NCBI GenBank assembly: GCA_963811165.1 | Contig: CAWEQH010000001.1 | Span: 416,001 to 480,000 of the forward strand | DNA: 64,000 nucleotides | From: an uncultured Nitrospiraceae bacterium | GTDB taxonomy: Bacteria > Nitrospirota > Thermodesulfovibrionia > Thermodesulfovibrionales > UBA6898 | Direction: 5' to 3' | In this document: positions 1 to 64,000 of the stretch, one piece after another | Layout of the letters: the number at the start of each line of letters is the position of its first letter | Numbering within the stretch: the stretch's first letter is position 1 | Made by a program: the position numbers and the translations under genes | The notes under the pieces: model-generated | Told to the model about the DNA's origin: nothing | The model's input: only the letters and a program-made list of their open reading frames with translations | The model's database searches: none

Positions 1-702
1 TATGTGATAGGCGTCGGCCCGGGCGACCCTGAATTACTGACGATAAAAGGCGTACGGATACTTAACAGCGTGCCCTGTATTTGCGTCCCCAAGGGCAGGG
101 AAGAAGGCAGCAGCCTCGCCCTCTCGATCGTAAAGAAAATCGTGAATCTCGACCATAAAGAAATTATCGAGGCACATTTCCCGATGAGAAAGACCCGGGA
201 TGCCGTACACGGAAACGAACTCGATGCGAAGTGGGACGAAACGGCAAAAATGGTTTCCGACAGGTTGAATAAGGGCTGCCACATGGCCTTCATCACGATA
301 GGCGACCCGACCATCTATAGCACCTTTTTTTATCTTTACGACAGGCTGCTTGCGACAAATGCGGACCTGGATATCGAAATCATCCCCGGCGTCTCTTCGA
401 TCAACGCTTCGGCATGCAGCGCAAAGATCTCCCTCGGGCTTGCAAACGAGAAGATCGCCGTGCTGCCCGCAACGTATGCCGAGAACCTCGGAGAGATCTT
501 CGAAAAATTTGATACCGTCGTACTCATGAAGGTCCACAGGGTGTTTGGGAAGGTCATCGAGATACTCGATCAGATGCATCTTACCGCCCGCGCCGTCTAT
601 GTCGTGGGGGCCGGCACGGAAGGCCAGAAAATATTTAAGGACATCAAGGCGCTCAAAGAGGAGGATATGAACTACTTTTCTCTGGTGATCGTAAGGAAAT
701 GA
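1..702 (+). CDS. cbiL: Precorrin-2/cobalt-factor II C20-methyltransferase (5' end probably outside window)
   Basis: GVGPGDPELLT, FITIGDPTIYSTF and IPGVSS tetrapyrrole-methylase motifs, VVLMKV; directly upstream of cbiF. Confidence 0.9.
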   Translation, partial: YVIGVGPGDPELLTIKGVRILNSVPCICVPKGREEGSSLALSIVKKIVNLDHKEIIEAHFPMRKTRDAVHGNELDAKWDETAKMVSDRLNKGCHMAFITIGDPTIYSTFFYLYDRLLATNADLDIEIIPGVSSINASACSAKISLGLANEKIAVLPATYAENLGEIFEKFDTVVLMKVHRVFGKVIEILDQMHLTARAVYVVGAGTEGQKIFKDIKALKEEDMNYFSLVIVRK

Positions 703-1463
703 AGGACAGGGCGAGCGTCCATTTCGTGGGTGCAGGACCAGGAGACCCCGAACTTATCACGCTCAAAGGGAGGAAACTTCTCGACCGGGCCGATGTGGTG
801 ATTTATGCGGGGAGCCTGGTCAATGCGGAACTCCTCAAAGGAATTAAAGCGGAGATCTTCGATTCTGCAACGATGAACCTCGGGGAGATTATAGAAATCA
901 TCGAGGGCGCGGTAAGAAACGGCAAGACCGTAGTGAGACTTCATACCGGCGATACTTCTTTCTATAGCGCGATATCGGAGCAGATCGAGAGGCTGAGGGA
1001 ACGTCATATCGACTATGAGGTGGTACCCGGCGTCTCCTCTGCGATGGCCGGCGCCGCGGCCCTCAAGATGGAACTTACGATCCCGGAGATAAGCCAGACC
1101 GTGATATTGACGCGCATGGAAGGGAGAACTCCGGTACCCGATGCGGAGAGATTGGGCGAACTCGCAAAACATAGGTCCACGATGGTGATCTTTCTGAGCG
1201 TGGGACTGATCGACAGGGTCAGAGATGAACTTCTTGAAGGCTATGATGGGGATACCCCTTTTGTGGTCGTTGAAAAGGCATCATGGCCGGACCAAAAAAT
1301 AGTGAGGGGCAGGCTGAAGGACATTGCCGAGGTGGTAAAAGGCTCGGGCATCAAAAAGACCGCATTAATCTACGTCGGCGAATCCTTGAGGGCCTCTGAG
1401 GTCTCTTTAGGAAAGGAATCGAGGCTCTATCGCAAGGACTTCACCCATGAGTACCGGAAATAA
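699..1463 (+). CDS. cbiF: Precorrin-4/cobalt-precorrin-4 C11-methyltransferase
   Basis: GAGPGDPELITLKG, YAGSLV, VRLHTGD, ELTIPEISQTVILTR, ASWPDQKI, SRLY motifs; ATGA overlap with cbiL. Confidence 0.95.
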   Translation: MKDRASVHFVGAGPGDPELITLKGRKLLDRADVVIYAGSLVNAELLKGIKAEIFDSATMNLGEIIEIIEGAVRNGKTVVRLHTGDTSFYSAISEQIERLRERHIDYEVVPGVSSAMAGAAALKMELTIPEISQTVILTRMEGRTPVPDAERLGELAKHRSTMVIFLSVGLIDRVRDELLEGYDGDTPFVVVEKASWPDQKIVRGRLKDIAEVVKGSGIKKTALIYVGESLRASEVSLGKESRLYRKDFTHEYRK

Positions 1464-3205
1464 GATCGCGGCCTTCTTTGTTACTGATAAGGGCCGGCTT
1501 CTTGCTGAGAGGATGAAGGAGCTTTATCCGGGGCTCGAGATAATAAAGTTTTCGGCAGGCGCCGCAAGAAAAAAGTGGGATGAATGCGGGAGCCTTATCT
1601 TCATCATGGCGGCGGGTATCGTGGTCCGGACAATCGGGCCTCTCATAAAGGATAAAAGGTCCGACCCGGCCGTTGTCGTGCTTGATGAAAACGGCGCGTA
1701 TGCGATAAGTCTCTTAAGCGGTCACCTGGGCGGCGCAAATGAGCGGTCAAGGGAGATCGCCGGATTTCCTTAACGGTGAAGCGGTCATTACCACGGCATC
1801 CGACGTAAACGGTCTGACGCCGATCGATCTTTGGGCGCAGGACAACGATCTCGTGATCGAGGACGGGAAGCTTCTTCCCCGCATCGGCACTCGTCTCATA
1901 AACACCGGAAGTCTGAATGTCTATACCGGCATCGAGATCGCCCTGCCCGGTGAGTTTGGGCGGGTGGCCGACCCCGCAGCTGCCGATTTGCTCATCACCC
2001 ATGCGAAATCGCTTTCATCTTGCCGGGGTCTCTATCTCAGACCGAAGGATCTCGTCATAGGTATCGGCTGTAACAGCGGGACTTCGGCCGCTGAGATCGA
2101 AGGCGCGGTCGAAAAGGTGTTCGATGAGAATAATTTGTCGCTCACGTCGGTCTTTGCGATCGCGACGATAGATCTGAAGGCCAAGGAGCCGGGGATCAGG
2201 GCATTTGCCGTAAAATATTCTTTCGGCATCCTGGCCTTCAGGCCTGAAGAACTGAATGGGGTAAACGGGGTAGCGAGGTCCGATGCGGCTTTCAGGGCCA
2301 CCGGGGCAAAGGCGGTGGCGGAGCCTGCCGCATTGCTTGCGACAGGCGCTAAGAGGCTTCTTGTCAGGAAACAGAAGATCGGCAACGTAACCGTGGCGGT
2401 AGCGGAAAGAAATAAAGGAGTCAAAGAAGTGGAGAAAGAGAAATCGAACGTGTTAGGAAAGATTTATGTTGTTGGCACCGGACCGGGAAATATAGAACAT
2501 ATCACCCCTTACGCTCATAAGGTAATCCGGCGATCGGATACCATCGTCGGCTACGGCACCTATACCGGCCTTATCAAGGAAATCATCAGTGACAAAGAGG
2601 TCTTCTCTACCGGGATGACCCAGGAGATCGACAGGTGCAGGAAAGCCGTCGAACTGGCCCTGGGCGGCCGGACGGTCTCCGTGATAAGCGGCGGAGATCC
2701 CGGAATATACGCTATGGCCGGGCTTGTTTTTGAACTTTTGAAAGAAAGGGAGGGAGACGGGCCTTTGCCCCCGGTCGAGGTTATCCCCGGCATTTCGGCG
2801 CTGAACGCCTGCGCAGCCAGGCTCGGCGCGCCTCTGATGCACGACTTCGCTTCAATCAGCCTTTCCGACAGGCTCACACCATGGGACCTGATAGAAAGAA
2901 GGCTCGATGCCGCCGCCATGTCGGATTTCGTGATCATCCTTTATAACCCCAAGAGTAAGGGCAGGGCAGGGCATATCACAAGGGCTCGGGATATCGTCAT
3001 GAAGTACCGGTCGGCCGATACCCCGGTCGGCATCGTCAAAGGTGCGATGAGGGAAGATGAAACGATTGTCCTGACGGACTTGGAAAAGATGCCCGGCCAT
3101 GAGATCGATATGCAGACGACGGTGATAATAGGAAATTCGAAGACCTTTCTCTGGAATGACCTGATGATTACGCCCCGTGGATATGAAAAGAAACTTGCAT
3201 CCTGA
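1447..3205 (+). CDS. cbiG-cbiH: CbiG (cobalt-precorrin-5A hydrolase)-CbiH/CobJ (C17-methyltransferase) fusion, split by a +1 frameshift at ~1765-1767
   Basis: ORF 1447-1773 has CbiG N-terminus (MAAGIVVR, DKRSDPAVVV, SLLSGHLGGAN); ORF 1739-3205 continues with VITTASD, GIGC, VAEPAA, then CbiH (VVGTGPG, ISGGDPGIYAMAG, GAPLMHDF, LYNPKS, MITPRGY). Removing one T from GGATTTCCTT joins the frames. Confidence 0.9.
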
Positions 3206-4511
3206 GAGCACCGTTTCGAGTAAAATTGCTTTTTTTTGGGACGAATCCTTTATCTGGGGACTGATGTCCTATAAGGCACTGCGCGCCAATGGTCTTTCCT
3301 TTGACCTTGTCCGCTGCGACGATATCAGAAGAGGGGCCCTTAAGAACTACTCCATGCTTTTTGTTCCCGGCGGATGGGCATCGAATAAACTGAGGGCGCT
3401 TGGAGATGACGGGGCCTCGGAGATACGAAGGTTCGTTGAGGCGGGCGGCTCCTACTTGGGCTTCTGCGGCGGCGCCGGTCTTGCTACCCTCGATGGAATA
3501 GGGCTTTTGCCGGTGAAGCGAAAACCGACAAGGGAGCGGGTGCCGAGTTTCAGCGGAAGGATCATGCTCAATCTTAAGGAACATCCGGTCTGGAAGGGCC
3601 TTTCGGCAACCGGGCATCGGCGGCAGGCCGCTCATTCATCCGATGTCTTTCAGGCCTGGTGGCCTTCCCAGCTTTTACTGGAAGAAAAATCCGTCAAAGT
3701 CCTTGCGACTTACGGCGAAGCGCTGCCCGACTCCTTCAGCTCCGACCTGAACGTCGGCGATACGGAAGCAAGCGGCAACTGGGATGAACTCGAAGAGGTG
3801 TATGGAATCAACCTCAATCCCAAGCGGCTGCGCGACGACCCCGCTGTGGTTGAGGGGGTATGCGGGAGGGGCCGGGTCATCCTGTCGCTCATCCACTTCG
3901 ATACCCCATCCGATGACAATGGTTCGATCGTTCTTAAGAACCTGTGGGAGTATCTCGCGGGCGAGAAAACAGGGCACCTTGAATGTCGATTGCGTTCTGC
4001 AGGCGTTATAAGCGATTCTGTCGCTTCAGCAGATGAAGCGGGCATAGAGGTTTCAGAACTCGAAGCGAAGGTAGCGGATTTGATCTGTCTGGGGATGAGG
4101 AATTTTCTCTGGTTCTGGAGGAACCCTATGCTTCTTCAGTGGCGCAGGGGAGTAAGGGGACTTGAATACTGCACGCTTTATATCATGATGAAAGAGATCT
4201 CGGAAATCATACGCCTCGAAAAATATCATCTTTTACGTGATGATGAGCGAAAGCAGCGGCTCAAGGAGGGTCTTTCAGCCCTGAGGTCACTCCTCATTCC
4301 ATTTATTGATGAATCGAAAAGGCTTCTCGTTTTGGAGAGGCTCGCTATGCAAAACGGGCATATTACCTACGACAGATGTGAAGATCCGGAGATCGGGAAG
4401 ATAAGGAGAGAGCTTTTTTCGAATTCAAAGAGCCACGGCGGATTATTCAAACAACTGATCGGGGAAATCGACAAAGTGCTGTTTATGGTGATGGACCGCA
4501 GCGATAGGTGA
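3177..4511 (+). CDS. BPL_N (biotin-protein-ligase N-terminal, class I glutamine amidotransferase-like) domain protein
   Basis: LFVPGG...IRRFVEAGGSYLGFCGGA motif with nucleophile-elbow Cys; GRVILSLIHFD; overlaps cbiH stop. Confidence 0.75.
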   Translation: MDMKRNLHPESTVSSKIAFFWDESFIWGLMSYKALRANGLSFDLVRCDDIRRGALKNYSMLFVPGGWASNKLRALGDDGASEIRRFVEAGGSYLGFCGGAGLATLDGIGLLPVKRKPTRERVPSFSGRIMLNLKEHPVWKGLSATGHRRQAAHSSDVFQAWWPSQLLLEEKSVKVLATYGEALPDSFSSDLNVGDTEASGNWDELEEVYGINLNPKRLRDDPAVVEGVCGRGRVILSLIHFDTPSDDNGSIVLKNLWEYLAGEKTGHLECRLRSAGVISDSVASADEAGIEVSELEAKVADLICLGMRNFLWFWRNPMLLQWRRGVRGLEYCTLYIMMKEISEIIRLEKYHLLRDDERKQRLKEGLSALRSLLIPFIDESKRLLVLERLAMQNGHITYDRCEDPEIGKIRRELFSNSKSHGGLFKQLIGEIDKVLFMVMDRSDR

Positions 4512-4635
4512 ATCCTTCGTTATCGAAAGGCCCTTTTTTCGAGCGGGTATCCCGCACTTTTTTTTCTCTTTGAAACAGTATCGTCTTTGTAGTAAAATTG
4601 TCCGTTACCAGACATCTTTTCAAAGGAGGACCTCA

Positions 4636-4845
4636 ATGGAGCATAAGAACAAGGCCAGCAGCGTTACCTTTATCTTGATTGCGGTGTGCATATTGGGAAG
4701 TGTTGCCGCAAGTTTCAGCCTTCAGGAGATTATTCCCCGGCTTAACAAATGGCAAATTGGCGGGTATGCAATTGTGGGCGGGATATTCATCGCGATGGTT
4801 GCCGTGATCGCAAATGAAATGCTGAAGTTCTTTCAGAACGAATAA
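4636..4845 (+). CDS. Small two-TM membrane protein (69 aa), paralogue of 5415-5625
   Basis: AAGGAGG RBS before ATG 4636; two hydrophobic segments; RLNKWQ..GYA.V.GIFIA.VA shared with the downstream copy. Confidence 0.8.
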   Translation: MEHKNKASSVTFILIAVCILGSVAASFSLQEIIPRLNKWQIGGYAIVGGIFIAMVAVIANEMLKFFQNE

Positions 4846-4930
4846 CTCTTCTTTCAGGCGGGTCTTTCGGGGCATGGGGACAGAGTTTTTGACCGGGAAC
4901 GGCCTTCAGCCTGATTGAGTAAGAATACGG

Positions 4931-5347
4931 ATGTCGACGGCATCGCGGGTCATTATTATCGATTATTCAATGAAGTATTATGCGGACGTTGCAAGGGCGG
5001 CCATGCCGGCCGCGAGGAACGGCAAGTTTGTTCAGTTGAGACACGGTGACACGGAGTACCTTGTATTATCCCCCAAGGAATTCAGCCCTTACCACGCTGA
5101 CATCCTGGAGCGGTTTTGCCGGGAGAGGTCCATTGACGGGGCCTATCAGGAAGGGAAGAAGCGCTTCGACATTCGGGATGCCGAATGGGTCATCCGGGGC
5201 GGCGGCAAGTTTGAGATAGATGAGACGAAGAGATATATACGTTTCTATGACAACTCAATGGCCTACGGGAGATTCGAGGCCAGGGGTTTAAAGGGAAAGG
5301 TCCGTCGGAGCGATATACTGAAGGGTTATGAAGTGACGATCGAATAA
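4931..5347 (+). CDS. Janus/Ocnus (PHPT1, 14-kDa phosphohistidine phosphatase)-like protein
   Basis: GKFVQ, YHADI, GGGK, YDNSMAYG and GYEVT occur in the same order as PHPT1 FKYVL, YHADI, GGGR, YGYSMAYG and DYEVT (recalled sequence). Confidence 0.75.
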   Translation: MSTASRVIIIDYSMKYYADVARAAMPAARNGKFVQLRHGDTEYLVLSPKEFSPYHADILERFCRERSIDGAYQEGKKRFDIRDAEWVIRGGGKFEIDETKRYIRFYDNSMAYGRFEARGLKGKVRRSDILKGYEVTIE

Positions 5348-5414
5348 CGGGGTGGGCGCACTGGGGGATCATCGGAGAATAATGATATGACGTATCTCTA
5401 TGAAGGAGACGTGG

Positions 5415-5625
5415 ATGGAGCAGAAGAAAAAGAGCGAACCTGACGATCGTTATAGTTGGCGCGGTCTGTATTATTATGGCAGTGGCAGGCGGGATACGCA
5501 TGCTTCATATGATCTCCCGTCTAAACGGATGGCAGGCCGCAGGATATGCGCTGGTTGAGGGGATATTCATCGCCCTTGTCGCTGCCATACTTGACCGGAT
5601 CCTTTCTTTTTTCTCCGGCGAGTAA
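5415..5625 (+). CDS. Small two-TM membrane protein, paralogue of 4636-4845, with a +1 frameshift in the A-run at 5427-5431 (absent from ORF track)
   Basis: AAGGAG RBS, ATG 5415; removing one A gives MEQKKRANLTIVIVGAVCIIMAVAGGIRMLHMISRLNGWQAAGYALVEGIFIALVAAILDRILSFFSGE*, 69 aa, gap-free alignment to the paralogue. Confidence 0.8.
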
Positions 5626-5697
5626 ATGAGGGAGGCCCCTTCTCCCTTTTCATAACTATGAAGAAGGTAGAGTTGCGGACGTAGGCAGCAACATCCC

Positions 5698-8229
5698 ATG
5701 AAATCTCTTCCGATCGACGGAGTACTAAGCCTTCTGAAAGAGGCGGTATCCGCTAACCCCTCCGTGGTCCTGAACGCCCCGCCCGGCGCGGGGAAGACAA
5801 CCCGCGTTCCACTGGCCCTTCTGGATATATTTCCCCCTGAAAAAGGCCGCGTCATAATGCTTGAACCCAGAAGGATAGCCGCGACCTCCGTTGCCCGATG
5901 GATGGCAAAGGGCCTCGGACAGGAGGTGGGCGAAACCGTAGGATACTCGATCCGGTTCGACACCCGGGTCTCCAGGAAGACCCGTATCGAGGTCGTCACC
6001 GAAGGCATACTCACCCGCCGTATCCAGGCTGATCCGGGCCTCGAAGGCATCTCGATGGTTATATTCGACGAATTCCACGAAAGAAGTCTGCATGCGGACC
6101 TCGCTCTGGCCCTCTGCCTCGATCTGCGCCGCGGACTCAGGGAAGACCTGAAGGTCCTCGTCATGTCTGCGACTCTCCAATGCGGTCCTGTCGCTTCCCT
6201 CCTTGGCGGGGCACCGGTGATTTCGTCTGAGGGCAAGGCCTTTCCCGTTGAGGAACGTTACCTGCCGGAGAAGAGCGGGCCACTGCCCGGACGTATCGCC
6301 GGGGCGGTCGATCTGGCTTTGCGCGAGGCATCTGGAGACGTGCTTGTTTTCTTGCCGGGTGCATCCGAGATACGGGCATGCAACCAGGCTATCGACGGGA
6401 TGCCGGGCGTCCCGGGAGCGGGTATCGCCGTACATCCTCTTTACGGCGATCTGCCCTTTGAGGAGCAGGAGCGGGCCATCCTCCCTTCGGGGAAGCGAAA
6501 GATAATTCTGGCGACGAATATTGCCGAGACGAGTCTTACTATAGAGGGAGTCGGTGTCGTGATCGACAGCGGTTTGACGAGAAGGCTCCAGTATGACCCC
6601 TCTACCGGTATGAACAGGCTCATCACCACCTCCGTTTCGAAGGCGTCCGCCGAACAAAGAAAGGGCAGGGCGGGCAGGCTCGGCCCGGGTGTCTGCTACC
6701 GCCTTTACAGCAGAAATACCTTTTTCGGCATGGTCCCTTTTGCCCCTCCGGAGATACTTGTGTCTGATCTTTCTTCCCTGGCGCTCGAACTTGCGGTCTG
6801 GGGTGTGAAAGAACCCTCGGCCCTCTCGTGGCTTGATGCGCCTCCTGCCGCAGCCTGGGAATCGGCCGTCAGGCTGCTTATGGACCTTGGCGCGCTTGAT
6901 AGGTCTGCCTCGGCCACGCCTGAAGGCAGGACAATGGCCCGGCTTCCTCTCCATCCCCGTCTTGCCCGTCTCTTGCTGCGTGCGGAGGAACTGGGGTGTC
7001 AGCGTCTCGGGGCAGACCTCTCCGCGCTTCTCTCTGAAAGGGACATACTCCGCCGGGATGCATCGACGGCCCGCATGGTCCGCGACCGTGAACCCGATAT
7101 CGGGGTGAGGATCGACATTTTAGAGGAGTGGCGAAAAGGAAGAGGAACGACTCACAACGCAGACCCCTGGGCATTACGGGCCGTGGACAGGATCGCCGGG
7201 CAGCTAGCCGGGCTGATGCGGGGGAAGACGAAAGATGTTTTGCGAGAAACTCAGGCACCTGATGCGATTCCCCGGTTGCTTCTCAGCGCCTTTCCTGACA
7301 GGGTTGCGCAGCTTCGCCCGGATGGGGATGGACATTTTGTCCTTTCGCAGGGAAGGGGCGTCCGGCTGACTTCAACTTCGGGTCTGAGCAAAAGTCCTTA
7401 CCTTGTTGCGGTCTATGTGGATGCAGGGGAGAAGGCCGAAGGCATAGTGCATCTGGCTGCGCCGCTTTCCGCGGAACTCATCCGAAGGGATTGCAGCAGT
7501 CGTATCGAGACCGTAAAAAGGGTGGAGTGGGATAGGCGTGAAGAAAGGATCATTGCGACAGTTGAAGAGCGAATGGGCGCGGTAGTCTTTTCATCCAGGC
7601 CCTTCAGTCCCTCGGACGAAGAAGCGCTGCCTATCGTCTGCGAGGCGATCGGCTCAAATCCCGGGATGCTGATATTCCGTAGCGAGGCAAGACAATTTCA
7701 GGGCCGGGTCGCTCTTATGCGAAGGACTTTCCCCGATGAAGACTGGCCGGATCTTTCCGATGAGCGCCTTCTCGTAAACCCTGCAGAATGGCTCCCGGCG
7801 TGGCTTCGGGGCCGGCGCACCAGTCAGGACATAAAAAATATGGATATCCTGCCTGCGCTCAATTCGCAGCTTCCATGGGGAAAGGCGCAGCTTTTGGAAA
7901 ATCGCGCACCCAAAACGATCGTTGTGCCAAGCGGCCACCGTGTTGCAATCGATTATGCCGCGGGAGATGTCCCGGTGCTTGCGGTGAAACTTCAGGAGAT
8001 GTTCGGCCTTGCCGATACGCCCGCAATCGCCGGCGGGCGGGTGAAGGTGCTCCTTCATCTCCTCTCCCCCGCCCGCAGACCCGTCCAGATCACAAAGGAC
8101 CTCAAGGGGTTCTGGAATAGCGGCTATCAGCAGGTGAAGAAGGAGTTGAAGGGGCGTTATCCGAAACACCCCTGGCCTGATGATCCATGGAATGCCGTCC
8201 CTACGCGGAGGACGAAACGCCGGGAGTAG
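5698..8229 (+). CDS. hrpB: ATP-dependent helicase HrpB
   Basis: APPGAGKTT, DEFHER, MSAT, ATNIAETSLTI, QRKGRAGR; C-terminal LLSPARRP and LKGRYPKHPWPDDP. Confidence 0.97.
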   Translation: MKSLPIDGVLSLLKEAVSANPSVVLNAPPGAGKTTRVPLALLDIFPPEKGRVIMLEPRRIAATSVARWMAKGLGQEVGETVGYSIRFDTRVSRKTRIEVVTEGILTRRIQADPGLEGISMVIFDEFHERSLHADLALALCLDLRRGLREDLKVLVMSATLQCGPVASLLGGAPVISSEGKAFPVEERYLPEKSGPLPGRIAGAVDLALREASGDVLVFLPGASEIRACNQAIDGMPGVPGAGIAVHPLYGDLPFEEQERAILPSGKRKIILATNIAETSLTIEGVGVVIDSGLTRRLQYDPSTGMNRLITTSVSKASAEQRKGRAGRLGPGVCYRLYSRNTFFGMVPFAPPEILVSDLSSLALELAVWGVKEPSALSWLDAPPAAAWESAVRLLMDLGALDRSASATPEGRTMARLPLHPRLARLLLRAEELGCQRLGADLSALLSERDILRRDASTARMVRDREPDIGVRIDILEEWRKGRGTTHNADPWALRAVDRIAGQLAGLMRGKTKDVLRETQAPDAIPRLLLSAFPDRVAQLRPDGDGHFVLSQGRGVRLTSTSGLSKSPYLVAVYVDAGEKAEGIVHLAAPLSAELIRRDCSSRIETVKRVEWDRREERIIATVEERMGAVVFSSRPFSPSDEEALPIVCEAIGSNPGMLIFRSEARQFQGRVALMRRTFPDEDWPDLSDERLLVNPAEWLPAWLRGRRTSQDIKNMDILPALNSQLPWGKAQLLENRAPKTIVVPSGHRVAIDYAAGDVPVLAVKLQEMFGLADTPAIAGGRVKVLLHLLSPARRPVQITKDLKGFWNSGYQQVKKELKGRYPKHPWPDDPWNAVPTRRTKRRE

Positions 8230-8315
8230 CTGCGATATTCGTTGCGTATGCGGCAGAGAAAGTTTCCCCGTTTGCCCAAAATGAGGCTATCATACAGGTA
8301 AGGCAGAAATGTATC

Positions 8316-8825
8316 ATGACTCCCCAAACGGTCGCATTACTATTTGAACTTGCGGTTATCGCCGAAACCTCCTCCCGGGATTTCTATGATGGCCTCGCGA
8401 AAAAATTTTGGCACGAGACAAATATCTCGAAGTTCTGGGAGAATATGGCGGCAGACGAGGCTGAACAGGTAAAGATGATGGAGGGCCTGCGGAAATCATT
8501 GACGTCGGCCCAACTGTCCGCTCCCGCAGAAGATGACATTGTACAGGTGGCACTCGAAAATTCAAAGGTTCAGATACGCGAAGTGCTCAATATGGTGAAG
8601 AATCTTAATGATGCCTTTGTGCTTGCACAGCTATGGGAAAATTCTGAAATCTACAAAGTCTTTGAATTTCTCACCTCTCAATATATGCCCAGTGATGCCG
8701 ATGGACGCTTTGTCCGGCTCCACCTGACGACTCATAAGAAAAAGCTCGAGTTGTTTTCTCAGGCCTTCGGCGAAGCTGAAGCAAGAAAGAGTGTCAGCGC
8801 CATGGACGGGGAACTTTTGCCTTAG
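8316..8825 (+). CDS. Ferritin-like/rubrerythrin-family protein (degenerate)
   Basis: ELAVIAE...FY..LA, FWENMAADEAEQ helical pattern; start 8316 chosen to avoid overlap with hrpB. Confidence 0.55.
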   Translation: MTPQTVALLFELAVIAETSSRDFYDGLAKKFWHETNISKFWENMAADEAEQVKMMEGLRKSLTSAQLSAPAEDDIVQVALENSKVQIREVLNMVKNLNDAFVLAQLWENSEIYKVFEFLTSQYMPSDADGRFVRLHLTTHKKKLELFSQAFGEAEARKSVSAMDGELLP

Positions 8826-8910
8826 CAATAATAAGGCTGAGGGTATTCACGAGCAGAAAAAGTGGGAAAAAGCTGCCGGCAGAGAGGATTTTTCTGAAAG
8901 AGCTCAGGGG

Positions 8911-9321
8911 CTAATCCTGCCGATGGGCCGCCCCCGTGTTGTTTTCCTCTCCGGCATCGGATTTTGTGTCTGACGGCAGGTGATTGGCAACAAGGAAAAC
9001 CCCCACCGATATAATAATGGAAATAACAGCTACCGTGTAAGCGAGCGATTTGCCCTGCCATAACCCGTCAAACCAGCGCATCAGCTCATTGGCAAGCACA
9101 TTCACCTTTCCCCCGTAGAGTTCCAGATTATGCATATACATCTTGGAATCTTCGGGTGCAACCGGATACACATAACCGCCTGCCGCTTCATAGCCTAAAA
9201 CACCGTCTGAATTGTTCCCGGCTGTCAGATAAATCCAGGCTGCGCCGCCAAACCCGGCCAGGAGGATAACGGCCGCGATAAGGTAAAGGCGAGTCCTCAG
9301 ATCTATGATTTTCCTTTTCAT
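8911..9321 (-). CDS. Hypothetical two-TM membrane protein
   Basis: N- and C-terminal hydrophobic helices; 10 bp downstream of the DEAD-box gene. Confidence 0.7.
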   Translation of the reverse strand: MKRKIIDLRTRLYLIAAVILLAGFGGAAWIYLTAGNNSDGVLGYEAAGGYVYPVAPEDSKMYMHNLELYGGKVNVLANELMRWFDGLWQGKSLAYTVAVISIIISVGVFLVANHLPSDTKSDAGEENNTGAAHRQD

Positions 9322-9331
9322 GTCCCGGGAC

Positions 9332-10972
9332 TTATTTCCATTTTTTCTTCGGGAACGATTTTGAGGAGGTGGCCTTCGCTTTTGAGACCGTGACCTTCTT
9401 TCCCCTGATGACGGCCTTGTTCATCGCAACCAGGACTTTTTCGACGATCTCTGAGGGGACTTCGAAGAACGTAAAATTGTCCATTATATCTATCTTCCCT
9501 ATGCGCTTTCCCGGGATACCGGTCTCGACAGCTATCGACTTGAGTATCTCGGCCGTCTGGACCTTGTCTTTGTGACCAAGGGTCATAAAGAGCCTTGTCA
9601 TCCCCTTCTCTCCCGTCCCTTGCAGCCCAGTCCTTTTTTCACCGGCAGGCCGCGGCTGGTACTTCACGAGCTCCGTCACCTCCATGCTTCCGAATGCGAT
9701 CGAAAGGGCCGCTGCTCCAAGTTCCTCTATGTCGGCAGATTCGGCAAGCTCTCTGATGACGGCCATGTACGTTCTGTGTTTCCCCTTCTCTATGATCTCC
9801 GAAAGGTCCGCTTTTATCTGTCTCTGGCGGGCCTTTCTGACCTCGGCTACGGAAGGGACTTCCTGTCGGCTCAGTTTCGTCTTTGCGATCCTCTCTATCA
9901 GCTGCAGCTGTCGGTATTCGCGGGGCGTCACAAACGTGACCGCTATCCCCGCACGTCCCGCCCTTCCGGTACGGCCGATCCTGTGGACATACCCTTCGGG
10001 GTTCTGGGGAATGCTATAGTTGATGACATGACTGATGTTTTCCACGTCTATACCCCTGCCCGCCACGTCGGTGGCGACGAGGATATCGACCCTGCCTTCC
10101 TTGAATTTCCCCATCATATCTTCTCTGTGCGACTGGGTAAAGTCACCATGGAGGGCGCCGGCGTTATAGCCGAGCTTCTGCAGTCTTGCCGAAACATCGT
10201 CGACTTCCCTCTTGGTATGGCAAAAAACAAGTGTCCGTTCAGGCGACTCCACGTCGAGAAGCCGTCTTAGGACCTCGGGCTTGTCTCTTTCCAGGACCTC
10301 GTAAAATACCTGCTTGATCATCGGGGCGATGATGTCTTTTACGTTGATCGCGATCTTGAGGGGATCGCGCATATGCCTCTTTGAGATCTTGAGGATTTCA
10401 GGCGGCATAGTCGCAGAGTAGAGCATGGTCTGCCTCGTCGCAGGCGTCATATCGAGTATCTTTTCGATGTCGACGATAAACCCCATATCGAGCATCTCAT
10501 CGGCCTCATCGAGAACGACGGTAGAGACGCTCCCCACAGACATCGTCCCTCTGTTGAGATGGTCGAGGATACGTCCCGGAGTTCCGACTACGATATTCGT
10601 GCCCTGCCTGAGGGCCTTCATCTGCTCAACGATGGATGCGCCTCCGTAGACCGTCAGGATCGAACACTTCTTGTACTTTGCGAGCGAAGCCAACTCCCCG
10701 GAAACCTGGAGGGCCAGCTCACGCGTAGGCTCTATAATGAGGGCAAAAGGTTTTTTGCCGGAATAATTCTTTTCGATGATCGGTATGCCGAAGGACGCGG
10801 TCTTGCCCGTGCCTGTCTGCGCCTGGCCGATGATGTCGCGGCCCTCGAGCGCGTGGGGTATGGTTAATTCCTGGATCGGCGTCGGCTCCTCAAAACCCAT
10901 CTCGCCGATCGCCTTGATCACTGCGGGGCTTAAATTCAGGTCGCTAAAACTTCCCACTACTTTCTTGTCCAA
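9332..10972 (-). CDS. deaD: DEAD-box RNA helicase with C-terminal DbpA-type RNA-binding domain (DeaD/CshA-like)
   Basis: Q motif GFEEPTPIQ, AQTGTGKT, PTRELA, DEAD, SAT, HRIGRTGRAG; C-terminal IGKIDIMDNFTFFEV; TTG start with AAAGGAG RBS. Confidence 0.93.
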   Translation of the reverse strand: MDKKVVGSFSDLNLSPAVIKAIGEMGFEEPTPIQELTIPHALEGRDIIGQAQTGTGKTASFGIPIIEKNYSGKKPFALIIEPTRELALQVSGELASLAKYKKCSILTVYGGASIVEQMKALRQGTNIVVGTPGRILDHLNRGTMSVGSVSTVVLDEADEMLDMGFIVDIEKILDMTPATRQTMLYSATMPPEILKISKRHMRDPLKIAINVKDIIAPMIKQVFYEVLERDKPEVLRRLLDVESPERTLVFCHTKREVDDVSARLQKLGYNAGALHGDFTQSHREDMMGKFKEGRVDILVATDVAGRGIDVENISHVINYSIPQNPEGYVHRIGRTGRAGRAGIAVTFVTPREYRQLQLIERIAKTKLSRQEVPSVAEVRKARQRQIKADLSEIIEKGKHRTYMAVIRELAESADIEELGAAALSIAFGSMEVTELVKYQPRPAGEKRTGLQGTGEKGMTRLFMTLGHKDKVQTAEILKSIAVETGIPGKRIGKIDIMDNFTFFEVPSEIVEKVLVAMNKAVIRGKKVTVSKAKATSSKSFPKKKWK

Positions 10973-10995
10973 TAAACAGCTCCTTTAGTCAGGTG

Positions 10996-11033
10996 AAAAA
11001 ATAAAACCCCAGGGCCTTAATACCCCTGAGGTT
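10996..11033 (-). terminator. Terminator-like hairpin with U-tract in the deaD 5' leader
   Basis: Minus strand AACCTCAGGG-GTATTAAGG-CCCTGGGGTT then TTATTTTTT, just before the RBS. Confidence 0.55.
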
Positions 11034-11066
11034 GATTATGCGTGCGAGTAATATTATGACACGATT

Positions 11067-11096
11067 ATTATGGGCCATTTCCCGGGGCTTTGTCAA
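11067..11096 (-). promoter_or_regulatory. Putative sigma70 promoter for deaD
   Basis: TTGACA-N18-CATAAT on the minus strand. Confidence 0.5.
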
Positions 11097-11168
11097 CGCG
11101 CCAATTGGGAAGCCCGCAATAGACATTTTCCAATTGCCTTGCCATCGTGGCTGATCCGGGTCACCCTC

Positions 11169-11684
11169 TCAGCCATGCCGCGGATGGTTCTGTTTGAGCA
11201 GCCCGCCCTGAACTGAAATGCCCAGCACGAGAAGGAGAATGAAGAACAACCCTGCCAATTGCGGACCGAAGTGGAATGACCTGATGATGAGACCGGCCCC
11301 TAAGAAGGAAGAAAGCACAATAAGCGTCCAGCGGAACAACACCTTCATGAGGACGGCCCCGATTATACCGCCTAGAATAAACACGAGCCAGTGGTAATGG
11401 CCGATGCCCCCGCCAAATTCTTTAAGCAGCTCGAGGAGCAGGTAGCCCCCCGCAACAAATCCTCCGACTAAGACAGCGACTTTCTGAAAAAAGACGGCGA
11501 GCATCGCCCCCGCAGCCCCGCCGCAGAGGGCGATGACGAGGATAACGTTCTGCGGCTGGCCGTGTATTATCTGTTTCGCGATATCATAGCCGAGGACGAA
11601 TCCGATACCCCCGAGGAAAAGCCAGTAGAGTCTGCGGCCCATCGCAAGCATTGCAATTCCGAGGATCAACCTGAATATATCCAT
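11169..11684 (-). CDS. Multi-pass membrane protein (DUF4203-like)
   Basis: About six Gly-rich TM segments; GRRLYWLF, GFVAGGY. Confidence 0.7.
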   Translation of the reverse strand: MDIFRLILGIAMLAMGRRLYWLFLGGIGFVLGYDIAKQIIHGQPQNVILVIALCGGAAGAMLAVFFQKVAVLVGGFVAGGYLLLELLKEFGGGIGHYHWLVFILGGIIGAVLMKVLFRWTLIVLSSFLGAGLIIRSFHFGPQLAGLFFILLLVLGISVQGGLLKQNHPRHG

Positions 11685-11763
11685 GTCGGTTATAGTGTAT
11701 CATTTACGTCCGACATTGTTGATCTTCGCCCTCAATCAGGCACCTGGAATCTTTGCTGGGGCC

Positions 11764-14034
11764 TCACTTCTTCTTAAACGCATCGTAAAAGGGATTATTC
11801 GTAAAGCGCGGCGGCGTTCTCTCTTCCTTGTCACGCCTTTTTTCGGTCTTCTGAGGAGTCGCCCTTACTTTTTCTTTCTTGCTCCCGGATTCCGCCCCGG
11901 GCCGCCCCGACTTCATCGAAAGGGAGATACGCCTGCGCTTCAGGTCCACGTCCACCACCGTAACCGTCACCTGCTGGTGGACCTTCACTGCGTCAGCGGG
12001 TTTTTTCACGAAGCTGTCGGAAAGTTCGCTGATATGCACGAGACCGTCCTGGTGGACGCCTATGTCGACGAAGACGCCGAAGGCGGTGATATTGGTGACG
12101 ATGCCGGGAAGCTTCATCCCGGGCCTCACATCTTCGATCTTTTGAATACCTTCGGCAAACCCGAAGGCTTCGAATTTCTCTCTTGGGTCCCGCCCCGGCT
12201 TGGCAAGTTCGGCCACAATGTCGCTCAGGGTCGGTATGCCTACCGTGTCAGTCACATAACGCGAAAGGTCTATTTTTTTCCTTAGCCCGTCATCCTTCAT
12301 AAGGTCTACCAGGGAGCATCCAAGGTCCCGGGCCATGGTGTCAACGACTTTATATCTTTCCGGATGGACCGCCGAACCGTCGAGGGGGTTTTCACTGTTT
12401 CGTATGCGGAGGAACCCTGCCGCCTGTTCGAAGGCCTTCGCCCCGAGGCGGGGGACCTTCCTCAGTTCCTCCCGTGATCTGAAAGGACCATGTTCGTTTC
12501 GATACTCCACGATGCCTTTTGCAAGCTGAGGTCCCAGTCCCGATACATAGGTGAGCAGCTGTCTGCTTGCGGTATTTACCTCGACGCCCACACCGTTGAC
12601 GCAGCTCATGACCACGTCATCGATGCTTTTCTTCAAGGCAGTCTGGTCAACATCATGCTGGTATTGGCCTACCCCGATCGACTTCGGATCTATCTTGACG
12701 AGTTCTGCGAGAGGGTCCATGAGACGCCGGCCGATAGAAACCGAACCGCGCACAGTGATATCATGATCGGGAAATTCCTCACGGGCCGCCTCCGAAGCCG
12801 AATAGATGGATGCCCCGCTTTCATTTACCATCACGATCATGACCTCCCCGGAAAGGCCGAGGCCCCTGATGAAGGATTCGGTCTCTCTTCCGGCAGTGCC
12901 GTTTCCTATGGCTATCGCCTCGATCCCGAACCGGCTGCAAAGGGCCCTGATCTTTGCGGCGGCATCCGAAACGCCTTTTTCGTTAAAGTGCGGGTAGATG
13001 GTGTCGTTATGGAGAAGCTTCCCCTGACGGTCGAGGCATACCAATTTGCAGCCTGTCCTGAAACCAGGATCGACGGCCAGGACGTTCTTTCTGCCCAGCG
13101 GCGGGGCAAGCAGAAGCTGCCTGACGTTTTCGACAAATACACGGATCGCTTCCTCGTCGGCCCGCCTCTTCACCGCAAGGCGGATCTCAGTCTCCATCGA
13201 AGAAGAGAGCAGCCGCTTGTAGCCGTCATGGACAGCTGCCTTCACCTGATCAGACGCCGCCCCATTACCCTTTATAAAGAGCGATTCGAGCAGGGCGATC
13301 GCCTCATCCTCGGGAGGCGATATGCGCAGGATAAGAAACCCCTCACTCTCCCCGCGACGGACCGCCAGGACCCTGTGTGACGGTGTCTTCGATACAGGCT
13401 CCTCCCATTCATAATAGTCTTTATACTTTGTCCCCTCTTCCTCCTTCCCGCTGATGACCTTCGACCGCAGGACGCCTTTGGAGGAAAAAAGTTCGCGCAT
13501 CTGTTGGCGTGCGCGCTGGTCTTCGCTCACCCACTCGGCGATGATGTCCCGTCCTCCGGCAAGCGCCTCCTCTGCGGATGCTACCCCTTTTTCAGCGTCT
13601 ATGAATTTGGCGGCCTCGGCCGCAGGATCCATCCTGCACTGTGCGAAAATCTGTGAGGCCAGGGGTTCGAGCCCCTTTTCTCTTGCAACCGTGGCACGCG
13701 TGCGGCGTTTGGGCCGGAAGGGGAGATAGATGTCCTCAAGCGACGTGAGACATTCGGCGCCCTCTATCGCGGCCTTTAACTCCTCAGTGAGCAGGCCCCG
13801 CTCTTCCATAGACCTGATGATTGCCTCTCGCCGTGCACCGAGTTCCCTCAGCTGGTCGAGTCGGTCTCTGATAGCGGCGACCGCGACTTCATCAAGGCTG
13901 CCGGTGGCCTCTTTCCTGTACCTGGATATGAAGGGTACGGTCGCCCCTTCTCCGAGCAGTGCAGCCGCAGCTTTCACCTGCACCGGTTTGACGGTAAGTT
14001 CCTTTGCGATCAATAAAATATGTGATTCGTTCAT
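11764..14034 (-). CDS. tex: Tex-family RNA-binding transcription accessory protein
   Basis: GATVPFISRYRKEATG, DPGFRTGCK, VNESGASIYSAS, IGVGQYQHDV, C-terminal S1 domain; start inferred at ATG 14034. Confidence 0.95.
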   Translation of the reverse strand: MNESHILLIAKELTVKPVQVKAAAALLGEGATVPFISRYRKEATGSLDEVAVAAIRDRLDQLRELGARREAIIRSMEERGLLTEELKAAIEGAECLTSLEDIYLPFRPKRRTRATVAREKGLEPLASQIFAQCRMDPAAEAAKFIDAEKGVASAEEALAGGRDIIAEWVSEDQRARQQMRELFSSKGVLRSKVISGKEEEGTKYKDYYEWEEPVSKTPSHRVLAVRRGESEGFLILRISPPEDEAIALLESLFIKGNGAASDQVKAAVHDGYKRLLSSSMETEIRLAVKRRADEEAIRVFVENVRQLLLAPPLGRKNVLAVDPGFRTGCKLVCLDRQGKLLHNDTIYPHFNEKGVSDAAAKIRALCSRFGIEAIAIGNGTAGRETESFIRGLGLSGEVMIVMVNESGASIYSASEAAREEFPDHDITVRGSVSIGRRLMDPLAELVKIDPKSIGVGQYQHDVDQTALKKSIDDVVMSCVNGVGVEVNTASRQLLTYVSGLGPQLAKGIVEYRNEHGPFRSREELRKVPRLGAKAFEQAAGFLRIRNSENPLDGSAVHPERYKVVDTMARDLGCSLVDLMKDDGLRKKIDLSRYVTDTVGIPTLSDIVAELAKPGRDPREKFEAFGFAEGIQKIEDVRPGMKLPGIVTNITAFGVFVDIGVHQDGLVHISELSDSFVKKPADAVKVHQQVTVTVVDVDLKRRRISLSMKSGRPGAESGSKKEKVRATPQKTEKRRDKEERTPPRFTNNPFYDAFKKK

Positions 14035-14262
14035 TTTTCTCCTTGATCTCTGATGAAACGGCCCGCTGTTTACCGCAGAAAAGTTTGCTTTTTCGAAACC
14101 GGAGCTTTCCATGGTGCGTAGACACAGATGAGAACAGGCCTTTGTATTGCCGTTTCGAATAGGTTATCAAAAAAGGAAATGCAGAGTAAAGCGTAAGGCA
14201 GGCTCAAGAGGAGACCATCTCTTCTCTTATTCTTACCCGGACATCGCTGCATGAAATGGCCC

Positions 14263-16281
14263 TCAGTCTCCGAGGATGGACTTTATATTGGCGAAGAACT
14301 TCTTCGCATGGACCTTCTCCTGCTCAGGGGTCAGCTTTTCGAACCGGTCGACTCTCCTGAGCGCATCTTCCGGGATTTCATCCAGGAACCTCGACGGTAC
14401 CGAGGGCGCCTCCTTCCCGTACTTGGACCTGTGTTCCGTATAGGTGATATAAAGTTCGTTCATGGCCCTTGTGATGCCTACATAAAAGAGCCTTCTTTCC
14501 TCTTCTATCCCTTCGCTCATATGAACGGATTTCTTGTGGGGAAGTATCTCGTCTTCGACCCCGACGATGAAGACGACGGGGAATTCCAGGCCCTTCGAAG
14601 AATGAAATGATATGAGCGTGACGCCGCGTCCGCCCCTTTCCTCCTTCTCCTCTATCAGGTCGGTCAAGGCCATCGTCTCAAGGAACCCGTGTAGTGAAGG
14701 CGGGTGTTCGGATGATTCGTAATGGGTCATGGAATCGACGAACCCTTCGAGGTTTTCTATCTTCCGGAATGCGACCTCGGGCGTCTTGTAAAGCTCGCTG
14801 ATATAGTCCCGGTAGCTGATCTCTTCTATGAGAAGTCTGAGGGTCTTGCCCATCTCCGTGCCCTTCTTGAATTTATCCCGATAACGCATAATCAGATCTG
14901 AGAGCGAAGCCGCTGAAGAAGCCGCCTTTTGTCCGAGGCCGGGGACGGCGGATGCCTTCCCAAAAGCCTCAAGAAGGCTCAGGGAATTCTTACTGCCGAA
15001 ATCGGCGAGCATGCCGAGTGCGGAAGGCCCTAACCCTCTCTTAGGAGCGCCGGCCGCCCTCAGGAGGCTCATGTCGTCTGAGGGGTTTGCGATGATCTTG
15101 AGGTATGCCGCCAGGTCCTTGATCTCCTTGTGTTCGAAATAGCTTGTCCCGCCGACAACGGAATAGGGGATGCGTTTTTTCCTCAAGGCCTCCTCAAAGG
15201 GCCTTGAAAAGAGATTCGCCCTGTAGATGACCGCAAAATCTTCGCAGGGATTATTTCTCTCGAACTGTATCATCGAGATCCTGTCGACCACCCATTCTGC
15301 CTCATCTTCCGTGTCGATGGCCATAAAGATATTGACTTTGGGGCCTTCACCTCTTTCGGTCCAGAGGGATTTTTCCATTCTCCTTTTGTTGTTCGTGATC
15401 ACGCCGTTTGCCGCATCAAGGATATGTCCGAAGGAACGATAGTTCTGTTCGAGCCTCACCGTTACGGTGCCCGGAAAATCCTTTTCGAAGTCGAGGATAT
15501 TGCCGAGGTTTGCGCCACGCCAGCCGTAGATCGACTGGTCGTCATCGCCCACCACGCAGAGGTTCTTTCTCTCGCCCGAAAGCAGTTTGATGAAATCATA
15601 CTGGACCCGGTTCGTATCCTGGTACTCATCGACCATAAGGTACCTGAACCTCTCCCTGTATCTTTCGAGGACGGCGGGATGTTCCCTGAAGAGTTTTAGG
15701 GTGAGCAGGAGCAGGTCGTCGAAGTCGAGTGCGTTCAGCGATTTCAGCGCATCGAGGTAGCGGGGATAGATCATCGCCGAGGCCTCCTCTAGCGGATCGT
15801 CCGGCGATGCGGGCCCCGGAGGGGCGAAATCGTTCTTTGTCCTGCTGATCTTCTCAAGGATCGATTCCGCCTTGAAACTCTTGTCGTAGAATTTGATATC
15901 CGAGAGGATATTGCGGAGGAGGGAAACCTGGTCCGACGTGTCGTAGATGGTGAAGTCCTTCCTGTACCCGAGATGCTCGATCTCTCTCCTTAGTATCCTT
16001 AGGCAGAGGGAGTGAAAAGTGGAGATGACCGGCGACCCATTTTCCCCTCTCACCAAAGCCTTTACCCGTTGCTGCATCTCTCTGGCCGCCTTGTTTGTAA
16101 AGGTGACCGCCAGGACCGACCCTGCCCTGACGCCCGTATGAATCAGGTGTGCGGTCCTCATCGTGATGACCCGTGTCTTTCCGGAGCCCGCCCCGGCAAG
16201 GATCAGAAGAGGGCCGTCAATATGCATGACCGCTTCCTTCTGCCTCGGGTTAAGACGCGCTATTGCCCTATATATATCCAC
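14263..16281 (-). CDS. UvrD/Rep/PcrA-family SF1 DNA helicase
   Basis: AGAGSGKT, TFTNKAA, DEYQDTN, GDDDQSIYGWRGA, HSSKGLEF, EERRLFYVGITRA. Confidence 0.95.
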   Translation of the reverse strand: MDIYRAIARLNPRQKEAVMHIDGPLLILAGAGSGKTRVITMRTAHLIHTGVRAGSVLAVTFTNKAAREMQQRVKALVRGENGSPVISTFHSLCLRILRREIEHLGYRKDFTIYDTSDQVSLLRNILSDIKFYDKSFKAESILEKISRTKNDFAPPGPASPDDPLEEASAMIYPRYLDALKSLNALDFDDLLLLTLKLFREHPAVLERYRERFRYLMVDEYQDTNRVQYDFIKLLSGERKNLCVVGDDDQSIYGWRGANLGNILDFEKDFPGTVTVRLEQNYRSFGHILDAANGVITNNKRRMEKSLWTERGEGPKVNIFMAIDTEDEAEWVVDRISMIQFERNNPCEDFAVIYRANLFSRPFEEALRKKRIPYSVVGGTSYFEHKEIKDLAAYLKIIANPSDDMSLLRAAGAPKRGLGPSALGMLADFGSKNSLSLLEAFGKASAVPGLGQKAASSAASLSDLIMRYRDKFKKGTEMGKTLRLLIEEISYRDYISELYKTPEVAFRKIENLEGFVDSMTHYESSEHPPSLHGFLETMALTDLIEEKEERGGRGVTLISFHSSKGLEFPVVFIVGVEDEILPHKKSVHMSEGIEEERRLFYVGITRAMNELYITYTEHRSKYGKEAPSVPSRFLDEIPEDALRRVDRFEKLTPEQEKVHAKKFFANIKSILGD

Positions 16282-16418
16282 CGGTAGTTTCCTTTCAGGT
16301 ACTCATATCGAAGACAAAGTGCTGCACTCATAGGAATCAGAGTCAGATTTTCCAAACCGGCAGGAATGCCGAAGAAAAAAACAGCGCTCTATATTACCGT
16401 TTTGAGAAGGAGAAGGCA

Positions 16419-16444
16419 ACACAGAGGGCACACACAGAGGGCAC
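16419..16444. repeat. Perfect 13-bp tandem duplication (ACACAGAGGGCAC x2)
   Basis: Read directly; intergenic. Confidence 0.8.
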
Positions 16445-16488
16445 AAAGTTTCGAAGAAGGCGAAATAAGGGGGTCCATCGGTATTTCT

Positions 16489-17277
16489 TTAGAGCGACTG
16501 GATAAGCGCCGGTTCAAACATGGAATCTGCTATCTCCGGATTTATAAAATATGTATCTATGACTGTTTGGGCTATTTTCATTCCCCCCGCATAATTGGTG
16601 ATCCTGAAGGGGAATACGGAGCCGCCTACCTTTTTAAAGTCCGAGAATTCGGCTGAGAGGGATATCGATTTGTTTCCTTCGGTAAAATACCCGGTAACTT
16701 TTACGATAAGAAAATTGTGCTCATCGATACAGATATCCATTTCAGCCCCGTCTTTGTCACTTAGGTGGAGGACTTCAACGCCGTTTCCATTGAGAGAAGA
16801 CCTGCCGGCGGAATGTATCCGGTATGTCCCCTTTACGAGATCATGAAGTATATCCAGGTGTTTGTATTGATACACCATGGCTACGTACCGGGGGCCGAAC
16901 GCTTCTTCAAGTGGACGGGAGTCGGAGGCCCTGTATCCTCTGTCCCCCTGTAAGATCCTGAGTTCCCATGAACGCCCGTATTTTGTCTCGATGCGGAGTT
17001 TCCTTGCCCTTTTGAAATAGAGGTCATACGTCCCGTTTTCATGGAGCATAAACGCCTCGGTCCTTCCCGTTGCATGAAGGGCATTTATCGCTTCGACGGC
17101 ATCTTTACCGCCATACGCACCGATTACTTTATCGATTAGAGAGGTAATCCTTCCGGCCTCATTTGCCGTTTCTTCTGCAAAGAGATTTTCTGCGGTTGCG
17201 GTAAAAAAGAGGGAGAGCAATAGTACATAAAAGAAAAACCGCGGTGCGTGCCGCCTCATTTCCGAAATCATATGCAT
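16489..17277 (-). CDS. Exported protein, possibly LolA/lipoprotein-sorting-like fold (start uncertain)
   Basis: Signal-peptide-like N-terminus; IGAYGG near the N-terminus; FSDFKKVGGSVFPFRI and INPEIADSMF at the C-terminus. Confidence 0.55.
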   Translation of the reverse strand: MHMISEMRRHAPRFFFYVLLLSLFFTATAENLFAEETANEAGRITSLIDKVIGAYGGKDAVEAINALHATGRTEAFMLHENGTYDLYFKRARKLRIETKYGRSWELRILQGDRGYRASDSRPLEEAFGPRYVAMVYQYKHLDILHDLVKGTYRIHSAGRSSLNGNGVEVLHLSDKDGAEMDICIDEHNFLIVKVTGYFTEGNKSISLSAEFSDFKKVGGSVFPFRITNYAGGMKIAQTVIDTYFINPEIADSMFEPALIQSL

Positions 17278-17444
17278 CGCAAATGATAATCCTTTGAGGA
17301 TGGTAATATCAACTAGATGCTGCAATCCGTGGGACGGCCTTGCATTTATAGATGGTGAAAATAGCCTGATTATTGTATAATTTCCCCAGAGTGTCTTAGG
17401 CAAAGAGGGAGCAAGACTCTATATCTCATATCTTAAGGAGGAGA

Positions 17445-17837
17445 ATGATGGCAGCAAAAGCAAAGACGACGTCCAGGAAGCCAGTCAAGAAGACCGCTGC
17501 GGCCAAGAAGGTTGTCAAGCAAACGACGGCAGCCAAGAAGCCGGCCAAGAAGGCAGCCGCCCCGAAGAAAGTGGTAAAGAAAAAGAGAGCCCCCAATCCG
17601 GCATTTATGAAGGCCATGAAACCAAGCGATGCACTGGCCATGGTCGTAGGCAGCAAGCCGATTCCCAGGACGGAGGTAACAAAGAAGCTCTGGGACTATA
17701 TCAAAAAGAACAAACTCCAGGATGCGAAGAATAGAAGGAACATCAATGCCGATGCAAACCTCCTGGCGGTATTCGGCGGTAAAAAACAGGTCTCGATGTT
17801 CGAGATGACCAAACTGGTCAATAAACACCTGAGCTAA
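17445..17837 (+). CDS. SWIB/MDM2-domain protein with Lys/Ala-rich histone-H1-like N-terminal tail
   Basis: PNPAFMK, PRTEVTKKLWDYIKKNKLQD, INAD, VSMFEMTKLVNKHL; AAKK repeats; AAGGAGG RBS. Confidence 0.9.
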   Translation: MMAAKAKTTSRKPVKKTAAAKKVVKQTTAAKKPAKKAAAPKKVVKKKRAPNPAFMKAMKPSDALAMVVGSKPIPRTEVTKKLWDYIKKNKLQDAKNRRNINADANLLAVFGGKKQVSMFEMTKLVNKHLS

Positions 17838-17849
17838 GAAATATATCCG

Positions 17850-17891
17850 AAAAAGGCGGGAGGGCTATATTCTCTCCCGCCTTTTTTGTTT
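17850..17891 (+). terminator. Intrinsic terminator (possibly bidirectional)
   Basis: AAAAAGGCGGGAG...CTCCCGCCTTTTTT. Confidence 0.85.
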
Positions 17892-17963
17892 TTGTCTGCA
17901 GCGTGGAGGAAACGGTCGAAGGGGATTTCAACCGAGTAGCGCATGTTTTGTTTTGTCTCTTCA

Positions 17964-18443
17964 TCATACCTTTATCTTCTTTGGACATGACTCCATTTTG
18001 ATGACAGTCGGCTTAACCAATCCCGAGAAGTCCTTATAAGGCACCTTTATAAGCTCAATGTGGGACCCCGCATTGAAGGCTATCTCATCGTCGCGGGTCA
18101 GGCTTTCGGCGACATACACCTGCAAGCCATAGAGATTTCCGAAGGGCGGCATCGCCCCGGCCTCGCAGTCAGGAAACATGTCCGTGAATTCCTGCTCGGT
18201 GGCGAGTTCCACCGTGGCGCCGACGGCGGCCCGTAAGAGAGCAAAATCGATTTTTTCAGAGGCGGGCAACACGGCCATCGCCATCTTGCCGTCGATTTTC
18301 ACCATCACTGTTTTGGCCAGCTCCCTGCCTGAGATATGGGCCGATTGCGCGGTTTCCTGAGAGGTGTATGTCTCGTAATGAACGACCGACTCATATTTTA
18401 CGTTTTGGCTGTCCAGATACTCCTTTAATTTCTTAAGCGGCAT
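17964..18443 (-). CDS. YbaK/EbsC-family aminoacyl-tRNA deacylase
   Basis: LAKTVMVK, GAMPPFG, IAFNAGSH. Confidence 0.9.
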   Translation of the reverse strand: MPLKKLKEYLDSQNVKYESVVHYETYTSQETAQSAHISGRELAKTVMVKIDGKMAMAVLPASEKIDFALLRAAVGATVELATEQEFTDMFPDCEAGAMPPFGNLYGLQVYVAESLTRDDEIAFNAGSHIELIKVPYKDFSGLVKPTVIKMESCPKKIKV

Positions 18444-18474
18444 GACAACCCCCTTTTTTCTTCCATCGGCATTC

Positions 18475-18735
18475 TTATCCGAAATATTCCCTTATCTTCG
18501 ATTCGATCGCGAGGTAAGGCACAAGGAAGGGTTTGACGACGATTGTGACTCTTATCTCTTTTTCCTCGGTGCAGCAATATTCCCCCTTTATAAATCCTAA
18601 CGGGGTCTTCCCGGAGAAACTTCCGCTTCCTTCGTTACCCAGAAAACTCCATCCATAGTCTGCGATTGCCGATTTTACCCTCTCTATAACGGCCGGGATT
18701 TCATCAGAAGATCTTATCGTGAAAGTGTGTGCCAT
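18475..18735 (-). CDS. Hypothetical protein (86 aa)
   Basis: GGGAGG RBS; clean ORF in tandem with ybaK. Confidence 0.7.
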   Translation of the reverse strand: MAHTFTIRSSDEIPAVIERVKSAIADYGWSFLGNEGSGSFSGKTPLGFIKGEYCCTEEKEIRVTIVVKPFLVPYLAIESKIREYFG

Positions 18736-18784
18736 TTCCCTCCCATATCCTCAATCATAAGCGCCTGAAACATCTTACTTACAA

Positions 18785-20108
18785 CACTAGTGTCCGGTTA
18801 AGAAGTGAATAAATTCAACTGGTTTTGATTTTCGAGCATAACTGAACGTTCTTCGATAGTCTGAAATGCTTGTTGCAAAGGCATTTTCTCGAAAAGGGTA
18901 ATCGAGAGAATCTGTAACAATGTATAAAGGGATGCATCGAGATTGAGCTTTTTCTTGATGATGGCGATGAGTACATACATGGAAACGGCGATCCAGATTT
19001 GGGTCTTCACAGCGTTTTCCGATGTACCATAAAACCGTTTGATGCGAAGATGCTGTTTGATCCATTTGAAGAACAGTTCGATCTGCCAACGGCTTTTGTA
19101 GAGTGCAGCGATTGTGAGTGCTGATAGAGTCGTGTTGTTGGTAAGAAAGATCAGAGTTTTGTCTCTCTCGATATCTTTGAAGCGAATACGACGCAAATGT
19201 TCGGGGTAATGACAATGACTGTAGTAGCCGTTCAACATAATGCTCTGGTCGCAGATAATGCCAGAGGATCGGTCGACGGGCGCAGAGTATACGCGCCTTG
19301 CATTGAGGTTCGACTTTGTGCGGGTCACAAAGAAACTGCCTGCCCGGTGCAACGCATAAAGACGAGCGAAGTCCATATATGCCCGATCCATGATGTAGAA
19401 CGCCCCAGGTTCCGCAATAAGCAGGTCGAGAATATTGATGTCGTGCCACTTGCCGTCGGTGATGTGAATGAAACTGGGGATTGCACCCTTGAGATCCAAA
19501 AGTGTATGGACTTTGACTGCGGCTTTTGTATCGCGGAACGGAGCCCATGGGAACACCGAAAGACAAAGATCGATGGTTGTGGAGTCCAGCGCATAAACCG
19601 TGTTGGAAAGATCGAGTCCCAAATCCTCGTCTGCGTAGAGCCTTCTTGCTTGAGCGATCAGTCTCTGCGCAAAATCGGCGTAGATGCGCCAGTCTCGGGA
19701 TTCGTTTGCGTCGGCCAGAGTCGACCGAGAAATCGCTCCGTTGAGACCCATATGGTAAAGCTTCGAAGCCTGAGCCGAAAGGCACGCTTCTATATCGCGC
19801 AGACTCTCCCGATAGGTCAATTGGGCGAATGCCAAGATGCGAAACTGCTCCGTGCAGCGAAAGGTACGAATACGATGATCGCCTCCATAGCGAGCGACTA
19901 TACGATGAAATGTGCTCCAAGGGAGAAAATCCATGATTTGCGCAAATAGGGTCTTGCCAGTATACATTGGCACCTCCGGGAATTTCAGTTCCAGAAGGAT
20001 TGCCCATTCGGCGATATCTATTCAAGTCGACACCACCAAAAATATTGCAAATATTCTTATCTGTCATATAGTTTTAAGTATCAGCCGTTTCTTAACCGGA
20101 CAGCACTG
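18785..20108 (-). mobile_element. IS4-family insertion sequence, 1324 bp, complete
   Basis: Terminal IRs CACTAGTGTCCGGTTAAGAA (18785-18804) and CAGTGCTGTCCGGTTAAGAA (reverse complement, 20089-20108); 9-bp target duplication TACTTACAA at 18776-18784 and 20109-20117. Confidence 0.95.
18798..19967 (-). CDS. IS4-family DDE transposase (DUF4372 + DDE_Tnp_1 type)
   Basis: RESLRDIE, ALDSTTIDL, MDRAY, YKSRWQIELFFKWIKQHL (YREK signature); GGAGG RBS. Confidence 0.95.
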   Translation of the reverse strand: MYTGKTLFAQIMDFLPWSTFHRIVARYGGDHRIRTFRCTEQFRILAFAQLTYRESLRDIEACLSAQASKLYHMGLNGAISRSTLADANESRDWRIYADFAQRLIAQARRLYADEDLGLDLSNTVYALDSTTIDLCLSVFPWAPFRDTKAAVKVHTLLDLKGAIPSFIHITDGKWHDINILDLLIAEPGAFYIMDRAYMDFARLYALHRAGSFFVTRTKSNLNARRVYSAPVDRSSGIICDQSIMLNGYYSHCHYPEHLRRIRFKDIERDKTLIFLTNNTTLSALTIAALYKSRWQIELFFKWIKQHLRIKRFYGTSENAVKTQIWIAVSMYVLIAIIKKKLNLDASLYTLLQILSITLFEKMPLQQAFQTIEERSVMLENQNQLNLFTS

Positions 20109-20115
20109 TACTTAC

Positions 20116-20144
20116 AATATACCTCACGAAGGGAATGGGGTCAA
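20116..20144 (-). promoter_or_regulatory. Putative sigma70 promoter now reading into the IS
   Basis: TTGACC-N17-TATATT on the minus strand, abutting the right target duplication. Confidence 0.55.
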
Positions 20145-20267
20145 AAGCGGGTTCTTTCAAGTTGCCGGAAGGGACCGGCTGCTGCGTATTCCGCTTACAT
20201 TAGCTAAAAAAGATAAAGAGCGGTCCGGTTGCTACCCACGACTGTTGCTGATACACTTTACGTAAAA

Positions 20268-22970
20268 ATGGCGATGAGATTATTTCGTACATTCAAAGGA
20301 AGCCGACCCGGGGTTTCCCTCCTTATAATCTTCGTATCGCTCCTGATGCAGTTGTCGGGCGCGGAGACGGCCCTCGCCGGCCCGGCTCCTGAACTAATAA
20401 GGGAAACGCTGAAGAACGGCCTTAGAGTTGTTATCATCAGGAACGATCTGGCGCCGGTTGTGACTATCCAGGTGAATTACCTCGCGGGCTCGACCGAATC
20501 TCCCAAAGGTTTTCCAGGAATGGCCCATGCTCAGGAGCATATGATGTTTCGGGGAAGCCCGGGCCTTTCGGCAGATCAGCTTTCAAACCTTATTGCCGCA
20601 ATGGGCGGCCATTTCAATGCCGATACCCAGCAGACGGTAACACAGTATCTTCTCACCGTCTCCCCGGATGATCTCGATATCGCCCTGCGCATAGAGGCGA
20701 TACGTATGGCCGGAGTGCTCGATTCTGAGCGGCTTTGGAAGGAAGAGCGGGGAGCTATTGAGCAGGAAGTGGCCCAGGACCTTTCAAATCCACTCTATGT
20801 CTTCTACACGACCCTCCTTAGGAAGATCTTTGCCGGGACCCCATATTCCCGCGACGCCCTCGGCACTCGGCCCTCTTTTCAAAAGACGACAGGAAAAATG
20901 CTGAAGTCATTCCATAGAAACTGGTATGCCCCGAACAATGCCGTCCTAGTCATCGCAGGGAGTATTGACCCGAAGCAGACACTTGAGGAAGTTAAAAAAA
21001 TGTTCGAAAGGGTCCCCCCACGCAGGACGCCGCCGAGGGCGAAAATCCATCTTCGGCCGCTTAGACCCGATGCGATAGAACTCGATACCGACCTGTCTTA
21101 CGGGATGGTAGTGGTCGCATACCGGCTGCCGGGCTATCACAGTCCGGATTTTGCGGCGGCGCAGATACTGTCCGACGTGCTCGACAGCCAGAGGGCCGAC
21201 CTCTATGCGCTGGTGCCCAGGGGAGAGGCGTTATCGACATCTTTTGATACTACCATGCTTCCGGAGGCAGGCCTGGCGTATGCGACCGCAGCCTTTCCCC
21301 AGGGTGAAGAGGGATCACGACTTGTCCCGGTCATTAAAAAAATCATTGCGGGCTACGTCAAGGACGGGTTTCCACCCGAACTGGTGGAGGCTGCCAAACG
21401 CCGCGAGATAGCCGATGCCGAGTTCCAGATGAACTCGATATCAGAACTCGCGGCACTGTGGTCTCATACTATTGCGGTCGAGGGACATAATTCACCGCAG
21501 GACGATATCGAAGCGATAAGAAGGGTTTCCATCGAAGACGTCGCCAGGGTTGCCAGGGAATATCTTATCAACGACACTGCAATCACGGCCGTGTTAACTC
21601 CTACTCCCTCAGGAAAGGCTGTCCCTGCGCAGGGTTTCAGAAGAAAAGAGGTCCTGACCCCCAAAAAGACTACAGGCGTGTTGCTGCCGAAGTGGGCGCA
21701 GAAGGCCGCGTCGCTTCCCGCGGTCCCGGTTTCCCGGATAAAACCCAGGGTAACTACACTCTCAAACGGCTTGAGACTCATCGTGCAGCGGGAACCAATA
21801 AGCGCTACGGTCAGTGTTTACGGACGGGTCAAGAACAACCCCGATCTCCAAACACCCGCAGGCAAAGAAGGGGTTTCGCACCTCCTCGACAACCTCTTTT
21901 CGTACGGGACTTCGAAACTCGACCGTCTTGCCTTCCAAAAAGCGCTTGATGACATCGCAGCAGACGAATCAGCCGGGACGAGTTTTTTCCTCCGGGTACT
22001 GTCGGACGATCTCGAACGAGGTCTTCGGCTCCTGTCCGATAATATTTTAGACCCGGCCCTTCCCGAGGAGGCGTTCAAGGTGGTCAGGCAGGAATTGGCG
22101 GGCGAGTTGACGGGCAAGCTCAAAAGCCCTTCATACATGTCGGGCATGGCCCTCCGCTCGGGGCTCTATCCCAAAGGAGATCCACTGCGTAGGGAGGCGA
22201 CCCCGGGGACGGTGTCTTCACTTTCTCTTGATGATGTCAAGGCTTATTACAAAAAGGTCTTTCGTCCCGATATGACGACGATTGTCGTGATCGGCAATAT
22301 TACGGAAGACCTTGCCGTAGAGATGATCGGAAAATATTTCGGCGACTGGAAGGCCGAAGGCCCCAAACCCGAAACAGACCTCCCCCCTGTGCCTCCAAAC
22401 AAGCCGGCCTCATTCGAGGTGCCCAATGCGAGTATGGTCCAGGTGGAGGTTACCCTCGCAGAGACCCTCGGGGTGAGACGGACGGACCCCGATTACTATT
22501 CGCTACAGGCAGGCCTTCATGTCTTATCGGGCGGCTTCTATGCTACCCGTCTTTACAGGGACCTGAGGGAAAAGACAGGGCTGGTCTATGCGGTCGAGGC
22601 CGAGGTTGAGGCAGGCAAGACACGTTCTCTTTTTATAGTGGAATATGCATGCGATGCAAGAAATGTATCGAAGGCACGATCAATGATAGCAAGCGACATT
22701 AAGGAGATGCTTGCCAATCCCGTCACCAACGAGGAACTGCTGAGGGCCAAAGCGCTTCTTATCCGGCAGGTATCGCTTTCGGAATCGAGTACCGAAAGAG
22801 TAGCTTCGACGCTTCTCGATCTTTCCCTGGAAGACCTGCCGCTTGACGAGCCGGTGCAGGCCGCAAAAAGCTACAGGGAAGTTGCGGCAGAGCAGGTGAG
22901 GAGGGCCTTTGCCAGATGGATAAGGCCGGATGACTTTGTGCAGGTCTCACTCGGCCCTTCACCGAAGTAG
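20268..22970 (+). CDS. M16 (pitrilysin/PqqL-like) zinc protease, exported
   Basis: Inverted zinc motif HAQEH in GMAHAQEHMMFRGS, WYAPNNAVLVIAG, two LxNGLR starts, signal peptide. Confidence 0.92.
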   Translation: MAMRLFRTFKGSRPGVSLLIIFVSLLMQLSGAETALAGPAPELIRETLKNGLRVVIIRNDLAPVVTIQVNYLAGSTESPKGFPGMAHAQEHMMFRGSPGLSADQLSNLIAAMGGHFNADTQQTVTQYLLTVSPDDLDIALRIEAIRMAGVLDSERLWKEERGAIEQEVAQDLSNPLYVFYTTLLRKIFAGTPYSRDALGTRPSFQKTTGKMLKSFHRNWYAPNNAVLVIAGSIDPKQTLEEVKKMFERVPPRRTPPRAKIHLRPLRPDAIELDTDLSYGMVVVAYRLPGYHSPDFAAAQILSDVLDSQRADLYALVPRGEALSTSFDTTMLPEAGLAYATAAFPQGEEGSRLVPVIKKIIAGYVKDGFPPELVEAAKRREIADAEFQMNSISELAALWSHTIAVEGHNSPQDDIEAIRRVSIEDVARVAREYLINDTAITAVLTPTPSGKAVPAQGFRRKEVLTPKKTTGVLLPKWAQKAASLPAVPVSRIKPRVTTLSNGLRLIVQREPISATVSVYGRVKNNPDLQTPAGKEGVSHLLDNLFSYGTSKLDRLAFQKALDDIAADESAGTSFFLRVLSDDLERGLRLLSDNILDPALPEEAFKVVRQELAGELTGKLKSPSYMSGMALRSGLYPKGDPLRREATPGTVSSLSLDDVKAYYKKVFRPDMTTIVVIGNITEDLAVEMIGKYFGDWKAEGPKPETDLPPVPPNKPASFEVPNASMVQVEVTLAETLGVRRTDPDYYSLQAGLHVLSGGFYATRLYRDLREKTGLVYAVEAEVEAGKTRSLFIVEYACDARNVSKARSMIASDIKEMLANPVTNEELLRAKALLIRQVSLSESSTERVASTLLDLSLEDLPLDEPVQAAKSYREVAAEQVRRAFARWIRPDDFVQVSLGPSPK

Positions 22971-23006
22971 CTGCATGCATTCAGGTCTTTTCCCCATGTC
23001 TTAACA

Positions 23007-23720
23007 TCATCGGGCACGGGTAAGCTCAAGGACCTCCGAGTCTTTTCCTATCAGGGCAACGTCTGCAAGATCCAAAAACAGACCGTGCTCGACCACTCCC
23101 GGCATGCTCTTTAGATCATTGGCCAGTCTTTCCGGATCAGGGATGAGTCCAAAGCAGCAGTCCAGGATGTGATGGCCTTCCTCGGTAATCAGCGGCCTGC
23201 CGTAGGGATCTTTTCTGAGGGTAACAGAGGCGTCTAGCTTGGAGATACGTTTCATCAGCAAGGCCTCCGCAAAGGGGACGACTTCTACCGGAAGAGGGGA
23301 CTTCCCGAGTCCCGGGACCTGTTTCGTTGAGTCCGCGATGATGACTATCTTGCGTGAGGCGGAGGCGACAATCTTTTCGCGAAGCAGCGCCCCGCCGCCG
23401 CCCTTGATGAGTTCAAGGGCAGGGCTGATTTCGTCGGCCCCGTCGATTGTGACATCAATTTCCGAGCAGTCTTCGAATGTCGTCAGAGGGATGCCTGCGC
23501 TGACCGCCAGGTCCCGGGAGGTGACAGAGGTCGGTATCGCCAGAATCTTTAATCCTGAGCGGACCATCTCCCCCAGGAAGCGGATGGCATAGTACGCCGT
23601 AGAACCTGTCCCAAGTCCCACAACATACCCAGCGCGGACATATTCGAGGCTCCGGCGAGCAGCCGCTTGTTTTTCCCGCTCATGCCGGGCGGCCCCATAC
23701 TCCGGAACATTTTCGGTCAT
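23007..23720 (-). CDS. rpiA: Ribose-5-phosphate isomerase A
   Basis: GLGTGST, DGADE, IKGGGGALLREKIVA, GVVEHGLF. Confidence 0.97.
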   Translation of the reverse strand: MTENVPEYGAARHEREKQAAARRSLEYVRAGYVVGLGTGSTAYYAIRFLGEMVRSGLKILAIPTSVTSRDLAVSAGIPLTTFEDCSEIDVTIDGADEISPALELIKGGGGALLREKIVASASRKIVIIADSTKQVPGLGKSPLPVEVVPFAEALLMKRISKLDASVTLRKDPYGRPLITEEGHHILDCCFGLIPDPERLANDLKSMPGVVEHGLFLDLADVALIGKDSEVLELTRAR

Positions 23721-23743
23721 AGCCGGTAGTCTATCATGTGGCT

Positions 23744-24460
23744 CTATCTTAAGGTTGCTCCCCCGTCTACGTAGAGGGTGTTGCCGGTGGAAAAGCCGTT
23801 GCTCATCAGGTAAAGGACGGTCTGCGCGATTTCCTCAGGCCTGCCGACCCGTCTGACCGGTAGTGCAGTGGCTACGCCTTTAAACATCGCCTCTTTGGCT
23901 TCAGACGCCATCCCGGAGTAAATGGGGGTATCTACAATCCCAGGAGATATGGTATTGACCCGAATTGGTGCAAGTTCCATGGCCAATGCCCGGCCCAGTC
24001 CTTCGACTGCGCTGTTTATGGCCGTGATTACCGAACTGCCCGGTACGGGCCTTTGACTCCAGATGCCGGCGAAGAAGGTGATGGAGCCGCCTACATGTAT
24101 CTTAGGCGCGCCATACCTGGCCGCATAGTACTGGCCCCAAAACTTGCTGTCAAAGGCTGACCTCGCCTTTGCAGCATCGAGTTGGAGAAACGGCCCCATG
24201 GCAGCTTCATTGCCCGGGGTTGTGAGGTGGTCGAATTCGCCTACTTTGTCAAAGAATGCCTTGACCGATGCTTCGTCCACGACATTTACTGTCAGAACTT
24301 CTACAGAACCCTGTATCTGTTCCTTGGCTTTTTGCAGTTTTTCCTGCGAGCGGCTGGCGATGACCACTGTTGCTCCTTCCAACGCGGCGGCCCTTGCTGT
24401 GGCCAGCCCCATGCCCGAACTTCCGCCGATGATTACGATCCTCTGCCCCTTAAATCTCAT
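23744..24460 (-). CDS. Short-chain dehydrogenase/reductase
   Basis: GGSSGMG, SKFWGQY, ELAPIRVNTISPG, VDGG; no canonical YxxxK (atypical SDR). Confidence 0.88.
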   Translation of the reverse strand: MRFKGQRIVIIGGSSGMGLATARAAALEGATVVIASRSQEKLQKAKEQIQGSVEVLTVNVVDEASVKAFFDKVGEFDHLTTPGNEAAMGPFLQLDAAKARSAFDSKFWGQYYAARYGAPKIHVGGSITFFAGIWSQRPVPGSSVITAINSAVEGLGRALAMELAPIRVNTISPGIVDTPIYSGMASEAKEAMFKGVATALPVRRVGRPEEIAQTVLYLMSNGFSTGNTLYVDGGATLR

Positions 24461-24473
24461 GCGAACTTCTCCT

Positions 24474-25841
24474 TTATTCGATATTATCAAGCGCTTCAGG
24501 TATCAGGTTTGAAAGCGCGGGGAATATGTGCATGCACCCCGTGATGGATGTTATGTCCCCCCCGAGTATTACCGCATTCACTACTTCCTGGATGAGCATG
24601 GCGGCATGGGGGCCTATAATATGAAAACCCAGGATCCGTTTCGTACCTTTTTCAACGACAGCTTTAGCAAAACCTTTACGCTCTCCCATCGCCTCTCCCA
24701 TGACAGTGTCTGAATACTCTGCCCGGCCGATAAAGATGTCATGGTCCTTTCGGGCCTGCTTCTCTGTAAGGCCTACAGATGCGATCTGGGGAGAGGTAAA
24801 AACCGCATGGGGGACCGACCCGAAGTCCATCCTTATCTTTTTCCTGTAAGTCGCATTGTGCCATGCCAGCTCAGCTTCTTTGTCTCCCGCATGGGTAAAC
24901 ATAGCCCTTCCGGTGGCGTCGCCGACCGCCCATATATGTTTCTTGTTGGTCTGGAGGTACTCGTCGACCTTTATGAAATCGGCCTTGTCAGTTTCAATCC
25001 CCGCATTTTCCACCTGGAGAAGGTCCGCATTTGACTTCCTGCCGGCGGCCACCATCACCGCGTCCGCAAATATCTCTTCCGACTTTCCCGAAACGGCGTC
25101 CTTTACAGATACTGCATATCCGCTTCCGGCATCTCTCACCTCAGCAATTTCGACACCCATACGCAGCTCGGTGCGTTTTCCGAGTTCACTCATTAATAAA
25201 TCCGATATTTCCGGTTCTTCGAAATGAAGGAGGGTAACATTCCTGTCCAATATAATCACTTTTGTCCCGATTGCAGAAAAGAAATGGGCATATTCGAGCC
25301 CCACATATCCGCCTCCGATAAAGACCATGCGGTCGGGCTTTGTCTGGAGTTCCAGCACGCTCTCATTCGTAAGATACCGGACCTTGTCCAGCCCCTGTAT
25401 CGGAGGGACCGAGGGACGCGCCCCGGAGGCGATAAAAATTTTCTTCCCCCGTATATTGTCGGAGCCGACCCCGATGGTGCGCTCGTCCAGGAAATGACCT
25501 TCACCGCTGAAAAAAGCGATCTGTTCGGTATCCTCTATCGCTTTTTTTATTGAATTTCTTCCGCCCGCGACCGCGCTTCTCATCCGTCCCATTACCGCTC
25601 CGAAGTCGATATCGGCAATCTCCGCACGGATGCCGAGGCGGGAAGATTCTCTGATCTCGATGATCCTGTCGGCCGCATGGATGAGAGTCTTTGACGGCAC
25701 ACAGCCGTTATTTACGCAGGTCCCTCCCACATTCCCTTTATCGATGAGGGCGACCTTGAACCCCGCCGAAGCAGCGTGGAAAGCGATACTCAGCCCTACG
25801 TCGCCTGCCCCGACAACGACCACATCAAACGATCTCATCAT
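24474..25841 (-). CDS. Class I pyridine nucleotide-disulfide oxidoreductase (dihydrolipoamide dehydrogenase/mycothione reductase-like)
   Basis: GGTCVNNGCVPSK redox disulfide, IGGGYVGLE, GDA, HIFPALS (canonical HP..SE altered). Confidence 0.88.
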   Translation of the reverse strand: MMRSFDVVVVGAGDVGLSIAFHAASAGFKVALIDKGNVGGTCVNNGCVPSKTLIHAADRIIEIRESSRLGIRAEIADIDFGAVMGRMRSAVAGGRNSIKKAIEDTEQIAFFSGEGHFLDERTIGVGSDNIRGKKIFIASGARPSVPPIQGLDKVRYLTNESVLELQTKPDRMVFIGGGYVGLEYAHFFSAIGTKVIILDRNVTLLHFEEPEISDLLMSELGKRTELRMGVEIAEVRDAGSGYAVSVKDAVSGKSEEIFADAVMVAAGRKSNADLLQVENAGIETDKADFIKVDEYLQTNKKHIWAVGDATGRAMFTHAGDKEAELAWHNATYRKKIRMDFGSVPHAVFTSPQIASVGLTEKQARKDHDIFIGRAEYSDTVMGEAMGERKGFAKAVVEKGTKRILGFHIIGPHAAMLIQEVVNAVILGGDITSITGCMHIFPALSNLIPEALDNIE

Positions 25842-25891
25842 CACCCCCTGCTTTATACCAGTTGTTTGCAATAATGCTGCTTTAGTCGTCA

Positions 25892-26599
25892 TCACCTTCT
25901 GATAATGTCGCCTTTCGGTTCCCACCTCCGGACTTTTCTGAGAGGGGGAGGGCGATAACTTTCCACAAGATCGCCGATCTTCGCCAGCTTGAAGTTCTTT
26001 ATCTTTATCCCCACTTTCTGTCCCGGCGTTGCCTTCTGCACGGTCTTTTCAGCGATATGGAGCGACTCGATTATTCCGGAATGGATCGGCCCCATGGCAG
26101 AGATGATCCGGAAATGCTGACCGACGGCCAGATGCCCCTCCCGGACTTCACACCCTATGATGATCCCTTTCCTGGTGCTCTTAAAGAGCGTGATGACCTT
26201 GCCCGATCCTGTGATCTCGTCCTCTTCCGGGCCCGGGACCATGCTTTCTGCGATTGCCCTGATGTCGTCGGACAATTTATAAATGATGTCGTAGAGGCGG
26301 ACCTCGACCCGGCGCTCCCTGAGGACCTTTTCAAGTCCGGGTACCAGTCGTACCTGAAACCCTACGATGAGCCTGCTTGCCGTCTCTGCCATCATGACAT
26401 CGGAGAGGGTGACAGACCCCACGCCGCTGTGAATCGTCTGTATCTCGACGCCGGCGACAATAACCTTTGAAAGTGTCGCCGCCACCCCTTCCATGCTTCC
26501 GATGGAATCGCACTTAAGAACGATCTCAAGCCGTGGAATGGGTTTTGCGGCTTTAATGTCCGGCTTGACGCCGATACCTTTGCCGGCCCTTATGTTCAT
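25892..26599 (-). CDS. Stand-alone protein resembling the C-terminal domains (C1+C2) of translation initiation factor IF2, no GTPase domain
   Basis: IVLKCDSIGSMEG, IHSGVGSVTLSDV, IVGFQV, YDIIYKL and GCEVREG parallel IF2 IIKADVQGS, GVGxIxESDV, IIGFNV, YxIIY and AGCxVxxG. Confidence 0.8.
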   Translation of the reverse strand: MNIRAGKGIGVKPDIKAAKPIPRLEIVLKCDSIGSMEGVAATLSKVIVAGVEIQTIHSGVGSVTLSDVMMAETASRLIVGFQVRLVPGLEKVLRERRVEVRLYDIIYKLSDDIRAIAESMVPGPEEDEITGSGKVITLFKSTRKGIIIGCEVREGHLAVGQHFRIISAMGPIHSGIIESLHIAEKTVQKATPGQKVGIKIKNFKLAKIGDLVESYRPPPLRKVRRWEPKGDIIRR

Positions 26600-26797
26600 G
26601 TCTTGCCCATAATCTTCACACGCGTTAATCAGGTGAGGCATGAGGCGATTCTTTTCTTATGCTATCACGCAATACCCCGAAGTACAATCACCGGCAATCA
26701 GGGGAAGAGCGTTGTTTCCGGGATTGGCCGGCAGCTTCGGAAGGAATATGTTTCAACGCGCATCGGAACCCTCTGGGGTGAATTCCGGTTTTCCCTG

Positions 26798-26826
26798 TTG
26801 ACATCTGCCCGGCAGGTGTTTAGAAT
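26798..26826 (+). promoter_or_regulatory. sigma70 promoter for the DsrE-family gene
   Basis: TTGACA-N17-TAGAAT. Confidence 0.7.
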
Positions 26827-26874
26827 ATTCTAATTAGTGCAACTCCAAGAACAAACAAAATTAAGGAGATTATT

Positions 26875-27264
26875 ATGGACGGAAAAAAATTTGTCTTTGT
26901 CCTTTCCCATGCGACCGAAAAGCCTGCCGAGGTGATCGTGATGATGAAGACCGCGACAAACATGAAGGCATTCGATGACGAGATCGAACTGGACTTTTTC
27001 CTTATGGGAGAGGGAGTTCAGCTCGCAAAGAAAGGCATGGCCGAGACGATATCTATGGAGCTCGAAGGGCAGAAGGTCGTGGTCAGTGAGATGCTGAACA
27101 CACTCACGCAGGACTTCAACGTCAAGTTCTTCGTCTGTCATGCCTTCATGCCGTTATATGGAATGAGCAAAGACGACCTCATCGAGAGCGCCGAGCTCAA
27201 ATCAAGTTCTTATCTTGGAGAACTAATGCTTGACGGCCGGATTCCTTTTCAGGTATCTGTCTAA
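26875..27264 (+). CDS. DsrE/DsrF-like family protein
   Basis: FFLMGEGVQLAKKG, KFFVC; AAGGAG RBS. Confidence 0.8.
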   Translation: MDGKKFVFVLSHATEKPAEVIVMMKTATNMKAFDDEIELDFFLMGEGVQLAKKGMAETISMELEGQKVVVSEMLNTLTQDFNVKFFVCHAFMPLYGMSKDDLIESAELKSSSYLGELMLDGRIPFQVSV

Positions 27265-27285
27265 CGATCCCTGACGTAAAAAAGA

Positions 27286-27330
27286 TGCGCAAAGGCCCTT
27301 TGAGACATCATCGGGCCTTTGCGCAAAAAA
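27286..27330. terminator. Intrinsic terminator between convergent dsrE-like and msrB genes
   Basis: 13-bp perfect stem TGCGCAAAGGCCC/GGGCCTTTGCGCA with flanking A-run. Confidence 0.75.
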
Positions 27331-27418
27331 GTCCTCTGAGCAAAAGCTCTTTGCGTCCCGGGGGAGAACTCCACTCTACTTAGCCGGCAGACATCGCGCG
27401 TCTCTTCATGCCCCTTCC

Positions 27419-28000
27419 CTATCTTGCGACTGCCTGTTTCTTAAAAAGCGTCAGATATTGGCCGTACCCATCTTTTACGAGATCCTCCTTCGGCACAAAC
27501 CTGAGGGCAGCTGAATTCATGCAATACCTGAGTCCTGTCGGTTTTGGCCCATCGGTAAAGACATGGCCCAGATGAGAATCCGCGTGTTTAGACCGCACCT
27601 CTGTCCTTTTCATGAAGAAAAGGTTCCTATCCTCCTTTTCGACAATGTTGCCGGGTTCAAGCGGTCTTGAGAAACTCGGCCATCCTGTCCCCGAGTCGTA
27701 CTTATCGAGGGAACTGAAAAGCGGCTCGCCGGAAACGATATCCACATATATCCCTTCGCGTTTATTCTCAGCGTATTCATTTCTGAAGGCCGGCTCCGTG
27801 CCGTTTTCCTGCGTGACCTTGTATTGGGTCTCAGTAAGTCTTTTCCTTAATTCTTCCTTAGAGGGTTTCGCGAACGTCTTCATGTCACCTCCTCCTTGCT
27901 GAACAACAGTCGCCTTTTCTAACCTTGATGCTGCCGAAGCCGAAGATGCGAGCATTGTAATCACCCCTATCGTAATGAATAACTTCATTATATTTGTCAT
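27419..28000 (-). CDS. msrB: Peptide methionine-R-sulfoxide reductase with signal peptide
   Basis: [33 protein letters not shown]-terminal signal ending ASA. Confidence 0.95.
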
Positions 28001-28140
28001 CTTGCCATCTCCTTAATAAACAGCCTCCTATCATCACAATATTCCGAAACAGTGAATAAGATGTGAAGATTAGCCGGTAAGGAAGGCCGGTATATGATAA
28101 AATTGATGCATTATCAGGGATGGTGAGGATTGGAACCCAA

Positions 28141-29484
28141 ATGGCCATAACAAAAAAAGTAGCAGAGAGAATAGAGCAAAAGAAGGGCGACTACCAGGAT
28201 TACAAGTTTAGCCAGATCGAAAACGACGCGCTCAAGACGTTTTTTGACCTTGCGCAGGAGTTCGGGAGTATAGACGACTTTTATACCCTTTGCGTAGCGG
28301 TCCCGAAAAGTTTTTTCGGCCTCGATGCCCGCCTCTATCTCTTTGATCCCAGGATCGAGGACACTACACTTGCGGCGACAACTGAAGAAAGCGAATACGA
28401 ACTGCACGATCCGGCCCCGGACCATATAAAGCCGTCAGAGATCCCGTACTTTACCGACAGGAAGAGCCTTGTTTTGCCTATCCGTGGGAAAAAACTTCTG
28501 ATCAGTCAACTGCCTTTCCATGTGGAGGGCGACATACTCGGGCTGCTTGAGGTCTATCCCGTCGAGAGCATGGATAACCACAGACAGCTTTTTTTCGAGA
28601 AGTACGCAAACCGTATAGGCTTCAGGCTGCACAATAAATTTCTCGTAGAGAAGAATATCGAGCACCTGAGGTTTATCCGTTCCCTTGTGGCCGATATCGA
28701 ACATAACATAATTGTGCCGAATATGGTCTATAAGCTGTTCCTCAGACGCCTCAGGGGCAAGATCATGAAAAACGTCGAAATCGAGGAATTCCTTATGTCA
28801 TGGTATGCCGAAGGGAGATGCGACAAGACATTGATGGAGAATACGCTGAGGGAACTGGCCGATGTAAATCAGGGACTGACGGGTGAGCTCGAAAACCTCG
28901 AAAAGCATTATAAGAATATGTCCCTTTTTATCGAGACCCTTTTCAGAAAGAGCCACTTTGACCAGGGACGTCTCACCCTAAGGACCAAGGCATGCAATAT
29001 GAAAAAGGACGTCGTCCGGCCCCAGCTTGAACGCTATGTCGAGCAGTTCGAGAAGGCCGGCATTTCTATAGACGACAGGATGAGCGGCATCCCGGATGAG
29101 GAGATTATCAATGTGGTGGACGTTGGTTTGATAGCGCAGGTGTACGCAAACCTTTTTTCGAATGCTCTCAAATATACCGGTGAAGTCGAGATACTCGGCA
29201 TTAAGAAAAAATATATCGCTTATGGCCACCAGATCGTTAAAGATTATTTCGGCCCCGGCAAAGACGGCGTGAAGTATAATATTTTCAGCTCCGGTCTGCA
29301 GATCGACCAGAAAGAGCGGGGGAAGCTCTTTGAAGAGGGCTACCGGTCGTCCAATACCGGCGGCGTACCAGGCACGGGCCACGGTCTGGCCTTTGTCAAA
29401 AACGTTATTGAATTGCACGGAGGGGTAGTTGGGTATGAGGCGGTAGATTACGGCAACAACTTCTTCTTTATCCTTCCAAAATAA
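28141..29484 (+). CDS. Cytoplasmic sensor histidine kinase (GAF-like + HATPase), orphan
   Basis: Putative H-box DIEHNI, N-box NLFSNALKY, F-box LFEEGYR, G2 GTGHGL; no TM segment. Confidence 0.85.
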   Translation: MAITKKVAERIEQKKGDYQDYKFSQIENDALKTFFDLAQEFGSIDDFYTLCVAVPKSFFGLDARLYLFDPRIEDTTLAATTEESEYELHDPAPDHIKPSEIPYFTDRKSLVLPIRGKKLLISQLPFHVEGDILGLLEVYPVESMDNHRQLFFEKYANRIGFRLHNKFLVEKNIEHLRFIRSLVADIEHNIIVPNMVYKLFLRRLRGKIMKNVEIEEFLMSWYAEGRCDKTLMENTLRELADVNQGLTGELENLEKHYKNMSLFIETLFRKSHFDQGRLTLRTKACNMKKDVVRPQLERYVEQFEKAGISIDDRMSGIPDEEIINVVDVGLIAQVYANLFSNALKYTGEVEILGIKKKYIAYGHQIVKDYFGPGKDGVKYNIFSSGLQIDQKERGKLFEEGYRSSNTGGVPGTGHGLAFVKNVIELHGGVVGYEAVDYGNNFFFILPK

Positions 29485-29888
29485 GCTCCTGATCGGGTTA
29501 GGACAGTGTTCTGCATTCCTTCTGCAACAGACTTTTTTCAATTATTAATTTTTTTTAATTCCGCTTTAATCAGTATTTAATGTAGCAATAATATAGTTTC
29601 TTAACTCTTAATTTCTTTCACGGGAAAAAATAGCGAAGGAGAAATGAGACGAGCGTAAGAAATTTCAAGGAGTAGTTCCGTCTCGTGTGACGGATGAGGG
29701 CGGCCCTTACCTTAAAGGAAAAAGCCCAATGATCTTTACAACTATATTAGGGAAGGAGGATAACGAGCAGCCGCTTACAAAAGCAGTACATTACGGGGTG
29801 GAGCGCCGGAGTAAATCAATTCAGAAAGGATGTAAATAGTAAAGGGCTTTATTATCTGGAAATCTTAAAAAAATTCTAGGAGGACAGA

Positions 29889-32045
29889 TTGGTGAAGAAG
29901 CTATTTGGAGTTTTAATTTTTTTGATAATGTTGGCGGCCGGTTACGGTAACGCGTCTGCAATATCCACATACTTGACCCAATTCAACACAACCTACGGCA
30001 CCTCCGGGACGGCTCTTAACACCTGCGGGGTTTGTCATATCAACCCGGCAGGCGGCGGCAGCCGCAATTCTTACGGCACTTCCTTCGCAGGTGTCTCTAC
30101 CCACTCTACAAACCCGGCGGGCGCATTTAAGACTATTGAACCGCTCGACTCAGACGGCGACGGGTACACAAATATAGTCGAGATCAATGCAAGGACTTTC
30201 CCCGGCGATGCAACAAGCCATCCGTCTGCCACACCAACGCCGACGCCGACACCAACACCGGTCGGCAGTGATACGACCCCGCCTACGGTGAACGTATTCA
30301 CTATACCTTCCACTTCCAGCTCTTTGTCAGTGACTATATCCGCGATCGCAGCTACGGACAATGTGGGCGTGACGGGATATCTGGTGAACCGCTCATCAAC
30401 GAAGCCTTCTGCAACAGCGACCGGATGGACCGCGACCGCTCCCGCCAGTTACACCGTAAGTGCAGCCGGAACCTATACGCTCTATGCGTGGGCGAAGGAT
30501 GCCGCAGGCAATGTGTCTGCAAGTAAGAGCGCATCCGTAACAGTTTCTTTGTCGGGGGGCACCGGCGGCACTGGTGGAACCGGAGGAACCACCACCGGGA
30601 TTTCCGGCGTGGTAAAGGACATAGTGACAGGCACTGCCATTTCCGGGGCCGTTATCAGTGACGGCACACACACAGCCACCACAAGCAGCACCGGGGCTTA
30701 CAGATTAAATGAGGCAGCCGGGAACTACACTCTCCATATAACCAAATCGGGTTATTTGACAACGACCCAGGTGGCGGCTGTAGTGTCGGGTGCGACAAAA
30801 ACAGTCAACTGGGCGCTGACAAAGAGTTATGGCACGCAGGCCATTCCCGCTTCAAAGATGAGCTACGTGATCCTCGCCTGGAACGACCTCGGCATGCACT
30901 GCGACCAGAATGACTACTCCTATTTTATGGTGCTTCCTCCCTATAACACGCTGCATGCCCAGGTATTCCGGCGCGGAGGCGAAGGGGCGAGCCTAATCAC
31001 CAGCGGCGTTACCGTCAGCTATGCCTTCCCGAAGAAGACAAACTCGGCGCTTCACACCAACTTCTGGGCCTACGCGCCGCAGTATGGATTTAGCGTCCCC
31101 ACCAATGTCGGCATCAGCGGGACGCCTCTTAAGGGGAATATGACGCTCGATGCAAAGGGCCTGAGCTGGCAGGCCGTCGGCATCCCCATAACTCCATATG
31201 ACGATGACGGAACATGGGACCCTTACGGGACAGCTGTTATCACGGTAAAAAACAGCTCAGGTCAGGTCCTTCAGACTGTCAACGTCGTGGCGCCTGTTTC
31301 GACGGAGATGATGTGCAGCAACTGTCACGGCGACGGCACAGCAAACCAGCAGGCCATGCAGCTTAGCATTTTGCAGGCCCATGATGCATTTAACGGGACT
31401 ACTTTGGCGGCTGACCAGGCGAAGGGTACGGTCCATGCCTGCGGCGAGTGCCACCAGGCCAATGCCCTCGGTATGCCGGGCAAGCCCGGGATCGAGAGCC
31501 TCTCGCTTGCTATGCACAATTTCCACAAGGACAAGATGAACACAACGGCTCAGGCAGCGGCCACGACACCTGGCTGCTACAACTGCCATCCCGGATCGAA
31601 GACCCAGTGCATGAGGGGAATTATGGAAAGGGCAGGCAAGACCTGCACTGATTGCCATGGGGACATGTACGGAATGACGGCTACGCTCCAGAACGGGCGC
31701 AGGCCATGGCTGGATGAGCCGACATGCGGTGGCTGTCATGGCGCAGGCTATGCTGAAAACGCCAATACGCTCTACCGCAACTCGGTAATAATGAATGCCC
31801 CAGAGGGTATGAGCGGCAAGATATATTGCGAGGCATGCCATAACAGCACCCATGCGGAGCTGACTACATCCAATCCCGCAGACCCGACGATTCCCCTGAA
31901 GTTCCAGGGAGACAATCGCTGGATATGGAGTTGTACTGTCTGCCACAGCAGTGAGTCACAGCGCTCGATGCACAGAGTAAGCAGTACATCTACTTCCGGT
32001 GGGACTACAAGCGGCAGCGGCACGTCGTCATCTACCGACGACTAA
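29889..32045 (+). CDS. Secreted multidomain octaheme c-type cytochrome
   Basis: Signal peptide; eight CxxCH (CGVCH, CSNCH, CGECH, CYNCH, CTDCH, CGGCH, CEACH, CTVCH); DSDGDG motif, (PT)n linker, Ig-like and carboxypeptidase-regulatory-like segments, WNDLGMHC; AGGAGG RBS with TTG/GTG start. Confidence 0.9.
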   Translation: MVKKLFGVLIFLIMLAAGYGNASAISTYLTQFNTTYGTSGTALNTCGVCHINPAGGGSRNSYGTSFAGVSTHSTNPAGAFKTIEPLDSDGDGYTNIVEINARTFPGDATSHPSATPTPTPTPTPVGSDTTPPTVNVFTIPSTSSSLSVTISAIAATDNVGVTGYLVNRSSTKPSATATGWTATAPASYTVSAAGTYTLYAWAKDAAGNVSASKSASVTVSLSGGTGGTGGTGGTTTGISGVVKDIVTGTAISGAVISDGTHTATTSSTGAYRLNEAAGNYTLHITKSGYLTTTQVAAVVSGATKTVNWALTKSYGTQAIPASKMSYVILAWNDLGMHCDQNDYSYFMVLPPYNTLHAQVFRRGGEGASLITSGVTVSYAFPKKTNSALHTNFWAYAPQYGFSVPTNVGISGTPLKGNMTLDAKGLSWQAVGIPITPYDDDGTWDPYGTAVITVKNSSGQVLQTVNVVAPVSTEMMCSNCHGDGTANQQAMQLSILQAHDAFNGTTLAADQAKGTVHACGECHQANALGMPGKPGIESLSLAMHNFHKDKMNTTAQAAATTPGCYNCHPGSKTQCMRGIMERAGKTCTDCHGDMYGMTATLQNGRRPWLDEPTCGGCHGAGYAENANTLYRNSVIMNAPEGMSGKIYCEACHNSTHAELTTSNPADPTIPLKFQGDNRWIWSCTVCHSSESQRSMHRVSSTSTSGGTTSGSGTSSSTDD

Positions 32046-32056
32046 CAGAGACGTTT

Positions 32057-32096
32057 CTTTGGCAGGAGGGTTTGCGCCCTCCTGCCAAAGTTCTTT
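32057..32096 (+). terminator. Intrinsic terminator after cytochrome gene
   Basis: 14-bp stem CTTTGGCAGGAGGG/CCCTCCTGCCAAAG followed by TTCTTT. Confidence 0.8.
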
Positions 32097-32150
32097 GATG
32101 GACACACTTGTGTGAAAAAAGAAAAGATTGATAGAAAGGGAAGTATACAC

Positions 32151-32555
32151 GTGAAAAAATACAGTTCGTTATTTATAATGCTTTTGGCGGCAGCTGTACT
32201 CATCGTCGCCGGGGCGGGTTGCCAGTCGAAAGATAAGGGAGGACCGAAAGAACTCCTCGACAGATATTTCTCTTCGGCGATAAAACAGGATTATGCCGCA
32301 ACATATGCCTGTTATTATGCCCCCTATATGACAAAGGTCAGCAAGGAGGAATATCTGAAACACCGGAAGGAGGCGTCGGTTTTACAGGCATATAATATTA
32401 ATTTTATAAAGCAAGACGGTGATAATGCCGCACAGGCAGAGGTGCGGCTGACTTTTGCTCCTTCGGAGAAACTTAACAGGAAAGAGGCTGTCACGACTAC
32501 GGTGAAGGAAGACTTGATCAAGGAAGGCGGGCAGTGGAAGATCAAAGTCTGGTAG
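32151..32555 (+). CDS. Lipoprotein, NTF2-like fold
   Basis: Lipobox AGC; DYAATY; C-terminal LIKEGGQWKI. Confidence 0.7.
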   Translation: MKKYSSLFIMLLAAAVLIVAGAGCQSKDKGGPKELLDRYFSSAIKQDYAATYACYYAPYMTKVSKEEYLKHRKEASVLQAYNINFIKQDGDNAAQAEVRLTFAPSEKLNRKEAVTTTVKEDLIKEGGQWKIKVW

Positions 32556-32688
32556 CTACAGACTTTTCATTCTCCTGAGGGCAAGGTCCTCATTTTTTTC
32601 TTAAGGCATTCTTCCTTTTTTGGTAAGATTTATCTGACGGGACAGATTGTCTCAAGTAATATACATCTATCCGAAAGAGGAGGCTGAA

Positions 32689-33114
32689 GTGGCAAAGATT
32701 ACAAAAAAGGAATTAATCACACTGCTCAATAAAGACCTGGGTCTTGAGTATACGGCGATTGTGCAGTATACGCAGCACCAAGGTACCTTGAAAGGCGCCA
32801 TGTATCAAAGCATCCAGAAGGAGTTGATCATTCACGCGCAGGAGGAACTTGCTCACGCCACCATTTTGGCAGCACAGATCGATTATCTCGGCGGGGTGCC
32901 CACCGTCACTATGCCGCCGGCCAAGATATCGAAAGACAGCGTGACGATGCTGAAGCAGGACCTTGCAGGCGAAAATGACGCGATCGCCAGGTACATCCAA
33001 AGGATCAAACAGGCCGAGGAACTGAATCTCTACCATCTTGCCCAGCAGCTGAGAATTATCCTCGCCATGGAGCAGGAACACGCGATGGACCTCGAACAGG
33101 CGCTGGGGAAATAG
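32689..33114 (+). CDS. Ferritin-like (bacterioferritin-related) protein
   Basis: LNKDLGLEYTAIVQY, EELAHA, LGGVP, EQEHA diiron ExxH motifs; GAGGAGG RBS before GTG. Confidence 0.85.
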   Translation: MAKITKKELITLLNKDLGLEYTAIVQYTQHQGTLKGAMYQSIQKELIIHAQEELAHATILAAQIDYLGGVPTVTMPPAKISKDSVTMLKQDLAGENDAIARYIQRIKQAEELNLYHLAQQLRIILAMEQEHAMDLEQALGK

Positions 33115-33210
33115 ACGGCCGCTTCATATGCCCTGAATTAAGAAAGGGGATTCGGAGCTCTCATTGCTGCGAGTCCCCTCATTAGACAACAACTCGCCTC
33201 GTTCTCGACA

Positions 33211-33630
33211 TCACGTGCAGCGCTTGATTAGCCATTGTTCATGGTTCTTGTCTAAAGTAACATCAAGCCATTCCAGAGCGTCCTCGATGCCCCTGAAAAC
33301 TTCCGTATTGAGGCCAATGCCATCAACAAGTGCCTGATGCACTCGTGAGGAGCTATATGAATCATCCTTCGGCGACACAAAAGCGCATCTCTCGCCGGTA
33401 AATATACTGGCAAGTCTCACCTTCATCCGGGCGATTGAATATGCTTCTTCCATAGAAATTCTGATGCTATTAATAGTTCTGTAATCGATGAGCTTTTTCA
33501 TTGGCGCTTTATACCTATAGTCCAGGGACAAGGCGGCAAGATGTTCCATTACATTAATTCCAGTAATCACATCGCAGCCTTTTGCCAGTACTAATTTTTT
33601 GTCCATTATGATGTCATATTCGATAGACAT
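33211..33630 (-). CDS. Hypothetical protein (STAS/SpoIIAA-like)
   Basis: KLIDYR, RCAFVS, EVFRGIEDALEWL C-terminal pattern. Confidence 0.6.
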   Translation of the reverse strand: MSIEYDIIMDKKLVLAKGCDVITGINVMEHLAALSLDYRYKAPMKKLIDYRTINSIRISMEEAYSIARMKVRLASIFTGERCAFVSPKDDSYSSSRVHQALVDGIGLNTEVFRGIEDALEWLDVTLDKNHEQWLIKRCT

Positions 33631-33684
33631 TTTATAATTACCCTATCCCGATTAACATGAAAATTTTTGAGTTTCCGTCCATGC

Positions 33685-33963
33685 TCAAGGGAATGGGTCA
33701 TTGATGATAGATAACCCCACTCGATAAGCATCGTCTGATTGTTTACACCATTTGACCGCGGCAAAATGAAGATTGTTCTCCTTGTGCCTATCGACCCAAT
33801 ATAACATCTGATTTGGTTCGAGGGAGAATCTTGTCGATATCTCTATTTCGAACTCACCCAGACTCAGGACTTTGCCTTCTGCTTCTTCTCTCCTAAATGC
33901 GGACCCTTCCATGTACAAAACTGTGAAGGCTATGCCATAACCCGTCGATAAATCATGCCACAC
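33685..33963 (-). CDS. Small hypothetical protein, possibly PilZ-like barrel
   Basis: AAVKWCK...YRVGL C-terminal pattern. Confidence 0.45.
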   Translation of the reverse strand: MWHDLSTGYGIAFTVLYMEGSAFRREEAEGKVLSLGEFEIEISTRFSLEPNQMLYWVDRHKENNLHFAAVKWCKQSDDAYRVGLSIINDPFP

Positions 33964-34154
33964 GGTTTTCCCCCTCGGGGTTCTTTCTTTCGCGATAAGT
34001 CCTTCGTATAGTCATCGGATTGCAGTTATAGGTAAATGTTATAAGAAGCAACCAATTTATAGACAAAGCATATGACTAAATGATAGGGGAGTCAAGAACC
34101 CTATTATGCTTGTTTTCGAACCCTATCCATCTATGTTATAGAACACTCGCCCAA

Positions 34155-34796
34155 TTAATATGAAAATTGCACGTTCCCAGCCCTACCTGTGTTTTTCCCA
34201 GAATACCCTACCCCGATTACCAAGCAAATTGTGACATCATACAGCCCTTTATAAATTATGGCTATGAGCTTTGCTGATTCATATAAGGCATTCAGCAGCA
34301 TGAACTTGGCAAAGTCCGGAGTAAGAATCTTTTTCAATTTCTCCAGCTCTGCTTCCTTGGGTTCATCAGAATGAAAATAATGAGCATTGAACCACAGGTC
34401 TATCACCAGAGAGGCAGTCATTCGTTTGCTGCCGATTTTCATCTGAAGAGCATTTCCGAACAGGGCTTGATGCCACTTGACTTTCATCATTTTTAGGAAC
34501 TTGCGCCCTTCTGCCTGTGCTGCGTGCTTGCCTAGAATAGAGAGTATTTTCAGGAAATGCGTCTGCTCATCTTGAAGATAGAAAAAGCGAAACGCCATTA
34601 AGAACTCAGCGATCTGCTCTTCGGGAGGAAGAGACGCCTCAAACTAGACCTTCTCCGCTTCGTAGTGCACTCGGCCTTGTATGTGGGACGCACCGCCCGT
34701 GACTAATTTCGTCTTAGCAAGTTGCTCTGCTCGTTTGCAGAACGCTTTTAGAGCCTTCCATTCAGCGTCGCTCAGTTTGTTGGAAATTGTCGGCGT
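34155..34796 (-). pseudogene. Decayed hypothetical gene (ACG where ATG expected; in-frame TAG at 34644-34646)
   Basis: The 34155-34598 frame continues upstream through one TAG (...YEAEKV*FEASLPPEEQIAEFLMAFRFF...) to an ACG preceded by GAGGA. Confidence 0.6.
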
Positions 34797-34809
34797 AATA
34801 TCCTCACGG

Positions 34810-35442
34810 TCAAGAATCTTTCGGTGCTTTCTTATCTCGTTCTTTAATTAACGTTGCTAATGCTCTCGCTTGTGATGGCTTCTCCCTGTGTGCCCATCTT
34901 TCGAGCTGCGGATTATAACCGTATCGGATCTCAGAATCATCGGAATAAACATTGTACCAGCAGTTCCCCTCATCTGCAGGAGCAAGGATAACGAATTTCT
35001 GCCCTTCAATCTCGGTTTCTATTTTATCCGTACACTGGAATCCTGCATCATAAGATTCCAGTCGTGCAAACTCCGCTTTATACATTCGTAAGTTTACGGG
35101 AATAATTCCCTTTTTTAGTTTTTCTGTCTCCAAGAAAGCCTTTATGAGATGTTTACATAAGCGGCGCGGATCACTGGTTTCATATTTATTGCGTGTCGTT
35201 ATGAAATCCGGGCATGTGCAGGTTATGAGTTGAATATCCACGTCATAGTAAGTTCCTCTGTCCGTAATGCTTTCCACTTTGATACTAAAATGTGCATCAT
35301 CTGATATATCTACAGACGAGACCTCACTTACATCTTTATAACCAGAATTTACTGACGATTTTGCAGCAGTCTTCGGTCTGAGTAATATCCTATAGAGCGC
35401 ATAAAAGAGAAATATGACGATTACTAAGATAATGGCATTCAT
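34810..35442 (-). CDS. Membrane-anchored SWIM zinc-finger protein
   Basis: N-terminal TM helix; CTCPDF...RLCKH (CxC...CxH). Confidence 0.75.
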   Translation of the reverse strand: MNAIILVIVIFLFYALYRILLRPKTAAKSSVNSGYKDVSEVSSVDISDDAHFSIKVESITDRGTYYDVDIQLITCTCPDFITTRNKYETSDPRRLCKHLIKAFLETEKLKKGIIPVNLRMYKAEFARLESYDAGFQCTDKIETEIEGQKFVILAPADEGNCWYNVYSDDSEIRYGYNPQLERWAHREKPSQARALATLIKERDKKAPKDS

Positions 35443-35562
35443 TAGTTCGTAATGACGACAATATACCACGAAAGGGCGGGACAGACAAGAGAAGAGGAGA
35501 CGCGCGTAGCGAGATGCGACTGACTACTCTCCGCTTTTGAGCACCTGCTCCGTAGAACAAGG

Positions 35563-36675
35563 TTATTTTCTTTTTAGTCTCCTGACAGCCTTCCCCAGGA
35601 GAGGTTCTTTTGTACGCAGCGCGGCGTGAGGACATACTTCTATGCAGCAGTAGCAGCGTATGCACTTTTCGTAATCAATTTTAATTCTTTGCCCTTCCCG
35701 AGATATCGCCTTGGCAGGGCAGTACTTCCAGCACTCTCCGCATAGTCTGCATAACGAGGGGTTCGGCAGGGGCCTCTGCACAAGATGCCGCCTCATAAAA
35801 CCATGGAGTATCTGAGGCCCAAAGACGAGTGGGACGATAGCAGGGAAGTGAAAGTCGGGTATCACCGGGATGTCTCCCTGAACTTCTATGTCTTTGGGGA
35901 TGTGGCCCGCGTCGCGGGCCGCCTTAACGGTGAAGACACTATATGGTTCGATCCCGAGCATTCTGCAAATGGTAATATCAAGTGCATTTGCATCGTTGCT
36001 CCCCGCGATAATCCCAAGTTCCCGCGGGGTGCCGCTCTTGCCGGGCCCCTCGCCTTCCATCGCGAGGATGCCGTCAAGGATGGTAACAGCCGGCCTGACG
36101 GCGTTATGAATCTTTACCAGCAGAGAGGCAAAAAGCTCCCTGTTCGCCCCGGCCCTGAAGTGCCATTCGGGTTTTCTCATGCCGACGATGCAGCCGAAAA
36201 GGTTCTTCACTCCAAGCGTCATGAGCATCTGGGTATGGGTCTTCAGTTTGGGCAGGTTGATGAGAAGGTCGGCATCCATTGCGTCTTTTGCTATCTCGAT
36301 CTTTCTGAAGGGCTCGCCCACGTCAATCTCGACGGATTCCTTGAACTCCCTGAATTCGACGTCTAAGCCCTTCAGGGCATTCCTGAGACCGCTTTCATTA
36401 AGGACCTTCTCGAAGCTCCCCATGGCCTGGCTGTCCGATATCCGGACGCGTCCGCCTTTTTGAATCACGTATTCGGAAACGGCCTTTACTACCAAGGGGT
36501 GGGTCACCATCGCCCTGTCTGGACGTGCCGGTGCCAGGAGGTTCGGTTTGATCAGAACGCGGCTGCCCGACCGGACTTTGTCACCACAGAAGGAATCTAT
36601 AATCTCAAAAATAAGAGGCCTCAGGATTTGATACTCATAAGAAGCCTTCCTGATAATGACTGTGGAGTCGCGCAT
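35563..36675 (-). CDS. DUF362 + 2x[4Fe-4S] ferredoxin-domain protein
   Basis: VLIKPNLL, INLPKLKTH, GVKNLFG, MEGEGP; CRLCGECWKYCP and CIRCYCCIEVCP. Confidence 0.9.
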   Translation of the reverse strand: MRDSTVIIRKASYEYQILRPLIFEIIDSFCGDKVRSGSRVLIKPNLLAPARPDRAMVTHPLVVKAVSEYVIQKGGRVRISDSQAMGSFEKVLNESGLRNALKGLDVEFREFKESVEIDVGEPFRKIEIAKDAMDADLLINLPKLKTHTQMLMTLGVKNLFGCIVGMRKPEWHFRAGANRELFASLLVKIHNAVRPAVTILDGILAMEGEGPGKSGTPRELGIIAGSNDANALDITICRMLGIEPYSVFTVKAARDAGHIPKDIEVQGDIPVIPDFHFPAIVPLVFGPQILHGFMRRHLVQRPLPNPSLCRLCGECWKYCPAKAISREGQRIKIDYEKCIRCYCCIEVCPHAALRTKEPLLGKAVRRLKRK

Positions 36676-36913
36676 ATATCGTGGTAGTTTAGCTCATTCT
36701 TTCTGAATAGGCCAGAACAACGATCTTGAGCATGTCATGTCACCGAAGTGCGGAGACGACCCGCTGTTTGTACGGCCTTATTGTGAACCTATGGATGATT
36801 TTTGCGGATAAAACAGAGAGGAAAGAAAAGAGTGCTGAGTTGCACCCGACAAAATTCGCGCATCCGATGCCCGGTCATGATATAATTCATGATATCATTT
36901 GAGGAGGATTGTC

Positions 36914-37132
36914 ATGGCAAAACGTGCGGGCGCTTACAAAAGCGAAAAGAGGAAAAAAGAGTTGATGCGTCAGAAGAAGCAGGATGAGAAGAGGAAGAGG
37001 CGGTTATACAAGGCTGACGGATCGCCGCAAGACGCTGAGGGGATGGAACAGGCTGAGGGTTCGGAGCAGACCGAAGGCCAGGAGCCGGCAGTTACAGATG
37101 CTAACGCGGCCGAAACCGAGCCAAAAGAATAA
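36914..37132 (+). CDS. Small hypothetical protein (basic N-half, acidic C-half)
   Basis: GAGGAGG RBS; extended -10 TGATATAAT upstream. Confidence 0.7.
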   Translation: MAKRAGAYKSEKRKKELMRQKKQDEKRKRRLYKADGSPQDAEGMEQAEGSEQTEGQEPAVTDANAAETEPKE

Positions 37133-37144
37133 TCCTGCAGAAGA

Positions 37145-37489
37145 TCATCCGGGAGGCCAGTGCATATGCCTTCCGCCCAGAATATGGATATGGAGATGAT
37201 ACACGGTCTGGCCCGCCTCCGGATTTGTGTTTACCACCAGACGAAAGCCCCTTTCCGCGATTCCTTTTTCCCTTGCGATTTCCCCTGCCGTCCGGAATAA
37301 ATGACCGAGGAGCGCACCGTCTTCCTCTTCTATGTCGAGCGTTGTGGAAATATGTTTTTTGGGGATCACCAGTGTATGTACCGGAGCCTGGGGGTTTATA
37401 TCTTCTAATGCCAATACGCTTTCATCTTCGTAGATGATCTTCGCCGTGACTTTCCTTGAAATTATTTTGCAGAATAAACAATTAGTCAT
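37145..37489 (-). CDS. hinT: Histidine triad nucleotide-binding protein (HinT-like)
   Basis: CLFCKI, DINPQAPVH, AGQTVYHLHIHILGGR, WPPG. Confidence 0.95.
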   Translation of the reverse strand: MTNCLFCKIISRKVTAKIIYEDESVLALEDINPQAPVHTLVIPKKHISTTLDIEEEDGALLGHLFRTAGEIAREKGIAERGFRLVVNTNPEAGQTVYHLHIHILGGRHMHWPPG

Positions 37490-37493
37490 CTTA

Positions 37494-37781
37494 CTATCTT
37501 CTCTTTTTCCTGTACCTGTCCTCCAGCTCCGTAAATACCTCGGCATGGCTTATTCCTTCATCCGCCATAAGGACGAGACAATGGAACCACAGGTCGGCCA
37601 TTTCGTATATGGTCTGTTTTTTGTCTCCGGTTTTTGCAGCAATGATGACCTCGATCGACTCTTCGCCAATCTTCTTCAGGATCTCATCCTTCCCTTTTGA
37701 AAGGAGTGAGGAAACATAAGAGTCTGTACTCGGGGTACTTTTTCTTTCGAGAATTATCTGGTAAATATCATCGAGTATCAT
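37494..37781 (-). CDS. hisE: Phosphoribosyl-ATP pyrophosphatase
   Basis: SYVSSL, ILKKIGEE, YEMADLWFH. Confidence 0.95.
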   Translation of the reverse strand: MILDDIYQIILERKSTPSTDSYVSSLLSKGKDEILKKIGEESIEVIIAAKTGDKKQTIYEMADLWFHCLVLMADEGISHAEVFTELEDRYRKKRR

Positions 37782-37840
37782 TTGTCCAGCCAGCCATCAG
37801 ATGAAGACGACAATCTCGGCCGCTGCCGCCCGCTGATAGC

Positions 37841-38215
37841 TTATTCTTTCTTCCCGTACACATCTTCTGCCGAAAAAACTTTTTCTTCGACCTCTTTGCC
37901 CTCGATATCGGTGAAGAAACAGGACCTGTGCCCAGTGTGGCATGCGCCCGGCCCCTTCTGTATTACCTTAATAAGAAGGGTGTCCCGGTCGCAGTCAAAG
38001 AGGATTGTCTTTACCTCCTGGACGTGTCCTGACGATTCGCCTTTTTTCCAATATTTCTGCCTCGACCTCGACCAGAAATGGGTGAACCCCGTGGCTATCG
38101 TCTTTCCGAGAGACTCCGAGTTCATGTATGCCATCATCAGCACCTCATTGCTTACCGCATCCTGCACTATCGCAGGGATGAGGCCTCGTTCGTCGTATTT
38201 AAGATCGGGTAGCAT
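37841..38215 (-). CDS. hisI: Phosphoribosyl-AMP cyclohydrolase
   Basis: [37 protein letters not shown]. Confidence 0.97.
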
Positions 38216-38315
38216 TTGTCCTCCAAAATTATCAGGCAATATATTGTGCGGCAGTTTGGTGTTACCGGTCAAGTTGTTTGTTCCGTAAACATCCCAACAC
38301 ATGGCGATTAGTACT

Positions 38316-39083
38316 TCATTGGTCTTCTGCGCGGCGTGTTCTGAACTGCTTTAGCAGCAGGTATCCTCCCCAGGAAACCGCGCAGATCATCAGTAATGCC
38401 CCGAGCGCATGTGAGACTTTTGCCAGGAGATGATCGTATTGAAGCAACCCCAATTTGCGGAGGATAAATTCCCAGTCGTGATAGTCGTCCACGTCTTTTC
38501 CCGTCACACCCCCCAAAAGTAGTAATTTAAGGTCTCTTGCATCATTGATATACGGCGCCAGGTCAATAAGATTTTCTCCCATCCACCACAGGGAGACGGA
38601 AGCGCCAAAGGTATCTCTTGTCTTAAAAAGAAAGGTCAATAGGCATATCAGAGGCACCAGTAACTGTGTCAGACTTCCGCCCGCGGTCATCATGAACTGG
38701 CCGAACATGCGGAATAATATATGGCCCGCCTCATGGAAGGGAAGGTTGATGAGATGCAAAAAACTCTCTCCTGGATAGTTGCCATCGATAGAAGAAAAAA
38801 TGAATTTAAGCCCCCAGGAAAAAAGCACCAAAAGAAGAAGGCTCCGACCCAGCAAGGTAAAAATGCCTGCCCCGGGGGTGACATTTAAAAACAATTCTCT
38901 GTAATCATGGGTCGTTTCTTCTGTCGTAAACGTATCTTCCGTCCGTAAAAAAAGGTCTGAATCGGTCCGGGGTTCCCCGGCAGACGTTTTTTGTTTCGCG
39001 AGATATTTCGAAAAAACGATGCCGCATTTATTACATTCGAGCCCCCCGTCGGGCCGATCAAAGCCGCACTTAGGACACTTCAT
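38316..39083 (-). CDS. Zinc-ribbon membrane protein with HExxH (M50-like)
   Basis: CPKC...CNKC N-terminus; FHEAGH; YINDAR; HDWEFIL; several TMs. Confidence 0.7.
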
Positions 39084-39224
39084 TGTCGCTCCCTTTTTGC
39101 AAGAGTTACGGGAAGGGTTTTTTAACTGAAGCATGAACTATTTTAGCAGATTGAAGGGATGGGTACTGTAAGTGATGTATCGAGAGTCCGGCCGCCATTT
39201 AATAATGCTGAGTTTCGAAACTTC

Positions 39225-39254
39225 TTGACAATAATGTCCCGTAATTTATATAAT
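39225..39254 (+). promoter_or_regulatory. sigma70 promoter for the CBS gene
   Basis: TTGACA-N18-TATAAT. Confidence 0.6.
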
Positions 39255-39313
39255 CTTAAAAAAGATATTCCGTTTACGGAAGGTAATGACCAGATGAAAA
39301 GGAGCCAGTAGAA

Positions 39314-39715
39314 ATGATACAAGCAAAGTATATCATGTGTAAGAAGGCGGCGGTAAATAAAGCCACGTCGGGCAGGGAAATTGTGTATAAGATGATGGGG
39401 ATAGGGTGCCCGGGTCTTCCCGTCGTCGATGAAAACTCTGACGTCATAGGCGTGGTGAGTATGTGCGATATTCTCAAAGCGACCCAAGAAAAAGGTGCCG
39501 CGATGGAAACCTTACGTGCGGAACAGGTCATGTCTCATGTACCGGTGACGGCCGGTCCTGACACTTCCCGTGAAGATCTGGCACAGATGATGGTTGAAAA
39601 CAATTACTCTTTTATCCCCATTGTCAAAGGCAAAAAACTGCTTGGGATAGTGAGTGGTCGCGAGATTGTTGAAACATATGTGGAACCGCATCTCTACACT
39701 GTGTTTGAAGAGTAA
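39314..39715 (+). CDS. CBS-domain pair protein
   Basis: GLPVVD..VIGVVS and IPIVKGKKLLGIVS; AAGGAG RBS. Confidence 0.9.
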   Translation: MIQAKYIMCKKAAVNKATSGREIVYKMMGIGCPGLPVVDENSDVIGVVSMCDILKATQEKGAAMETLRAEQVMSHVPVTAGPDTSREDLAQMMVENNYSFIPIVKGKKLLGIVSGREIVETYVEPHLYTVFEE

Positions 39716-39814
39716 ATAAAATTATAAGGCGAATCATTATGAGGTAAATGTCGTCCGGGGAGAACAGGCGTTAGTCCGGAGGTGAATAGGTATTAGTTTC
39801 CGGACGGCTTCGCG

Positions 39815-40297
39815 TTAGAGCTTATACCCTATCTTCCTTAAGAACTCTTTTCTATGCGCCTTGTCCTCCGGGGTCTCGACGCCTCTCGGGGGGAACCCAT
39901 CTATTACGCCCATTACCCCTCTTCCCTGGGCCGTCTCAGCGACGATCACCTCGACCGGGTTTGCAGTTGCACAAAAGATGCGGCAGACCTCAGGACAGTT
40001 TTTTATCTGGGTGAGGACATTGATCGGGAAGGCGTTTTTCAGGATGATACAAAATATGTGTCCGGCACCTATGGACCCGACGTTTCGTACGCTGGCTTCA
40101 ACGAGTTCATGACTGTTCCCCTCTTTCCTGATAAGACACGGGCCTGAGGCCTCGGTGAAGGCTACCCCGAATTGGGCCTGGGGAACTGAAGTTGCGATGA
40201 TTTCGTAGAGGTCTTCCGCTGTTTTTATGAAGTGCGTCTGTCCGAGTATGACATTGCTGTCAGCGGGGATCTCGATCGTAACGGTCTTTATTTCCAT
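39815..40297 (-). CDS. Adenosine-specific kinase family protein
   Basis: NVILGQTHFIKT.EDL, FTEASG, AFPINVL, IFCATANP, GVIDG. Confidence 0.85.
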   Translation of the reverse strand: MEIKTVTIEIPADSNVILGQTHFIKTAEDLYEIIATSVPQAQFGVAFTEASGPCLIRKEGNSHELVEASVRNVGSIGAGHIFCIILKNAFPINVLTQIKNCPEVCRIFCATANPVEVIVAETAQGRGVMGVIDGFPPRGVETPEDKAHRKEFLRKIGYKL

Positions 40298-40383
40298 GGC
40301 TTCCTCCTTGGGTTTCTTACCCATTACTATACATATCGATATGCTATAATGGAAATAAATTTTTTCGGAGATGTCAAGCTTTT

Positions 40384-40941
40384 ATGGTGCGTATACTCCT
40401 CACCACAGCCCTTTTTCTCTCGGTCTTTATCCCCGGCCTGGCCGGAGGGCAGGAGATTGCCGGCCCTGAGGTGAGGCTCGCCAATAACGACGTCTACGTC
40501 AGCTTTTCCCTGGTCCCTGGCGCCAAACACATTGAGGAGATAAAGGAGGGGATAGACAAGGAACTGAAACTCTACGTTGACCTGTTCAGGGTCTGGAAGA
40601 TCTGGCCGGATGAGTTTGTGCTCGGTAAGTTTTATTCAAGAAGGATGAAGGTCAATCCTATCAAAAAGGAATACGTGGCAACGTCTTTCGACGGGAGCGT
40701 TATCATCGAAAGAAGATTCCGGTCTTTTGAGACTATGCTTGCCTGGACGTTGTCGGTCAAGGACCTGAAACTCACCAATACCCGTGAACTCGATCCCGGG
40801 GAATATTTTGTGAGGATCACGGCCGAATCGAAGATAAGGACCCTTCCGCCGATGATACGACAGTTTTTTGTCTTCATATCGGAAAATGAATTCAAGATCA
40901 AGAAAGACTCCGGTGTTTTTGTCATTGAGGGCGGCAGATGA
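40384..40941 (+). CDS. DUF4390-like periplasmic protein
   Basis: Signal peptide; usual position upstream of ntrY, ATGA overlap. Confidence 0.7.
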   Translation: MVRILLTTALFLSVFIPGLAGGQEIAGPEVRLANNDVYVSFSLVPGAKHIEEIKEGIDKELKLYVDLFRVWKIWPDEFVLGKFYSRRMKVNPIKKEYVATSFDGSVIIERRFRSFETMLAWTLSVKDLKLTNTRELDPGEYFVRITAESKIRTLPPMIRQFFVFISENEFKIKKDSGVFVIEGGR

Positions 40942-42974
40942 GGAGACTGCGTCTTGCGCTGCTCATCACCGTAGCGGCTCTTTTTATCCTGTCTGCCTTT
41001 GGCGTGGAGCTCCATTACATGAAGCTCGAAAAAGTCCCCTTTTTTACAAAAGTGATACTCTTTATTCTCCTGAATCTGAGCCTGATCGCCCTTCTCGTCC
41101 TGATGTTCTTTGTCGGAAAGATCCTTTTGAATGTCTATTTCGAGAGAAAAAACAGGGTGCTGGGATACAAATTCAAGACGAAGTTCGTGGTTGTACTCGT
41201 CGTTCTTACGATGATCCCCTCAGCCTTCCTCTTCATAGTGTCGAGCGGTATCGTCACTAATTATCTCGATCGGTGGTTTGACCCTCAGGTAAAGCAGCCC
41301 TTGGCCCTCTCCATAGAGATTGCGAAGTCTGCATATGAAATGCAGCGCCGCCAGGCACTCACATTCGCAGAGGCGATCGCTGCCGGAAAGGCCGTACCGG
41401 AGAACTATTCAGTGCGGCATCTTACTTCAATCCCGGAGGATGCCTCGGACACCATCAGGACAGGCTTTGATGGAAAACCGGATGTAGAGGTGATCACGGG
41501 CGAGCAGGGAGACACAGTCAGGGCTGTTGCGCCCGAATTTCGCGGCAGGAAGCAGACAGGGGTGGTAGTCGTAGAGTTCCTTATCGGCAGAGACATTAGC
41601 AGGAGTTCCGAAAAGATAAACGATATGTACAAGAATTACATGACGCTCGAGTCATGGAAGACCCCGATAAAATTGAATTATCTTTTGGTATTGAGCTTCT
41701 TTACCCTGATGACGATATTCATGGCGTTATGGGTGGGGCTCAGGATATCCCGGGGGATTACCGACCCCATCCAGATGCTTGCCCAGGCGACGGAGCGGGT
41801 GGCAAAGGGGGACCTCGAGACCAATATCGATATCCAAAGGGAGGATGAAATTGGGGTGCTAGTAAGGTCCTTTAACAATATGGTAAAAGAGTTGAAGGAG
41901 AGCAAGGAATCCCTCCAGCGCGCATGGGTCGAATCCGACAGGAGGAGGCTCATAATAGAGATCATCCTGGAAAACATTCATTCAGGGGTCATTTATCTAA
42001 ACGCACCGGGTGAAATCCTTGCGATAAACGGCGCGGCATGCAGGATACTGGGCGTATCGTCCGGGGAGATATTGGACAAGAATTATTCTGTTCTCCTTGC
42101 GATGCTCAGGTCTGAGGAACTGAAAGAGACGGTAAAAAACATAAGGGTCCAAGAGTTCAAAGGTCTCGAAAGAGAGATCAGGGTGACAGTGGGAGAACGC
42201 CGCGTCCTGTTGAGGATATTCATTACGACCCTGATGGACGGCATTAATTTCCTCGGGACCCTCGTTGTCTTCGACGACCTTACCGAGATCGTCAGGGCCC
42301 AAAAGGCGCTGGCCTGGCAGGAGGTCGCAAGGAGGATCGCCCACGAGATAAAAAATCCGCTGACTCCTATCAAGCTCTCGACGGATCATATGATAAAGAA
42401 GTGGCTAAACAAGGATGAAGACTTCGGACAGGTCTTCGAGCGTTCTACGAAAACCATCATTAAGGAAGTGGAGAGCCTCAAAAGGCTCGTCAATGAATTC
42501 TCGCGGTTCGGCAAGATGCCGGAGATCCATAAAACACCGGTGCTCATCTCGCGCATTATCGAAGGGGCCGCAAATCTCTACAGGGACTACAAGGAGCTGG
42601 AGATCACCCTGGGAAGGATCGAAAACGAGCCCGTTGTCGAGGCCGATGCGGAACAGTTCAAAAGGGTCATCATAAATATTTTGGACAACGCAATTCAGGC
42701 GATGCAAAACAGGGGCAGGATAGTCATTGATATAAAGCACGATATAGTCCTCAACAGGGTATTCATCGATATCGCTGATGACGGCCCCGGCATTCGTGAA
42801 GAAGACAAGGAGAAGCTCTTTCTCCCGTATTTCTCGACAAAGAGGGACGGGACCGGTCTCGGACTCGCGATCGCCTCCAGGGTTGTGGCCGAGCACAGGG
42901 GGTACATAAGGGTGAAAGACAATAAACCGACGGGAACAATTTTTACTATAGAACTTCCGGTGAAGGAGGGGTAG
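40938..42974 (+). CDS. ntrY: NtrY-like sensor histidine kinase (TM-HAMP-PAS-HisKA-HATPase)
   Basis: AWQEVARRIAHEIKNPLTPI, DEIGVL..SFN, GTGLGLAI. Confidence 0.9.
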   Translation: MRRLRLALLITVAALFILSAFGVELHYMKLEKVPFFTKVILFILLNLSLIALLVLMFFVGKILLNVYFERKNRVLGYKFKTKFVVVLVVLTMIPSAFLFIVSSGIVTNYLDRWFDPQVKQPLALSIEIAKSAYEMQRRQALTFAEAIAAGKAVPENYSVRHLTSIPEDASDTIRTGFDGKPDVEVITGEQGDTVRAVAPEFRGRKQTGVVVVEFLIGRDISRSSEKINDMYKNYMTLESWKTPIKLNYLLVLSFFTLMTIFMALWVGLRISRGITDPIQMLAQATERVAKGDLETNIDIQREDEIGVLVRSFNNMVKELKESKESLQRAWVESDRRRLIIEIILENIHSGVIYLNAPGEILAINGAACRILGVSSGEILDKNYSVLLAMLRSEELKETVKNIRVQEFKGLEREIRVTVGERRVLLRIFITTLMDGINFLGTLVVFDDLTEIVRAQKALAWQEVARRIAHEIKNPLTPIKLSTDHMIKKWLNKDEDFGQVFERSTKTIIKEVESLKRLVNEFSRFGKMPEIHKTPVLISRIIEGAANLYRDYKELEITLGRIENEPVVEADAEQFKRVIINILDNAIQAMQNRGRIVIDIKHDIVLNRVFIDIADDGPGIREEDKEKLFLPYFSTKRDGTGLGLAIASRVVAEHRGYIRVKDNKPTGTIFTIELPVKEG

Positions 42975-44318
42975 ATGTCAAAGGCTGTTATACTGATCGT
43001 CGACGACGAAGAGGGTATCCGTACGGCGCTTTCCGGCATATTCGAAGACGAAGGCTATGAGGTGGCCACTGCGGAATCGGGCGAAGAGGCACTGAGGGTT
43101 GCCAAAGAGACCAACCCGGATATCGTCGTCCTTGACGTATGGCTTTCAGGTATGGACGGCATCCAGACGATGGAAGAACTCCGCGGGTGGAGCCGGGACC
43201 TGCCGGTGATAATCATTTCCGGCCACGCCAATATCGAACTTGCGGTAAAAGCCACGAAGATAGGAGCTTACGATATTCTTGAAAAACCCCTCTCGATGGA
43301 AAAGGTCCTCCTCACAGTACATCGGGCCCTCGAAAAAAGGAACCTCGAGGCTGAGAACAAGACACTAAAAGAAAATCTCAGCAGGAGATCGAGACTTGTG
43401 GGGAATTCGGCAAAGATCAATCAGCTCAGGGAACAGATAAAGATGGCGGCTGCCAGCAACAGCCGGGTCCTTATCCTCGGGGAAAGCGGTTCGGGCAAAG
43501 AGCTTGTTGCCCATCTTCTTCACGAAAACAGTCCCAGAACGGATAAGCCGTTTATCGAAGTGAACTGCGCCGCAATCCCGCAGGAGCTTATAGAGAGCGA
43601 ACTCTTCGGCCACGAAAAAGGATCCTTCACAGGGGCCTTCGAACTGAAGAAGGGAAAGTTCGAGCAGGCCGACGGAGGCACACTTTTCCTTGACGAAATA
43701 GGAGACATGTCTCTGCAAACACAGGCAAAGGTTCTCAGGGTCATCGAGACCCAGGAGTTCCAGCGGGTGGGAGGCAATAAGAATATAAAGGTCGATGTGC
43801 GGATAATATCCGCCACGAACAAGGACTTGTCGGAGGAAGTCAAGAGGGAAGTTTTCAGAGAGGACCTATTCTTCAGACTTAACGTTATCCCCCTTAAGGT
43901 GCCGGCCCTCAGGGAAAGACTCGATGACATCCCGGTACTGGTGGAGTACTTTCTTGAATCCTTTGCAATGGAATACGGGCAGCAGCCGAAGAAAATTGCC
44001 CCTGAAGCCATCAAGATCCTCCAGAAGCATATCTGGCCGGGCAATATCAGGGAACTGAGAAATGTCCTGGAAAGGCTCGTCATCATGACCCCGTCAAGGG
44101 CGATTTTGCCGGGGGACCTTTTTATCACCGATGCACAAAGGGCCGATTATTTCGCCGTCGATTCCCTCAAGGACGCAAGGGAGTTGTTCGAGAGGGATTT
44201 TATCGCAAGGAAACTGGAAGAAAATAACTGGAATATCTCGAAGACTTCCGAGGTGCTGGACATCGAAAGAAGCAACCTCCACCGCAAAATAAAGGCCTAT
44301 GATATTAAGATACCTTAG
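42975..44318 (+). CDS. ntrX: NtrX-like sigma54-dependent response regulator
   Basis: Receiver domain, GESGSGKE, GSFTGA, LFLDEI, WPGNIREL, C-terminal HTH. Confidence 0.9.
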   Translation: MSKAVILIVDDEEGIRTALSGIFEDEGYEVATAESGEEALRVAKETNPDIVVLDVWLSGMDGIQTMEELRGWSRDLPVIIISGHANIELAVKATKIGAYDILEKPLSMEKVLLTVHRALEKRNLEAENKTLKENLSRRSRLVGNSAKINQLREQIKMAAASNSRVLILGESGSGKELVAHLLHENSPRTDKPFIEVNCAAIPQELIESELFGHEKGSFTGAFELKKGKFEQADGGTLFLDEIGDMSLQTQAKVLRVIETQEFQRVGGNKNIKVDVRIISATNKDLSEEVKREVFREDLFFRLNVIPLKVPALRERLDDIPVLVEYFLESFAMEYGQQPKKIAPEAIKILQKHIWPGNIRELRNVLERLVIMTPSRAILPGDLFITDAQRADYFAVDSLKDARELFERDFIARKLEENNWNISKTSEVLDIERSNLHRKIKAYDIKIP

Positions 44319-44378
44319 AAGAAGGGCGGCGTGAAACTTACTATTGAGGCGACGACCTTTTCATAACAGTTGACCGGC

Positions 44379-44966
44379 CTACGGCCCGAAGAACCATCTC
44401 TTCCAGTTCCAGAAGTGGATAAGCTTTTGAGTGAAGGCCGTATCGTCAACCTTTCCTGCCAGGTCTCTGAGCTCCGCCCGGTTTTTTTCTATCTCCCTGA
44501 ACTGCTCTTTTTCAAGCCCTCCGTCAAGGATAAAATGTCTTATCTTTTCAAGCTCCCCATTATCGAGCCAGACTCCGTGCCTTCCGCACTCGTCTATGAT
44601 GACGCCGGATATATGCCCGTAATTCTTTTTTACCATGAGTTTCCCGCACCTTACACAGGGGATGTAGTCGATTTTTTCAGTCAGGGGAGGGCGGCTGTAC
44701 GATTCCTTCAGTTGTTCTTCCCTGTAGACCGTCGATTCTGCGGTAAGAACATTGAATTCTCCCCGATCAAGCCATAGGCCGTTGCAACGTGGACAGGAGT
44801 CTATCTCTATATCTTCCTTCCTCTGGCAATCAAGGGCGATTCTACATCTCGGGCAGACAGGATTTTCGAGGGGTGTATCTTCGCCAAGCCTTCCTCCACA
44901 AAAAGGGCAGAGGGCGCTCTTACGGTTTACATCCTTTCCGCATTGGGGACATCTTATGATATCCAT
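44379..44966 (-). CDS. Multi-zinc-ribbon (zf-TFIIB-like) protein
   Basis: CPQC/CPFC, CPRC/CPRC-GLWLDRGE, CVRC/CGRH-GVWLDNGE. Confidence 0.8.
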   Translation of the reverse strand: MDIIRCPQCGKDVNRKSALCPFCGGRLGEDTPLENPVCPRCRIALDCQRKEDIEIDSCPRCNGLWLDRGEFNVLTAESTVYREEQLKESYSRPPLTEKIDYIPCVRCGKLMVKKNYGHISGVIIDECGRHGVWLDNGELEKIRHFILDGGLEKEQFREIEKNRAELRDLAGKVDDTAFTQKLIHFWNWKRWFFGP

Positions 44967-45118
44967 ACTGTGTTACCCCCTGGTAGTGAAAATGCCACGT
45001 AGTGTTCAGTTTCTACTCGTCCTATCGGGCATTATAGCATCTTTCCCTAAATGTGAATTGAAGGTACTGCCACTTCTCCCTGCGGATCAAGAGGGTTGCG
45101 GCCTACAATCAGCCTTAT

Positions 45119-45136
45119 TTTTGCACAGATGCAAAA
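45119..45136. promoter_or_regulatory. Palindrome, candidate enhancer site for a sigma54 activator
   Basis: TTTTGCA-CAGA-TGCAAAA about 60-80 bp upstream of a -24/-12 promoter. Confidence 0.5.
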
Positions 45137-45196
45137 GGATTTGCGGGAATGCATTGGGATTGGAGTGAGGAATCATTTAGAATCGGCGAGTTAGTA

Positions 45197-45213
45197 TTGG
45201 CATGGGGAATGCA
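45197..45213 (+). promoter_or_regulatory. sigma54 (-24/-12) promoter
   Basis: TTGGCATGGGGAATGCA, GG-N10-GC spacing. Confidence 0.75.
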
Positions 45214-45251
45214 CTATATATTTGCAAGAACATAAGAAGGAGGACGGGAAG

Positions 45252-45572
45252 ATGAAAGACAAAGGATACGCAAAGAAACTGGCATACATGGGAGCAGGGT
45301 GCGGAGTAGTGCTGTTTGGAGTATTTGGGTTGCTTCCCGGGTCATTCCTTGGCGGGGTGATGGGACTTAATATCGCAGGGAAGCTGCTTGGAGTGCCTTT
45401 GGCCTCGGGTATCCTTTCGAGGCTGATAGTTGCGGCATCGATGGTAATAGGGGTGATGGTCTCTGGGATCATGTTCATCACCGCCAGTTCGATTGCGGGC
45501 TGGCTTATAGGGACGGTGCTGGATGCGATCACGGCAGAGAAGAAAGAAATGGCTGCAATAGGGCATAAATAA
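45252..45572 (+). CDS. Gly-rich small membrane protein, paralogue 1
   Basis: AGGAGG RBS; GAGCG..LFGVFGLLPG..LG. Confidence 0.85.
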   Translation: MKDKGYAKKLAYMGAGCGVVLFGVFGLLPGSFLGGVMGLNIAGKLLGVPLASGILSRLIVAASMVIGVMVSGIMFITASSIAGWLIGTVLDAITAEKKEMAAIGHK

Positions 45573-45611
45573 TATTGTGGATAACAAATAAAAACCAAAG
45601 GAGGAAGTGTC

Positions 45612-45947
45612 ATGAAAGAGGAAAGAAAAAGGACGATGAAGGTAGGGACGAAGATCGGTGCGGCGTTGGGTGCGATAGTATTTCTGGTATTTGGGATAGT
45701 GCCGGGGTTTTATTTCGGCAGTTACGGGGCGCTGGTATTGATGAGCAGGCTTGCAGGCGGACCGGTAGAGCCCACGACAATCGTAAGAATGATCACCGTC
45801 GTGGGCGTTGCCCTGGGCATCTTCTGCGGCGCAGCTGCCAGCATCGTGCTGGGTTCGGTATTCGGCACAGCCCTCGCCTGGATAGTCGATGTGATCGGCA
45901 GCCTCGGCAAGGTCAAAGAGACCGAGGAACTGAAGGTTAAGGGCTAG
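45612..45947 (+). CDS. Gly-rich small membrane protein, paralogue 2
   Basis: AAGGAGG RBS; GAALG..VFLVFGIVPG..FG, collinear with paralogue 1. Confidence 0.85.
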   Translation: MKEERKRTMKVGTKIGAALGAIVFLVFGIVPGFYFGSYGALVLMSRLAGGPVEPTTIVRMITVVGVALGIFCGAAASIVLGSVFGTALAWIVDVIGSLGKVKETEELKVKG

Positions 45948-46051
45948 AAAATGACGATTACATCAGACATAATCGGCTAGAAAATGACGATTACGTTAGG
46001 CATAATCGGCTAGAAAATGGCCATTATGTTACACATAATCGGCTAGAAAAT
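45942..46051 (+). repeat. 3.3 copies of a diverged 33-bp tandem repeat
   Basis: Units start at 45942, 45975, 46008 and 46041 (partial); GGCTAGAAAATG-N14-CATAATC. Confidence 0.95.
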
Positions 46052-46077
46052 TCAGCAGACGGCCGTTACCTCCCCTT

Positions 46078-46117
46078 AGGAGACCAAGGAGAAATTCCCG
46101 GTCTCCTCTTTTTTTTT
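46078..46117 (+). terminator. Intrinsic terminator
   Basis: AGGAGACC/GGTCTCCT stem followed by T9. Confidence 0.8.
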
Positions 46118-46251
46118 ATCTTGTCCCGGGCGTTCTCTTTCATCTCGTCGTTTTAATGCCCCACCACAAATCCGATGGTCGTTTTTTGCATAGGAAAAAC
46201 TTTGGTGTTAACATAGGGAGGCAAGTACTCCTTTTGCTGAAGGACATATAA

Positions 46252-48384
46252 ATGGATAAGGAAACTATAGCAGCATTTTTCAGGAAAAAGCCGGGCAAGC
46301 CTCTTTCCTTTAAGGAAATTGCTGAAAGGATGGCCTTGAGCAGGGCCGAGGGCAGGGCACTAAAGAGAGTGCTGAGGGAGATGCTCAGAAGCGGCGAGGT
46401 CGTCCGTACCCGGAAGGGTCTTTACGGTCCGGCAGAGGACATGAATCTCATTACCGGATATTTTGAGGCACACAGAGACGGCTTTGGTTTTGTCATTTCC
46501 GAAAAACCAGGAGAGAGGGATATATTTATCCCACCCGGGCAGGGCCTCGGGGCCATGAACGGCGACAGGGTCATTGTGAGGGTGGAGGAGTGGAAAAGGC
46601 GCGGCGGCAGGATAATAAGAATACTCGAGCGTTCTCACACACGAGTTGCCGGCAAGCTTGATATCACAAAAACAGCTATATATGTCAGGCCGAAAAATAA
46701 GTCTATACCATTTGACCTCTACATAGCGCCTAATGATAAGGGCGACGCAAAGCACGGGGATACCGTCGTTGCCGAGATCACCGCGTTCCCCACCGACAAA
46801 CGGCCGCCGGCCGGCAGGATCATAAAGATTATTGAGAAACCTGAAGACCCGGCATCGGAGATTGAGGCGATAATTGACGAGTTCAGTCTTCCGAGAAAGT
46901 TCCCCAAATCTGTTGCTGACGAAACGAAGCTTTTATACGCGAGCCGGCAGCCCGAGCGGGGAGACATCAAGGCACTCAAGAGGAAAGACTTGAGGAATCT
47001 GTCGACTGTCACTATTGACGGCGAGCGGGCGAAGGACTTTGATGATGCGGTCTCTGTCAGTCTTACAGAGCACGGGTACAGACTGTGGGTGCATATCGCG
47101 GATGTGGGATTTTATGTGTCGTGGGGTTCGGCGATTGACCTTGAGGCGCGGAAGCGCGGTACGAGCGTGTATTTACCCGACCGGGTAATACCGATGCTGC
47201 CAAAGGAGCTTTCTGAAGACCTCTGCAGCCTCAGGCCCAAGGTCGAGAGGCTGGCATTTACCGCTGAGATGGACTTTGACAGACACGGCAGAAGAGTCAA
47301 TAAGAAATTCTATCCCAGTCTCATCAAAAGCGATGAGAGGATGACATATACCTCTGTCAGAAAGATACTCATAGATCAGGACCCGGGTGAAAGAGAAAAA
47401 TACGATTACCTCCTCAAAGACTTCGAGTTGATGGGAGAACTCTGCGGCATCTTAAGGTCGGGAAGGCTGGAAAGGGGAAGCCTTGACTTTGACCTCCCCG
47501 AGCCAGAGATAATTTTGGACCTCCAGGGCAACCCCGAGGCGATTATACGGGCGGAGAGGAATTTCGCCCATATGCTGATTGAGGAATTCATGATCGCGGC
47601 CAACGAGGCGGTCGCGGAACATCTTGAAGGGCTTGGGGTGCCGAGCCTTTACAGGATACACGAAGAACCCGACCCCATGAAGCTTGAAGACATCATGAAG
47701 GTGGTCAGACCGGTCCACAGGTTAGGGAAAAAGACATTGACGCCTAAAGATTTTTCCGCGTTGCTCAGATCAATAAAAGGTGCGCCCGAAGAAGAGATCA
47801 TCAATTACCTGGTCTTAAGAAGCCTAAAACAGGCCCGCTATTCTCCAATCAATGTCGGGCATTTCGGACTCGCATCGGAATCATACACACATTTCACCTC
47901 GCCAATTCGCCGGTATCCCGACCTCGTTGTCCACAGGATTCTGAGGGAGCTCCTTACAAAAAAACTTATCTCCGATAGAAGGAAACAGGAACTTGAGACA
48001 ATACTCCCAGACATCGCATTTACTTCGTCACGGACAGAAAGGCTTTCCGTGGATGTTGAAAGGAAGGTGATCGATGCGATGAGGGCATGGTTCATGAAAG
48101 ACAAGGTCGGCGATGAATTTGCAGGAAGGATTATAGGAGTCACTCCGTTTGGCCTCAGGGTCAGACTCAATGATTTCTATGTGGAGGGTTTCATCCATCT
48201 CTCTTACATGACAGACGATTTCTACCAGTACAATGAAAAAACCATGCGCCTCCACGGCAGACATACCGACCGCTCCTTCAGGATAGGGCAGGAATTAAGG
48301 CTGCGCGTTGATAAGGTCGATATGGAGGAAAGGGAAGTGGTTTTCGGTCTGCTGGCAGACGGCAAAAAATCTGCCTTATCTTGA
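46252..48384 (+). CDS. rnr: Ribonuclease R
   Basis: HRDGFGF, TIDGERAKDFDDA, RGTSVYLP, YTHFTSPIRRYPDL, C-terminal S1. Confidence 0.97.
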   Translation: MDKETIAAFFRKKPGKPLSFKEIAERMALSRAEGRALKRVLREMLRSGEVVRTRKGLYGPAEDMNLITGYFEAHRDGFGFVISEKPGERDIFIPPGQGLGAMNGDRVIVRVEEWKRRGGRIIRILERSHTRVAGKLDITKTAIYVRPKNKSIPFDLYIAPNDKGDAKHGDTVVAEITAFPTDKRPPAGRIIKIIEKPEDPASEIEAIIDEFSLPRKFPKSVADETKLLYASRQPERGDIKALKRKDLRNLSTVTIDGERAKDFDDAVSVSLTEHGYRLWVHIADVGFYVSWGSAIDLEARKRGTSVYLPDRVIPMLPKELSEDLCSLRPKVERLAFTAEMDFDRHGRRVNKKFYPSLIKSDERMTYTSVRKILIDQDPGEREKYDYLLKDFELMGELCGILRSGRLERGSLDFDLPEPEIILDLQGNPEAIIRAERNFAHMLIEEFMIAANEAVAEHLEGLGVPSLYRIHEEPDPMKLEDIMKVVRPVHRLGKKTLTPKDFSALLRSIKGAPEEEIINYLVLRSLKQARYSPINVGHFGLASESYTHFTSPIRRYPDLVVHRILRELLTKKLISDRRKQELETILPDIAFTSSRTERLSVDVERKVIDAMRAWFMKDKVGDEFAGRIIGVTPFGLRVRLNDFYVEGFIHLSYMTDDFYQYNEKTMRLHGRHTDRSFRIGQELRLRVDKVDMEEREVVFGLLADGKKSALS

Positions 48385-48409
48385 CAAACTGCGGTGCCGT
48401 TGTTAGATT
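48381..48409 (+). promoter_or_regulatory. Putative sigma70 promoter for the LOG gene
   Basis: TTGACA-N17-TAGATT. Confidence 0.5.
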
Positions 48410-48489
48410 AATGGCGATGCATTTTTTTGTCCGGACATTTCCTGTTTTTCTGACGCGCAGTTTCCCTGAGCTCCGCAGGTGATGTTGCG

Positions 48490-49521
48490 ATGAACCTTCA
48501 CTTTACGAGAAGCAACGGCCCTGTAGATGAATTGATCGATAGAGTGATCGAACTCGTAGGAAAAGTTCACCACCCCGAGATCATCCGGGAGATGATTCTC
48601 GCCGCGCTCAAGGCCGGACTTGAGGACGAAGAGAAGGCCGACCTTAAGCTCATGAATTCTACACTTAAGGAGATGAGGTTTACCGCCAAAATCTTCGGCC
48701 CTTACGCCGGCGTGAAGAAGGTGACAGTCTTCGGCTCTGCAAGGACGGGACGCGACGAGCCGGTTTATGAGATGGCGCGCGAGCTTGGAAAGACACTCGC
48801 GGCCTCCGGGTACATGGTCATTACCGGCGCGGGTCCCGGCATAATGCAGGCGGTGAACGAAGGGGCCGGCCCTGACAGCTCGTTCGGCGTCAATATACGG
48901 CTCCCTTTCGAGCAGAGAGCCAATCCCGTACTTGAGGGCAACCCTCGTTTGATCACCTATAAATATTTTTTTAACAGGAAGGTAGCCTTCCTCAAGGAGG
49001 CGCATGCGATTGCGCTATTCCCCGGGGGGTTCGGCACCCTTGATGAGGCGATGGAGACGCTCACGCTTGTCCAGACGGGGAAACGCGATCCGCTGCCCCT
49101 TGTCTTGGTGGATGAGCCGGGAGGTGTATACTGGATCAAGTGGCTCCGCTTCTTTGAGGATGAACTTCTCGCCCAGGGATATATAACTGCATCTGATTTC
49201 AACCTTTTTGAGCGTGTTGATTCGGTCCCCGCGGCAATCGAAAGGATAAATCACTTCTACCGCCGCTATCACAGCCTACGGCACGTCGACAGGCAGCTTG
49301 TGTTACGGTTGACCTCGGGCATAAGCCCTCAGGAGGTGAGCGAACTTAACAGCCTCTTTGAGGATATACTGGTCCCCGGAGGCAGGATTGTTCTTACCGG
49401 TCCCCTGCCGGAAGAAGCTGACGAGCCTGAAATAGCCCATCTCCCGAGGCTTGTCCTTAATTTTAATGGCAGAGATTTCGGCAGGTTGAGAAGTCTGATA
49501 GATATGGTCAACGACTACTGA
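48490..49521 (+). CDS. LOG-family nucleotide monophosphate nucleosidase-like protein
   Basis: VTVFGSART, TGAGPGIM, KYFFNRK, PGGFGTLDE. Confidence 0.9.
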   Translation: MNLHFTRSNGPVDELIDRVIELVGKVHHPEIIREMILAALKAGLEDEEKADLKLMNSTLKEMRFTAKIFGPYAGVKKVTVFGSARTGRDEPVYEMARELGKTLAASGYMVITGAGPGIMQAVNEGAGPDSSFGVNIRLPFEQRANPVLEGNPRLITYKYFFNRKVAFLKEAHAIALFPGGFGTLDEAMETLTLVQTGKRDPLPLVLVDEPGGVYWIKWLRFFEDELLAQGYITASDFNLFERVDSVPAAIERINHFYRRYHSLRHVDRQLVLRLTSGISPQEVSELNSLFEDILVPGGRIVLTGPLPEEADEPEIAHLPRLVLNFNGRDFGRLRSLIDMVNDY

Positions 49522-49533
49522 CGACCGCAGTTT

Positions 49534-51087
49534 TTATTTCCCTATCTCGTGAAGCTTCACCGAATCTTTGTCCCATCTCAGGTGACTTTGCCAGGCTTCT
49601 CCCCGGTCTTTATAGTCGGACCTGTAGTGAGCACCTACGCTACCCTTCCTCGCAAGAGCGGCTTCCACAATCAGACCGGAGATTATGATCATATTTTTCA
49701 GTTCGAGTTCTGATCTCGTGAGAAAATCCCGGTCGGTTATCTGCTTCCATAAACAGAGCTTCTCCCTCGCTTCGGCCAGAGAGCTCCCGCAGCGAATGAT
49801 TCCCGCCTTTTCCCACATGAGTGTCCTTAGGGAATTTCTTATCGTTTCGCCTTCCTCTATGGTATCAGGCCTAAGATTATAGTCTGCGGTTTGACAGGGA
49901 ACGACGCTAGATCTGACTGCGGCTGCTCCTGCCCTCGCCCCAAAAACCAATCCCTCCAGGAGACTGTTAGAGGCCAGTCTGTTTGCGCCGTGTACGCCTG
50001 TGCAGGCCACTTCGCCTGCTGCGTAGAGCCCCCTTATATTCGTCTCGCCATCAAGGGTAGTTTTCACTCCGCCCATGAAGTAGTGAGCGGCAGGTGAAAC
50101 CGGGATTAGGCCCTCTGTGATGTCGATCCCGTACAGGAGGCAGGTAGCAAAAATTCTCGGGAACCTCTTTTTTATGAACTCCTTCCCCATGTGTCTGAGG
50201 TCGAGATAGACATGGTTGCTCCCTGTCTTCACCATTTCGGAAATGATCGCCCGTGAAACGATATCCCTCGGAGCAAGCTCGGCCATAGGGGTATAATCCT
50301 TCATAAATCTTTGTTTATCGATATTCAGAAGCACCGCACCTTCACCCCTCATGGACTCGCTCAGGAGAAAATGAGGGGCGGGCGGAAGGTAGAGACTGGT
50401 GGGATGAAACTGGACGAATTCCATGTCCTCGAGTTCCGCACCGGCCCTCAATGCGATTGCCATTCCGTCTCCGGTGGCAACCGGTGGGTTTGTTGTCCGC
50501 GAGTATATCTGCCCGGCGCCGCCCGTAGCAAGAACGGTCGCCTTGGCAAAGAGCGCACTTACCTCCCGCTCCTGAAGAACATACGCCCCATGGCATTCGT
50601 GATCATTTACGATAAGGTCCATCGTGAGGGCATAAGGATACTTTTTGACCGAGGGTATCGAACGGACCTTGTTGAGCAGTACCCTTTCGAGTTCCCTCCC
50701 GGTCGAGTCTCCGTGGGAGTGAAGGATTCTTCTTCTCGAATGGGCGGCTTCGAGCGTAAGTGCCAGTTTGAGACCTTCACGATCGAATTCGGCGCCCCAC
50801 GATATGAGTTCCGCTATCCTCTCAGGCCCCTCTTCGACAAGTGTCTTGACGGCTTCTTCGTCGCATAGTCCGTCCCCCGCCTTCAGGGTATCTTCGAAAT
50901 GTATGCCGACCCTGTCTTCATCACTCATTACGGCAGCAATGCCGCCCTGAGCATATTCGGTGCTGCTCTCAGACGGTTTATCCTTCGTTACGACAAGGAC
51001 ACTGCCGTAAGGCGCGAGTTCTATCGCAGCCCGGAGACCCGCAACGCCACTGCCGATAATGAGGAAGTCAACTGTTTCGGTGCGCAT
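49534..51087 (-). CDS. nadB: L-aspartate oxidase
   Basis: IGSGVAG, AQGGIAA, EAAHSRRRILH, QFHPT, SESMRGEG, HGANRLASNSLLE. Confidence 0.95.
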   Translation of the reverse strand: MRTETVDFLIIGSGVAGLRAAIELAPYGSVLVVTKDKPSESSTEYAQGGIAAVMSDEDRVGIHFEDTLKAGDGLCDEEAVKTLVEEGPERIAELISWGAEFDREGLKLALTLEAAHSRRRILHSHGDSTGRELERVLLNKVRSIPSVKKYPYALTMDLIVNDHECHGAYVLQEREVSALFAKATVLATGGAGQIYSRTTNPPVATGDGMAIALRAGAELEDMEFVQFHPTSLYLPPAPHFLLSESMRGEGAVLLNIDKQRFMKDYTPMAELAPRDIVSRAIISEMVKTGSNHVYLDLRHMGKEFIKKRFPRIFATCLLYGIDITEGLIPVSPAAHYFMGGVKTTLDGETNIRGLYAAGEVACTGVHGANRLASNSLLEGLVFGARAGAAAVRSSVVPCQTADYNLRPDTIEEGETIRNSLRTLMWEKAGIIRCGSSLAEAREKLCLWKQITDRDFLTRSELELKNMIIISGLIVEAALARKGSVGAHYRSDYKDRGEAWQSHLRWDKDSVKLHEIGK

Positions 51088-51174
51088 ATAGCAAGGATAC
51101 AGGGATATGATGGATGAAATCAAGTAGCCAGCGGGAATACATGAAGTATGAGTGAATCAGCTTCCCGTCCGATC

Positions 51175-52143
51175 CTACAGATCGAATATCTTTCTTCTCA
51201 ATATAACGATTTCAAAGCTGAGTGATGTCATCGAAATCAGGGTATCAAAGTAGGTGAGGCTGGCGCTCAGCACGGCCGAATTGCCGTTGTCCGCATACAG
51301 TAGCGCGATGACTTTGTCCCTGATTTGGATGGGAATGACAAGGCAATCCTGGGGAGTGCCGGAAAGGAGCGAGATCAAAGGCTCGTTGCCGGGTATCTTC
51401 AAAAGAGGGCCTCTATAGTACGTCTTCTTATGGATCACCTCGGAGAAGACCGAGTTGAGGGCCACCGGAGCATTGAACTTTTCGACCTCCATGCCCCTCG
51501 CTTTCCAGCCTATCAGCTTGTCACCCTTGAGAATGAAAACCGCCGCGCGCGAAGCGACCCTGCGGGACTCATTAAGAAGGATACCGATAATTTCTTCCCT
51601 TTCCTTTACGTTGGCAAATTCCTCTTTTACTTTCTGCAGCTGTGCTTTCGCGTCTTCCTTGGTCGCTTCTTTCTCCTCTTCCTTGACGAATACGCTGATA
51701 TAGCGAAGGTCCCGCTCTATGCCGTAGTACTTTTCGAGTGCGTAGAGCAGGCGAAGTTCGGTGATCACGTACGGTATGATATCGTATCCGGTTATGAACC
51801 TCATCTCGTCGGCACTTTCCATGGAACGCGGGTCCAAAATTGCAACGTGAAGTCTGTTTCTTTCCTTTTTAAAGGGCACTACTTTGTATTTTTCTGCGAG
51901 TTCCCTGCTGATGCACGCAATGACTTCGGGGTCCACCGCCGCGAGCTGAACGGGGTCGACTGCCGGAATCTTAAAAAAACGGCTGAGAAAGGCCGAAAGG
52001 TCTTTTTCGGTGAGTATTCCCAGTTCCACGATGTTCGTGCCGATTCTTCCTCCGAAAATGACCTGTCTTTCGAGTGCGAGCCTGAGCTGATCCCGTGTAA
52101 TCAGACTGTCCTTTACGAGTGCCTCCCCGAGTTTCAGCGCCAT
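51175..52143 (-). CDS. MshEN (c-di-GMP-binding, T2SSE_N) domain protein with C-terminal GAF-like region
   Basis: KLGEALV...ITRDQL..AL..Q...GRIGTNIVELG; no ATPase motifs; C-terminal PIQIRDKVIALLYAD. Confidence 0.8.
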   Translation of the reverse strand: MALKLGEALVKDSLITRDQLRLALERQVIFGGRIGTNIVELGILTEKDLSAFLSRFFKIPAVDPVQLAAVDPEVIACISRELAEKYKVVPFKKERNRLHVAILDPRSMESADEMRFITGYDIIPYVITELRLLYALEKYYGIERDLRYISVFVKEEEKEATKEDAKAQLQKVKEEFANVKEREEIIGILLNESRRVASRAAVFILKGDKLIGWKARGMEVEKFNAPVALNSVFSEVIHKKTYYRGPLLKIPGNEPLISLLSGTPQDCLVIPIQIRDKVIALLYADNGNSAVLSASLTYFDTLISMTSLSFEIVILRRKIFDL

Positions 52144-53507
52144 TATTTAATCCCGTATTTGTGGAGCCGGTGGCGGAAGGAGCGGAAGGAGAGGTTTAGA
52201 ATCTTGGCCGCCTCGGTCTTTACGCCGCGTGATTTTTCGAGGGCCTTCGTGAGATAGTCCTTCTCTATTTTTTCTAACAGTTTCTCGAGATCGAAGGTCC
52301 CATCGCCGATATCGGGCAGACATCCGAGGTTGTTTGCGGTTTGCAAGATTTCGTCAGGGAGGTCTTCAGGTACGATAACTTCCTTGTCGGAAAGCAGTAC
52401 GACCCTTTCCACGATATGTTCCAGTTCCCTTACATTGCCCTTCCAGTGATAGTTCATGAGCAACTGCATCGCCTCATGGGAGATCCTTCTTGGCTCTTTT
52501 GAAAACTTGAATAAGAAGTGCTCCAGAAGAAGGGGGATATCCGATGTCCGTTCTCTAAGAGGAGGGATAGTAATGGGGACAACATTAAGGCGGTAAAAAA
52601 GATCTTCTCTGAAACTGCCCGCAGCCACAGCCTCCGTGATATTTATGTTAGTTGCCGAGACTATTCTCACATCGACTTTTATATCGGTCGTCCCCCCGAC
52701 CCGCCTGAACGTTCCGTTTTCGAGGACGCGCAGGAGTTTTGATTGGAGCGACAACGGCATTTCTCCAATTTCGTCCAGAAAAAAAGTGCCCCCGTCGGCC
52801 ACTTCGAACAGACCTGATTTGCTGAATACCGCGCCGGTAAACGAACCCTTCATGTGGCCGAACATCTCGGACTCAAGAAGACCCTCGGGGAAAGTCGCGC
52901 AGTTGATCGTGACATAATTCTTGTTTTTTCTCGGGCTCAGGTTGTGAAGGGCCGAAGCGACCAATTCCTTACCGGTCCCGCTTTCGCCGCTTATGAGTAC
53001 GGCGGAATTGCTGTTTGCAACCCTGGGGATCAGCTTGAACAGTTCCTGCATTTTTGTGCTCTTGCCTATGATGTTCTCAAGTCCGAACGATGACCGGAAT
53101 TTTTCGCGCAGGAGGGATAGTTCTTCGCTGAGGTTCTTTTTTTCAAAGGCCTTTCTTACTATCAGCCTTATTTCATCGATCTTGAAGGGTTTGTGGATGT
53201 AATCATAGGCCCCTTTTTTCATGGCATCGATTGCCGATTCGATAGTGCCGAAGGCGGTAACCATTATCACCAGAGCTGAAGGGGAGATTTCTCTGGCCTC
53301 TCTTAAGACTTCAAACCCGTCGGCCTTGGGCATCTTGATATCCGTTATGACGAGGTCGAAGAGATTGTGCCTGATGTATTCGATCCCCTCCATCCCGTCC
53401 GAAGCTGCGGTAACTTCGTACGCCTCCTCTTCAAGAAGTATGCGGAGCACTTCTCTCATGCTCTTCTCATCTTCTATGATGAGGATTCTTCCCTTAATAT
53501 TCTCCAT
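52143..53507 (-). CDS. pilR: sigma54-dependent response regulator PilR
   Basis: Receiver, GESGTGKE, GSFTGA, C-terminal SFRSFRHRL; follows pilS. Confidence 0.9.
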   Translation of the reverse strand: MENIKGRILIIEDEKSMREVLRILLEEEAYEVTAASDGMEGIEYIRHNLFDLVITDIKMPKADGFEVLREAREISPSALVIMVTAFGTIESAIDAMKKGAYDYIHKPFKIDEIRLIVRKAFEKKNLSEELSLLREKFRSSFGLENIIGKSTKMQELFKLIPRVANSNSAVLISGESGTGKELVASALHNLSPRKNKNYVTINCATFPEGLLESEMFGHMKGSFTGAVFSKSGLFEVADGGTFFLDEIGEMPLSLQSKLLRVLENGTFRRVGGTTDIKVDVRIVSATNINITEAVAAGSFREDLFYRLNVVPITIPPLRERTSDIPLLLEHFLFKFSKEPRRISHEAMQLLMNYHWKGNVRELEHIVERVVLLSDKEVIVPEDLPDEILQTANNLGCLPDIGDGTFDLEKLLEKIEKDYLTKALEKSRGVKTEAAKILNLSFRSFRHRLHKYGIK

Positions 53508-55080
53508 CTTCCCTGTGTAGTATAATCTCAAAAGTCGTTTTTATTCCAGGAATGCTCTTTGCGGTGAGCCTTCCGCTATGTTCCTCTATTATCCTGTATG
53601 CGATCGACAGCCCAAGTCCTGTCCCCTCATCCTTTGTGGTGAAAAAGGGGTAAAAAATCTTTTCTATCCGCGACGGCTGGATTCCTGGCCCGGTGTCCGC
53701 AAAGGTTATGGTGATCAGGCCCCTCTCTTTTTTTGTCGAGACGGTCAGCTCGCCCCCCTCTTTCATGGATTCCACCGCATTTATTCCCAGGTTCCAAAAT
53801 ACCTGCCTGATCTTTTGCGGGTCTACCTTCGCCATGAGAGGTCCTTCAAATCCCTTGTTGATCGATATATTGCCTTTATTCTGCTCCGCGTTTTTGAGAA
53901 GGGACAGGGTTTCATCCAAAAGGAGGTGCAGATCTGCCTTCCTTATTTCTAGGGGCCTCGAACTTGAATAGGTCAGAAAGTCCGTGATGATGTCGTTAAG
54001 CCGCTCCATCTCCTTTAAGGCAATGCCCATCAGTTTTTCTTTGTGTTTCTGCGATATCTTTTCGTCACTGAGCATCTCTATAGAGCCTCTCATCGATGCG
54101 AGGGGGTTTCTGATTTCGTGGGCAATGTTTGCGGACAATTCGCCTATCGCAGCCCATTTTTCTTTTTGTTTGATCTCGGCTTCAAGCGACTTAAATAAAG
54201 TCAAGTCCTGAAAGATGCCGATAAATCCCGTCTCCTGCCCGCTGGCATCCCTTAGGATCGATACCGTGAGCCCTATGATCTTGGGCCCCTTGCCGGTCTC
54301 AAGGGTAACTTCGCGGCGTCCTTCTTTGAGAGGAAAAGAGAGAAAGGGAAGTGCGGTTTCGATCCCCTTGCTGGTCGCGAGTTCCTTTTTTATTCCGGTG
54401 ATCTCCTCGGCTGTCCTGTTGAAGATCAGCACGTTGCCGTATCTGTCTGTGGTGAACAATCCGCTCGGGAGACTCTCTATGACTTTCATATTGAACAGCT
54501 CAAGATCCTTCAGATGGGTGTCTTTTTCCTCGAGCTTCTGAGCGGTCTTTTCGAGTCTGGAAGAAAGGTTGCCGCTTAGGTAGGCGGTGAGATATAGAGA
54601 GAGGATATGAATAAAGATATTGTAGAGAAAGAGCCTTTCGGAGATGACTGAATGAGGGATATTCAGTATGCCGTAATACTGCAGGTCGAGAAGCGTCCCA
54701 TAAAGGATACTGCTCAAACTTGCTATGACAAAACCGGCTTTTTTGTTAAGAACAATGCTTGATGACAAGACGGTGAGAATCAGAGTAAAGGAGAACCAGC
54801 TCTCAACTCCGCCGGTTATGTAAATCAAGCTGATTCCGGCGATCACGTCGAAGATCAGCTGGATATAAGTGAATAGGAATAGGCCCTTAATTTTGGTAAT
54901 GAGGAGGGCATAGATTATGGTGAGCAGATAAAGCGAGATAATGAGATACGAGATTGCCCTGGGTTGAGCGTAAAAATACTCGATCCTGAAGAGGAAAGAT
55001 GAACCCAGCAAGACCGTGACGAATAAGGCCCTGAGGCTTATCAGGGCCTTCAATCTTGCCGTCAGGACATTGTCGGCCAT
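53494..55080 (-). CDS. pilS: Sensor histidine kinase PilS
   Basis: Multi-TM N-terminus with ITGG..S.F, PAS, AHEIRNPL; position after pilC. Confidence 0.9.
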   Translation of the reverse strand: MADNVLTARLKALISLRALFVTVLLGSSFLFRIEYFYAQPRAISYLIISLYLLTIIYALLITKIKGLFLFTYIQLIFDVIAGISLIYITGGVESWFSFTLILTVLSSSIVLNKKAGFVIASLSSILYGTLLDLQYYGILNIPHSVISERLFLYNIFIHILSLYLTAYLSGNLSSRLEKTAQKLEEKDTHLKDLELFNMKVIESLPSGLFTTDRYGNVLIFNRTAEEITGIKKELATSKGIETALPFLSFPLKEGRREVTLETGKGPKIIGLTVSILRDASGQETGFIGIFQDLTLFKSLEAEIKQKEKWAAIGELSANIAHEIRNPLASMRGSIEMLSDEKISQKHKEKLMGIALKEMERLNDIITDFLTYSSSRPLEIRKADLHLLLDETLSLLKNAEQNKGNISINKGFEGPLMAKVDPQKIRQVFWNLGINAVESMKEGGELTVSTKKERGLITITFADTGPGIQPSRIEKIFYPFFTTKDEGTGLGLSIAYRIIEEHSGRLTAKSIPGIKTTFEIILHREDGEY

Positions 55081-55086
55081 TACCCC

Positions 55087-56304
55087 TTATTTGATGAGGG
55101 TGATTAGTTTGAAGATAGGCAGATACATGGCTATAACTATGAAGCCGACGGAGCCTCCAAGAAAGACCATCAGCATCGGCTCCATCATGGCGGTAAGGTT
55201 AGAAACCGCATTGTCCACTTCATCATCATAAAAATCAGCGATCTTCGAAAGCATCGTATCAAGCGCCCCGGTGGATTCACCGACCGCGATCATGTGGGTG
55301 ACCATGGGCGGAAACACCTTGGATTTCAACAAGGGTTCGGCAAGTGTCTTACCTTCCGACACAGCAAGCCGTACGTCCATGACCGCATATTCTATAACTT
55401 TGTTGCCCGCCGTCTTTGCCGTTATTTCGAGGCCGTCGAGTATCGGGACGCCGCTGCCTATGAGCGTGCTTAAGGTCCTTGTAAATTTTGCAACCGCCAC
55501 CTTTCTCAGCAGGAGGCCGAATATGGGCAACCTCAGAAAAATCTTGTCAGTTATTAAGGTGCCCTTCTCCGTTTTTCTGATCTGCTTAAAGGCGATGGAT
55601 AAGGCGACGATCGACAAAAAGACCATAAGGCCCCCGAGGCCCGCCATGAAATTGCTTATCTTTATGACAATGAGCGTAGGCAATGGGAGGGTCCCTCCCA
55701 TTGAAGTGAACATCTTCGCAAACGTAGGTACCACGAATATCATTATGACTGCGATGACTCCTATCGCGATCGTGGATACCACAATCGGATATACCATCGC
55801 ACCTTTTACCTTCTTCTTGAGCTTCATCGACTTTTCAATGTAGGCTGCAAGCCTGTTCAGGATCGTATCGAGTATACCGCCTGATTCACCTGCAGCGACC
55901 ATATTTGCGTATAATTCCGTGAATGCCTTCGGATGTTTCCTGAGCGCATCGGCATACGTCGATCCTGATTCAACATCCGATTTAATCATGCCCAGGGTCT
56001 TGCCGAGAAATTTGTTTTCAACCTGGGTAGTCAGTATTTCGAGCGCCTGAACAAGGGGAAGGCCGGCGTCGATCATGGTGGCGAACTGTCTGGTGAAAAT
56101 GACTATGTCCTTGTCTTTTACTCCGCCACCCAATGCGGACAGGCCAGCAAAAGCGGATTTCTTTCCCTTTGGGTTTATGAGAGTGGGAGTAATGTTCTTT
56201 TTCCTCAGATTAGCGACCACCTCTTCCTTTGAACCGGCGGACATCTCACCCGATTCAATGGTCCCCTTGCTCGTCTTCCCCGACCACTCAAAGACGTTAG
56301 CCAT
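55087..56304 (-). CDS. pilC: Type IV pilus platform protein PilC
   Basis: FTRQFATMIDAGLPL, AGESGG.LD, GAMVYP, VGESTG.LD, AMYLPIF. Confidence 0.96.
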   Translation of the reverse strand: MANVFEWSGKTSKGTIESGEMSAGSKEEVVANLRKKNITPTLINPKGKKSAFAGLSALGGGVKDKDIVIFTRQFATMIDAGLPLVQALEILTTQVENKFLGKTLGMIKSDVESGSTYADALRKHPKAFTELYANMVAAGESGGILDTILNRLAAYIEKSMKLKKKVKGAMVYPIVVSTIAIGVIAVIMIFVVPTFAKMFTSMGGTLPLPTLIVIKISNFMAGLGGLMVFLSIVALSIAFKQIRKTEKGTLITDKIFLRLPIFGLLLRKVAVAKFTRTLSTLIGSGVPILDGLEITAKTAGNKVIEYAVMDVRLAVSEGKTLAEPLLKSKVFPPMVTHMIAVGESTGALDTMLSKIADFYDDEVDNAVSNLTAMMEPMLMVFLGGSVGFIVIAMYLPIFKLITLIK

Positions 56305-56310
56305 TTTTTA

Positions 56311-57402
56311 TTACCTCCCGCGTCCAGAAGGCGCGTTAGTTGCCCTCTGAAGCATAGTGATTAACTCTTCCGGCACCATTGACCTGCCTATCGCATCTTC
56401 ATAGGAAAGATGCCCCTTCGTGTAGAGCTCCACCAGAGACTGGTTCATAGTCTGCATTCCGAATTTGGTCTGTCCCGTCTGCATCATGGAGTATATCTGA
56501 TGTATCTTATCTTCTCTTATTAGGTTCCTGATGGCCGGATTCGGCACGAGCAACTCGACCGCCAGGGACCTTCCCTTTCCGGTTTTCTTTGGAATGAGCT
56601 GCTGAGCGAGTATCCCCTCAAGAACGAAGGACAACTGGACCCTGATCTGTTCCTGCTGATGAGGAGGGAATACATCGATTATACGGTTTATCGTCTGGAC
56701 AGCTGAGTTTGTATGCAGTGTCGCAAGGGTCAAGTGGCCCGTTTCCGCAACCGTGAGTGCAGCTTCGATCGTCTCGAGGTCCCTCATCTCGCCGATGAGG
56801 ACGACATCGGGGTCCTGCCTGAGCACATATCTTAATGCAGCTTTAAAGGAGACTGTATCGGCATTTACTTCACGCTGGTTTATAAGACACTTCTTGTGTC
56901 CATGGAGGTATTCAATAGGGTCTTCTATCGTTATAATGTGCTCGTATCTTTCGGAATTGATCCTGTCTACCATCGCGGCAAGGGTGGTGGATTTGCCGCT
57001 TCCTGTAGCGCCGGTGACAAGTATGAGCCCCCGAGGTTTCTTGACGAGATCATTTACTATCTCAGGGAGCCCGAGATCAACGAATGTCCTGATTTCAAAC
57101 GGGATTGTCCTGAAGGCCCCGGCCACGGCCCCCCGCTGCATGAAGACATTGCCCCTGAACCTGCTAAGGCCTTTTACCCCGAAAGAGAGGTCAAGTTCAT
57201 TATGCTCTTCAAATTTATGTTTTTGGCTGTCGGTCAAAATGCTGTAGCAGAGCGCCTTCGTCTCAACAGGCGTGAGGGCCGGATGGTCAAGGGGGACGAT
57301 TTTCCCGTCGATCCGTAACCTCGGCGGGCTCCCCGTGGTGATATGGAGGTCAGAGGCGCCTTTTTCGATCATGGTTTTCAATAGGTCATATATATTTGCC
57401 AT
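56311..57402 (-). CDS. pilT: Twitching-motility retraction ATPase PilT
   Basis: ASDLH, GATGSGKST, TIEDPIE, LRQDPD, AIRNLIRE, GMQT. Confidence 0.97.
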   Translation of the reverse strand: MANIYDLLKTMIEKGASDLHITTGSPPRLRIDGKIVPLDHPALTPVETKALCYSILTDSQKHKFEEHNELDLSFGVKGLSRFRGNVFMQRGAVAGAFRTIPFEIRTFVDLGLPEIVNDLVKKPRGLILVTGATGSGKSTTLAAMVDRINSERYEHIITIEDPIEYLHGHKKCLINQREVNADTVSFKAALRYVLRQDPDVVLIGEMRDLETIEAALTVAETGHLTLATLHTNSAVQTINRIIDVFPPHQQEQIRVQLSFVLEGILAQQLIPKKTGKGRSLAVELLVPNPAIRNLIREDKIHQIYSMMQTGQTKFGMQTMNQSLVELYTKGHLSYEDAIGRSMVPEELITMLQRATNAPSGRGR

Positions 57403-57413
57403 CAATAGCTCCT

Positions 57414-59241
57414 TTAATCGCCGAAAGTAACCCTCATAACCTCTTCAATTGTTGTTACGCCTTCCGCAGCCTTGGTGATTCCACTCATCCTCAAGGTCTT
57501 CATTCCAAGGCGGACCGCTGCCTTCTTTATTTCGGCAGTTGAGGCACCTTCAAGGATCAACTCCTTGAGTTCGTCCTTGATAGGCATTACTTCATAGAGG
57601 GCAACTCTCCCTTTATAGCCGGTCCCATTACATGTAGGACAGCCCTTCCCCCTGTAACACTTAACCGTTTTTGCTGCCTCCTCGGTAAAACCTGCCTTGA
57701 TGAGTGCTGCGGCAGGGGATTTTCTCCTCTTCCTTACACTGCTGGCATATTTTCCGTGCGAGTCTCTGTGCGAGTATCAGAATGACTGCCGAGGAAACAA
57801 GAAAAGGCTCGATGCCCATATTTAAGAGCCTGCTGATAGTGCCCGGAGCGTCGTTTGTGTGAAGCGTGCTCAGCACGAGATGGCCGGTCAGGGCGGCTTT
57901 AACTCCGATCTCAGCGGTCTCGAAGTCCCTGATTTCGCCGACCATTATAATGTCCGGGTCCTGCCTGAGAAACGACCGAAGGGACGCAGCGAAGGTCAGA
58001 CCGATTTCCTCTTTTACCTGGACCTGATTGATACCCATGAAATTGAATTCTACGGGGTCTTCTGCGGTCATAATATTTGTGTCGGGCTTGTTTAGGTAGT
58101 TCAGTGCTGAGTACAGGGTCGTAGTTTTACCGCTGCCCGTAGGGCCTGTAACCAGTATCATCCCGTATGGTTTGTTGAGCGCGCCCATGAAGTCGTCCAA
58201 AGCACCCTGTTCAAAGCCCAGTTTGGTGAGATCGACCTGGAGATTAGCTTTATCGAGAAGCCGAAGGACGGTTTTTTCGCCGAAAAGGGTGGGAAGTACA
58301 GAGACGCGAAAATCGATATCGCGCTTTTTTCCGAGCTTCAGTTTTATTCTGCCGTCCTGCGGAAGCCTTCTCTCGGCGATATCGAGCTTTGACATTATCT
58401 TTATCCTCGAAGTAAGGGCCGCCTTTATCTTTGTAGGGAGGTTCATGACCGTATACATTACGCCGTCCACTCTGTAGCGCACCCGCAGAGAGTTTTCATA
58501 GGGCTCGACATGGATATCGCTCGCACCGGATTTTATGGCATTGACGAAGATGCCGTTCACCAGTTTTACAATCGGCGCCTCGACTTCCTTTACAACGTTG
58601 GTATCCTCCTGTTCCTCTATAACATCCACATTGTCGAGGGCGCTGCCCACGATCTTATCGAATTCATCGACATTCACACTCGGGCCCTCCTCAAACGAGG
58701 AGCTGTCAAAGTTGCTGTCCCCCGGCATATCGTCATCGCTCATAGTGTAGTCTTTTGCCTGGATCTGCATAGAGGCAGTCTGGAGCGTGTTCGATGCCGC
58801 CAGCGTGTTGTCGCCTTTGCCGAGATAATGGCCGGTAATAGAGCCTATGATCGCGGATTCGCTCGAAACAACTACCTCCACGTTATAGCCGGTCATGAAC
58901 TTTACATCGTCTATGGCGAAGACGTTCGAAGGGTCGGCCATCGCGATGGTCAAGGTCGCGCCGACCCGCGCTACAGGCATGATGAGGTATTTCTTGGCCA
59001 TGTCGGAAGGTATTAATTTAAGGACAGCAGCGTCTATTTTATATTCCGCGAGGTTTATGGCGGGCACCCCGTACTGCTTGCTCAAAAAGGCAACAAGTCT
59101 ATCTTCAGTAATAAATCCCATTTTTACGAGATTTGTGCCGAGCCTCCCCCCATCTTTTTTTTGGACGCCCAACGCCTGCTTCAACTGTTCTTCGGAGATA
59201 ATACTCGAGGCTATAAGTAATTGCCCTAGTTTCACAGCCAT
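57414..59241 (-). CDS. pilB: Type IV pilus assembly ATPase PilB with N-terminal MshEN; +1 frameshift at 57715-57718
   Basis: GPTGSGKTT, LRQDPD, STLHTND; removing one C restores ...KIPAAALIKAGF...GKGCPTCNGTGYKGRVALYE...GVTTIEEVMRVTFGD* ending at 57414. Confidence 0.95.
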
Positions 59242-59259
59242 ATGTCTAAAATATATGAA

Positions 59260-59287
59260 ATTATATTTATTGTCAATAATTTGTCAA
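59260..59287 (-). promoter_or_regulatory. sigma70 promoter of the pil operon, overlapping an 11-bp direct repeat
   Basis: TTGACA-N16-TATAAT on the minus strand; TTGTCAATAAT x2 at 59270-59291. Confidence 0.65.
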
Positions 59288-59439
59288 TAATGATATACCC
59301 TTGAAGGCATTGGTTTTTATAGATATTCTTCCCTCTGATGTTTTATCATAGAACCGGACCAACGGAAAAGAAAATTTATTTTTTCTAGGACCAAAAATCT
59401 ATAACTTTTTATTAAGAATTAAGAGCGTGTGGGGTTACC

Positions 59440-59868
59440 ATGCTTAACACCCATAAAAAGATGCCTTCTATTGTTGACACCGAAAGGGCGGAAAGGCTGA
59501 GAGAGGTATTGGTCGCCCTGTTCGAAGTCAACAAGAGGATACCTGTCATTGTTGAGGGGAAAAAAGACGCGGTCGCGCTGAAAAAACTCGGGCTCGTCGG
59601 CGATATTGTCATTCTCCATAGCGGGAAAGGGCTCTATGAATTCTGCGAGGAAATAGCCGACAAGTTTTCGAGGGTGATACTACTTCTTGACTGGGATGAA
59701 AAAGGGGAGAAATTGAATAGCCTTGTGTCTGATAACCTGAGCGGCCATTGGGAGGAATTTTCGGCCTTTAGGGGTATCATCAAGGTCCTCTGCCAGAAAG
59801 ATATAAAGGACATCGAAGGGATACCTAAACTACTTGGAAGGCTGGAGGGTGATGAATACCCTCGGTAG
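59440..59868 (+). CDS. Stand-alone Toprim-domain protein (COG1658/UPF0292-like)
   Basis: VIVEGKKD..AL..LG, VILLLDWDEKGE, KDIEG. Confidence 0.8.
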   Translation: MLNTHKKMPSIVDTERAERLREVLVALFEVNKRIPVIVEGKKDAVALKKLGLVGDIVILHSGKGLYEFCEEIADKFSRVILLLDWDEKGEKLNSLVSDNLSGHWEEFSAFRGIIKVLCQKDIKDIEGIPKLLGRLEGDEYPR

Positions 59869-60199
59869 GGAAGGTGAGGAACTCGCCGTCTCTTTCTGCA
59901 AGAAAAAGGGCTACAGAGTTTTGGAAAAGAACTATAAGACCGCATTTGGGGAGATTGACATTATCGCAAGAGACGGGAATGTCGTTGTCTTCATCGAGGT
60001 GAAGACGCGTGCCGATGACGCCTTCGGATATCCTTTTGAGGCGGTGAATGCCAGAAAAAGGGAAAAAATAAGAAAGGTGGCCCTCTGCTTTATGAAAAAA
60101 TTCAAGCAGGAAGTTCCCGCGAGGTTCGACGTCCTTAGCATCAGTCTTGAGGACGGCAGGAAGCGCGTAGAACACATTATCGACGCCTTCGAGGTCTGA
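59852..60199 (+). CDS. yraN: YraN/UPF0102 family endonuclease-fold protein
   Basis: GREGE, GEIDIIA, FIEVKTR, RFDV, IDAF; GGAGGG RBS. Confidence 0.93.
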   Translation: MNTLGREGEELAVSFCKKKGYRVLEKNYKTAFGEIDIIARDGNVVVFIEVKTRADDAFGYPFEAVNARKREKIRKVALCFMKKFKQEVPARFDVLSISLEDGRKRVEHIIDAFEV

Positions 60200-60406
60200 A
60201 CCGTTCTGTATTCAACTACTTTATAGTTTGCCTTACAGAAATTATCAACCTATTCAAAAATAATGTAATTTTTGTAGGGGTGCTTGGTCAAGGGGTGTTA
60301 TTCCCGCCCACCAGACAAAAATCAGCCAATCGGCAGATTTTAGGGGTGTGTGCTATTGTCACGGTGATTGAAGATGTGTTAGTTTATAAGTGTTTATTTG
60401 TCCTGT

Positions 60407-60482
<76 letters not shown>

Positions 60483-60584
60483 TTTTAATTCATGATATTT
60501 CAATAGGTTAGCTATCCTCTGTTTCCTGTCTTATAAGCTATTGCCACCTGATTGTCTGGTTTTTATAAGGTTGATCTATGCTAC

Positions 60585-61325
60585 CTAATAGCAAGTCATC
60601 ATGTTGCCGTTGAAGGAACAGGTTCGCGGTCTATCAAGGACATTAAAAAGCCTTTGCCGGTAGCTTGAACGTTCGAGACTGTCTGCGGCATTTTTAAAAG
60701 CCGCTTCAATCTGCCTATTTCGTGCCGCATCCTCAGCACTTTCCGTGTAGTAATTCCCTGCCTCTTTTCGTAATAAAGCGTATTCTCCTGCCTTACCTGC
60801 CAATAAACCATGTACTCCTGAGATGGCCCTCAGTATAGTAACCCAGTCAATACCCTTACGCATTTCTTCATCAAGCGCCGCGATAACTGCGGTCGACTCT
60901 CTTTCTGCCACTTCTGCTGCCTCCAGTAGTTCTGCGTTTTTGCGGTCAAACCATGAACTAGTGAGGGCAGAGGTAGGATTTTCATTCATATGTGAGAGAA
61001 ACTCCCTCAACGCCATCTCCCGCCCCTCAAAAGTGGAGGCATCGACAATCAGTTCGTTTACCTCTTTAATGTTTAAAAGAACTGCGTTCCATAGCTCAGC
61101 CGGACTGAGCGTCTTAGGATACGCAGCGGGAGTGAATCTCACGGCATCTTGTTCAAAGACGTACTTCTTTTTGTAAGAATAGGTGCTATGATACTCCTGC
61201 AAACGAGCAGACCAGGCATGCTGATAGGAGTCATGAAGTCTTACCTGTGAGACCGCGCAAGAAGCAGTAAGAAATAGCAGCGCGAAGGCTAGGCTTCTTA
61301 TCCCTTTCCTTTTCATTTTCATCAC
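60585..61325 (-). CDS. Hypothetical helical lipoprotein
   Basis: Basic N-terminus, hydrophobic stretch, lipobox TASC. Confidence 0.65.
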   Translation of the reverse strand: MMKMKRKGIRSLAFALLFLTASCAVSQVRLHDSYQHAWSARLQEYHSTYSYKKKYVFEQDAVRFTPAAYPKTLSPAELWNAVLLNIKEVNELIVDASTFEGREMALREFLSHMNENPTSALTSSWFDRKNAELLEAAEVAERESTAVIAALDEEMRKGIDWVTILRAISGVHGLLAGKAGEYALLRKEAGNYYTESAEDAARNRQIEAAFKNAADSLERSSYRQRLFNVLDRPRTCSFNGNMMTCY

Positions 61326-61652
61326 CCCAATTCAGTTATCTCGTATTCATCATAGCAAAATTACGGAAAAAGCTAAATAGACGAGGCCCCGGTCTTCCAG
61401 GGCCTTTTCTTGTCCTCAGTCTTCATATCACGTGCAAGAAATTCGGAGGATTTTGTGGACGGGGCGACTGCGGATAGCACCGGCTAAAAAACGGGTTCCA
61501 ATCATGTGCAACAATAAAGATTCCCCCTTGAAATCCAGACCATTATATCACCCCCCGAAAGGTGATGAGGAAGAAAAAAGTTCTCAGAACTATGAGCTTC
61601 AGTAACATACACTTTTATTCCAGCGACAGATGAAGATCGTATACCGTTGACG

Positions 61653-63182
61653 TCAAAGCTGACGGAAAATTCGTGGATCAATCGCTGCGGCAGCAAGAAT
61701 TCCTCCCATCATGGCTCCTGTTATCCCTGGAGTCACCACATCTTGGCCTGCTAAATACAACCCTTTGACAGGGGTTCTTACATGAAGACTACGGGAGAGA
61801 AAACGCTGCGGCGTAGTCTCAAGCCCGTAGGACGTGCCCTGCTGTCTTCTCACAAAATGAGCCATTGAGAGCGGAGTTGACAGTTCATGGTATGTGATCA
61901 AAGATGCAATCTCAGGGAAATGGTGTTTGAACCGGTTCAGCATTTTTTCTTCGATAAGCTGCTTAAACTCTTTGTAATCCTCAGGCCTGCTGCCATAGCT
62001 TGACTTCTCCCATTTACTGAATACATCCCAATTTACCGACGTGGTGACTGCGCCGGTATGTTTCTGCTTTTCTCCCGCTTCATGCTGCGGATCTTTTAAC
62101 GAGGGGAAAGATACAAACAGTACCGGAACATCCGTCGCTGCAGGATTGTTCCAAATAGCTGCGTTGGTATCCCAGGTCTCATAGGTCCAATGGTTTGCAG
62201 CTGTGGCACCGGCTGCACGGATGTCGCCCTCAAAGCCCAGGTAAAGACAGATATGGCAGAGTGAAGGCTTGAAGGTCAATATCGCCTGTGCCCATGCTGT
62301 GTTCGGCGAATATGCCGGCAGCAGGTGTTGGACGGTATCCCATGCACCTATAGTGGAGACCACTCTTTTGGCATGATGTTCGCTATTGTCTTCAAGGCGC
62401 ACGCCAGTGGCCTTGCCTTTCGTGACAAGTATCTCCTTTACGGGTGACTTGACTCTCACCTCACCTCCGGCATTCTTTATAGTCGGTATCAGTGAGTCCC
62501 CAAACGTCCGGGCGCCACCCACTGGATAAAACGCTCCACCCAGAAAATGGTTCATGATCATTGCATGCATCGCAAAGCTTCCCTCAGATGGCCTTTCACC
62601 GTAATCTCCCCACCGAGAGGTCAGTACCGATCTCAGCTTTTGGTCATGAATTATTTCGCTAAGCACTTCATCGGTCGTTCTTCCCCACCACTTTCGAATC
62701 CTGCCTGCCGTCCACAGTGAATAAATCCATGCCGGTAGACGGGGCAAAACACGCAACCTGAATAGTGCAGAAGATTCACGGGCGGTCCGTTCGAGAAGCG
62801 AGAAGAAGACATCAATCTCTCCAGCAGACCGTGGAAATCTCTCCTTAAGATTTTGTGTGAGAGCTTCGGCAGGACTTTCGAAGATAATTTTGAAGTCATC
62901 CGGGAAGTGTACAATGTCATAAGCTGAGCCAATAGGGGCCATCCTGATTGCGCCGTTAGATAACCAATCGAGGAGCCTCCGGGCCTGCCCCTCAGGCCCC
63001 ATGTCCCCAAGATAGTGGATACCGACATCCCATGTGAACCCTTTTCGGCTAAAGGTACTGGTTAGCCCACCAGTAATGTAGTGCTGTTCTAAAACCAGTA
63101 CTCTATGGCCGCATTTTGCCAGTGCGGATGCACATGCAAGACCACCAATCCCTGAGCCAATAACTATTGTGTCGTGGACCAT
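61653..63182 (-). CDS. FAD-dependent oxidoreductase, phytoene desaturase/retinol saturase-like (COG1233)
   Basis: IGSGIGG, LEQHY..GG, DVGIHY.G, YPVGG, STPLS, TPVKGLYLAGQD; AAGGAG RBS. Confidence 0.88.
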   Translation of the reverse strand: MVHDTIVIGSGIGGLACASALAKCGHRVLVLEQHYITGGLTSTFSRKGFTWDVGIHYLGDMGPEGQARRLLDWLSNGAIRMAPIGSAYDIVHFPDDFKIIFESPAEALTQNLKERFPRSAGEIDVFFSLLERTARESSALFRLRVLPRLPAWIYSLWTAGRIRKWWGRTTDEVLSEIIHDQKLRSVLTSRWGDYGERPSEGSFAMHAMIMNHFLGGAFYPVGGARTFGDSLIPTIKNAGGEVRVKSPVKEILVTKGKATGVRLEDNSEHHAKRVVSTIGAWDTVQHLLPAYSPNTAWAQAILTFKPSLCHICLYLGFEGDIRAAGATAANHWTYETWDTNAAIWNNPAATDVPVLFVSFPSLKDPQHEAGEKQKHTGAVTTSVNWDVFSKWEKSSYGSRPEDYKEFKQLIEEKMLNRFKHHFPEIASLITYHELSTPLSMAHFVRRQQGTSYGLETTPQRFLSRSLHVRTPVKGLYLAGQDVVTPGITGAMMGGILAAAAIDPRIFRQL

Positions 63183-63365
63183 TTCTACAAATAGTTCTCC
63201 TTCTAACTAAAATATCGATTACCATGTGTTATCGGCACCATTTTAGCAGACGTTGACGGTGTTGACTACAGGAAAAAGTCATTAAAGCGAGTCGTGATCC
63301 CCTCGAACGTTTAGTTCACCACGCTATACGTAACAAAACCTGCTTTTTCTTTTGTTGTCAGTAGG

Positions 63366-64000
63366 TTAAAGCCTACTATTTATAAGCTCTTTTTGTTCCC
63401 ATTCAAAGTTATCAGCTCTTATCGGCTGGGTATTCTGCAAAACAATCTTTATCGCTTTGAAGTAATCTCTCTGTACTTTGAGATTGGAGACTCTACAGTA
63501 ACATTGAGTTGTTGTAATCCGGCTGTGGCCCAATAGATCCTGTATGGTAACGAGATCGGCATCGGCGTTCAGGAGCTGTGTTGCCATAGTATGTCTAAGG
63601 TGATGACAGGATACCGCAGTCCCGGTCCTCTGTGCATAGTATTCAATCCTCTTTTGAATGCCGCGAACTGATATCGGCTTTCCCCTCAGCGGCCCCTTCT
63701 GCACTAAGAACACTCTTTTCTCCTTCGACCATTTCCGTTTCTGCATATACGCCTCTAAGGCACTCTGGGCATCTTCACTCAGGTAGACAACCCTGTCCTT
63801 GCTGCCTTTGCCATTGAAGACATAAAGCTGTCTGCTGCGATACTCTATCGCATCTACTGTCAGTCGTGCAACCTCTTCAACACGCAGACCACACCTGAGC
63901 ATTAGCATGAACATGGCTCGATCTCTGGTGTCATTGATCTCCCTAAAGAGAGTCACAATCTGTTCGTCTCTTAGATGTTTGGGCAATGGCCTGGGCAGAC
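63366..64000 (-). CDS. Tyrosine recombinase/integrase, C-terminal catalytic domain (5' end outside window)
   Basis: RDRAM..LM..CGLRVEE, GKGSKDR, HHLRH, LLGHS, TTQCY (R-K-H-R-H-Y residues). Confidence 0.92.
   Translation of the reverse strand, partial: LPRPLPKHLRDEQIVTLFREINDTRDRAMFMLMLRCGLRVEEVARLTVDAIEYRSRQLYVFNGKGSKDRVVYLSEDAQSALEAYMQKRKWSKEKRVFLVQKGPLRGKPISVRGIQKRIEYYAQRTGTAVSCHHLRHTMATQLLNADADLVTIQDLLGHSRITTTQCYCRVSNLKVQRDYFKAIKIVLQNTQPIRADNFEWEQKELINSRL

Follow-up and report, generated by a model that had tools for sequence, protein, structure and literature searches.

The gene and its surroundings

In the window (the whole stretch of DNA that was analysed, 64,000 nucleotides), an intact ORF of 138 codons lies on the forward strand at 4931..5347 and encodes a PHPT1/Janus-Ocnus-family protein of 138 aa (16.1 kDa, calculated pI 9.3). 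The gene is flanked by a cobalamin-synthesis cluster and a BPL_N-domain gene upstream and by hrpB downstream. The last gene of the cobalamin-synthesis cluster (3177-4511, +) codes for a 444-aa protein that matches BPL_N (biotin-protein ligase N-terminal, glutamine amidotransferase-like) and carries no NCBIfam name. On either side of the PHPT1-like gene there is one member of a pair of paralogues: an upstream gene for a 69-aa hydrophobic protein that matches no Pfam family above cut-off (4636..4845, +), and a downstream copy that is 46% identical to it (5415..5625, +, with its ATG at 5415). The downstream copy has a frameshift close to an A-rich stretch that follows its ATG; because the ATG and the body of the gene are in different frames, we regard it as a pseudogene or an assembly error. 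The same sandwich of paralogous 69-aa genes around the PHPT1-like gene was also seen in seven other loci (L013, L074, L118, L119, L120, L122 and L150). In the host order, however, the 69-aa family was present in 12/151 genomes and the PHPT1-like gene in 42/151, and both occurred together in 4/151, so that 8 of the 12 genomes with the 69-aa family were without the enzyme. This co-occurrence rules out the 69-aa membrane family as an obligate partner. A promoter scan stayed at chance level (1 found versus 1.5 expected).

The gene is under purifying selection (dN/dS 0.11-0.27 against six close relatives), and its GC content (52%) is close to that of the genome (51%). The nearest named relatives of the 138-aa protein, at 76% and 71% identity, belong to Thermodesulfovibrionales-type Nitrospirota genomes, and the protein was nested among relatives of this kind in a quick tree of 103 rows, which excluded five partial or duplicate loci, was built without eukaryotic sequence and is uninformative on the direction of transfer.

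Family membership, fold and active site

Human PHPT1 is the 14-kDa phosphohistidine phosphatase (EC 3.9.1.3; PDB 2HW4, 2NMM and 2AI6), and its kin include C. elegans PHIP-1 and Drosophila Ocnus (Pfam PF05005). The first-pass annotation had taken the 138-aa protein for a probable bacterial homologue of PHPT1 from shared motifs, and profile, fold and conservation tests all agree with this. The Pfam Ocnus profile, the first check that it had suggested, scored 27.9 bits (cut-off 23; E 2.7e-6), with no other family matching the protein; on the host genome PF05005 gave 26 bits, and 0/14 control genomes had a match. Among 129 diverse homologues (the query and 128 of the 150 matches listed, with fragments and odd lengths dropped; 28% mean column identity), 112 matched Ocnus at E <= 0.01. 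A single-sequence phmmer search of the PDB with the 138-aa protein missed PHPT1 and returned chance hits only. With a profile of 84 close homologues (84 of the 120 matches listed), three human PHPT1 sequences topped the PDB search (E 1.5e-4); PHPT1 was found at E 4.4e-7 with the profile of the 129 diverse homologues and at E 1.4e-8 with a profile of 10 hand-picked rows, whereas a profile limited to the N-terminal 40 residues did not find it in the PDB.

The comparison of structures, also suggested in the annotation, gave the same answer. The AlphaFold model of the 138-aa protein had a pLDDT of 94 and a pTM of 0.89, and five human PHPT1 chains were its only Foldseek matches at E <= 0.001 (E 3.7e-7). 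When the model was compared by VIA-align to 48,161 representative chains, 2NMM alone reached Z >= 5, with Z 11.1 and rmsd 3.7 over 106 aligned residues (the next chain had 3.5), and pairwise structural alignment on 2NMM_C gave Z 11.9 and rmsd 2.4 over 100 residues. Thus the predicted fold, together with the profile searches, confirms that the 138-aa protein belongs to the Janus/Ocnus (PHPT1) family. The likeness to human PHPT1 extends over the whole chain of a single small domain (Z 9.8-11.9, 24-25% identity in structural alignment), and the YHA, GGG[RK] and SMAYG motifs are in register.

All five motifs were found where they had been placed (GKFVQ 31-35, YHADI 54-58, GGGK 90-93, YDNSMAYG 106-113 and GYEVT 132-136). 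Alignments to PDB 2AI6 bore out the human counterparts that the annotation had named for them, namely EYHADI 51-56, GGGR 75-78, YGYSMAYG 91-98 and DYEV; FKYVL is likewise present in 2AI6 (VFKYVL 19-24), in an alignment piece that is not significant alone. The PHPT1 pocket is described as including K21, H53, S94 and A96 (PMC12915710, Fig. 1 legend) and, in addition, Ala54 and Arg78 (PMC4817053). Y54-H55-A56 (5090..5098, +) corresponds to Tyr52-His53-Ala54 by alignment to human residues 51-56, and H55, the putative general base, stands at the start of a helix (55-65). GGGK 90-93 (5198..5209, +) corresponds in the profile alignments to human GGGR 75-78, with conserved glycines and a variable K/R position. 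The phosphate-binding loop S109-M-A111-Y-G113 (5255..5269, +) corresponds to Ser94-Met95-Ala96-Tyr97-Gly98. K32 (5024..5026, +), on strand 28-38 of the model, would be the counterpart of Lys21, the phosphate or substrate anchor. In the profile alignments K32 falls on Lys21 within a weakly placed piece (human 19-28) that scores -3.4 bits and is not significant, so that we infer the pairing; the structural aligners print aligned ranges without residue pairs. Thus the counterparts of human His53, Ala54, Arg78 (as Lys), Ser94, Met95, Ala96 and probably Lys21 are kept.

Only three columns were invariant in the 129 diverse homologues, H55, S109 and G113 (129/129 each), while K32, F33, the GGG and Y112 were conserved in at least 90% (K32 and Y112 in 125 each). 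A56 was kept in 109/129 and A111 in 108/129. The catalytic His was also present in all 184 of the 185 locus-derived copies that span the position. K93 aligns to Arg78 and retains a basic residue there, a conservative change; K or R occupied this position in 84/84 close homologues and in 43/129 diverse ones, and this variation across the family counts against strict equivalence. Profile, fold and conservation together support the retention of the PHPT1 catalytic pocket in the 138-aa protein.

The bacterial protein also differs from human PHPT1, beyond its host. An extra helix precedes the Lys strand, the catalytic helix is followed by a 12-residue hairpin, and the spacing between K32 and H55 is nine residues shorter than that between Lys21 and His53. 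Since no His follows H55 in the 138-aa protein, there is no counterpart of PHPT1 His102. According to DSSP on the model and alignment, the helix-bearing segment (residues ~13-27, helix 13-20; 4967..5011, +) lies between the first two strands; it is absent from the phage proteins and would be longer than the matching human turn, judging on the human side from the aligned ranges. The beta-hairpin insertion, placed in the same way, covers residues ~68-81 (5132..5173, +). Both elements lie near the pocket and may shape substrate access or specificity, and the segment ~13-27 is a possible specificity element.

Distribution and gene order in bacteria and phages

Homologue searches yielded 458 family proteins among 469 candidates, 636 among 1073 and, in a further search, 280 clusters at 50% identity. 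The gene was present in 54/301 Nitrospirota genomes (two of them weak partial matches), in 37/229 near-complete ones and in 67/151 Zixibacteria genomes (one weak). In the class of Thiohalomonadaceae, which we take to be Gammaproteobacteria, it was found in 7/301 genomes. It is nearly always single-copy and is patchy within genera; a 98%-complete genome from the host's own genus gave no match, and the gene is therefore dispensable. One record titled Betaproteobacteria (L037, genome G305) had hit coordinates and a score identical to those of a Nitrospirota genome (G164), and its protein nests among Nitrospirota, so it is probably a mislabelled bin.

The family is thus broader than a bacterial oddity and spans several phyla as well as phages. 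The ESM Atlas, used for leads only, contained bacterial Ocnus clusters and also clusters with Uroviricota as the commonest taxon. Foldseek on viral models matched a 108-aa protein of Tenacibaculum phage pT24 (prob 0.95, E 0.09), and in the pT24 genome one 108-aa ORF, BPT24_299, was picked both by the family profile (E 3.3e-5) and by Pfam Ocnus (E 0.014, below cut-off); we equate it with the Foldseek match by length only. Its relatives are found in Chryseobacterium phages MA9V-1 and MA9V-2, which brings the jumbo phages with short family members to three. In the two phage proteins that were aligned (21% identity), the conserved positions are still occupied by K, F, H, G, S and G. The phage proteins retain the Lys, His and Ser and lack both bacterial insertions. 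BPT24_299 (L200:1438-1764, -) is an unannotated minimal PHPT1-like gene of a jumbo phage, and in phage MA9V-2 the unannotated MA9V2_156 (L233:2995-3369, +) is two genes past an NAD-dependent DNA ligase. None of 346 pattern matches in viral contigs was confirmed as a family member, PHROGs gave no meaningful family for the protein and plasmids no match to it; the tblastn matches to genes of T4-like phages (E 0.4-8) were taken as chance.

The surroundings of the homologues vary from lineage to lineage. At 24 Nitrospirota loci mltG was nearby, usually convergent, and at 22 of these an OppC-like permease (named from translations) was upstream. A search for fusions, in which 8000 long candidates were scored, returned a single match, an OppC-Ocnus join; in a comparable join, in L036, the OppC sequence breaks off midway, and we therefore read it as an artefact. 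In Zixibacteria the order MFS transporter, PHP hydrolase, PHPT1-like gene and nuoA was found at 9/23 loci and at 10/12 further loci. The MFS-PHP pair was, however, also kept in 11/20 Zixibacteria genomes without the PHPT1-like gene, four of which run straight into nuoA; the gene is therefore an optional passenger there, and the block is ruled out as an obligate partner. The pair, an MFS transporter and a CehA/McbA-like PHP metallohydrolase, is conserved before the nuo operon in many Zixibacteria (for example L206:3468-5826 and L222-L232). A second Zixibacteria group had an EamA transporter nearby (7 loci). At three Thiohalomonadaceae loci a TIGR01458 HAD gene was one or two genes downstream (L075:6643-7731, L077:7024-7809 and L078:4207-4989; 205-206 bits, cut-off 176), and the best PDB match of this HAD was human LHPP (E 4.6e-46). 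Relatives of two mammalian pHis phosphatases, PHPT1 and LHPP, are thus adjacent in three genomes of this family. The linkage is confined to the one clade and was absent at five other gammaproteobacterial loci. No MFS, PHP, EamA or LHPP-type neighbours were found for the host genome. That neither a conserved partner nor a true fusion was found fits a generalist.

Proposed function and alternatives

As the 138-aa protein has the same fold and catalytic residues as PHPT1, it probably strips phosphate from N-linked sites such as phosphohistidine, and we consider it likely that it would hydrolyse pHis in vitro at all. With a confidence somewhat better than even, we propose that it is a stand-alone cytoplasmic protein P-N phosphatase of the PHPT1 family, broad in specificity and working like the animal enzyme. 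Animal PHPT1 is described as acting without a phospho-enzyme and with a His as general base (PMC11277029), and as active on pHis peptides, on bacterial CheA and on pLys (PMC11277029, PMC9724660). By analogy with human PHPT1, the S109 hydroxyl together with the backbone NH groups of H55, A56 and A111 would bind the phosphoryl group, K32 and, here, K93 would neutralise charge, and H55 would serve as general base on a water molecule, giving direct P-N hydrolysis with no phospho-enzyme. In the cell the protein might act as an accessory, broad eraser of protein N-phosphorylation at any exposed site, pHis first and perhaps pLys, with no dedicated partnership with one two-component system. The substrates of human PHPT1, such as G-beta, have no bacterial equivalent. 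Because HPr was not found in the host, we would look for substrates among Hpt/CheA-type and sensor-kinase histidines and metabolic phospho-enzymes. Even in animals the family is not strictly pHis-specific, as pLys (PMC11277029) and, for fly Ocnus, pTyr (PMC13602238) are reported substrates.

Two other kinds of enzyme share the class of reaction proposed here. SixA of E. coli (histidine phosphatase superfamily, TIGR00249) is likewise a small stand-alone protein, but it belongs to another family with another mechanism, in which the enzyme's own His accepts the phosphoryl group; the target of SixA is given as the PTS carrier NPr (PMC7948535). That the two are unrelated, as the annotation had stated, was borne out: the 138-aa protein had no His_Phos_1 or TIGR00249 match (Pfam E <= 1, NCBIfam E <= 0.001), and the PF00300 matches of the genome are elsewhere. 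LHPP/HDHD2-type enzymes (TIGR01458) have a HAD fold with an Asp nucleophile. They share P-N hydrolase chemistry (LHPP) and have bacterial members, but they are unrelated to the 138-aa protein in sequence. The 95%-complete host genome contains 5 Hpt domains, and SixA, HPr, a McsB-type kinase (PF00217) and an LHPP-type TIGR01458 HAD were not found in it. SixA scored above cut-off in 71/301 genomes, and its co-occurrence with the PHPT1-like gene was at chance level (9/20 versus 7.4 expected; 10/30 versus 10.8 expected). Since the presence of SixA is thus independent of the PHPT1-like gene, the gene does not look like a SixA replacement, and we rejected that pattern.

The few tight neighbours of the homologues (PHP hydrolase, MFS and EamA transporters, LHPP-type HAD) fit small-molecule metabolism at least as well as protein dephosphorylation. 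The protein could accordingly be a small-molecule phosphoamidase or phosphatase with the same chemistry, whose substrate in salvage or damage clean-up would be a metabolite, such as a free phosphoamino acid (phosphohistidine or phospholysine), phosphoramidate or a phosphate ester; we think this unlikely. The PHP-family metallohydrolase that precedes the gene at 9/23 Zixibacteria loci, with the MFS-PHP pair at 10/12 further ones, the EamA transporter at 7 loci of another group and the HAD downstream at three Thiohalomonadaceae loci all point this way, and the pocket could be closed by the added helix and hairpin. On the other side, 11 of the 20 Zixibacteria genomes that lack the gene retain the MFS-PHP pair, four of them with nuoA directly after it, the LHPP link is limited to one clade and is absent from five other gammaproteobacterial loci, and no such neighbours were found for the window's own genome.

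A broad protein phosphatase also has to be weighed against a dedicated two-component regulator that dephosphorylates particular histidine kinases or Hpt domains, a role suggested by the first-pass annotation from three kinases in the window. The three kinase-like genes are indeed there, at 28120-29484 (+), 40938-42974 and 53494-55080, and the nearest is 22.8 kb from the PHPT1-like gene. The first encodes a 454-aa protein that matches HATPase_c only by Pfam; it has no Pfam HisKA match, no receiver gene was found alongside and it may be an atypical or orphan kinase. The host genome (3.66 Mb) has ~70 kinase-like genes by a profile built for the analysis, so that three in 64 kb is a chance-level number (P = 0.13). 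Sixty-two of the 195 gene-carrying loci cover 3 kb on both sides. A kinase lay within 3 kb at 3/62 of them, compared to 15% of random host-genome positions, and a kinase or receiver at 6/62, compared to 22%; the loci lack independence, and a single genome served as the control. At 20 further loci there was no kinase near the gene (0/20). Kinases are therefore no commoner near the homologues than elsewhere, and neither conserved proximity nor a fusion tied the gene to a kinase, Hpt or receiver gene, a result with which action in trans would be compatible. The survey of taxonomy and synteny that had been suggested thus extended the family to several phyla and phages but gave no kinase linkage, and of the annotation as a whole the homology and the retained catalytic pocket stand on profile, fold and conservation, whereas the histidine-kinase link has no genomic support.

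The dedicated role does draw on several observations: animal PHPT1 and PHIP-1 are reported to dephosphorylate bacterial CheA in vitro (PMC11277029, PMC9724660), the host is rich in kinases and Hpt domains while HPr and SixA were not found there, and genes of one GGDEF-domain family are repeatedly found close to homologues (9 loci). We nevertheless consider it distinctly unlikely, given the distance of the window kinases (at least 22.8 kb) at chance density and the counts around the homologues. The lack of a signalling-domain fusion among the 8000 long candidates scored is weak evidence in the same direction, and SixA itself, first described as an Hpt phosphatase, was later described as having no in vivo effect on ArcB/ArcA (PMC6282199).

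Less probable still is a protein that has the PHPT1 fold and performs no P-N hydrolysis in vivo, such as an adaptor binding phosphate or a phospho-ligand, or an O-phosphatase (e.g. for pTyr). The reported pTyr activity of Drosophila Ocnus (PMC13602238) and the unconserved Arg78 position family-wide would suit it, but the catalytic His, in 129/129 homologues and in all 184 of 185 copies covering the position, is conserved as expected for catalysis. A chance motif match, a spurious ORF or eukaryotic contamination, for which only the failure of the single-sequence PDB search speaks, is refuted, with a negligible residual probability, by the hundreds of bacterial homologues (458/469 candidates), the Pfam score, the unique fold match, the Thermodesulfovibrionales-type closest relatives in the tree, the purifying selection and the genome-like GC (52% versus 51%).

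We therefore return to the broad P-N phosphatase of the PHPT1 family. As a bacterial variant of a known enzyme family the protein is real, and the function proposed for it is plausible. A wider and tentative proposal, which we hold to be rather doubtful, is that the PHPT1 fold represents an old enzyme family of prokaryotes and phages and not an animal invention; its bacterial branch would then be a second, mechanistically distinct class of bacterial protein pHis phosphatase that drains sensor kinases and Hpt domains in kinase-rich bacteria, and in infected cells the minimal jumbo-phage version could reset the histidine phosphorylation of the host. A 2018 study named SixA as the sole bacterial phosphohistidine phosphatase reported (PMC6282199), and a 2020 paper counted just four enzymes of this kind for which in vivo targets had been proposed, with PHPT1 among them as a mammalian one (PMC7948535). 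No description of bacterial or phage PHPT1 homologues was found in the open-access literature; prokaryotic members may be mentioned in subscription papers or supplements. The finding is limited in that many copies already carry an Ocnus label in databases (PF05005 as a precomputed annotation, and "Janus/Ocnus family" among the JGI names) and that the named hosts are metagenome-assembled genomes. A 16-kDa bacterial PHPT1-type protein with an intact pocket nevertheless makes bacterial pHis erasure testable with one expression construct, its homologues are natural sequence variants for studies of PHPT1 specificity and the bacterial branch bears on the origin of eukaryotic PHPT1.

Finally, at two gammaproteobacterial loci (L110:693-1064 and L111:2067-2789) the PHPT1-like gene adjoins a member of an unannotated family of ~115-120 aa, which is duplicated in L111, and at both loci a nearby gene resembles purC by translation.
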